Part shown: in pieces, positions 1 through 37,288 of the stretch
Position numbering within the stretch: the stretch's first letter is position 1
How the letters are laid out: every line of letters starts with the position of its first letter
The notes under the pieces: generated by a model
Told to the model about the DNA's origin: nothing
Databases searched by the model: none
Seen by the model: only the letters and a program-made list of their open reading frames with translations
Sequence record: DRR723986_6309
Direction: 5' to 3' (one strand)
Length of the DNA stretch: 37,288 nucleotides
Position numbers and translations under genes: made by a program

Positions 1-855
1 ATCCATTTCCACCAGCAGCTGGTTCAGCGTTTGCTCGCGCTCGTCATTGCCGCCGCCATAGCCTGCACCACGGTGGCGCCCCACGGCGTCGATTTCATCG
101 ATGAACACGATGCAGGGCGCGTTTTTCTTGGCCTGTTCGAACATATCGCGCACGCGGCTGGCGCCGACGCCCACGAACATTTCCACAAAATCAGACCCCG
201 AGATGGTAAAGAACGGCACGCCCGCCTCGCCTGCAATGGCGCGCGCCAGCAGGGTTTTACCAGTGCCCGGGGGGCCAACAAGCAACGCACCTTTGGGAAT
301 TTTACCGCCCAGGCGGCTAAATTTCTGCGGGTTGCGCAGGAATTCAACGATCTCTTGCAGCTCGTCTTTGGCCTCGTCGATGCCGGCCACATCCTCGAAC
401 GTGACGCGGCCATGTTTTTCTGTCAGCAACTTGGCCCGCGATTTGCCAAAGCCCATCGCGCCACCACGGCCACCGCCCTGCATGCGGTTCATGAAATAAA
501 TCCAGATCCCGATCAGCAGCACAAAGGGCAAGAGCGACAGAATAAAGGCCTGAAAGCCGCTTTGCTCTTGGCTTTCGGCGGTGACTGGAACGTTCTTATC
601 CAGCAGCAATTCGGTGATTGCGGCATCTTGTGGCTTGATCGTCACATAGTCTTTGCCATCCTCGCCACGAAAGCGCACACGCTCGCCATCCAAGGTGACG
701 CGGCTGACTTCCTCGGCCTCAACGCGCTGCACGAAATCGGAATAGCTGATGCTGGTGCTTTGCATGGTAGAGCCAGATCCGCTGAACAGATTGAAAAGCG
801 CAAGGATCAGCAGGAACAGGACCACCCAAAAGGCGATGTTTCTCGCGTTGCCCAA
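1..855 (-). CDS. ftsH: ATP-dependent zinc metalloprotease FtsH, 5' part (runs off the window's left edge)
   Basis: Manual minus-strand translation from TTG at 855 (SD AGGAG at 863-867): [24 protein letters not shown]...; Walker [18 protein letters not shown], ends [10 protein letters not shown] at position 1. Not listed in the ORF track because it is open at the edge. Confidence 0.97.
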
Positions 856-909
856 GGAAATTCTCCTAACAATTTGGTGCCAGGAACATAGCGAACCGGC
901 ATGGGCCTA

Positions 910-936
910 AAATAGACATCATGGCCGGTTCTTCAA
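910..936 (-). promoter_or_regulatory. Putative RpoH (sigma32-type) promoter of ftsH
   Basis: Minus strand TTGAA-N16-CTATTT (equivalently TTG-N18-CTATTT) resembles the alphaproteobacterial RpoH consensus; ftsH is a typical heat-shock gene. Confidence 0.5.
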
Positions 937-943
937 TGGACAA

Positions 944-2203
944 TCACCCCAGATCTTGCGGATCGGCAAAAACATCCGGTGCTGGCGCCAGAATTTCTGC
1001 CCATTCAGGGCCATTTTTCGCCAATGGGCTGGCTAAAACGCTGTCATTTTGCCACAGCGCCGGCACCGCCAGGGCGGCTGCGCGGGGCAGCCCGGCCCGG
1101 CGCCAGCCCGCCACCTGCGCCAGCCCATCTGGCCCGTGGGCTGCAATATATTGCCCCGCCCCTGCCGCCGGATCTGGGGCAAAGTGCCAGCGCCCATCCC
1201 AGGGCTGGCCGGGCTGGGCGCGCAGCTGCGCCACCTGCTGATATTCGCGACACAGATGCAGCTGCCCCCGATGGCGCACCAGCAAGCAGCCTTGCAAGGC
1301 CCCTGCCTGCCCTGCCAGCACCGCCTGCACCATGGCCTGCATGGCTGCGGCACGCGCGCCATAGGGTGCCTGGCCGATATGGGCCACGGCCCGCGCCATC
1401 AGGCGGCGCTGGATCTCGGGGGGCAGGGCGGCAAAGGCTGTGCTGTCAAAAACCAAATTTCCCGCCAAGGGCCGCAAAACCGCCCGCGCGGCGTTTGATG
1501 TGAAACATTCCAATGCATGACGGGCCTGGGCCATATGCCCAGCCACCCGCGCCAGCCCCGCGCCATCAAGGCCCAGTTGCGCCAAGGCAGGCATGGCCTG
1601 ACGCAGCTGCACACGGTGAAACCGCGGATCGGCGTTGCTGGGGTCATCAACCCAGCCATGCCCCCGTGCGCCCAGCCACTGCCGCAGGGTGGCGCGGCCA
1701 ATGCCCAAAAGCGGGCGCACAAAATCCACCCCATGGCGCGCGCGCCGCGCGGGCATGGCCGCCAGCCCATCTACGCCCGCCGCCCGCGTCAGCTGCATCA
1801 GCACGGTTTCGGCCTGATCATCCAGCGTATGGCCCAAGGCCACCGCGGCGAGCCCCTGTTTTTTGGCCCAATCTGCCAGCAACCCATAGCGGGCCTGGCG
1901 GGCCTGATCTTGCAAATTGCCCTGGCCCCGCCAGCCCTGCCACAGCAGCGTGTCATGCGCCAGCCCCAGCGCCTGCGCAGCCCCGGCCACGCCTGCGGCC
2001 TCATCGGCCGAGCCGGGGCGCAAGCCATGATCAACCGTTGCCACAAAAAGGCGCACCCCGCGGGGGCCCCCCCACTGGGCCAAAAGATGCATCAACGCCA
2101 AAGAATCGCTGCCACCCGACACCGCGACACCCAGTTTTTCCGGGGCGTTGGGGCCGAAAAGAGATGTCAAAGCGCAGGCCAGCTGCGCTTGGATGTCGCT
2201 CAT
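944..2203 (-). CDS. tilS: tRNA(Ile)-lysidine synthetase
   Basis: PP-loop AVSGGSDS, VDHGLR, HTLDDQAET, RPLL, DPSN motifs; canonical position between cpoB and ftsH. Confidence 0.96.
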   Translation of the reverse strand: MSDIQAQLACALTSLFGPNAPEKLGVAVSGGSDSLALMHLLAQWGGPRGVRLFVATVDHGLRPGSADEAAGVAGAAQALGLAHDTLLWQGWRGQGNLQDQARQARYGLLADWAKKQGLAAVALGHTLDDQAETVLMQLTRAAGVDGLAAMPARRARHGVDFVRPLLGIGRATLRQWLGARGHGWVDDPSNADPRFHRVQLRQAMPALAQLGLDGAGLARVAGHMAQARHALECFTSNAARAVLRPLAGNLVFDSTAFAALPPEIQRRLMARAVAHIGQAPYGARAAAMQAMVQAVLAGQAGALQGCLLVRHRGQLHLCREYQQVAQLRAQPGQPWDGRWHFAPDPAAGAGQYIAAHGPDGLAQVAGWRRAGLPRAAALAVPALWQNDSVLASPLAKNGPEWAEILAPAPDVFADPQDLG

Positions 2204-3045
2204 GGGCAGCCGATGCGGTTGCTGGCCTCTAGCGCAAGCCCCACGGCAGGCGCCTGCGGAAAGCGCGCCACAACCTCGCCCAAGGTCACGCAGGCCTCTT
2301 GGGTTTGGCCCAAGGCGCCCAGTTTTTCGCCCAAACGATACAGCGCCTCGGGGGCGAAAGGCCCGGTTTGATCGGCGCTGAACGCCTCGAGATAGGCGCG
2401 CGCGGCTTGGGTTGGCTGGCCCAAACCATCCAAGGCCTCGCCACGGCGCAAATGCGCCTCGGGGGCCAGGGGCCCGCCGGGGTAGGTTTCGGCAAATGTG
2501 GCAAATTGCTGGGCGGCGGCCTGGTAATCTTGCGCATCCAGCAGGGCACGGGCGCGGTCAAAATCGGCCTGCTCGCCAATGGCCAGTTCTGTCACAGGCG
2601 CTGTGGGGGCCGGGGCGGCGGGGGCCGGGGCAGGCGCCGCATCGGCCGCAGGCACACCGCCCAACAGCGGGGTTTCGCCCAAACTGGCGATATCGCAAGC
2701 CGGCTCAAGCTCGCACAGCCGAAATTCCAAATCGCCAATCCGCGAGGTGCCATCGCGCACCACGCTGCCCACCCGAAACTCTAGCCGCTCGGTTTTCGCG
2801 GTCAGGCGCTGCAACTCGGCCTCGATGGCATCAAGGCGGGCCAGGGTTGTTTGCCCTGTCACGCTGGTGCTGGGCGCCCCGGTGGTGGAAAGCTCGCGCT
2901 GCAGGCGCTGCAGCTCGACGTAAAGTACGGTTAATTCCTGCCGGATATCAGCCAAGGTCTGATCGCTGGCCTGTTGGGCATGGGCAGGCATGGCCAGGGC
3001 CAAGCCCAGCCCAAAGACAGTGCTATGCACAAAATTACGCATCAT
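2200..3045 (-). CDS. cpoB: Tol-Pal system protein YbgF/CpoB (signal peptide, coiled coil, TPR)
   Basis: Signal peptide ending AHA, coiled coil, C-terminal TPRs (APEALYRLG...EACVTL); directly downstream of pal. Start taken at MMRN (3045). Confidence 0.92.
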   Translation of the reverse strand: MMRNFVHSTVFGLGLALAMPAHAQQASDQTLADIRQELTVLYVELQRLQRELSTTGAPSTSVTGQTTLARLDAIEAELQRLTAKTERLEFRVGSVVRDGTSRIGDLEFRLCELEPACDIASLGETPLLGGVPAADAAPAPAPAAPAPTAPVTELAIGEQADFDRARALLDAQDYQAAAQQFATFAETYPGGPLAPEAHLRRGEALDGLGQPTQAARAYLEAFSADQTGPFAPEALYRLGEKLGALGQTQEACVTLGEVVARFPQAPAVGLALEASNRIGCP

Positions 3046-3095
3046 ACGGCCCTTTTTGCTGCCCTGTGCCATGCCCATACGCCCCAATCGCCGGC

Positions 3096-3614
3096 TTAGC
3101 CGCTAAGACCCGCGGCCAAAACCGTAACAGCGCGGCGGTTTTTGGCATAGCATGCCTCGTCCGAGCACAGCTCAAGCGGGCGCTCTTTGCCATAGCTGAC
3201 AACGCGCAAGCGGTTGGCATCGATGCCGCGCGCCACCAGATATTCCTGCACCGCATTGGCGCGGCGCGCGCCCAGGGCCAGGTTATATTCGCGCGTGCCC
3301 TGCTCGTCGGCATGGCCTTCGATCACAGCGGTATAATCAGGGTTGGCGGCCAGCCAATTGGCCTGCCCATCCAGCACCAGGCGCGATTGCGTATCAAGGG
3401 TGGATTGATCCACCGCAAACAGCACCCGGTCGCCCACGGTTTGCTGGAAATAAAGCGGCGATGCCGGGTCGCTGGCGCTGCCGGGCTGCATGGCCCCTGC
3501 CCCGCCCAGCCCTGCGCCATCGGCGCCAAAACGGCTGGGGCTGCTGCATGCCGCCAGTGCCATCATCGTGCCAAACAGGGCTGCCCGGCCCGCTGTTCGT
3601 AGTGCAAGTGTCAT
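3096..3614 (-). CDS. pal: Peptidoglycan-associated lipoprotein
   Basis: Lipobox LAAC; OmpA-like domain IEGHADEQGTREYNLALGARRA, SYGKERP, NRRAV. Confidence 0.97.
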   Translation of the reverse strand: MTLALRTAGRAALFGTMMALAACSSPSRFGADGAGLGGAGAMQPGSASDPASPLYFQQTVGDRVLFAVDQSTLDTQSRLVLDGQANWLAANPDYTAVIEGHADEQGTREYNLALGARRANAVQEYLVARGIDANRLRVVSYGKERPLELCSDEACYAKNRRAVTVLAAGLSG

Positions 3615-3734
3615 TGTTAAATCCGCCTGTTCTGGATTTGGTGTTTTTATGCTCGTCTGCGCCCCTATTAACACAAGGGCGCAGCATTGTTAATCAATCT
3701 TCGGGCGCTCAGGCCCACAATGGCAAGCCCCCGC

Positions 3735-5072
3735 TTATGGCAACAGGGGCGACCATGCCGGGTCGCTGGCGCCGGTTTCGGTGCGCACGCGTTTCAGATT
3801 GCGCCCCGAGATATCCACCGAATAAAGGCTGGCCATGCCGCCTGCCCCTTGGGTTTCGCGGGTAAACATGATCACCCGGCCATTTGGCGCCCAGCTGGGG
3901 CTTTCATCCAGGAAACTGGCGGTCAACAGCCGCTCTTCCGAGCCATCCAGCCGCATCACACCAATGTGGAACCGGCCCTTGGATTGCTTTGTAAAGGCAA
4001 TCAAATCGCCCCGCGGCGACCACACGGGCGAGCCATAGCGCCCCTGCCCGAAACTGATGCGGCGCGCCTCGCCGCCCGTGGCAGGCATGATATACAGCTG
4101 CTGCGTGCCCGAGCGATCGGATTCAAACACGATCTGAGAACCATCAGGGCTAAAGCTGGGGGCGGTTTCGATCGAGGGCGCATTGGTCAGGCGCTGGGGG
4201 TTGGCGCCATTGAGATCCATGCGCCAGATATCGGTATTGCCGCCTTGGGTCAGCGAGAACACAACCGTGCGCGCATCGGGGCTGAACCGCGGGCTAAAGG
4301 CCATTTCACCGGCAGGAATGGGCAATTCGCGCCGCCCGACATTGGCCACATCCAACAGGTAAATGCGCGGAAAGCCGGTTTCATAGCTGGTATAAAGCAC
4401 CCGATCACCCGTGGGCGAAAACCGCGGCGCCAGCACGATTGTGGCGCTATCGGTCAGGTAGCTGGCGCCAAAGCCATCGTAATCCATGATCGCCAGGCGC
4501 TTTTTTCGCTCGCCCTTGGTGCCGGTTTCGGCCACGAAAACAACGCGGCTGTCGAAATAAGGGCCTTCGCCCGTGATGCGGGAATAGACCACATCAGCCA
4601 CCTTATGTGCCATGCGGCGCCAGCCCTCTTGGGTGCCGTCAAACTGCAGGCCATCGCCCATTTCCTGGCCTGCAAACACGTCATACAGGCGGAATTTCAC
4701 CGTCAGCCGCCCGCCACTGCCCAGCGCCACCGCCCCTGCAACCAGCGCTTGGGCATTGATCGCGCGCCAATCGGCAAATTGCACCGGGCTGGCAAAGCTG
4801 GTGAGGCTGCTGATAAAGGCGGTTTGGGGAATTTCCCGAAACAGCCCCGTGCCCACCAAATCGGCCGCCACCACCCGCGAGATCTGATCGGCCAGATCCT
4901 GCGCGCCGGCGGTTTCTGCCACGAAACTGGGCAGCGCAAATGGCAACGGCTCGATCACGCCTTCGGTGATTTCAATCCGCAGCGGGCCGCTTTGCTGCTG
5001 GGCCTGCCCGGGCACAGCGCCCAAGGCAAGCAGCGCCAAACAACACAGAAGGGACAGAAGGCGTTGCATCAC
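3735..5072 (-). CDS. tolB: Tol-Pal beta-propeller protein TolB
   Basis: Signal peptide, repeated P-x-F/W-S-P-D/N/T-G propeller motifs, C-terminal DPAWSP; tol operon context. Confidence 0.97.
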
Positions 5073-6223
5073 TTGATCCTCATCTTCTCGGGATTAAACG
5101 TCATCTCGATCTCTTGCCAAAGGGCATATTTTTCTGCTGGCAGGTCATATCCGCGCGTGCCGCAGCGAATAATGGCACGGCGCGCGCTGTCAAAGGCCTG
5201 CTGGGCCGATGCCTGCGACCCGCCGTTAAAAGACCGCATCCGAATACTGGGCACCACTGGTTTACCATCTTCGGTCATCGAAACCGAAACGACAACCGTT
5301 GTGCGCAAGGCATCGGTAGAAAGCGAGCCGACATTCCAACATTTTTGCACCGCCACGCGCAGCGCATCGCGTTCACCGGCCGAAATTGGCGGGCCGGAAT
5401 AGGCGGGCTGCGCGGCATCGGCGGGGGCTGCGGCATCGGCCAGGGCCTGTTGCAGCGCGTCTTGCACCGCATCGCGCGTGGTATCGGGCGCGGGCGCCTC
5501 GGCTTGGGGCTGGGGCGTGGGCTGGGGCGTGGGCTGGGCCACGGCCTCGGTGGCCTCGGTGGCCTCGGGGCGGCTGGGCCGCGCGCGTGGGCGCACAGAG
5601 CTGACGGGCGCGGCACTGGGTTTTTCGGCCGCTTCGGTCACAATTTCTGTGGTGGCCGCTTCGGGCGCTGTGGCCTCTTGCTTTTGCTGGGCAGGATCGG
5701 GGCTGGGGGCCGGGGTGGCGGCCTCTTGCACGATATCATCTACCTTGGTGTCAGGCTCGGGGGTTGCCACGGGTTCGGGCGCCACGCGCGGCGCAGGGCG
5801 CGGGCTGGGCCGATCCGAGATATCGGGCGCCAGCACGGCCTGCTCTTGCGGGGGCGGGGCAATCTGGGGCGGTGCCTCTTGCACATCGCTGGGCGGCACT
5901 GGCTGGGCTGCGGGTGGCACGGGGGGCTGTTCGGGGCTGGGCGCCGTGCTGGGCGCAGGTGCGGGCAGCGCGGCCGGCGGCGAGCTGACTGCAGGCGCCG
6001 GTTGCGGGGGGGGCGGCGTTTCGGGCGGCACGGGCAGCACCATATCTGTCACCGCGTCGGGCGGGGTGGTGCCGGCCAGCATCGCCTCGAATTCGGCGCC
6101 CGAAATCATGGCAACCTCATTCACCTGAAAAGGCTCGGGCGTGGGGGCGAAATTGGCACCGAAAAACAACCAGCCAATCAGCCCGATATGGCCTGCACCC
6201 GATATGACATGGCCGGTATTCAT
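5069..6223 (-). CDS. tolA: TolA (N-terminal TM anchor, Pro/Ala-rich linker, C-terminal domain)
   Basis: N-terminal SxxxH TM motif (SGAGH), long Pro-rich linker, C-terminal CWNV...ARRAIIRC...FNP; lies between tolR and tolB. Confidence 0.88.
5507..5568 (-). repeat. In-frame tandem repeats in the tolA linker
   Basis: GGGCTGGGGCGT about 2.7 copies (5507-5538, QPTP) and GGCCTCGGT about 2.9 copies (5543-5568, EAT). Confidence 0.8.
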
Positions 6224-6229
6224 GGCAGC

Positions 6230-6706
6230 CTAGTTACCCTGCCCATCCAGCCGTGGGCCGCCGGTATCGGTGACCAGCCCAATATTGGAAAATCCACCGC
6301 GGTTCAGCGCGCCCATCACTTCCATCACGGCGGAATAGGGCACCGCGCCATCGGCGCGCAAAAACACCCGGTCGCCCTGCCGTTCGGCCGCAATAGCCGC
6401 CAGGCGCGCCACCAGCGCATCGCGCGCCACTTCGGTGGTTTGGATCATCACCCGGCCATCAGCGGTTAGGGTCACAGACAGCGGCTCTTCCTGTTCGCCG
6501 GGCAGGCTGCTGGCTGCGGTTTTGGGCAGCTCGACCGGCACACCCACCACCATCAGGGGCGCCGCCACCATGAAAATAATCAGCAACACCAACATCACAT
6601 CCACAAAAGGTGTGACGTTGATTTCCGACATCGGCCGCGCCCGGCCCCCGCGTCGGCGGCGGCGCGACCCGCCCCCCGCCTCTTTTTGCATCACACCCGC
6701 GCCCAT
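6230..6706 (-). CDS. tolR: TolR
   Basis: SEINVTPFVDVMLVLLIIFMV ExbD/TolR signature. Confidence 0.96.
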   Translation of the reverse strand: MGAGVMQKEAGGGSRRRRRGGRARPMSEINVTPFVDVMLVLLIIFMVAAPLMVVGVPVELPKTAASSLPGEQEEPLSVTLTADGRVMIQTTEVARDALVARLAAIAAERQGDRVFLRADGAVPYSAVMEVMGALNRGGFSNIGLVTDTGGPRLDGQGN

Positions 6707-6709
6707 GGC

Positions 6710-7405
6710 CTAGGCATCCAGCTGGCGGCTGAGGATGGTGGCAAACTCGTCGGCAAAGGCCTCGTATCCGGCCACGATCTTATCGCTGTCGGCGGACAGC
6801 TTGTTATAAAAGATCACCGCAGGGATGGCAGCCAACAGGCCCAGACCCGTGGCCAATAGCGCCTCGGCGATGCCGGGGGCCACCACGGCCAGGTTGGTAT
6901 TTTGCTGCTCGGCAATACCAATAAAGGAATGCATGATCCCCCACACGGTGCCAAACAGCCCCACAAACGGCGTGACCGAGCCCACCGTGGCCAAAACCGG
7001 CAGGCCGCTTTGCAGGGTTTCGGCCTCTTTCGCAATCGCCACATCCATCGAACGATCGATGCGCGCTTGTGCGCCCGCGATAAAGCCACCATCGGTGCGC
7101 AAACTGCGCTGCCATTCGATCATGCCTGCGGCAAAGACCCGCTGCGAGGCCCCCGTTGGTTCGGGGCCGATTTGCTGAAACAGCTCGTCCAGCGGCTCGC
7201 CCGACCAAAAGGCGCGGTCAAACACTGCCGCCTCGGCCCGGGCACGGCGATAGGCCAGGGTTTTTTGAATGATGATCGACCACGACCAAAACGAGGCGCC
7301 CACCAGCATGAGCATCACAAGTTTAACGGTAATCGTGGCGCGCGCGAAAAGCGACCACATAGAGAAATCAATCTCTTGGGCCAGCGCAAGGGTTTCTGCT
7401 TCCAT
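6710..7405 (-). CDS. tolQ: TolQ
   Basis: PFVGLFGTVWGIM and VAPGIAEALLATGLGL MotA/TolQ/ExbB motifs. Confidence 0.97.
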   Translation of the reverse strand: MEAETLALAQEIDFSMWSLFARATITVKLVMLMLVGASFWSWSIIIQKTLAYRRARAEAAVFDRAFWSGEPLDELFQQIGPEPTGASQRVFAAGMIEWQRSLRTDGGFIAGAQARIDRSMDVAIAKEAETLQSGLPVLATVGSVTPFVGLFGTVWGIMHSFIGIAEQQNTNLAVVAPGIAEALLATGLGLLAAIPAVIFYNKLSADSDKIVAGYEAFADEFATILSRQLDA

Positions 7406-7538
7406 TTGCCTGCTCGTTGTTTCGCCCGGTTTTCCGGCGCTTTTGCAGGGCAGGTTATCGCATTTGGCTATGAAAGGCCACGCCCTTTCAGATCACATTG
7501 CCGGCACGGGCGGTTTCCTGCTGGTGGGGCTGGGCACA

Positions 7539-7925
7539 CTACCATTGGGGCAGGCGCACGGGGCGGCCGGCGGTGCTCATGCAGACAACCGTAACCATGG
7601 CGCGAAACAGCACCAAACCATCGCGGCGCACTTCCTGGCCCATCACCATGCGCGCGGGACGCTTTTCTGCCACCCAGGTGGCCACCTCTAGCAGGTCATC
7701 CAGCCGCGCAGGCGCCAGGTAATCAGCCTCGACCCGACGCACGGCGAAAACGATGCCCTCGACATCTTTCATGTGGTTTTGGTCAAGCCCCACGGCGCGC
7801 ACCCATTCGCTGCGCCCGCGTTCGATATAGCGCAGGTAATTGGCGTAATAGACAATGCCGGCCATATCGGTGTCTTCGTAATAGACACGCACAGGCAGGG
7901 TGAAAACTTGGGGTGTTTCGCTCAT
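7539..7925 (-). CDS. ybgC: Tol-Pal-associated acyl-CoA thioesterase
   Basis: VRVYYEDTDMAGIVYYANYLRYIERGRSE hotdog-fold signature; upstream of tolQ. Confidence 0.95.
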   Translation of the reverse strand: MSETPQVFTLPVRVYYEDTDMAGIVYYANYLRYIERGRSEWVRAVGLDQNHMKDVEGIVFAVRRVEADYLAPARLDDLLEVATWVAEKRPARMVMGQEVRRDGLVLFRAMVTVVCMSTAGRPVRLPQW

Positions 7926-7934
7926 GATGGCACG

Positions 7935-8501
7935 CTAGGCCCAGTTTGGCCCGGCAGCAAGGGGCACCGGGTAGGTTTCCAAAATTTCGTATTCTGCCCC
8001 GTCTTGGTGCAAGATCGCGCGATACAGCGCAAAGCCTGCCACGCTGAAAGGGGCCAGCGCCGTATCACCGCGCGCCGCCAAAAACCCACCCAGTTGCGAC
8101 AGCGCCTGTGGCCCCGGATGGCGGCCAAACCGGGCCAGTGTGACATGCGGGCGAAACCGGTTGCGCGCCAGATCGATGCCGGCGCTGCGCACCGCACGCT
8201 GAACGCGGGCCTGCAGATCGGCCAGGGGCGCGCCGCCATCGGCGCGGATATAAACCGCCCGGGGGGCGATGGGATCGGGCAGATCAAGCCCGGCCAAACG
8301 CAGCGAAAACGGGGCAACATGCAGCATTTCCAAAGACATATGCAGCGCGTCTAGCTGCGCCAAAGTGACATCGCCCAGAAATGCCAAGGTTAGGTGCATG
8401 TCGTCAGACGCCACCGCGCGCCCGGTGCGCAAATGCGCGGTAAGAGCTGCCAAATCATCGGCCACATGCTCTGGCATAGGAATTGCCAGAAAGGCCCGCA
8501 T
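7935..8501 (-). CDS. thpR: RNA 2',3'-cyclic phosphodiesterase (LigT/ThpR, 2H phosphoesterase)
   Basis: N-terminal MRAFLAI, two HxT motifs (MHLTLAFLG, FRPHVTLAR), C-terminal GAEYEIL. Confidence 0.9.
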   Translation of the reverse strand: MRAFLAIPMPEHVADDLAALTAHLRTGRAVASDDMHLTLAFLGDVTLAQLDALHMSLEMLHVAPFSLRLAGLDLPDPIAPRAVYIRADGGAPLADLQARVQRAVRSAGIDLARNRFRPHVTLARFGRHPGPQALSQLGGFLAARGDTALAPFSVAGFALYRAILHQDGAEYEILETYPVPLAAGPNWA

Positions 8502-9133
8502 CAGCTGGGCTGTGCCGCAGCCGCAATGCGGGCCGCCAGGCGCAATGCGATGCTGGGGTCTTGGCTGATTGCGGGCAACACCGGGTCGTAACTGGCGCGG
8601 ATCAGCGCGGCGATATCGGGGCGCAGCACGGTATGCCCCCCGGCCTGCGCCAGGGCCGAGCGATCGCTAAAGGCGCGATCTGACCATAGCAAAATGGTTT
8701 GCACCGCCTGCGACAGGGCCAGCACCTCGGCCGACACCTTAGACAGCTGCGCATCCATGCGCACAAAAACAAAGGCCGCCTTGATCGCGCCCTCGGGATC
8801 GAAACGAAAGGCGCGGTATTGGTTGGCATCAGCCGCAGCCAGCCGCGCCACCAGCGCCCCCAGATCGGGGATCAGCCGATCAAGATTGGGCACATCGGGC
8901 AGTTCGTCCCAGTCGCGCAGGAAAAACACCATCAGGTTGGCGCCCAATTCCGGGTCGGTTTCCACCATTTCATGGTCGGCCAGCGCGCAAACCGCCTCGA
9001 ACGCGCCTTTGATCACGCTCAGCGTGCCCTCTTCGGTGCCAAACACCACCGGCGCGATGGGCCGGCCCCAACGGGCAAACAGAAACTGCCCATCAGCGCG
9101 GGTGAATAACGGGGTAATCTCGTCGGCGATCAT
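8501..9133 (-). CDS. Hypothetical protein of unknown function (likely conserved in the family)
   Basis: 210-aa ORF with genome-typical codon usage and an acidic globular composition; stop overlaps the thpR start (TGATG); downstream of ruvB. Confidence 0.8.
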   Translation of the reverse strand: MIADEITPLFTRADGQFLFARWGRPIAPVVFGTEEGTLSVIKGAFEAVCALADHEMVETDPELGANLMVFFLRDWDELPDVPNLDRLIPDLGALVARLAAADANQYRAFRFDPEGAIKAAFVFVRMDAQLSKVSAEVLALSQAVQTILLWSDRAFSDRSALAQAGGHTVLRPDIAALIRASYDPVLPAISQDPSIALRLAARIAAAAQPS

Positions 9134-9189
9134 GGTATTGGGCCTTTGGTCGTCTGGTTTTCAGGGCCTATATGCGGGCGCGGGCGCGA

Positions 9190-10215
9190 TTATTCAAACA
9201 ATCCTTGCTGTGCGGGGGGCTGCGGCGCGGCCAGCCCCAGATGGGACCAGCCCTTTTGCGCCAGCATCCGCCCGCGCGGGGTGCGCTGGATCAGGCCCTG
9301 TTGCAGCAAAAACGGCTCGATCACCTCTTCCAGGCTATCGCGGCTTTCAGATAGGGCGGCGGACAGGGTTTCAATGCCCACCGGGCCTCCCTGATAATTT
9401 TCGGCAATCAGCGTTAAGTAGCGCCGGTCGGCCCCATCAAGGCCCAGCTTATCAACCCCCAGCCGCGTCAGCGCATGATCGGCAATGGCCCGCGTCACCC
9501 GGCCATTGCCCTCGACCAGCGCGAAATCGACCACGCGCCGCAAAAGCCGCCCCGCAATGCGCGGCGTGCCGCGGGCGCGGCGGGCAATTTCTGCCGCGCC
9601 ATCATCATCGGCAGGTGCCCCCATCAGCTGTGCATTGCGCGAAATGATCTGGTGCAATTCGGCTTGGGTATAAAAATGCAGCCGCGTGGGAATGCCAAAG
9701 CGGTCGCGCAGTGGCGTGGTCAGCAGGCCCATACGGGTGGTGGCGCCCACCAGCGTAAAGGGCTGCAATTCGATACGAACGGTGCGCGCGGCGGGGCCTT
9801 CGCCGATTACGAGATCAAGCTCGAAATCCTCCATCGCGGGGTATAGCACCTCTTCCACCGCGGGGTTCAGGCGGTGGATTTCATCGATAAACAGCACATC
9901 GCGCGCTTCCAGATTGGTCAAGATCGCGGCCAGATCACCGGCCTTGGCCAGCACCGGCCCCGATGTCATGCGAAAGCCCACGCCCAGCTCCTTGGCCATG
10001 ATCTGCGCCAGCGTGGTTTTGCCCAGGCCGGGAGGGCCGTGAAACAAGGTATGATCCATCGCCTCGCCGCGCTGGCGGGCCGATTGGATGAACACGCGCA
10101 AATTGGCGCGCGCCTCGGCCTGGCCGATAAATTCATCCAGGCCCTGCGGGCGCAGCGCGCGGTCGGCGTCTTCGGGCAAGGGGGCGGGGCGCAGCGTGGG
10201 ATCAGGGCTGGGCAT
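9190..10215 (-). CDS. ruvB: Holliday junction branch migration helicase RuvB
   Basis: [42 protein letters not shown]. Confidence 0.98.
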
Positions 10216-10218
10216 GGC

Positions 10219-10908
10219 TTATCCTTTTGGGGCCAGCAGGCGCAGGGCCGCGCGGATCAGCGTGGCGGTATCGGCATCGGGCGCATCGGTTGCCACCTGC
10301 GCCACGGCGGCCGCGCCTTCGGCAGGGGCATAGCCCAGGTTAGACAGGGCCGAAAGCGCCTCGGATTGTGCGGCGGCCTGGGCATGGGCGGGGGCTGTGG
10401 CAGGGGCTTTTGGCGGTGTTTTGGGCGCCTCGGCGATATCGCCGGCATCGAGCACATCGGCGGGTATGGGGGCCGCAGCCCCCGCCCCTGCCCCCATGGC
10501 CATAAGCGTGGGCGCCTTATCTTTCAGCTCGATCACAACGCGCTGTGCGGTTTTGGGGCCAATACCCTTGGCCGCTTTGATGGCTGCCACATCGCCCAGC
10601 GCAATGGCACGGCTGGTGCCCTCGGCGCCCAATGCCCCCAAAATGGCCAAGGCCGCCTTGGCCCCCACACCCTGCACCGTTAACAGCAGGCGGAACCATT
10701 CCTTTTCCAACAGCGTCAAAAAGCCGTAAAGCTGCAGCAGATCTTCGCGCACCAGCAATTCGGTATAAAGCGCCACCGCCTGCCCGGGGCCGGGCAGCTG
10801 GGCCAGGCTGCGATCGCTGCAAAAAACCAGATAGCCCACGCCGCGCACATCGACCAAGACATGGTCATCGGCACGATACTCCAGCCGCCCCGCGATTTTC
10901 CCGATCAT
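10219..10908 (-). CDS. ruvA: Holliday junction branch migration protein RuvA
   Basis: MIGKIAG start, GVGYLV, LYGF, HhH motifs GVGAKAA and GIGPKTA, C-terminal ALSNLGY; start overlaps the ruvC stop. Confidence 0.97.
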
Positions 10909-11411
10909 GCCGTTGCCCTTTTCACCGCATCTGCCAGCTTTGTGGCCGATGCCCCCTGATACGCATGGCAAATCGCCACCGCCAGCGCATCGGCGGCATC
11001 GGCACCGTTGATCTGCGCCCCCGGCAGCTGCATGCGCACCATATGCTCGATCTGCCCTTTTTGCGCATGGCCCACGCCAACCACGGTTTTTTTCACCGCG
11101 TTTGGGGCATATTCGCCCACCGGAATGCCAAATTTCGCCGGCACCAGCAGCGCGATTGCGCGCGCTTGGCCCAGTTTCAGCGTTCCGGCGCCATCTTTGT
11201 TGACAAATGTATGCTCTACCGCGGCGGTGTTGGGCTGATAATGGTCAACAACCTCGCCCAATTGCTGATAAAGCGACAGCAAGCGCAGCGCCAGATCGCT
11301 ACCGACCGAATGCAAAATGCCATTGGCAACATGGCTCAGGCGATTCCCTTGCACATCTATCACCCCCCAACCAAGGTTGCGTAGGCCTGGATCCAGCCCC
11401 AAAACCCGCAT
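10905..11411 (-). CDS. ruvC: Crossover junction endodeoxyribonuclease RuvC
   Basis: [32 protein letters not shown]. Confidence 0.97.
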
Positions 11412-11448
11412 CACCGCCCCCGAACATTGTTGCTTTAAAGACGCACTA

Positions 11449-11463
11449 GCACGAAACGCGAAC
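11449..11463 (-). promoter_or_regulatory. Putative alphaproteobacterial LexA (SOS) box in the ruvC promoter
   Basis: Minus strand GTTC-gcgtttc-GTGC, one mismatch from GTTC-N7-GTTC, lying between a TTGGCG -35-like and TAGTGC -10-like hexamer. Confidence 0.55.
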
Positions 11464-11617
11464 AAACGCCAAGCTGAAACCAACATGGCGGTGGCGGGCT
11501 TTTTTGCTGCATGGCAGCATTTTCCTGCCAGAATTCGCCGTGAAACCGCGCAAAAGCGACATATGTGCACCCGGCTGATACCCCTTTGTTTATTGGCCAT
11601 ATCGCCAAATGCGACCT

Positions 11618-11632
11618 ATGCACACAAAGCAT
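11618..11632 (+). promoter_or_regulatory. Putative LysR-type binding site upstream of the DUF1127 gene
   Basis: ATGC-acacaaa-GCAT dyad (T-N11-A), upstream of a TTGCGC-N17-TAGATG promoter-like sequence at 11656-11684. Confidence 0.45.
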
Positions 11633-11740
11633 GCCGCACATGCAAAAAATGGAACTTGCGCAAAGATGCACCCGGCCTTAGATGCGCCGCACACCGAGTG
11701 GTTCACAACCCGCCTAGAATTTCATCGCAAGGACCAGAGC

Positions 11741-11932
11741 ATGGCTATTTTTGAAACAACCCGCACCCAAACCGCCCCCGTTGGCGGCTTCTTTTCGGCG
11801 CTTATTGCCGCCGTGATCAGCTGGAACGATGCGCGCGTCACCCGCACTGCGCTGTCACGGCTGAGCGACCGCGAGCTGGAAGACATCGGTCTTTGCCGCG
11901 GCGATATCGACTACGTGTCGCGCCAGTCCTGA
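11741..11932 (+). CDS. Small DUF1127 (YjiS-like) protein, 63 aa
   Basis: MAIFETTR...WNDARVTRTALSRLSDRELEDIGLCRGDI matches the DUF1127 pattern L-x-D-x-x-L-x-D-I-G-L-x-R; AAGGA SD upstream. Confidence 0.92.
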   Translation: MAIFETTRTQTAPVGGFFSALIAAVISWNDARVTRTALSRLSDRELEDIGLCRGDIDYVSRQS

Positions 11933-11965
11933 CCCCCTCGTTCAGGCGGGTTACCGGCACGAAAG

Positions 11966-11996
11966 AAGGGCCGCGCAGCGATGCGCGGCCTTTTTT
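11966..11996. terminator. Intrinsic terminator, probably bidirectional, between DUF1127 and prmA
   Basis: Stem GGCCGCGCA/TGCGCGGCC with GCGA tetraloop, followed by T6 on plus and preceded by a purine/A-rich run. Confidence 0.88.
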
Positions 11997-12022
11997 GCGT
12001 TTCAAATGAGGCTGTTACACGC

Positions 12023-12892
12023 CTATTGGCGCTGCAGCGTCAGGGTTGTCCATTCGCCAATTTCTTCGCGGTGTTCCAGCGCCATGCCATTATCGGCATA
12101 CACTTGCACCACTTCATCGGCCTGTTCGTTCAAGATGCCCGATAGAATGATCTTGCCCTGGGGCTGGGTATAGTGCGCCATATCCGGGGCCAGGGCGATC
12201 AGCGGGCCTTTGAGAATATTGGCAAAAACCAGGTCAAAGGGCGCGGCGGCTTTCAATGTGTCATGCTCGAAACCCACCGCCTCGAGGCAGCGCACGCGGC
12301 CTTGCAGCCCGTTGGCCGCCACATTGGCCTGGGCCACCTCGACGGCGACGGCATCGATATCGCTGGCCAGCACTTCGCCCGGCCACATGCAGGCGGCGGC
12401 CATGGCCAAAACCGCTGTGCCGCACCCAATATCCACCACGCTCTGGCCCCGAAAACCGGCCGTATCCAGCCGATCAACCGCGCGCAAGCAGCCCAGCGTG
12501 GTGCCATGATGGCCGGTGCCAAAGGCCATCGCCGCCTCGATCAGCAGGGGCTGGCAATCGGCGGGCACTTTATCGGCATCGTGGCTGCCATAGACAAAAA
12601 AGCGCCCCGCAACCACGGGCGTTAATTCGCGGCGCACCTTGGCCACCCAATCGGTTTCGGGCAGTTCTGACACGACAAAGGGCTTGGCCCCATGCGCCTT
12701 GGCCAACAGCGCCAGGCCCAGATCATCGGGCGGCTCGACGAAATAGCACGCCACTTCGCGCAGGCCCGAGCCATCTTCGATCTCGTAGACCCCAACACCG
12801 ATGGGTTCGGGCACCAGGTTTTCCAGCGCGGCGCCCAGCGCCTCGGCCTGGTCTTGCCCGGCTAGGGTGGTGATGGCGGTGAACGTGGGCAT
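12023..12892 (-). CDS. prmA: Ribosomal protein L11 methyltransferase
   Basis: MAFGTGHHGTT, DIGCGTAVLA (SAM motif), ANIL, ILSGIL. Confidence 0.95.
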   Translation of the reverse strand: MPTFTAITTLAGQDQAEALGAALENLVPEPIGVGVYEIEDGSGLREVACYFVEPPDDLGLALLAKAHGAKPFVVSELPETDWVAKVRRELTPVVAGRFFVYGSHDADKVPADCQPLLIEAAMAFGTGHHGTTLGCLRAVDRLDTAGFRGQSVVDIGCGTAVLAMAAACMWPGEVLASDIDAVAVEVAQANVAANGLQGRVRCLEAVGFEHDTLKAAAPFDLVFANILKGPLIALAPDMAHYTQPQGKIILSGILNEQADEVVQVYADNGMALEHREEIGEWTTLTLQRQ

Positions 12893-12922
12893 GGTATGCT
12901 CCTTAATGGCTGCGCCTTGGCG

Positions 12923-14275
12923 TTAGGCCCGATGCACCGCAGGGTCAAGCCCGGCGCGCGCGCCCCGCACAACAAAGCGCCAGCCCGCCCAGGCCACCAA
13001 TACCCCCACCACCACATTGGCCAGCGCCTGCGCCACGATCACGCCAAACCCCGCCCATACCGCCCCCAGGCCAAAGGCCAAAGGCGCCATCAGCAGGCCA
13101 TCGCGCGTCCAATTGGCCGCTGTTGCCCAAACCGGGCGGCCCAAATTGTTAAAGGCGGCATTGGCCACAAACAGCGCGCCGGTGAACACGAAACTGCCCG
13201 CACCGATCCAGGCAAACCAATGCACTACTTGCGCGCCATCGGCCCCAAGCCCAAAAGCGCGGGCCAGATAATCGGCAAATATCACCATCAAAGCCCAGAC
13301 AACCGCGGTGTAAATCGCGCAGAATTTCAAAGCATCCACATAGGCCTGGCGCACGCGGTCATGCAGGCCCGCGCCATAGTTTTGGCCGATGATGCCCCCA
13401 ATGGCGCCCGATAGGGCAAAGATGCCGCCAAAGCCCAAGATCTGCAGGCGTGCCACCACACCCAAACCCGCCACCGCGCTTTCGCCATGGGCCGCCATGG
13501 CCTTGATCAACACCCAATTGCCAAAGGGGGTGGAAACCTGGGTGGCAACGGCAGGCACGGCAATGGCAAAAAACGGGCGCCAGATTTGCGCCAGATCGGC
13601 CCGGCTGGGCCGGCCCATCAGGCCTTGGCGCGTGACCCAATAGAGGCCAAACCCCGCCATAACCCCGCGTGAGATCACAATGGCCAGCCCCGCCCCGGGC
13701 ACGCCCCAGCCCAAAACCACAATCAATATCGGGTCAATCACCAGCGCCACCAGCCCGCCGACTGATGTTACCATCATCGAGCGCCACGCCTCGCCCGCGG
13801 CGCGCAGCACTGCGCTGGATGTCATCGCCATGGCAATCAGCGGCAGCGAGGGCAGCGAGATTTGCAAAAACTGCGCGCCCACCTGCAGCACCTCGCCCTC
13901 GGCGCCGGACCAGGCCAAAATTTCAAAGCGCCAGACATATACCGCAACCGCAATCGCGCTTTGCAGCGTGGTGACATATATCAACGCCGACACCGCCACG
14001 CTGCGGGCACGGTCGGGGTTGCCCTGCCCCAAGGCCCGCGCCACCAGCGCCACCGCCGCGATCATCATGCCGATGGCCACCGATACCACGAAAAACTGTA
14101 TGGTGCCGGCAATGCCAACGGCGCTGATCAGATGCTCGTCTTGCAGGCGGCTGATCCAGTAGAGCGCCAGGAAATCGACCAAAAACATAAAGCTTAAGCC
14201 AAGCGAGCCGGTCAGCGTCATGACCACGACATGACGCATCGTGGACCCGGTCAAGAATTTTGCCGACTTATCCAT
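12923..14275 (-). CDS. MATE family efflux transporter
   Basis: About 12 hydrophobic segments, FLTGSTMRHV N-terminus, IDPILI, IGQNYGAG motifs. An alternative TTG start exists at 14287. Confidence 0.9.
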   Translation of the reverse strand: MDKSAKFLTGSTMRHVVVMTLTGSLGLSFMFLVDFLALYWISRLQDEHLISAVGIAGTIQFFVVSVAIGMMIAAVALVARALGQGNPDRARSVAVSALIYVTTLQSAIAVAVYVWRFEILAWSGAEGEVLQVGAQFLQISLPSLPLIAMAMTSSAVLRAAGEAWRSMMVTSVGGLVALVIDPILIVVLGWGVPGAGLAIVISRGVMAGFGLYWVTRQGLMGRPSRADLAQIWRPFFAIAVPAVATQVSTPFGNWVLIKAMAAHGESAVAGLGVVARLQILGFGGIFALSGAIGGIIGQNYGAGLHDRVRQAYVDALKFCAIYTAVVWALMVIFADYLARAFGLGADGAQVVHWFAWIGAGSFVFTGALFVANAAFNNLGRPVWATAANWTRDGLLMAPLAFGLGAVWAGFGVIVAQALANVVVGVLVAWAGWRFVVRGARAGLDPAVHRA

Positions 14276-14293
14276 TTTCAGATCCAATCTGGT

Positions 14294-15526
14294 TTATTGG
14301 GCCGGGCGGGCCAGCACGGTGCGGGTGAAAATGGTTTCCCGCCCCGGTTCGGGGTGGCGCGGAATGCACAGCGCCAAGCCCAGCGAGGTGGTGGCCATAG
14401 CCGCCGCCAGCACAAACACCGCGGTGGGCGAGACCAGCCACATCAGCCCCAAGGCCCAAGGCAGGCCCACCGCCGCGATGTGATTGATGGTAAAGGCCAC
14501 AGCCGCTGTGGGCGCAATATCGGCCGGATCGGCGATTTTTTGGAAATAGGTTTTCAGCGCCAAAGCCAGCGCAAACAGCATGTGATCGACCACATACAAA
14601 ACCGAGGCCAGCACCACGCCCCAGCCAAACCAGTAAAGCCCGCCATAGGCCAGAAACACAATCGCCAGCCCGCTATATTCAAACACCAGCGTATTACGCT
14701 CGCCAAACCGGGCCACCGCCCGCCCAAAAACCGGGGCAAGCCCCATATTGATCACCAGGTTGATCATGAACAGCGCTGTCACCTCGTGCACGTCAAAGCC
14801 AAATTTCTCGACCATCATGAAGCCGGCAAAGACGATAAAGATCTGTCGCCGGGCGCCTGCCATGAATTGCAAGGCGTAATACAGCCAATAGCGGCGGCGC
14901 AGGATCAGGCGCTTTTTCTGCGGGTTTGGCGCCTCGAATTGCGGGTAGAGCAGATAACAGATCACCGCGATCACCGCGGTGATACCGCCAGACACCAGAT
15001 AGACCAGATCGTAAGACAGATCAAAGGCGCGCCATGTCATCACGATCAGCCCATAGGCCACCAGCGTCGCCGCCGAACCCGCCGCCAGCAGCCAGCCCAG
15101 AATTTGCGGCGCACGGTCTTTGGGCAGCCATTGCAACTGCAGCGATTGGTTGACGGTTTCGTAATAGTGAAACCCGATCGAGCTGAGCATCGTGATGGTC
15201 AGGATGCCGCCCATCGTGGGGAACCAGGCCGTTACCATCGTGGCCACACCCAGCATAAACAACGAAACCAGCCCCAAGACCTGCTCGCGCATCAGCAGCA
15301 GCACCGCGATCACGCCCACCGCCAAAAAGCCCGGTATCTCGCGCACAGTATGCAACAGGCCAATATCGGCGCCATCAAACCCTGCCACCTCGATCACAAA
15401 GTTATTCAGCAGCGCCGACCATGTGTTAAAGGCAATCGGCATCCCCAACGCCATGCAAAACAGCAACGCGATAGGACGGCGCCAAAACGGCAGGCCCTGG
15501 GCCTGAGCAAGGGTGATGGTTTTCAT
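14294..15526 (-). CDS. MFS transporter
   Basis: About 12 TM segments, REIPGFL, VARFGER loop motif. Confidence 0.85.
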   Translation of the reverse strand: MKTITLAQAQGLPFWRRPIALLFCMALGMPIAFNTWSALLNNFVIEVAGFDGADIGLLHTVREIPGFLAVGVIAVLLLMREQVLGLVSLFMLGVATMVTAWFPTMGGILTITMLSSIGFHYYETVNQSLQLQWLPKDRAPQILGWLLAAGSAATLVAYGLIVMTWRAFDLSYDLVYLVSGGITAVIAVICYLLYPQFEAPNPQKKRLILRRRYWLYYALQFMAGARRQIFIVFAGFMMVEKFGFDVHEVTALFMINLVINMGLAPVFGRAVARFGERNTLVFEYSGLAIVFLAYGGLYWFGWGVVLASVLYVVDHMLFALALALKTYFQKIADPADIAPTAAVAFTINHIAAVGLPWALGLMWLVSPTAVFVLAAAMATTSLGLALCIPRHPEPGRETIFTRTVLARPAQ

Positions 15527-15608
15527 GCTTTGCCCATACGCCTTTTCCCCGCCTTTGATAAGGGCGCAACACTACGGTAGGCGGGCAGTAGCGGGGTGAT
15601 CGGCCAAT

Positions 15609-15622
15609 ATGATCTGAATCAA
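15609..15622 (+). promoter_or_regulatory. Putative FNR/CRP-family (FnrL/Dnr) box upstream of the YeeE/YedE gene
   Basis: ATGAT-ctga-ATCAA, one mismatch to TTGAT-N4-ATCAA, spaced like a class II site relative to CATATA at 15646-15651. Confidence 0.5.
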
Positions 15623-15676
15623 GGCAGGCCCGGGGCGGATCACGGCATATACCGCCAAAACACAAAGGAGCCACAG

Positions 15677-16744
15677 ATGGATTTGCTGTCGCTTGTCGAA
15701 ACCCTGGGCGAGCTGGAAACCGCAGCGCTATTGGGCCTGGCCACCGGCGTTATTTTCGGCGTGTCGGCGCAGCGCTCGCGGTTTTGCCTGCGCGCGGCCA
15801 CGGTGGAATTTGCCCGCCGCCAGATGGGCGATAAGGTGGCGGTGTGGTTTTTAACCTTTTCCACAGCGGTGGTTTGGGTGCAGGCCGCGCAGTTGCTGGG
15901 GCTTTTTGATGCCGCAAACGCCCGTCAAATGGCCATTCCCGGCAGCTGGTCTGGGGCCATTATCGGCGGGTTGATTTTTGGCGTGGGCATGGTGCTGGCA
16001 CGCGGCTGTTCGGGGCGTTTGCTGGTGCTGGCGGCCACGGGCAACCTGCGATCGGTGGTGGCGGGGCTGGTGTTTGCGGTGGTGGCACAGATGAGCCTGG
16101 CCGGCATTTTGGCAGACAGCCGCAACACGCTGGCCGCGCTTTGGGTCACGCAAGGGGGGCGCAATGTAGATCTGCTGGGCGCCTTTGGCCTGCCCGATTG
16201 GGGCGGGCTGGCCATTGGGGTGGTGTTTGCGGTGCTGGCCCTTGTTTTGTCATGGCGCAATCAAATCCCGGTGATGCGAATCGTTTTTGGCGCGGGCGTG
16301 GGCTTTGCCGTGGCGGTGGGCTGGGTGAGCACCCATGCCTTGTCGCAGCTGGCCTTTGACCCGGTGACAGTGGAAAGCGTCACATTTTCAGGCCCATCGG
16401 CCCATACGCTGATGTTTTTTCTGGATCGCAACGAGGGGGTGCAATTCTCGGTGGGGCTGGTGCCCGGGGTTGTGCTGGGCTCGTTCAGCAGCGCGGTGGT
16501 GATGGGCGAGTTTAAATTCGAAGGCTTCAGCGATGCCGCAACCATGCGCCGGTCGATGTTTGGGGCGGTGCTGATGGGCTTTGGCGCCATGTTGGCAGGG
16601 GGCTGCGCCATCGGTGCGGGCGTCACTGGCGGATCGGTTTTTGCGGGCACGGCCTGGCTGGCGCTATTTTGCATGTGGCTGGGCGCCATGGCCACGGATT
16701 TCGTTCTAGATCAACGCGGCCAGCGCGCAGGCCTGCTGGCATAA
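15677..16744 (+). CDS. YeeE/YedE family (thiosulfate/sulfur-compound transport) membrane protein
   Basis: SD AAGGAG then MDLL; conserved Cys motifs SRFC, LARGC, LAGGCAIG; multiple TM segments. Confidence 0.9.
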   Translation: MDLLSLVETLGELETAALLGLATGVIFGVSAQRSRFCLRAATVEFARRQMGDKVAVWFLTFSTAVVWVQAAQLLGLFDAANARQMAIPGSWSGAIIGGLIFGVGMVLARGCSGRLLVLAATGNLRSVVAGLVFAVVAQMSLAGILADSRNTLAALWVTQGGRNVDLLGAFGLPDWGGLAIGVVFAVLALVLSWRNQIPVMRIVFGAGVGFAVAVGWVSTHALSQLAFDPVTVESVTFSGPSAHTLMFFLDRNEGVQFSVGLVPGVVLGSFSSAVVMGEFKFEGFSDAATMRRSMFGAVLMGFGAMLAGGCAIGAGVTGGSVFAGTAWLALFCMWLGAMATDFVLDQRGQRAGLLA

Positions 16745-16764
16745 TGGCATAATGGCATAATGGC
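16737..16764. repeat. 8-bp tandem repeat TGGCATAA, 3.5 copies
   Basis: TGGCATAA-TGGCATAA-TGGCATAA-TGGC; the first unit contains the YeeE stop codon. Confidence 0.9.
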
Positions 16765-16780
16765 CAGATGGGCGGGCTGG

Positions 16781-18970
16781 CTAGAAAAAGCTTTGCGGAT
16801 CAATGTCGATGGCCAGCCGCACTTGCGCAGGCAGGCGCAGCTGCCCCACCCACGCCGCCAGCGCCGGTTGCAGCGCCACGCCGCGATCGGCCTTGACCAA
16901 TAGCCGCACGCGGTGGCGCCCCCGAATGCGCGCAATGGGGGCGGGCGCAGGCCCGAAAACCTGCGCGCCCACGCGCAGCAAGGGGCCCGTGCGCCGGGCC
17001 AGTTCCTGGCCCAGATCAAAGGCCGCTTGCGGGTTTGGGGCAGAGATGATGATACCGGCCATGCGCCCATAGGGCGGCACACCGGCCTGCTGGCGCAGCG
17101 CGGCCTCGGCCTGCCAAAACCCCTGCTCGTCACCGCCCAAAATGGCGCGGATCACCGGGTGCTCGGGCTGGTAGGTTTGCAGCATGGCCACGCCTGCGCG
17201 TTCGGCCCGGCCTGCGCGGCCCGCCACCTGGCGCATCAGCTGAAAGGTGCGTTCGGCGGCGCGCAAATCTGATCCTTGCAGGCCCAGATCGGCATCGATC
17301 ACCCCCACCAGCGTAAGGCGGGGGAAATTATGCCCCTTGGCCACCAGCTGGGTGCCGATGATGATATCGGCCTCGCCCGCGGCGATGGCGGCAATCTGCG
17401 CCTTGAGCGCGCGCGCACTGCCAAACATATCCGAGCTGAGCGTGGCAATACGCGCATGCGGGAAAAGTGCTGCCGCCTCTTCGCCCAGCCGCTCGACCCC
17501 GGGGCCAACAGCGGCCAATCGCCCCTCGACATGGCAGGCGGGGCAGGCATCGGGCATGGGTTTGGTTTCGCCGCATTGGTGGCACACGAGGCGTTTCAAA
17601 AACCGGTGCTCGACCATCCGCGCATCGCAGTGATCGCAGCCAATCTGGTGGCCACAGGCCCGGCACAGCGTGACCGGCGCATAGCCACGGCGATTGATGA
17701 ACAAAAGCGCCTGTTCGCCCGCCGCAATACGCGCGTTTACCGCCGCCTGCAGCGGCGCCGAAATCCAGCGCTGCGCCGGCAAGGTTTCGGCGCGCATATC
17801 GATGGCTTGCATCTGGGGCAGCACACTGGCGCCAAAGCGGTTGGCCAAAACCAGCTTTTGGTATTTGCCCGCCTCGGCATTGGCCCAAGTTTCCAAACTG
17901 GGCGTGGCCGAGGCCAGCACCACCCGCGCGCCGCAAATACTGGCGCGCAGCACGGCCATATCGCGGGCGTTATAAATCACGCCCTCCTCTTGCTTGTACG
18001 AGGTGTCGTGTTCTTCATCCACCACAACCAGCCCAAGGTTTTGATAGGGTAAAAACAGCGCTGATCGGGCGCCCACCACCAGCCCCACGCCGCCCTCGGC
18101 GGCCATGCGCCACACCCGGCGCCGTTCGGTCAGGGTAACGCCCGAATGCCATTCGGCGGGGCGCGCGCCAAAGCGTGCCTCGACCCGGGTTAAAAACTCT
18201 TGTGTCAGGGCGATTTCGGGCAGCAAAACCAGCGCCTGGCGCCCCATCCGCAGGCATTCGGCCACCGCCTCGAGATAGACCTCGGTTTTGCCCGAGCCGG
18301 TGACACCATGCAAAAGCGTGGTGCCATAGCCCCCCCCGCGCAGCCCCGCCACCAGCAGCTGGGCAGCCTCGTCTTGTGCCGCGGTCAGGGCGCGGGCGCC
18401 ATGGCCCGGATCGAGCCGCTGAAAGGGCAGATCGCGTGGGCTGTCCTCTTCGCGCAGCGCACCTTGGGCCACAAGCCCCTTGATCACGCTGCTGGTCACG
18501 CCCGCGCTGGCCGAAAGCTCGCCCATGGTAAAGGCCAAGCCGCCATAGTCTTGCAGCACTTGCAAAACGCGGGCGCGCGCATCGGTCAGGCGGGCGGGGG
18601 GCTGGGCGCCCAAACGATAGATCTTGCGCATCGAGGGCGGATCACCCAAGCCCGGCGCGCGCGTGGCAAGCCGCAGCATTTGCGACAGCGGGGTTAGCGT
18701 ATAATCACCTGCCCGCGTCAGAAATTCTTGCAACTCTTCGCGCATCGGTGGCACATCAAGCAGTTTTTGCACCGCGCGTATCTTGGCCGGGTCAAACCGC
18801 CCCTCGCCCGGGCCCCACACCACACCCAAAACCCGGCGTGGCCCCAGCGGCACCTGCACAAAGGCCCCCAGCATGCAGCCCCCCTCGGGCGCGCGGTAAT
18901 CAAGCAGGCGGTCCAGCGGCTCGGCTGTCAGCACCGCCACCAATGCCCCTGGTTCAAAGAATGCGCTCAC
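16781..18970 (-). CDS. priA: Primosomal protein N' (replication restart helicase)
   Basis: GVTGSGKTEVY, DEEHD, SATPS, Cys-rich CxxC cluster, GTQLVAKG, QVAGRAGR. Confidence 0.98.
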   Translation of the reverse strand: MSAFFEPGALVAVLTAEPLDRLLDYRAPEGGCMLGAFVQVPLGPRRVLGVVWGPGEGRFDPAKIRAVQKLLDVPPMREELQEFLTRAGDYTLTPLSQMLRLATRAPGLGDPPSMRKIYRLGAQPPARLTDARARVLQVLQDYGGLAFTMGELSASAGVTSSVIKGLVAQGALREEDSPRDLPFQRLDPGHGARALTAAQDEAAQLLVAGLRGGGYGTTLLHGVTGSGKTEVYLEAVAECLRMGRQALVLLPEIALTQEFLTRVEARFGARPAEWHSGVTLTERRRVWRMAAEGGVGLVVGARSALFLPYQNLGLVVVDEEHDTSYKQEEGVIYNARDMAVLRASICGARVVLASATPSLETWANAEAGKYQKLVLANRFGASVLPQMQAIDMRAETLPAQRWISAPLQAAVNARIAAGEQALLFINRRGYAPVTLCRACGHQIGCDHCDARMVEHRFLKRLVCHQCGETKPMPDACPACHVEGRLAAVGPGVERLGEEAAALFPHARIATLSSDMFGSARALKAQIAAIAAGEADIIIGTQLVAKGHNFPRLTLVGVIDADLGLQGSDLRAAERTFQLMRQVAGRAGRAERAGVAMLQTYQPEHPVIRAILGGDEQGFWQAEAALRQQAGVPPYGRMAGIIISAPNPQAAFDLGQELARRTGPLLRVGAQVFGPAPAPIARIRGRHRVRLLVKADRGVALQPALAAWVGQLRLPAQVRLAIDIDPQSFF

Positions 18971-19059
18971 GCCGACATGCCCCGCAGTTTTCGGTTTCGA
19001 CTTCCAGTCCTATGGGGTAAAGGCGGGGCGGAGCAAGCCCACTGCCATAGGAGCCAGCC

Positions 19060-19713
19060 ATGAAATTCTTCGTGGACACCGCCGACATCGCCGCCATTTC
19101 CGAACTGAACGATCTTGGAATCGTCGATGGCGTTACCACAAACCCCTCGCTGATCAAGAAATCAGGCCGCGATATTTTGGAAGTCACCAAAGAAATCGCC
19201 GCTCTGGTCGATGGCCCGGTCAGCGCCGAAGTTGTCGCCACCGACGCCAGCGCCATGATCGCCGAAGGGCGCAAGCTGGCCGCGATTGCCGACAATATCG
19301 CCATCAAACTGCCGCTGACATGGGACGGGCTGAAAGCCTGCAAAACCCTGTCATCCGAGGGGCATATGATCAATGTCACCTTGTGTTTCTCGGCCAATCA
19401 GGCCCTGTTGGCCGCCAAAGCGGGCGCCACGTTCATCAGCCCGTTCATCGGGCGCTTGGATGACATCAACCTTGATGGCATGGAACTGATCGCCGATATC
19501 CGCGAGATTTACGACAATTACGGCTTTGAAACCCAAATTTTGGCCGCCTCGATCCGCACGGTTAATCACGTGTCGGATGCCGCAAAAATTGGGGCCGATG
19601 TCATGACCGCACCGCCCGAAGTGATCAAGAAACTGGCACAGCACCCGCTGACCGATGCGGGGCTTGCGCAGTTTTTGAAAGACGCGGAAAGCGCGGGCAT
19701 TAAAATCGTCTAA
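19060..19713 (+). CDS. fsa: Transaldolase / fructose-6-phosphate aldolase family (short type)
   Basis: [50 protein letters not shown]. Confidence 0.94.
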
Positions 19714-19763
19714 ACCGGCGCAAACCGCCCGCTTGCACAACCCACACGCCTTTGGGCGCGCAG

Positions 19764-19790
19764 GGCCTGCCCTAGGGGGCGGGCCTTCTT
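19764..19790 (+). terminator. Probable intrinsic terminator after fsa
   Basis: GGCCTGCCC-TAGG-GGGCGGGCC followed by TTCTT; a TTGACA hexamer follows at 19793-19798. Confidence 0.6.
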
Positions 19791-19900
19791 CATTGACAAA
19801 ACCCCGCCTGATCCCGCAGAAACCGGAAAAAAAGGCAGAAAACCACGGAAAGCTTTGCTAAGCTTCCCAGCAAAGGCATAAGGCGAGGCACGAGGCGAGC

Positions 19901-20608
19901 ATGACCACCAAGCCGAAAATTGACGAGGCGCTACGCGACCAAATCCTGGCCCAGCCCGATGTGGTGCTGGAAGATGCCGATTTGATGCGCGCCTTGGTCA
20001 TGGCCAATGACCGCGCCATGGGCAGCAATATCGTGGATCTGCGCGGGCTTGCGATGGAGCGGCTAGAGGCGCGCCTGACCCGGCTGGAAGACACCCATCG
20101 CAACGTGATCGCCGCCGCCTATGAAAACCTGGCGGGCACAAACCAGGTGCACCGCGCCATTTTGTGCATGCTAGACCCGATTGATTTCGAAGGGTTTTTG
20201 CGCAACCTCGGCAGCGAGGTGGCAGCCATTTTGCGTGTGGATACCATCCGCTTGGTGCTGGAAAGCGCCCAACCAGATGGCGCGCCTGCGACCGAGAAAC
20301 TGGGCAATGTGCTGCATGTGGCGGGGCCTGGGTTTGTCGATGATTATCTGACCGGCGGGCGCGGCACGCCCGTGCGCCCGGTGGTGTTGCGCCAAATCCG
20401 CGAGGGCAGCACGGCAGTTTATGGCGAGGCCTCGGGGTGGTTGCGATCCGAGGCCTGTTTGCGGCTGGATTTCGGCAGCGGCCGCCTGCCCGGCATGTTG
20501 GTGATGGGCGCCGAAGACCCGCATCAGTTTTCACCCAGTCAAGGCGTTGATTTGCTGACATTTTTCGCAGGCGTCTTTGAAAGGGCGATGCGCCGTTGGC
20601 TGTCATGA
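19901..20608 (+). CDS. DUF484 (YigA-like) protein
   Basis: NIVDLR, coiled coil, C-terminal FSPSQGVDLLTFF; overlaps the xerC start as in the conserved yigA-xerC pair. Confidence 0.88.
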   Translation: MTTKPKIDEALRDQILAQPDVVLEDADLMRALVMANDRAMGSNIVDLRGLAMERLEARLTRLEDTHRNVIAAAYENLAGTNQVHRAILCMLDPIDFEGFLRNLGSEVAAILRVDTIRLVLESAQPDGAPATEKLGNVLHVAGPGFVDDYLTGGRGTPVRPVVLRQIREGSTAVYGEASGWLRSEACLRLDFGSGRLPGMLVMGAEDPHQFSPSQGVDLLTFFAGVFERAMRRWLS

Positions 20609-21546
20609 GCCATGTCTCACCCGGCGCCATGCAAGCCATGGCCGATTGGCTGGATCGTCAAAGCGCGCTCAAGGGCGCGGCCGACAACACAATTGCCGCC
20701 TATCGCCATGATGTAGCAGGGTTTTTGGGGTTTTTGGGCCAGCATTTGGGGCAGGCGCCGGGCCCGGGCGCTTTGGGCGGGGTGCAAACCAGTGACATGC
20801 GCGCCTGGATGGCGCATGAACGCGCGCAGGGCATCGGCCCACGCTCGCTGGCGCGCAAACTGTCTGCGGTCAAAAGCTTTATTCGCTGGCTGGCCGAACG
20901 TGACGGGTTTGAGCCCACCGCCATTTTGGCCACGCGCAGCCCGAAGTTTCAGAAAAAACTGCCCCGCCCCTTGGCTGTGGATGCCGCCCGCGCCATGCTG
21001 GACCGGGTTGAATTACAAGCCCCGGCACCTTGGGTGGCGGCGCGCGATCTGGCGGTTGTCACGCTGCTTTATGGCTGCGGGTTGCGCATATCCGAGGCGC
21101 TTTCGCTGCGCGGGGCCGATGTGCCCCTGGGCGATATGCTGCGCATCTTGGGCAAGGGCGGCAAAGAGCGCTTGGTGCCGGTTTTGCCTGCCGCCCAACA
21201 GGCCATGGCCCAATATCTGCGCCTGTTGCCACACCCGCTGGCGGCCGATGGCGCCGTGTTTCTTGGCGTGCGGGGGGGGCCGTTGGGCCCGCGCGCCATA
21301 CAAAAAGTGGTCGAACAGGCGCGCCTGCAGCTGGGCCTGCCCGCCACGGCCACGCCCCATGCCATGCGCCACAGCTTTGCCACCCATTTGCTGGATGCAG
21401 GCGGCGATTTGCGCGCCATTCAGGAATTGCTGGGGCATGCCTCGCTCTCCACAACGCAGGCCTATACAGCCGTGGACACCGCCCGCCTGCTGCAGGTCTA
21501 CCAGGCCACCCACCCCCGGGCACGCGCGACGATTTCTGAAAGGTAG
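20605..21546 (+). CDS. xerC: Chromosomal tyrosine recombinase XerC
   Basis: LLYGCGLRISE, GKGGKER, HAMRHSFATHLL, LLGHASLSTTQAY, HPRA; DUF484-xerC synteny. Confidence 0.92.
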   Translation: MSHVSPGAMQAMADWLDRQSALKGAADNTIAAYRHDVAGFLGFLGQHLGQAPGPGALGGVQTSDMRAWMAHERAQGIGPRSLARKLSAVKSFIRWLAERDGFEPTAILATRSPKFQKKLPRPLAVDAARAMLDRVELQAPAPWVAARDLAVVTLLYGCGLRISEALSLRGADVPLGDMLRILGKGGKERLVPVLPAAQQAMAQYLRLLPHPLAADGAVFLGVRGGPLGPRAIQKVVEQARLQLGLPATATPHAMRHSFATHLLDAGGDLRAIQELLGHASLSTTQAYTAVDTARLLQVYQATHPRARATISER

Positions 21547-21552
21547 GTCATT

Positions 21553-22254
21553 TTGTCGATCCAGTTCAAAGCGTTATTGGTGCATTTGCTCACCGCGACG
21601 GGTGCCGTTTTTGCCATGCTGGCGATGCTGGCCGCCGTCGAGGAAAAATGGAGCTTGATGTTTTTATGGCTGGTCGTGGCCTTTGCCGTCGATGGGATCG
21701 ATGGCCCATTGGCGCGCAAATATGACGTCAAAACCAACGCCCCCGAATTTGACGGGGTGTTATTGGATCTGATCATCGATTACCTGACTTATGTTTTCGT
21801 GCCCGCCTATGCGCTGTTCAAATCGGGGCTGTTGCCGGGCTGGACAGGCTGGTTTGCCATTATCGTCATCACCTTTGCCAGCGCCATGTATTTCGCAGAC
21901 AACAGAATGAAAACAAAAGACAATTCATTCTCGGGCTTTCCTGGATGCTGGAACATGCTGGTGCTGGTATTGTTTGCCGTGCAGCCCAATTTCTATGTCA
22001 TCGTGGGGCTGGTGGCGCTGTTGGCGATTGCCATGTTCACCCCCCTCAAGTTCATCCATCCCGTGCGCACGCTGCGCTGGCGCAGCCTGTCATTGCCCGT
22101 GGCGCTGGCCTGGACGATTTTTGCAGGCTGGGCTGCATGGGTTGATTTTCACCCCGGCAGCTGGGCGCATTGGGGGCTGGTGGCCACCAGCCTGTATTTG
22201 CTGGGTGTGGGGATTATGCAGCAATTGATCCCCGCGCGCACCACCCCCAGCTAA
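21553..22254 (+). CDS. pcs: Phosphatidylcholine synthase (CDP-alcohol phosphatidyltransferase)
   Basis: VHLLTATG, DGIDGPLAR...DGVLLDLIIDY, FSGFP, FIHPVR; TTG start. Confidence 0.9.
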   Translation: MSIQFKALLVHLLTATGAVFAMLAMLAAVEEKWSLMFLWLVVAFAVDGIDGPLARKYDVKTNAPEFDGVLLDLIIDYLTYVFVPAYALFKSGLLPGWTGWFAIIVITFASAMYFADNRMKTKDNSFSGFPGCWNMLVLVLFAVQPNFYVIVGLVALLAIAMFTPLKFIHPVRTLRWRSLSLPVALAWTIFAGWAAWVDFHPGSWAHWGLVATSLYLLGVGIMQQLIPARTTPS

Positions 22255-22259
22255 GCACA

Positions 22260-22286
22260 AAAAAGGCACGCAAAGCGTGCCTTTTT
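22260..22286. terminator. Bidirectional intrinsic terminator between pcs and ileS
   Basis: AAAAAGGCACGC-AAA-GCGTGCCTTTTT. Confidence 0.9.
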
Positions 22287-22313
22287 CGCGGTATTTCGGC
22301 CAAGCAGGCCGGG

Positions 22314-25211
22314 CTAGCCCAGCGCGCTATCGCAGCGCTGGCACACGGCTGCGTGGCTGTGGCTGCCCACATCTGGCAGGATTTTCCAGCAGCGTTCGCA
22401 TTTCGTGCCATCGGCCTTTTCAAACACCACGCCCACGCCCGGCACATCGGCCATAGCAAAGGCATCCGCCGGGGCGGTGCCCATGTGCAGCGTCACCGCA
22501 GAGGTGATGCAGATATCTTCAAAGGCCACGGTTTTCAGCGCCTCTAGCAGCTGCGCATCCTCTAGATAAACCACTGGCGCCGCCTCTAGGCTGGCACCAA
22601 TCACCTTGTCGCGGCGCTGCAGCTCCAGCGCAGCTGTCACCACGCGGCGCACCTTGCGAATGCCCGCCCATTTCGCCGCCAGATCCGGGTTTTGCCAGCT
22701 GTCAGGCGTATCGGGGAAATCGTGCAAATGCACCGAGGCACCCGGCCCCTTGTGCCGCTCTAGCCAGACCTCTTCCATGGTGAACACCAAAATCGGGGCC
22801 AGCCATGTGGTCAGACGGTGAAACAAAATATCCATCACACTGCGCGCAGCACGGCGGCGCAAACTGTCGCCATCGCAATAAAGCGCGTCTTTGCGGATAT
22901 CAAAATAATAGGCCGAAAGATCAACGGTGGCAAAGTTGAACAGGGCCTGGAACACGCCTTGGAAATCGTATTCCGCATAGCCTTTGCGCACCTGGCCATC
23001 CAATTCCCACAACCGGTGCAACACCCAGCGCTCTAGCTCGGGCATATCGGCGGGATCCACCTGCTGATCGGGGGTATAATCGGCCAGCGCGCCCAGCATA
23101 AAGCGCATGGTATTGCGCAGCCGGCGGTAGCTGTCTGCCACGCCTTTGATGATCTTGTCACCGATGCGCAGATCGACGGTATAGTCAGATTGTGCCACCC
23201 ACAGGCGCAAGATATCGGCACCATATTGGTCGATCACCTCTTGCGGGGCCACGGTATTGCCCAGGGATTTGGACATTTTCATGCCCTTTTCATCCAGCGT
23301 AAAGCCGTGGGTCAGCACCCCGCGATAGGGCGCGCGCCCCTTGGTGCCACAGGCCTGCAACATCGAGGAATGAAACCACCCGCGGTGCTGGTCGGTGCCT
23401 TCGAGATAGAGATCGGCAATGCCATCAGCCGCGCCATCGGCGCGGTCGCGCAGCACGAATGCATGGGTCGAACCGGAATCAAACCACACATCAAGCACGT
23501 CAAAAACCTGCTGATATTCATCTGGGTTGGCATCATTGCCAAACACCCGCTCTTTAAAGCCATCGGCATACCACACATCGGCGCCCTCGGCCTCGAAGGC
23601 CTCGGCGATGCGGGCGTTGATGGCGGGATTGCGCAGCAAGAAATCTTCGTCGGTGGGCCGCGCGCCCTTTTTCACAAAGCAGGTCAGCGGCACACCCCAG
23701 GCACGCTGGCGCGATAGCACCCAATCGGGGCGGGCCTCGATCATGGAATAAAGCCGGTTGCGCCCGGTGGCAGGTGTCCATTTCACCAGCTGATCGATCG
23801 AGGTAAGCGCGCGTTCACGGATGGTTTTGCCATAGCTGTCTTGGCCATCCCCAACCGCACGATCGATCGCGGCAAACCATTGCGGGGTGTTGCGATAGAT
23901 CAGCGGCGCCTTGCTGCGCCACGAATGGGGGTAGGAATGTTTCAGCTTGGCCTTGCCAAACAACGCCCCTGCCCCGTGCATCGCCTTGATATTGGCCACA
24001 TTGGCGGGGCCCTCTTTGCCATCGGGCAAGATGATGTGTTGCCCGCCAAACAGGGGCAGATCGGCGCGGTAGCTGCTGTCTTCGGTGACGTTATAGGTCA
24101 TCGGCAGGCCGTATTGCAGGCCCAGCTGATAATCGTCGTCGCCATGGCTGGGCGCGGTATGCACAAAGCCTGTGCCGGCCTCTTCGGTGACATGATCGCC
24201 CGGCAGCATCGGCACGTCGTAATCCCATTCGCCCTGGCCGCCTTCGACGCCGCGATAGGGGTGGGCCAGCACCATGCCTTGCAGCGCGGCTGTGTCGATA
24301 TCGCGCAGCTTTTCAAAGCCTGTCACGCGCACGCCGGCCATCACGCTTTCGGCCAGCGAATTGGCCAGCAGCACCACCTCGCCCAGTTGGGCGCTGGAAT
24401 GCTCGTGCACCTCGGTGACGCGGTAAAGCCCATATGAAATGCCCGGCCCATAGGCCACAGCGCGGTTTTGCGGGATGGTCCATGGCGTTGTGGTCCAGAT
24501 CACAACCGTGAAATCGCCCGCATCAACCGCAGCCCCCCCCTGCACCGGGCGAAAGCGCACCCATACCTGGTGGCTGGTGTGGTCGTGATATTCCACCTCG
24601 GCTTCGGCCAGGGCGGTTTTTTCCACAGGCGACCACATAACGGGTTTCGAGCCTTGATAAAGCGTGCCGTTCATCAGCAGCTTCATAAATTCTTCGGCGA
24701 TCACCCGCTCGGCGTGGAAATCCATGGTCAAATACGGCTTGGCCCAATTGCCGGTGATGCCAAGGCGCTGGAATTCATCGCGCTGCACGTCGATCCAGCC
24801 TTCGGCAAATCGGCGGCATTCCTGGCGGAAATCGACGATATTCACCTCGTCTTTATTCTTGCCCTCGGCGCGGTATTTTTCCTCGATTTTCCATTCGATG
24901 GGCAGGCCGTGACAATCCCAGCCGGGCACATAACGCGCGTCATGGCCCAGCATTTGCTGGCTGCGCACGATGAAATCTTTCAAGATCTTGTTCAGCGCAT
25001 GGCCGATGTGCAGATGCCCGTTCGCATAGGGGGGGCCATCGTGCAAGATAAAGGGCGGGCGGCCCTGTTTTTCGCGCAGGCGGTCGTAGATGCCAATATC
25101 CGCCCAACGGGCCAGCCAGCCCGGCTCGCGCTGGGGCAGGCCTGCGCGCATGGGAAATTCGGTTTCGGGCAGATTCAGGGTGTCTTTATAGTCGGGCGTA
25201 TCGGCGCACAT
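22314..25211 (-). CDS. ileS: Isoleucine--tRNA ligase (type 1)
   Basis: DGPPYANGHLHIGH, WTTTPWT, GTGFVH editing domain, KMSKS, C-terminal CxxC...CxxC zinc finger. Start MCAD (25211) with SD AAAGGA; an in-frame upstream ATG exists at 25271. Confidence 0.98.
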   Translation of the reverse strand: MCADTPDYKDTLNLPETEFPMRAGLPQREPGWLARWADIGIYDRLREKQGRPPFILHDGPPYANGHLHIGHALNKILKDFIVRSQQMLGHDARYVPGWDCHGLPIEWKIEEKYRAEGKNKDEVNIVDFRQECRRFAEGWIDVQRDEFQRLGITGNWAKPYLTMDFHAERVIAEEFMKLLMNGTLYQGSKPVMWSPVEKTALAEAEVEYHDHTSHQVWVRFRPVQGGAAVDAGDFTVVIWTTTPWTIPQNRAVAYGPGISYGLYRVTEVHEHSSAQLGEVVLLANSLAESVMAGVRVTGFEKLRDIDTAALQGMVLAHPYRGVEGGQGEWDYDVPMLPGDHVTEEAGTGFVHTAPSHGDDDYQLGLQYGLPMTYNVTEDSSYRADLPLFGGQHIILPDGKEGPANVANIKAMHGAGALFGKAKLKHSYPHSWRSKAPLIYRNTPQWFAAIDRAVGDGQDSYGKTIRERALTSIDQLVKWTPATGRNRLYSMIEARPDWVLSRQRAWGVPLTCFVKKGARPTDEDFLLRNPAINARIAEAFEAEGADVWYADGFKERVFGNDANPDEYQQVFDVLDVWFDSGSTHAFVLRDRADGAADGIADLYLEGTDQHRGWFHSSMLQACGTKGRAPYRGVLTHGFTLDEKGMKMSKSLGNTVAPQEVIDQYGADILRLWVAQSDYTVDLRIGDKIIKGVADSYRRLRNTMRFMLGALADYTPDQQVDPADMPELERWVLHRLWELDGQVRKGYAEYDFQGVFQALFNFATVDLSAYYFDIRKDALYCDGDSLRRRAARSVMDILFHRLTTWLAPILVFTMEEVWLERHKGPGASVHLHDFPDTPDSWQNPDLAAKWAGIRKVRRVVTAALELQRRDKVIGASLEAAPVVYLEDAQLLEALKTVAFEDICITSAVTLHMGTAPADAFAMADVPGVGVVFEKADGTKCERCWKILPDVGSHSHAAVCQRCDSALG

Positions 25212-25298
25212 CTGTGGCGTCCTTTTCAAATCGGTCTGTCTGGAAGAAAACAGGGCGGCGCGGCAGTCCATACGCCTTTTCCCGGCGGCTCGATCGTA

Positions 25299-25349
25299 TC
25301 AGAGCGCCGGGCATATAATTCGAATAATGATCGCCAGTATCCGTGTCAT
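25299..25349 (-). CDS. Putative ileS leader peptide MTRILAIIIRIICPAL (16 aa, 6 Ile)
   Basis: ATG ACA CGG ATA CTG GCG ATC ATT ATT CGA ATT ATA TGC CCG GCG CTC TGA, 87 nt upstream of the ileS ATG; its 3' end overlaps a hairpin at 25281-25311. Confidence 0.8.
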   Translation of the reverse strand: MTRILAIIIRIICPAL

Positions 25350-25356
25350 GTGCGGC

Positions 25357-25385
25357 GTTATAAGCTGCTGTTTGGCAGCCGTCCA
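25357..25385 (-). promoter_or_regulatory. Sigma70-type promoter for the leader peptide-ileS transcript
   Basis: TGGACG-N17-TATAAC followed by 7 nt and then the leader ATG. Confidence 0.65.
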
Positions 25386-25414
25386 GTGGGGCTTTGGGGG
25401 GTATTTGCCGCCCG

Positions 25415-25885
25415 TCAAGCGGGGTTTGGCACGTTTATCGGGTTTGTCAGCAACAAGGGCTCTGGGCGGGTATTGGCCAGCGATTGCCCGCGCGCGTTGC
25501 GTTCGATCAGATAGGCAAACGAGCGTGTCACCTCGTGCAGGCGCGCCTCGGCCCTTTCGGCACGAGCCTGCGCGGCGGCCACTTGCTGCTTAAGGTCTTG
25601 AATTTGTGCGCGCTGATGGTGGCGTTCGGCTTTGACCATTTCCAAGGCAACCGCCAATTCAAGGTTTTTGGCCTTGGCATCATTTAAACTTTGCGACAAA
25701 TGCGCCAATTCCGCCTCGGCACTGCCAGAATAGGTGCCCAGCTTGGCCACCAAACGCAAGGCTTGCTCTAGCTCTAGCCCATCGGGCTGCACCTGCTCGG
25801 CCCCCAAGATCGAGCGCGCCATATAAGCCAAGATCGCGCGCTTGCGCCCGGTGATGGTTTCCAGCTTGTCCCAGTCGATAATCAT
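25415..25885 (-). CDS. Hypothetical coiled-coil protein, 156 aa
   Basis: GGTGG SD-like sequence, ATG start, heptad-like central region (LSQSLNDAKAKNLELAVALE...); no family recognised. Confidence 0.7.
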   Translation of the reverse strand: MIIDWDKLETITGRKRAILAYMARSILGAEQVQPDGLELEQALRLVAKLGTYSGSAEAELAHLSQSLNDAKAKNLELAVALEMVKAERHHQRAQIQDLKQQVAAAQARAERAEARLHEVTRSFAYLIERNARGQSLANTRPEPLLLTNPINVPNPA

Positions 25886-26449
25886 CGGCCACCCAGCAAA
25901 GTTTCACGACACGCAAAAACCAATTACCGGGCCAAACAGATGCACTGCGCATCTAAGCTGGCCGTTTACTGCCCAAATACCTACTGCAGGCCAAGCCGAA
26001 TTGCCAGCCTGAACCGAAAAAGACAGCCAAACCAAACGCATATAAGGGGGTGCAGTTGGCTATTTCTACAAAGCTGCCACCGGGTTTTTCCCAGCCAAAT
26101 AGGGCAAACGCGAATAAAGCCCGCAATTGGTGGCGCCCATGCCATGCAATTTAATTGGTTTTTTCAGCCCCGTTTTTAGCGCTGAAAACTATTGCCAAAA
26201 AATCCATAATTTTCAGGGCTGTTTAGTTTTTGCCAGTCAAAAACCGGTCTTCACCGGATTTACATTGGCAAAAAACCGGCGGCCGGGGGAATAACCCAAT
26301 ACCCAATTTAATTAAAAACCCCATCGCATATACGAGCTTGCCCAACACATGACCGCAGCCATGGGTTGCGCCGCGGCCCACAGTTTGGGCGCGGGCATGA
26401 TGGGTTTTGCCATGGGTAAGGGGCCGTGCAAGGCTGCGAAAAACGCCGC

Positions 26450-26524
26450 TTAGATAAACGGAACCAAAGGCACACCACAGCCCGATAACAGGGCAAGGGC
26501 TGCGAAAAATACAATATGCTTCAT
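26450..26524 (-). CDS. Putative very small lipoprotein MKHIVFFAALALLSGCGVPLVPFI (24 aa)
   Basis: Basic N-terminus, hydrophobic core, lipobox LSG/C, AATAGG SD-like sequence; it is the C-terminal part of the ORF-track entry 26450..26680. Confidence 0.65.
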   Translation of the reverse strand: MKHIVFFAALALLSGCGVPLVPFI

Positions 26525-26558
26525 TAATAAACCTATTTTATTCCCGGCGCATGCCGCG

Positions 26559-26610
26559 AAAAAGGCAGAAGGGATCCAAAGTTTTAGGTAAGTCTTGGGC
26601 CCCTTCTGCC
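26559..26610 (-). terminator. Long intrinsic terminator hairpin between the two small lipoprotein genes
   Basis: Minus strand GGCAGAAGGG...CCCTTCTGCC (10-bp perfect stem plus inner CCAA/TTGG) followed by T5. Confidence 0.75.
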
Positions 26611-26619
26611 GATCTGGAA

Positions 26620-26736
26620 TTAGCCGTATTTCTGCGTGGTCGGCTCGGGCATCACAGGTGCCGGCTCGGGTGCGCTGCAAGCGGCAACGCCCAAAGTTGC
26701 GACAACGGCTACTGCCAACATAATCTTGGTTTTCAT
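26620..26736 (-). CDS. Small lipoprotein MKTKIMLAVAVVATLGVAACSAPEPAPVMPEPTTQKYG (38 aa)
   Basis: SD AGGAG at 26745-26749, lipoprotein signal with lipobox VAA/C, Pro-rich mature part, terminator just downstream. Not in the ORF track. Confidence 0.85.
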   Translation of the reverse strand: MKTKIMLAVAVVATLGVAACSAPEPAPVMPEPTTQKYG

Positions 26737-26966
26737 GATCACTACTCCTAGTCTAGGCCTTAACCGTGCTGTTTGGCAGAAATTAAGTCAACCTGCATTT
26801 CCGAAAACACCCCTAAAAAACAACTCTAGAATGAAGGTGCGGGGGTTAATTCAGCGCCAAGAGATGCACATGCAAACAAAGCGCCCCTGAACTGCTATGC
26901 TTGCAGCCCCCCCCCCGCCGGATTACGCTAGGCGCTGCGCCCCTATGTCTTATGAAGGCCCGAAAA

Positions 26967-27374
26967 ATGTCTGCTGCCCCGCCCCGTTTTCAGATCACCG
27001 CAGACGAGATCGAGCGCGTGGTCGCCAGCTTTTATGCCCATGTGCGCCAGCACCCCGGTCTTGCCCCGGTGTTTGCGGCCCATGTCCAAGACTGGCCCGC
27101 GCACGAGGAGAAAGTGGCGCATTTCTGGAAAAACGCCATCCTGCACGAAAGGGGCTATAGCGGCAATGCCGTGGCGGTGCATCGCGATGCAGGCAATGTG
27201 CGCCCAGGCATGTTCGAGCCGTGGTTGGCCCTGTTCGATATGGTTCTGCGTCACGAATTAACCGCCGAACAGGCACAAGCCTGGAGCGCGCTGGCCCATC
27301 GTATTGGCCGTTCGGTGCGCGCCGGCGTGCTAGAGCGCGCCCAAGGCCCGGGCGGCGTGCCATTGCTGCGCTAA
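26967..27374 (+). CDS. Group III truncated hemoglobin (trHbP/Ctb-like)
   Basis: VVASFYAHVR (B10 Tyr), LAPVF, WPAHEEKVAHFW, proximal His in AVAVH, FEPWLALF (G8 Trp). Confidence 0.9.
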   Translation: MSAAPPRFQITADEIERVVASFYAHVRQHPGLAPVFAAHVQDWPAHEEKVAHFWKNAILHERGYSGNAVAVHRDAGNVRPGMFEPWLALFDMVLRHELTAEQAQAWSALAHRIGRSVRAGVLERAQGPGGVPLLR

Positions 27375-28387
27375 TCGCGGCCAAACAGCCCCCGCAATGC
27401 GCGCGCCAACAGCGCCGATACGCCGGGGCGTTTTTGTGCGGCAAAAGGCAGGGGGCGGCACAGCTCGATCGCGGCAATGCCCACGCGCGCCGTCAGCGCT
27501 GCGTTCACCACCCCCTCGCCAAAGCGGCGCGATACTTTCGACAAAACAGTGCCCCCCGCCACCGAGCCGATCAAATCATCGCCCACAGCCACAGCGCCCG
27601 TGGCCACCAAATGTGCCATCACCGCCCGTATCAGCCGCCAGCTGCCAAGCAAACCAGCCCTGCCGCCGTAAATTTCGGCAATGCGGCGGATCATTGACAT
27701 ATTGATCACCAAGGCAGCGATCACATCGGCCAGGGCCAATGGCACAAGGGCCGTCACCGTGGCCACCTGCCGCGCTGCGGCCTCGATCTGGCCCTGCGCG
27801 GCCCGATCCAGCGGCGCCAGCAGCTGGGTTTCGGCCAGCCCCAACACCGCGGCGGCATCAAATTGCTCGTCTGCGCGGGTGTTCAGCCGCTCGATATGCC
27901 AGCGCATATCTGCGCGCCCATGATACACTGCCACCATCTGCCCCAGCACCGCGCGGGCCTGCGGCAGGCTGTCATCCGCCAGGGCCTGCGTGGCGGTGCG
28001 GCGCATCCGGTCTAACCGCGCCAGGCGGGCCATGGCGGCCGCCTCGCGCAGCACGATCATTAGGGCCAACAGCACCAGCGCCCCCATGGCCAATGCCACA
28101 CCCATGCCCAGCACAGGCATGCGCGCCAGCAAGCCGGTGGCAAAATCCCATGCCGCAACAGATATAGCCGTGCCCAACAGCAGCAACAGGCCCGCAAAAA
28201 ACCATCGCAGCAAGCGCGCAGGCCGGCGCACGGCCAGGGCCGCCACGTGCTGCATGGCCTGGCCTTGGCTGCCTGCGTCATCGGAAAGGCCCGGATCGCC
28301 CGGCATATCGGGCACGGGCGCCGCATCTGCGGGGCTGGGTGCGGCGCTGGTGTCTTCAAGTTCGATCAGAACTGGCCCTTTGCTCAT
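27371..28387 (-). CDS. ycjF: YcjF family (TIGR01620/DUF697) membrane protein
   Basis: TALVPLALAD, IAEIYGGR, SRRFGEGVVNAALTARVGIAAIELCRPLPF. Confidence 0.92.
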   Translation of the reverse strand: MSKGPVLIELEDTSAAPSPADAAPVPDMPGDPGLSDDAGSQGQAMQHVAALAVRRPARLLRWFFAGLLLLLGTAISVAAWDFATGLLARMPVLGMGVALAMGALVLLALMIVLREAAAMARLARLDRMRRTATQALADDSLPQARAVLGQMVAVYHGRADMRWHIERLNTRADEQFDAAAVLGLAETQLLAPLDRAAQGQIEAAARQVATVTALVPLALADVIAALVINMSMIRRIAEIYGGRAGLLGSWRLIRAVMAHLVATGAVAVGDDLIGSVAGGTVLSKVSRRFGEGVVNAALTARVGIAAIELCRPLPFAAQKRPGVSALLARALRGLFGRD

Positions 28388-28388
28388 C

Positions 28389-28832
28389 TCACGCCCCCTT
28401 GCCCCAAATCAGGTGAATGTCGGGCAGGCCCTCGTCATTGCCTTGCCCATTGCCCTGCCCCACCTCGGCAAAGCCTGCCGCCGCATAAAAGGCACGCGCC
28501 GGGGCATTGGCCGCCTGCGTCCACAGCTCTAGCGCGGCGCCTTGGCCTTGCGCATCGGCCAGCAGGCGCCGCCCATGGCCCTGCCCGCGCGCGCCCGGGC
28601 GCACATAAAGCGCCAAAACCCGGCCACCACGGCGCGCGATAAAGCCCAGCACGCCGCGGCTGTCGCGCAGCAACTGCACCTGCCCCGCGCGCACCAGCCC
28701 CAGCATCAGCCATGTATCTACATACCATGGCCGCACCACGGGCAGCCAGGCCGTATGGCGGGTAAAGCCCCACATCACCCCCAAAAGCCCCGGCAGATCG
28801 CGCAGCCGCGCGCGCTGTGGCACCGCCGTCAT
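28389..28832 (-). CDS. GNAT family N-acetyltransferase
   Basis: LYVRPGARGQGHGRRLL acetyl-CoA motif A, NAPARAFYAAAGF, NDEGLPD. Confidence 0.88.
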   Translation of the reverse strand: MTAVPQRARLRDLPGLLGVMWGFTRHTAWLPVVRPWYVDTWLMLGLVRAGQVQLLRDSRGVLGFIARRGGRVLALYVRPGARGQGHGRRLLADAQGQGAALELWTQAANAPARAFYAAAGFAEVGQGNGQGNDEGLPDIHLIWGKGA

Positions 28833-30244
28833 AGCTTATCGCCGATCAAGAATTGCGCGGCGCGATCCAGGCGGATATGCGGCGGCCCCTCGCCCGGCTG
28901 CAGCGCCAAGACGGGCGGGGCAAAGGCCATGACCTGATAATCATGGTCCAGCCATTTCGCAGCGCCCTGCTGCGCCGGGGCCAGCAACTGGCCCGGATCA
29001 TCGGGCAAGGCACCGGGGTAAAGAGCCGCCATTTTGCCCGTGCTTTGCAACCGCCCCCGCACGCAAGGCAGGGTTTGGCCATTGTGCTGCAAACTGTCTT
29101 CGGTTGTGGCCCGCCAGGCCGCCAGCGCCAGTGCCGTGGTTTCAGCGCCGGCAAAATCAGCGCGCAGGCGCGCCTCTTTGGTGAGCGCATGCATAATTGC
29201 GCTCAGCTGCGGGTGCTGCGTGTGATGCAAATGATCGGCCTTGGTGGCGGCAAACAAGATCTTTTCCACCCGTTTGCCCCCCAACAAAGGCGTCAACACC
29301 CCGTTGCGCCCAGGCCGAAACGCCGACAATGTTTGCCCCATGGCCTGGCGCAGATCTTCCAGCGCGGCGGGGCCAGAATTGATGGCGCCCAAGGCATCCA
29401 CCAACACCACCTGACGGTCGATTTTTGCGAAATGCTGGCGGAAAAACGGGCGCACCACCTGCGCCTTGTAGGCCTCGAACCGGCGCTCCATTTCTACCCA
29501 CAGGCTTTTTCGCGGGGCTTTGGCCACGGACGGCAAGGGCGCAAACGTCAGCACAGGGCTGCCCTGTAATTCGCCCGGCAACAAAAAGCGCCCCGGCGTG
29601 CAATCGTAAAACCCCGCATCGCGGGCCTGTTGCAGATAGCCTGCAAAGGCCGCCGCCAGGGTTTGCGCCACTGCCTCGTCATGGGGGCTTTCGGGGGTGA
29701 TGGTGGCAAGCTGGCGTAAATACGCCCCCGCTTGCGGGCGGTTTTGCACGCGCGCCAGCACTTGCGCCGACCATTGGCCGAAATCTTGGGCCAGCAACCC
29801 CAGATCCAGCACCCATTCGCCGGGGTAATCGATGATATCCACATGCACGGTGCGCAGCCCGGCCATGCCCGCCAGCCAGCCCGTGGGGCGCAGGCGCAGC
29901 GACAGGCGCAGCTCGGATATGGCGCGGGTGCTGTCTGGCCAGCGTGGGCTGGGGCCTGCCAAAGCGGCTAAATGATTTTCAAACTCAAACCGCGGCACCG
30001 TGTCATCGGGCTGGGGCTGCAAAAACGCCGCAACCACACGCCCCTCGGCAATAGCCGATCGCTGGCCCATGCGCGCCCGATCCAGCAGATTGGCCACAAG
30101 CGAGGTGATAAACACAGTCTTGCCCGCACGCGCCAAGCCAGTGACACCCAGCCTGATCACCGGCTCAAACAGCGCCTCGGAAACGCGCGCGCCCATGTCA
30201 TCTACTTGGCGTGTCACCATATCGGCTAGATCAGCGATACCCAC
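28829..30244 (-). CDS. ycjX: YcjX family P-loop NTPase
   Basis: RLGVTGLARAGKTVFITSL, DYPGEW, FAATKADH, PPHIRLD...FLIGDKL; GTG start at 30244. Confidence 0.94.
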   Translation of the reverse strand: MGIADLADMVTRQVDDMGARVSEALFEPVIRLGVTGLARAGKTVFITSLVANLLDRARMGQRSAIAEGRVVAAFLQPQPDDTVPRFEFENHLAALAGPSPRWPDSTRAISELRLSLRLRPTGWLAGMAGLRTVHVDIIDYPGEWVLDLGLLAQDFGQWSAQVLARVQNRPQAGAYLRQLATITPESPHDEAVAQTLAAAFAGYLQQARDAGFYDCTPGRFLLPGELQGSPVLTFAPLPSVAKAPRKSLWVEMERRFEAYKAQVVRPFFRQHFAKIDRQVVLVDALGAINSGPAALEDLRQAMGQTLSAFRPGRNGVLTPLLGGKRVEKILFAATKADHLHHTQHPQLSAIMHALTKEARLRADFAGAETTALALAAWRATTEDSLQHNGQTLPCVRGRLQSTGKMAALYPGALPDDPGQLLAPAQQGAAKWLDHDYQVMAFAPPVLALQPGEGPPHIRLDRAAQFLIGDKL

Positions 30245-30454
30245 ATGCAGGCCCTTTTTGCTTTGCACAGCCAACATAGGCATTCCACCCCAACGCCACC
30301 AGTGCAAAGGCATCAAACAGCCCCAGCTTGCCTGCCAGTTTTGTGGCTATTGATCCCATATTTTTTATCTGCCCACAGCCCCGCGGCATGGATGGTGAAT
30401 TGCCCCGGCAGGCGGGGCCGTGCTAGTTTGCACGCAAAAGCAGGGCAGAACCGC

Positions 30455-31486
30455 ATGACAGCGCTGGCACAATATCAAAGACTAGAGGCACCGGGCCTTT
30501 GGCGGGAAAATGCGCAGGCCCAACGCCGCGAGGTTATCGTGGCTGTGGGCGATGCCACGCTGACCATAAGCGATATGAACGACCGCCCGCTGGCGCATTG
30601 GTCGCTGGCGGCGCTGGCGCGCGCCAACCCGGGCAAACGCCCCGCGATTTATCACCCCGATGGCGACCCAAGCGAGCAGCTAGAGCTGGCCGTTGATGCC
30701 ACAGAAATGGTGGAGGCCATCGAAAAGCTGCGCAGCGCCATTGCCCGGCGCCGCCCCCACCCCGGCCGGTTGCGGCTGGTCTTTCTGGCGCTCAGCCTTG
30801 GCACGGTGCTGGCGGGGGGCGTGTTTTGGCTGCCAGGTGCGCTGCGCCAGCATGCGGTGTCGGTTGTGCCCGAGGCCAAGCGCGCCGAATTGGGCGCAGC
30901 CCTGCGCCGGCAATTAACCCGCGCCACCGGCCCGGCCTGCGCCGATCCGGCTGGCAGCGCGGCACTGGCCCGCCTGGCCGCCCGCCTGCCCAATGCCGCA
31001 GGCCAAGTTCCCAGCCTTTTCGTGGTGCGCGACGGGGTGCAAAACGCCCTGCCCCTGCCCGGCGGCACGGTGTTGCTGGCCGCCTCTGTGGTAGAAGATC
31101 ACGACAGCCCCGATGTGGTGGCAGGCCATGTGCTGGCCGCCGAGCTGCAGGCCCAGCGCACCGACCCGCTGGATCGGCTGTTGGCCTTTAGTGGCATCAG
31201 CGCCTCGTTTCGGCTGTTGACCACCGGCAGCTTGCCCGAAACCACGCTGCAAACCTATGCCGAGCATCTGGCCACCACCCCACTGCCCCAACCACCGATG
31301 GAGGCCTTGATCAGCGCCTTTGCCCGGGCTGGGCTGCCCAGCACACCCTATGCCCGCGCGCTGGATCAAACCGGCGAAAACACCCTGCCCTTGATCGAGG
31401 CCGATCCATTCACCACCACACCACCGGCAAACATGGCGCTCAGCGATGCGGACTGGCTGCGCCTGCAGGCGATTTGCGGCAACTAG
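30455..31486 (+). CDS. Hypothetical membrane-anchored protein with a degenerate M48-peptidase-like domain
   Basis: MTALAQYQRLEAPGLW N-domain, one TM, NALPLPGGTVLL, C-terminal LSDADWLRLQAICG; no HExxH. Confidence 0.75.
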   Translation: MTALAQYQRLEAPGLWRENAQAQRREVIVAVGDATLTISDMNDRPLAHWSLAALARANPGKRPAIYHPDGDPSEQLELAVDATEMVEAIEKLRSAIARRRPHPGRLRLVFLALSLGTVLAGGVFWLPGALRQHAVSVVPEAKRAELGAALRRQLTRATGPACADPAGSAALARLAARLPNAAGQVPSLFVVRDGVQNALPLPGGTVLLAASVVEDHDSPDVVAGHVLAAELQAQRTDPLDRLLAFSGISASFRLLTTGSLPETTLQTYAEHLATTPLPQPPMEALISAFARAGLPSTPYARALDQTGENTLPLIEADPFTTTPPANMALSDADWLRLQAICGN

Positions 31487-31501
31487 GCCGCCTGGCCGCG
31501 A

Positions 31502-32749
31502 TCAGCGCAGGGTTGCCGCATCAAACCCCATGCTGCGCATTCTGTTCAGGGTGCGGCCCAATTCGGTGGGGTTGTCATAGGGCCCGGCCAGCAAAACACG
31601 GCGGCTGCCCGTTGCGCTGTAATGGGTGCCCATATGCAACCCTGCCACTTTGCCGGCCACACGGCGGGCATCGGTGCGGGCCTGGGCCTCGGTTGTGTAG
31701 CTGCCCAGTTGCACGAAACGCGGCGCTTGGGCCGCGGTTAAAATGATCGCGCGGTCTTTGCCCGGCAGTTGATCTAGCTGCGCCTCGGCGCGGCTAGACA
31801 GGCTGGGGCGCGCCGGGCGGGCGGGCACGCGGCTGTCCCATACCTGCGCCATAGCGGCCATACCGGCCGGGGTTTGCTGGGCGCGGTAGGGGTTTAGGCG
31901 GTCATCCTCCCATTCCCAGCGATACCCTTTGGGCAGCGCCATCACATCTGCTGCTTGCGCCTGCGATTTGGCAACATGGGCGGGCACAATGCGGGTATTT
32001 GGGCCAATGGCCGCATCCTTGCCGCCCGCCACAGCCACCATGCCCGCAGCACGGGGCACAGCCCCCACCGGGTTTTGCGCCTGCGGCCCACAGCGCACCC
32101 CGCTGCCTTGCATATATTGCGCAGAAATCGCCGAGGCCCATTGGCACCCGCCAGATTGCGCCACCACCGCCGCGGCAGGCGCCATCGGCGCCGGGGCCGC
32201 TGGCACAACCACCCGGCGCTGTGGGGCTGCGGGCTGCACAAAAGGCGCCACCGCGCGCGGCGATTTGATCGCCGACGCCCCCATTATGGTGCCCATCGTC
32301 GTCCCCGCGCGCTGCGCCATTGGGGCTGTGGTGGTGCGCATAACGGGCGCCAAAGCAGGGCGCACAGGCGCGGGCTGTTGCGGCCTTGTTTCCATGCGGG
32401 CCTGCGCCACGCGCGCAGGCTGGATCACAACAGCGCCAGCCGCCGGTGCGCTGGCCACTGCCACGGGTGCCGGGGCGGCCGCAGCAAGGCTGGGCTGGGC
32501 ATTACAGATATGTTGGCGCTGGCGGTTGATGCGGGGCACCCAGTTTACCATGCCACTTGCGCCTGCACGCACATAAACGCAGCCGCGGCTATCTACATAT
32601 TGGCTGCCGCGAAAGCTGGCGGGGGGAAATTCTGCGGGCACTTCTGTGGCCAAAAACGCCTGTGCCTGCACAGCTGATGGCCCCAGCACCCCCCATGCAC
32701 CAAGGCCAACACCCAAAACCAAACCGCCCAGAGACCGTGCCAAACCCAT
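31502..32749 (-). CDS. Exported SPOR domain-containing protein
   Basis: Signal peptide, QYVDSRGCVYVRAG, WEDDRLNPYRA, C-terminal FVQLGSY...VLLAGPY...MGFDA SPOR pattern. Confidence 0.85.
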   Translation of the reverse strand: MGLARSLGGLVLGVGLGAWGVLGPSAVQAQAFLATEVPAEFPPASFRGSQYVDSRGCVYVRAGASGMVNWVPRINRQRQHICNAQPSLAAAAPAPVAVASAPAAGAVVIQPARVAQARMETRPQQPAPVRPALAPVMRTTTAPMAQRAGTTMGTIMGASAIKSPRAVAPFVQPAAPQRRVVVPAAPAPMAPAAAVVAQSGGCQWASAISAQYMQGSGVRCGPQAQNPVGAVPRAAGMVAVAGGKDAAIGPNTRIVPAHVAKSQAQAADVMALPKGYRWEWEDDRLNPYRAQQTPAGMAAMAQVWDSRVPARPARPSLSSRAEAQLDQLPGKDRAIILTAAQAPRFVQLGSYTTEAQARTDARRVAGKVAGLHMGTHYSATGSRRVLLAGPYDNPTELGRTLNRMRSMGFDAATLR

Positions 32750-32827
32750 ACCAGACCACCCGTAAAAAAGGCAACATTCTGGCGAAACTGTGCACTAAAT
32801 GTGGCGGCGAGTAAAGCTGCATTGGCA

Positions 32828-33457
32828 TTATTTGGTGCCAAACATCCGATCACCGGCATCGCCCAGGCCCGGCACGATATAGCCGTTTTCGTTAAGATGG
32901 CTGTCTAGCGCCGCGGTGACGATGGGCACATCGGGATGCGCCTCTTTCATGCGGGCCACGCCCTCGGGGGCGGCCAAAAGGCACAAAAACCGGATGTTGC
33001 GCGCCCCGGCCTGTTTCAGCAAATCAATCGCGGCCGCGCTGGAATTGCCCGTGGCCAGCATCGGATCAACCGCGATCACCACGCGGTCTTCCAGCGCATC
33101 GGGCAGTTTGCAGTAATATTGCACCGGCTGCAGGGTTTCTTCGTCGCGATAAAGCCCCACAAACCCAACCCGCGCCGATGGCACCAGCTCTAGCACCCCG
33201 TCGAGCAGCCCGTTTCCAGCCCGCAAGATAGACACCAAGGCCAGCTTTTTACCTTCGAGCGTGGGCGCCTCCATGGTGGTCATGGGGGTTTCGATCTGCT
33301 TGGTGGTCATCGGCAGATCGCGCGTAATTTCATAGGCCAAAAATTGGCTGATCTCGCGCAACAGCTGACGAAATACCGCGGTCGAGGTTTCTTTGTCGCG
33401 CATCAAGGTCAGCTTATGCTGCACCAGCGGGTGGCGAACGATGGTCAGATGGTCCAT
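32828..33457 (-). CDS. upp: Uracil phosphoribosyltransferase
   Basis: [47 protein letters not shown]. Confidence 0.98.
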
Positions 33458-33494
33458 GGCGGGCTCCTGTTTTGCTTTGGCAAGTGTCCACAAA

Positions 33495-34502
33495 TCAGCC
33501 ATCGCCAGCAAGGGCATCGGCCTGCTTTAACCGTTTGGTCAAATTTGCCTTTGTATGGCCGTCACAAAAGGCTGCAGCAAGGGCCATTGCGTTGATTTCG
33601 CCAAAAAGCCCGGCATCCCAGTCGAATATCTGCTCTAGCGCCTGATATTCTTGCACCATCGTGGTGCCAAAAAATGGCGGATCATCGGTAGAGATCGAAA
33701 ATTTCACACCAGCGGCGCGCAACCTTTCCACTGGATGGGCGCGCAAATTGGGGTAAAGCCCCAGACGCAGGTTCGAGCCGGGGCAGATTTCCAGGAAAAT
33801 CTCGCGCTCGGCCAGCAGATCGACCAAGGCCGGGTCTTCGATGGCGCGCACCCCGTGGCCAATGCGGCGCACGCCCAGCTTTTCCACCGCCTCGCGCACC
33901 GAAGCGGGGCCGCCAAATTCGCCGGCATGGGTGGTCAGGCCCAGCCCCGCCTCGCGGGCGCAATCAAACGCCCAGGCAAAATCGCCTTGGCGGCCCATGG
34001 TTTCATTGCCGCCCATGCCAAAGCCCCGCACAAAGGCACCCATGGTTTCAGCCGCACAAAGCGCCGTTTCTTTCGCCGCATCCGGCCCGAAATGGCGAAT
34101 GCAGGTGACAATGGCGCGCAGATCCGGCCCGCCGCGGGCGGCGCGGTGTTGGCACACCTCAGCCATGGCCGCCACATATTCGCGCCAGGCCGCCAAATCG
34201 CGGCCACCGCAAAAATCGGGCGAGATAAAGGTTTCCACATAAACCACGCCTTGTTCGTCCAGCGTATCAAGCACGGCCTGGGTCAGGGCTGCGTAATCCT
34301 CGGGGGTTTTCAAAACCGAGGTCGCCGCCTCGTAGACCTGCAAAAAATGCGCGAAATCGTGAAAGGCATAGCCGCCGGCCTGGTTAAAAGCGCGGCTGAT
34401 ATCGATGTGGCGCCGCTTGGCCAGATCGCGCACCAATGCCGGGGGGGCGGCCCCCTCGAGATGCAGGTGCAGTTCCAGTTTGGGAAACTCTTGCCAGCTC
34501 AT
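33495..34502 (-). CDS. add: Adenosine/adenine deaminase
   Basis: [31 protein letters not shown]; real start MSWQ at 34502. Confidence 0.93.
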
Positions 34503-34504
34503 AT

Positions 34505-35713
34505 CTACCCCCTGCCCGCATCTGGCGCGGGCACCCCCAAATGCGCAGCCACCCGGGCGGCCACATCGACAAAACGCAGATGCCCCAGCGCACCCGCCCC
34601 AAGCCCCGCCACCAAGACCGGCACCCGCTCGCGGGTGTGATCGGTGCCGGGCCATGTGGGATCGTTGCCGTGATCGGCGGTTAAAAACACCGCGTCGCCC
34701 GGCCGCATAGCGTTGATAACGCGGCCCAGCCCCTGATCGAACCATTCCAGATGCCGCGCATAGCCCGCAACATCGCGCCGATGGCCGTAAAGGCTGTCAA
34801 ATTCCACAAAATTGGCAAATGTCAGGCTGCCATCGGGGGCATCGGCCATGTGGCGGCGCAGCGCAACCATCAGCTGCGCATCATCGCCTTTTTGCACTGT
34901 ATCAATTCCCTGCATCGAGAAGATATCGCCAATTTTTCCAATCGCTTGCACCCGCCCCCCGGCTTGCGACACCCAATCGCACAAGGTGGGCGCAGGCGGC
35001 GCCACGGCATAATCGCGGCGGTTTTGGGTGCGTTCAAATGCGCCGGGCGTGCCTGTGAACGGGCGCGCAATCACCCGCCCCACTGGCAGGCGGTGCAGCA
35101 CGGGCGCCACGCTGGCGCAGAGATCGAGCAAGCGCTCTAGCCCAAATGCGCCCTCGTGGGCGGCAATCTGAAACACGCTATCGGCCGAGGTATAGCAAAT
35201 CGGCCAGCCGGTTTGCAGATGCTGCGCCCCCAAACGCGCGATGATCTCGGTGCCGCTGGCATGGCAATTGCCCAAAATCCCCGCGGTGCCGGCCGCCTGC
35301 GCCACCAGATCGGAAATCTCTGGCGGAAAGGCAGGCTGGGTGTTTGGAAAATGATGCCACGCCCATGGCACGGGCACGCCGGCCAATTCCCAATGCCCCG
35401 AGGGGGTATCTTTGCCGTTTGATGTTTGGCTGGCCGCCCCCCACAGCCCCTGCGGTGCCTGCGCCCCCCCCAGCAAATCAGCCGCCATCCCCGAGGCCAG
35501 CTGCAGCGCCTGCCCCAGGCCAAGCCCCGCCATCACCGGCACAGCCAAAGGCCCATGGCGCCCGGTATCGGCCTGCCCTGCCGCGCAGGCCTGTGCGATA
35601 TGGCCCAGTGTATTGGCGCCCGTATCAGGGCGCGTGCCATTAAAAAACTGCCCCGCATCCGGGGCGCCCCCAATGCCGACGCTATCGATCACAATCAAAA
35701 AGGCGCGCGCCAT
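34505..35713 (-). CDS. deoB: Phosphopentomutase
   Basis: IVIDSVGIG, GKDTPSGHWE, YTSADSVFQIAAHE, DSLYGHRRD, TADHGNDPT, DHTRE. Confidence 0.97.
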   Translation of the reverse strand: MARAFLIVIDSVGIGGAPDAGQFFNGTRPDTGANTLGHIAQACAAGQADTGRHGPLAVPVMAGLGLGQALQLASGMAADLLGGAQAPQGLWGAASQTSNGKDTPSGHWELAGVPVPWAWHHFPNTQPAFPPEISDLVAQAAGTAGILGNCHASGTEIIARLGAQHLQTGWPICYTSADSVFQIAAHEGAFGLERLLDLCASVAPVLHRLPVGRVIARPFTGTPGAFERTQNRRDYAVAPPAPTLCDWVSQAGGRVQAIGKIGDIFSMQGIDTVQKGDDAQLMVALRRHMADAPDGSLTFANFVEFDSLYGHRRDVAGYARHLEWFDQGLGRVINAMRPGDAVFLTADHGNDPTWPGTDHTRERVPVLVAGLGAGALGHLRFVDVAARVAAHLGVPAPDAGRG

Positions 35714-37020
35714 TATGCGCCCAGCCTTTCATGCACCAATGGGGGCAGCTCGGGTGGGGCATCGCCAATGTGAAAGGCCGCGGGCAGATCGGCCAAGGCC
35801 TGTTCGGCAGCGGCCACGCGCGTGGCATGCACCCGCAGTAATGGCTGGCCCCGCTCGACCCATTGCCCCAAAGACACCACCGCGCCAAGGCCCACTGCCG
35901 GATCGACAAGATCGCTTTCCACCAAACGCCCGCCCCCCAAAGCCACCACGCAAGCCCCCAGCGCGCGGCCATCGATGGCCTGCACATAGCCCGCGGCGGG
36001 GCTGGGCAGCTCGGCAATCACCGGGGCCGCTGGCAGGTGGCGGGCCCAGGTTTCGGCAAAACCAACCGGCCCGCCCTGGGCGGCAACCATACGCGAAAAA
36101 TGCTCGGCCGCGGCGCCGCTGTCGATGGCGCGGGCCAGCGTGGCATGGGCCGCATCAGCCCCCTGCACCAGCCCTGCCTGTTCCAGCGCAATGGCGCCCA
36201 AATCGCAGCATAGGCTATATAGGCGCCCCCGATCGGTGCCGCATAAAACCCGCATGGCGGCGGCTACCTCAAGCGCGTTGCCCAGATCATTGGCCAAGGG
36301 CTGGCTCATGTCAGTGATCAGCGCGGCGGTGGGGCAGCCGGCCTCGGTGGCCGTTTGCACCAGCGCCTGGGCCAATGCCCGCGCATCGCCCATGGTTTGC
36401 ATAAAGGCGCCACTGCCAATTTTCACATCCAGCACCAGGCCTTGCAGCCCCGCTGCCAGCTTTTTCGACAAAATCGAGGCGGTGATCAGATCGATGCTGG
36501 CCACGGTCGAGGTAACATCGCGCACCGCGTAAAGGCGGCGATCAGCAGGGGCCACGCGATCGCTGGCGGCCACAATGGCGCAGCCCGCTTGGGCCACGAC
36601 GGCGCGCAGGTGGGTTTCTGACAGCGCGGTTTGAAACCCCGGTATCGCCTCGAGCTTGTCCAGCGTGCCGCCAGTATGGCCCAGCCCCCGCCCCGAGATC
36701 ATTGGCACCCAGGCCCCACAGGCCGCCAGCGCGGGCGCCAAAACCAGGCTGACGCAATCGCCCACGCCGCCGGTGGAATGTTTGTCGATCACCGGGCGCG
36801 CGCCCGACCAGCGCAACACATCGCCCGAATCGCGCATGGCCAATGTCAGCTGGCGCCGCCCCTCGGGGCCAAGCCCCCGCAGCACCACCGCCATGGCAAA
36901 GGCCCCCGCCTGCGCATCAGATACCCGCCCATCGGCCAGCCCGGCGGCAAACCAGTGCAGCGCCCCTTTGGGCAGCGGCTGGCCGTCGCGCAGCGCAGAT
37001 AAGATATCGCGCGCCTGCAT
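35713..37020 (-). CDS. deoA: Thymidine/pyrimidine-nucleoside phosphorylase
   Basis: DKHSTGGVGD, SGRGLGHTGGTLDKLEAIPG, SILSKKLAAG, LDVKIGSGAFM. Confidence 0.96.
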   Translation of the reverse strand: MQARDILSALRDGQPLPKGALHWFAAGLADGRVSDAQAGAFAMAVVLRGLGPEGRRQLTLAMRDSGDVLRWSGARPVIDKHSTGGVGDCVSLVLAPALAACGAWVPMISGRGLGHTGGTLDKLEAIPGFQTALSETHLRAVVAQAGCAIVAASDRVAPADRRLYAVRDVTSTVASIDLITASILSKKLAAGLQGLVLDVKIGSGAFMQTMGDARALAQALVQTATEAGCPTAALITDMSQPLANDLGNALEVAAAMRVLCGTDRGRLYSLCCDLGAIALEQAGLVQGADAAHATLARAIDSGAAAEHFSRMVAAQGGPVGFAETWARHLPAAPVIAELPSPAAGYVQAIDGRALGACVVALGGGRLVESDLVDPAVGLGAVVSLGQWVERGQPLLRVHATRVAAAEQALADLPAAFHIGDAPPELPPLVHERLGA

Positions 37021-37023
37021 GGC

Positions 37024-37288
37024 CTAGCTGCGCGCCATCTGCGCGCGATCAAAGGCGCCAGGCAACAGCGCGCCCACCGTTGTGCGATGGGTGGCGCCAT
37101 CGGTGGTGGCCAGCAGCACCGGCACATCGGGCCCGGCAAATTCGGCCAGTTTCTGGCGGCACCCCCCACAAGGGCTGACCGGCACCGGGCTGTCGGCAAT
37201 CACGCAGATTTCGGCAATCTGGCGCCCCCCCGCCGCGGCCATGGCCGCGATGGCCCCCGCCTCGGCGCAGGTGCCCTCGGGGTAGGCC
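37024..37288 (-). CDS. cdd: Cytidine deaminase, 3' part (start lies beyond the window's right edge)
   Basis: AYPEGTCAE and SPCGGCRQKLAEF zinc motifs, LLPGAF. Confidence 0.95.
   Translation of the reverse strand, partial: AYPEGTCAEAGAIAAMAAAGGRQIAEICVIADSPVPVSPCGGCRQKLAEFAGPDVPVLLATTDGATHRTTVGALLPGAFDRAQMARS

Follow-up and report, generated by a model that had tools for sequence, protein, structure and literature searches.

A conserved, apparently leaderless ORF with isoleucine codons upstream of ileS in Alphaproteobacteria: a candidate ribosome-borne sensor of tRNA-Ile charging

Leader-peptide transcription attenuators such as pheM-pheST and ilvL (ilvGMEDA) of E. coli are built from an ORF led by a Shine-Dalgarno (SD) sequence, runs of regulatory codons, and a terminator/antiterminator with its U-tract. 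In translational attenuation of the ermC/cat type, a stalled leader ribosome opens the helix in which the ribosome-binding site of the next gene is hidden, and the stall depends on a drug and on the nascent peptide. For ileS, the gene of isoleucyl-tRNA synthetase (IleRS), control is well described in Firmicutes and Actinobacteria, where it is exerted by T-boxes.

The actinobacterial ileS element is described in passages of PMC1262725 as a T-box that acts on translation, with sequestration of the SD sequence as its means and tRNA-Ile charging as its signal. For alphaproteobacteria, passages of PMC10117765 present the trpL (rnTrpL) attenuator of S. meliloti, whose leader ORF lies on a leaderless transcript beginning with AUG; it senses Trp, controls trpE(G), and its terminator releases a small RNA. 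Closest by position is CCNA_03934 of Caulobacter crescentus, named 'ileS leader CDS' in a ribosome-profiling study of coding sequences, where it was used as a negative control; the same study describes a Caulobacter ilvBN leader, and its passages on CCNA_03934 contain no mechanism, motif or comparative analysis (PMC4117421). Apart from this passing mention, a literature search returned no paper on the mechanism of an alphaproteobacterial ileS leader. The locus described below resembles CCNA_03934 as a small coding sequence before ileS in an alphaproteobacterium, a likeness drawn from the passages describing it.

The window, as we call the whole 37,288-nucleotide stretch of DNA that was analysed, carries ileS on the minus strand at 22314..25211, assigned by its translation and the Pfam families tRNA-synt_1, Anticodon_1 and zf-FPG_IleRS, and preceded by the SD sequence AAGGA at 25220..25224 (-). 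Upstream of it, the initial annotation had claimed a 16-codon minus-strand ORF with six Ile residues encoded by all three Ile codons, at a distance of 87 nt from ileS, and re-reading the sequence bears out both statements. This candidate leaderless leader ORF (25299..25349, -) comprises 16 codons plus TGA (ATG ACA CGG ATA CTG GCG ATC ATT ATT CGA ATT ATA TGC CCG GCG CTC TGA) with the product MTRILAIIIRIICPAL, and the 87 nt lie between its stop, which ends at 25299, and the ileS ATG at 25211-25209. Six of the 16 codons specify Ile (ATA twice, ATC once, ATT three times), five of them within the hexapeptide IIIRII, which is encoded by the cluster AUC AUU AUU (CGA) AUU AUA at 25314..25331 (-); the extra AUA is found at 25338-25340. 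Across the whole window and all six frames, IIIRII is the single six-codon stretch with at least five Ile among 74,542. The 22 long ORFs of the window have Ile at 4.2% of their codons, written as ATC in 58%, ATT in 30% and ATA in 12% of cases, and CGA is a rare Arg codon there (6.9% of Arg codons). The presence of a real leader ORF before ileS, beyond chance, is confirmed. Farther upstream, a same-strand ORF with its stop at 25415 has no family in Pfam; the genes past ileS are on the opposite strand, so that ileS is the sole gene the leader can serve.

How would such an ORF be expressed? A promoter of the form TGGACG-N17-TATAAC that ends 7 nt before the ATG, without an SD sequence, had been proposed, and all its parts can be read in the sequence: the -35-like box TGGACG (25380..25385, -; CTGGAC equals TTGAC with one mismatch), a spacer of 17 nt, the -10-like box TATAAC (25357..25362, -), and between this box and the ATG 7 nt from which a purine-rich SD is absent. 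A consensus scan of the E. coli type called neither promoter nor terminator in the leader, and the promoter escaped it because the rule demands a T at the last -10 position. In the relatives shown, 7-9 nt separate a TATAA[CG]-like box from the ATG. A TTGAC-like box with no more than one mismatch begins 34-39 nt before an in-frame ATG in 130 of 189 distinct leaders. The offsets peak sharply, with 37, 60 and 20 leaders at 35, 36 and 37 nt and 1-14 at other offsets from 25 to 59; a peak at 35-37 is the spacing that transcription from the AUG itself would give. The layout recalls trpL of S. meliloti as an alphaproteobacterial leaderless leader peptide, and between the passages describing that attenuator and our locus no sequence relation was seen.

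The same start site had been predicted by the initial annotation, at or next to the AUG. Conserved promoter geometry and the missing SD agree with it, and the RNA data come close to it: in three studies, RNA-library contigs run through ileS into the leader, end at 25332, 25335 and 25335, which is 14-17 nt inside the ORF, and resume at 25419 or 25501, with the reservation that the sequencing-run data consist of contigs only, which cannot show 5' ends and whose uncovered parts are not evidence. One run yields a contig that bridges the whole intergenic region (25166-25600). The contig ends hint, if weakly, at transcripts that contain the Ile codons and begin near the ATG; they are weak evidence against a start downstream of the leader ORF and compatible with one near 25349.

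The alignment of ileS upstream regions that the initial annotation had called for reveals a conserved ORF with Ile codons. We sought the ileS loci of 41 relatives by the N-terminus of IleRS only, which matched in 41 of 41, and took 30 of these loci; being fetched through IleRS alone, this sample is free of bias towards any leader pattern. In 24 of the 30, a leader ORF precedes ileS and contains exactly the sequence CGAATTA-N4-CCCGG, in the window at 25307..25322 (-). This invariant core spans Arg codon 10, Ile codon 11, the first base of codon 12 and the base of a hairpin, P1. The 37-kb window and each of the 24 loci contain it a single time, and the spacer before CCCGG always has 4 bases (24 of 24), with 3-5 permitted in the search. 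L024 has the variant CGGATTG in its place, and the core is missing in L015 and in four loci of a sister family (L026, L027, L029, L030). The recurring short ORF ends 54-93 nt before ileS, and the core is read in frame as Arg-Ile-(Ile/Thr/Ser)-x-Pro. The relatives are not independent of one another, and the larger samples used below were collected by pattern, which fixes the core by construction.

Around this core the leaders differ widely, from window-like IIIRII to one or two Ile, as in MTHYVHSQRITGPAL (L003) and MTRNPAIGQRITRPAL (L009). The Ile-rich run, proposed at the outset as the sensing feature, therefore loses that role: the relatives have 1 to 7 Ile per leader, and what does not vary is a single CGA-AUU pair. 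Judged from these sequences, the conserved part is the CGA-AUU pair at a fixed spacing from the hairpin, with the Ile run as an elaboration of the lineage. The additional Ile codons are still not scattered at random positions of the ORF. Over 191 distinct leaders, Ile has a share of 26%, 34%, 26% and 33% at codons -3, -2, -1 and +2, and of 2-4% at codons -10 to -7. ATT, ATC and ATA are all used within the same Ile columns, and 24 of the 104 uORFs of the named-genome set introduced below have a single Ile codon. As regulatory codons cognate to the gene downstream, the window thus offers 6 of 16 and the family as a whole one invariant Ile with clustered extras. Next to the core, AUA accounts for 16 of 49 Ile codons at -1 and 19 of 63 at +2, compared with 12% in the ORFs of the window; as a sign that the AUA-reading tRNA-Ile2 or its lysidine status is sensed, this is only suggestive.

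Whether the ORF is read can be asked through its frame. For this purpose 155 gene-associated motif sites were taken irrespective of ORF calls, and every ATG 35-37 nt after a TTGAC-like box was kept, which gave 100 ATGs from 92 of the 155 sites. Of these promoter-positioned ATGs, 96 are in frame with CGA-AUU and two fall into each of the other frames; 95 of the 96 in-frame ones have no stop before the core, and the distance from ATG to CGA peaks at 9 codons. A retention of 96 in 100 argues for a translated leaderless ORF. A stop codon follows at a similarly constrained place in the sites of class A, defined by an in-frame ATG and a stop within 14 codons: it lies between the arms of P1 in 148 of 155, 6-10 codons past CGA, and is TGA in 127, TAA in 19 and TAG in 9 of these 155 sites. 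With its conservation and frame retention the module has the short ORF in the 5' leader that a ribosome-mediated attenuator requires, its translation being predicted.

P1 (CCCGGCG-CUC / GAG-C-CGCCGGG; 25281..25311, -) holds the stop codon of the uORF in its loop and has a predicted energy of -18.4 kcal/mol. It is also the consensus hairpin found by RNAalifold, with CCCGG as its 5' base, and its inner stem covaries: position 7 is CG in 73, GC in 42, UA in 15 and UG in 11 cases, paired in 84%, whereas a two-base shift of the partner leaves 33%. A DNA operator in the form of an inverted repeat was considered and rejected on two grounds, the covarying inner stem and a gap between the arms that ranges from 6 to 64 nt. 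Programmed frameshifting at CGA-AUU-A, where the 5-nt spacer before the hairpin looks like that of known sites, was rejected by inspection, because neither a -1 nor a +1 shift permits the tRNAs to re-pair.

A second hairpin, P2 (GGCGU / GCGCC; 25257..25276, -), is preceded by AAAA, has a loop of 10 nt in the window, and can be extended by GGG...CCC to 25283-25253, which changes its energy from -7.3 to -10.1 kcal/mol. RNAalifold finds P2 as a consensus in 16 Rhodobacteraceae-type leaders, where one pair is CG in 7, UA in 6 and UG in 2. In the window, P1 and extended P2 compete for a shared GGG, and extended P2 is followed by the U-rich tract UGUUUUCUU (25244..25252, -), terminator-like and atypical; the terminator scan did not call P2 with this tract. 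A comparable U-tract exists in L001, L002 and L011, and most relatives are without it, for which reason P2 was rejected as a conserved terminator. If the proposed attenuator is taken to mean a terminator/antiterminator switch, the family does not bear it out: the U-tract after P2 is confined to this genus and a few loci and does not run across the 16 aligned leaders. A second uORF that would start from an NUG in the loop of P2 was likewise rejected as a conserved ORF, its lengths and frames, as read from the sequences, varying among relatives, with a stop after two codons in L023.

A different pairing leads from the leader to ileS itself. The segment GAUUUGAA (25225..25232, -), here called the anti-core, is the complement of UUCGAAUU (25324-25317) and abuts the ileS SD. 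The minimum free energy fold of the window's leader pairs uORF codons 5-11 with GAUUUGAA and with GGACGCC at the ileS ribosome-binding site. Of 111 ileS leaders, 28 carry an anti-core k-mer and 5 a reversed control k-mer; half of the anti-core matches end 11-20 nt before the ileS ATG, beside the SD. In some leaders the 5' half of the core is complementary to a downstream GAUUCG, AAUUC or GAUUUG; counted after P1, core-complementary k-mers are present in 30 of 82 leaders as against 3 of 82 for reversed k-mers, and 43 were found downstream compared with 23 in the region upstream of the leaders. Where the leader precedes a gene for an ACT-like protein (see below), the partner of the core lies 7-12 nt after P1, and in two or three such leaders the free N4 bases match the bases opposite, as judged by eye. 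An RNAduplex search for a core partner against shuffled targets gave a mean z of -0.44, with 21% of sites below -1.5, and was dominated by GC-rich flanks. The fold of the whole leader is only slightly more stable than those of shuffles (z of -1.79), 10 of 200 of which did equally well.

We also forced the footprint of a stalled ribosome onto the predicted fold. In the window's leader, such a footprint raised the predicted unpaired fraction of the ileS SD and start to 0.53, up from 0.34, and none of the 32 positions tried did better; placed on the stop codon it left 0.35. The same footprint increased the predicted accessibility of the SD in 10 of 36 ileS leaders, with means of 0.48 without and 0.49 with it. 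With 10 of 36 leaders responding, release of the SD was rejected as a family-wide rule.

The module is not restricted to ileS. Of 401 class-level genomes, 137 contain the 16-base core pattern; it has about 196 matches in all, compared with about 34 for a reversed pattern by a hand count; G271 and G071 enter these tallies as non-matching members. At least 43 of the 150 matches listed lie within about 250 nt upstream of ileS on the same strand, as assessed by eye. We classified 127 motif sites, which comprise the 30 ileS loci, the window and 100 pattern sites from the class-level genomes: 63 fall into class A, 29 into class B, in which the stop follows 15-45 codons on, and 35 are ordinary coding matches, for example in the coding regions of Rho and IleRS. 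The uORF layout is thus present at 92 of 127 sites, the 29 of class B being without a stop in the hairpin. Forty of these 92 stand before ileS and 25 before a small gene of about 100 codons. Its protein product matches nothing in Pfam or NCBIfam, and its designation as ACT-like comes from 'ACT-like domain' clusters of the ESM Atlas (score 0.95), which we treat as a lead only.

Some of the genes downstream point to isoleucine metabolism. Citramalate synthase (TIGR00977, 576 bits at a cut-off of 450) is encoded in L057-L059, with a start about 410-420 nt after the core, and three of the 25 ACT-like sites belong to these loci. Threonine-ammonia-lyase-like PALP enzymes, below the NCBIfam cut-offs, come after three sites, namely two tandem leaders in L032 and one in L038. 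A DUF4743-NUDIX protein is found in eight loci, downstream of the ACT-like small gene or replacing it, and single or few sites precede genes for YggS, AAA_33 and NTF2-like proteins. An independent scan for the exact pattern through 185,579 species genomes matched at least 120 stretches. About 70 of the 80 titles among the matches listed are Alphaproteobacteria (Rhodobacterales, Rhizobiales, Rhodospirillales, Caulobacterales), and 104 of the 120 matches listed have the uORF layout, the other 16 being chance-like. Among these 104 listed matches, 77 precede ileS, 18 an ACT-like gene, one a threonine-ammonia-lyase-like gene and one AAA_33, with seven lacking a recognised gene; Caulobacterales with the module before ileS are represented by L150, L177 and L187. 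The positions before ileS, in ACT-like and citramalate synthase loci and before threonine-ammonia-lyase-like genes provide the link to a pathway that is expected of an attenuator, and the module therefore marks an isoleucine regulon. The Ile-codon leader ORF first noticed upstream of one ileS gene thus proves to be conserved, and its apparently leaderless module tied to isoleucine genes elsewhere.

What, then, does the ORF do? We favour the reading, with a probability of about 0.65, that it is a translated leaderless leader peptide gene, which acts in cis on ileS as a ribosome-borne sensor of charged tRNA-Ile; from the layout we infer the stall, the direction of regulation and the output step. 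Transcription would begin at the AUG or immediately beside it, and after translating about nine codons a 70S ribosome would have CGA in its P site and AUU in its A site. If Ile-tRNA-Ile is scarce, the ribosome would wait at CGA-AUU or, in this lineage, at the flanking Ile codons, and occupy UUCGAAUU and the Ile codons. P1 would then lie at the mRNA entrance, its start 12 nt past the first base of the codon in the P site. In the literature on the ribosomal helicase, this distance is just outside the point at which duplexes are opened. The Ile codon would therefore be the last place to wait before the ribosome melts P1. If Ile-tRNA is plentiful, the ribosome would enter P1, terminate at the UGA in its loop and depart, and the RNA would refold.

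The consequences for ileS can be outlined for the window. Pairing of the freed leader strand with GAUUUGAA and GGACGCC, which lie at the ribosome-binding site of ileS, would reduce translation of the gene, and a stalled ribosome would block this pairing. This is where the likeness to ermC/cat is greatest: a stalled ribosome uncovering the ribosome-binding site is our best guess for the window, with a hungry codon in place of a drug and a peptide. Termination at extended P2 and its U-tract, once P1 is melted, may add a second, weaker layer. According to the folding model, a ribosome that moves past the core would melt P1 and favour the terminator-like extended P2, an effect not expected of a ribosome held at the upstream Ile codons; should a ribosome stalled at the core itself melt P1, the terminator would act with the opposite sign, so that this output is predicted to fit only if P1 is left intact. 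Both the helix between core and ribosome-binding site and the weak terminator-like hairpin are plausible in the window on the folding models, and neither appears to be general. We would rate any single output step at clearly below even odds, and the expression platform probably varies between members of the family.

Compared with pheM and ilvL, with which it shares a short upstream ORF whose cognate codons would report tRNA charging by the position of the ribosome, the module described here differs in its leaderless ORF, its one invariant CGA-AUU pair and the absence of a conserved terminator from what was found; pheM shows that a synthetase gene can be under leader-peptide control. The T-box of actinobacterial ileS, as far as the passages describing it go, differs in binding tRNA directly and without translation, and no T-box match was obtained here: Rfam 15 gave no match in 24900-25700 at E up to 10 and nothing relevant in 12 related loci at E up to 0.1, the only hits being chance-level ones and YrlA-like ones elsewhere in L187. 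No conserved UGGN was seen in the loops of P2 either.

One property of the core deserves separate attention, namely that the invariance of CGAAUUA at the nucleotide level exceeds what a peptide or a plain codon sensor needs. Synonymous codons for Arg and Ile would be available, and this is a point in favour of an element made of RNA only, in which CGAAUUA and the hairpin bind a ligand, tRNA-Ile or a protein, in the manner of a riboswitch, a T-box or a thrS-like operator, and the ORF is incidental. AUU followed by a purine presumably resembles a T-box specifier, and the pairing of the core with downstream GAUUCG in some leaders, together with the by-eye fit of N4 to the spacer after P1 in two or three, could be counted towards the same idea. 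Such an element, however, has no need of the frame that is retained from promoter-positioned ATG to core in 96 of 100 cases, nor of an in-frame stop in the hairpin loop at 148 of 155 sites; the clustering of Ile codons with synonymous variation, the lack of a T-box or other Rfam match and of a conserved UGGN also speak against it, and we consider it unlikely. The invariance is equally unaccounted for by coding if the sensor is as we propose and its output another one: the core, the sole AU-rich stretch in a GC-rich leader, might be an entry site for a nuclease, GAAUU being a sequence that we take to fit the RNase E motif, and a ribosome stalled near the 5' end would then stabilise the mRNA. 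That release of the SD and termination are each confined to subsets of leaders leaves room for such an output, yet the core is predicted to be paired in many leaders, and we regard this variant as quite improbable.

TnaC and SpeFL exemplify arrest peptides that sense a ligand and stall at or near the stop. By analogy, nascent R-I-x-x-P-A might respond to free isoleucine while in the exit tunnel and halt the ribosome at or near the stop, with Rho or an RNA structure as output. A conserved R-I-x-x-P-[AV] indeed ends a few codons before a stop that is mostly UGA (127 of 155), Rho could be loaded on the untranslated stretch of leader that follows P1, and most relatives are without a canonical terminator. 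Pro and Ala/Val do not, however, count as independent conservation of a peptide because they are encoded by the CCCGG arm of the hairpin, the nascent chain, variable at its N-terminus, is only some 11-17 residues long, a nearby stop is missing from class-B sites, and the clustering of extra Ile codons suits hungry-codon sensing better; an arrest peptide is thus very unlikely in our estimate. Least of all can the ORF be put down to chance in an intergenic region. Its shortness, its lack of annotation and the negative promoter scan of the E. coli type would fit chance, but its conservation across families, the unique IIIRII among 74,542 six-codon windows and the excess of pattern matches over the reversed control, in 137 of 401 genomes and resting on a hand count, run against this explanation, which sequence conservation has refuted already and which keeps practically no weight.

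The sensor of charged tRNA-Ile that we favour might be of a more general kind. It is conceivable, if on balance doubtful, that AUG, about nine codons, CGA-AUU-A, N4 and a GC hairpin together make up a sensor of tRNA-Ile charging that is portable and relies on a single codon. If the CGA in the P site is weakly decoded and the hairpin sits exactly at the entrance, the arrival of Ile-tRNA at the A site would become rate-limiting. Alphaproteobacteria would have connected this one sensor to different outputs (SD release, termination, coupling) before ileS, in citramalate synthase loci, and before ACT-like and threonine deaminase-like genes, and the module would be the ribosome-based counterpart of a riboswitch aptamer whose expression platforms can be exchanged.

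Leaderless mini-genes of this kind are unannotated and overlooked by annotation pipelines. A CGA-AUU pair at a fixed spacing from a hairpin would be an unusually precise design for a hungry-codon sensor and could show the minimum that is required to read tRNA charging. For the Alphaproteobacteria, the leader offers a testable answer to how ileS is controlled, and with it an isoleucine regulon that includes an uncharacterised ACT-like small protein.

The loop of the second leader hairpin, P2 (25257-25276, minus strand), contains an ATG (window 25271-25269, minus strand) that is preceded by AAGG and lies in frame with ileS. ORF calling on the window places the ileS start at this codon, which would extend the protein by 20 residues. 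Among relatives an NUG is again found at this place, following AAGGYGY. Since the frames and lengths vary from one relative to another, the NUG in the P2 loop is probably a structural element.

Directly upstream of the leader lies an ORF of 156 aa (window 25415-25885, minus strand), for which no Pfam family was found and whose 3' end (25419-25564) is covered by RNA contigs. Upstream of the leader and ileS region studied here, the GC content also falls locally to 0.37 (window 26150-26250), in a window of 63% GC overall. On the other side, downstream of ileS and on the opposite strand, there are ORFs for a phage-integrase-family (XerC/D-like) protein and a CDP-alcohol phosphatidyltransferase (window 20596-21543, plus strand). 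On a Brevundimonas contig, distant from the leader, two adjacent matches to the Y RNA-like YrlA were observed (L187:6887-7261), scoring 38–41 bits against a gathering score of 69.

Ranked by frequency, the second gene behind the leader encodes a protein of about 100 aa with the pattern '...CFSV.A.ADPG.LPRVLELFAKRGLVP...', for example at L033:1584-1928 and L101:380-679 and in about 40 further loci. Local copies of Pfam and NCBIfam gave no match for this protein, and the ESM Atlas groups it with ACT-like (PF26954) clusters. Further downstream, several of these loci carry a DUF4743-NUDIX protein or citramalate synthase.

In one locus (L032) a single threonine-ammonia-lyase-like gene follows two tandem modules, MNTTDTMRMRITGPAL and MCGSARIIHPVR, whose cores are about 200 nt apart. 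In another (L036), a class B leader with an in-frame ATG and a stop 15–45 codons further on, the long uORF form terminates in ...GHVIIIR*. This ending is a second run of Ile and, in a different frame, overlaps the ACT-like gene at its start codon. The ileS locus of a further family member (L015) keeps CGAATTA, lacks CCCGG and has CGATTCG about 20 nt 3' of CGAATTA. It may represent a reduced leader variant, in which the core pairs with its downstream anti-core without the CCCGG-armed hairpin P1.
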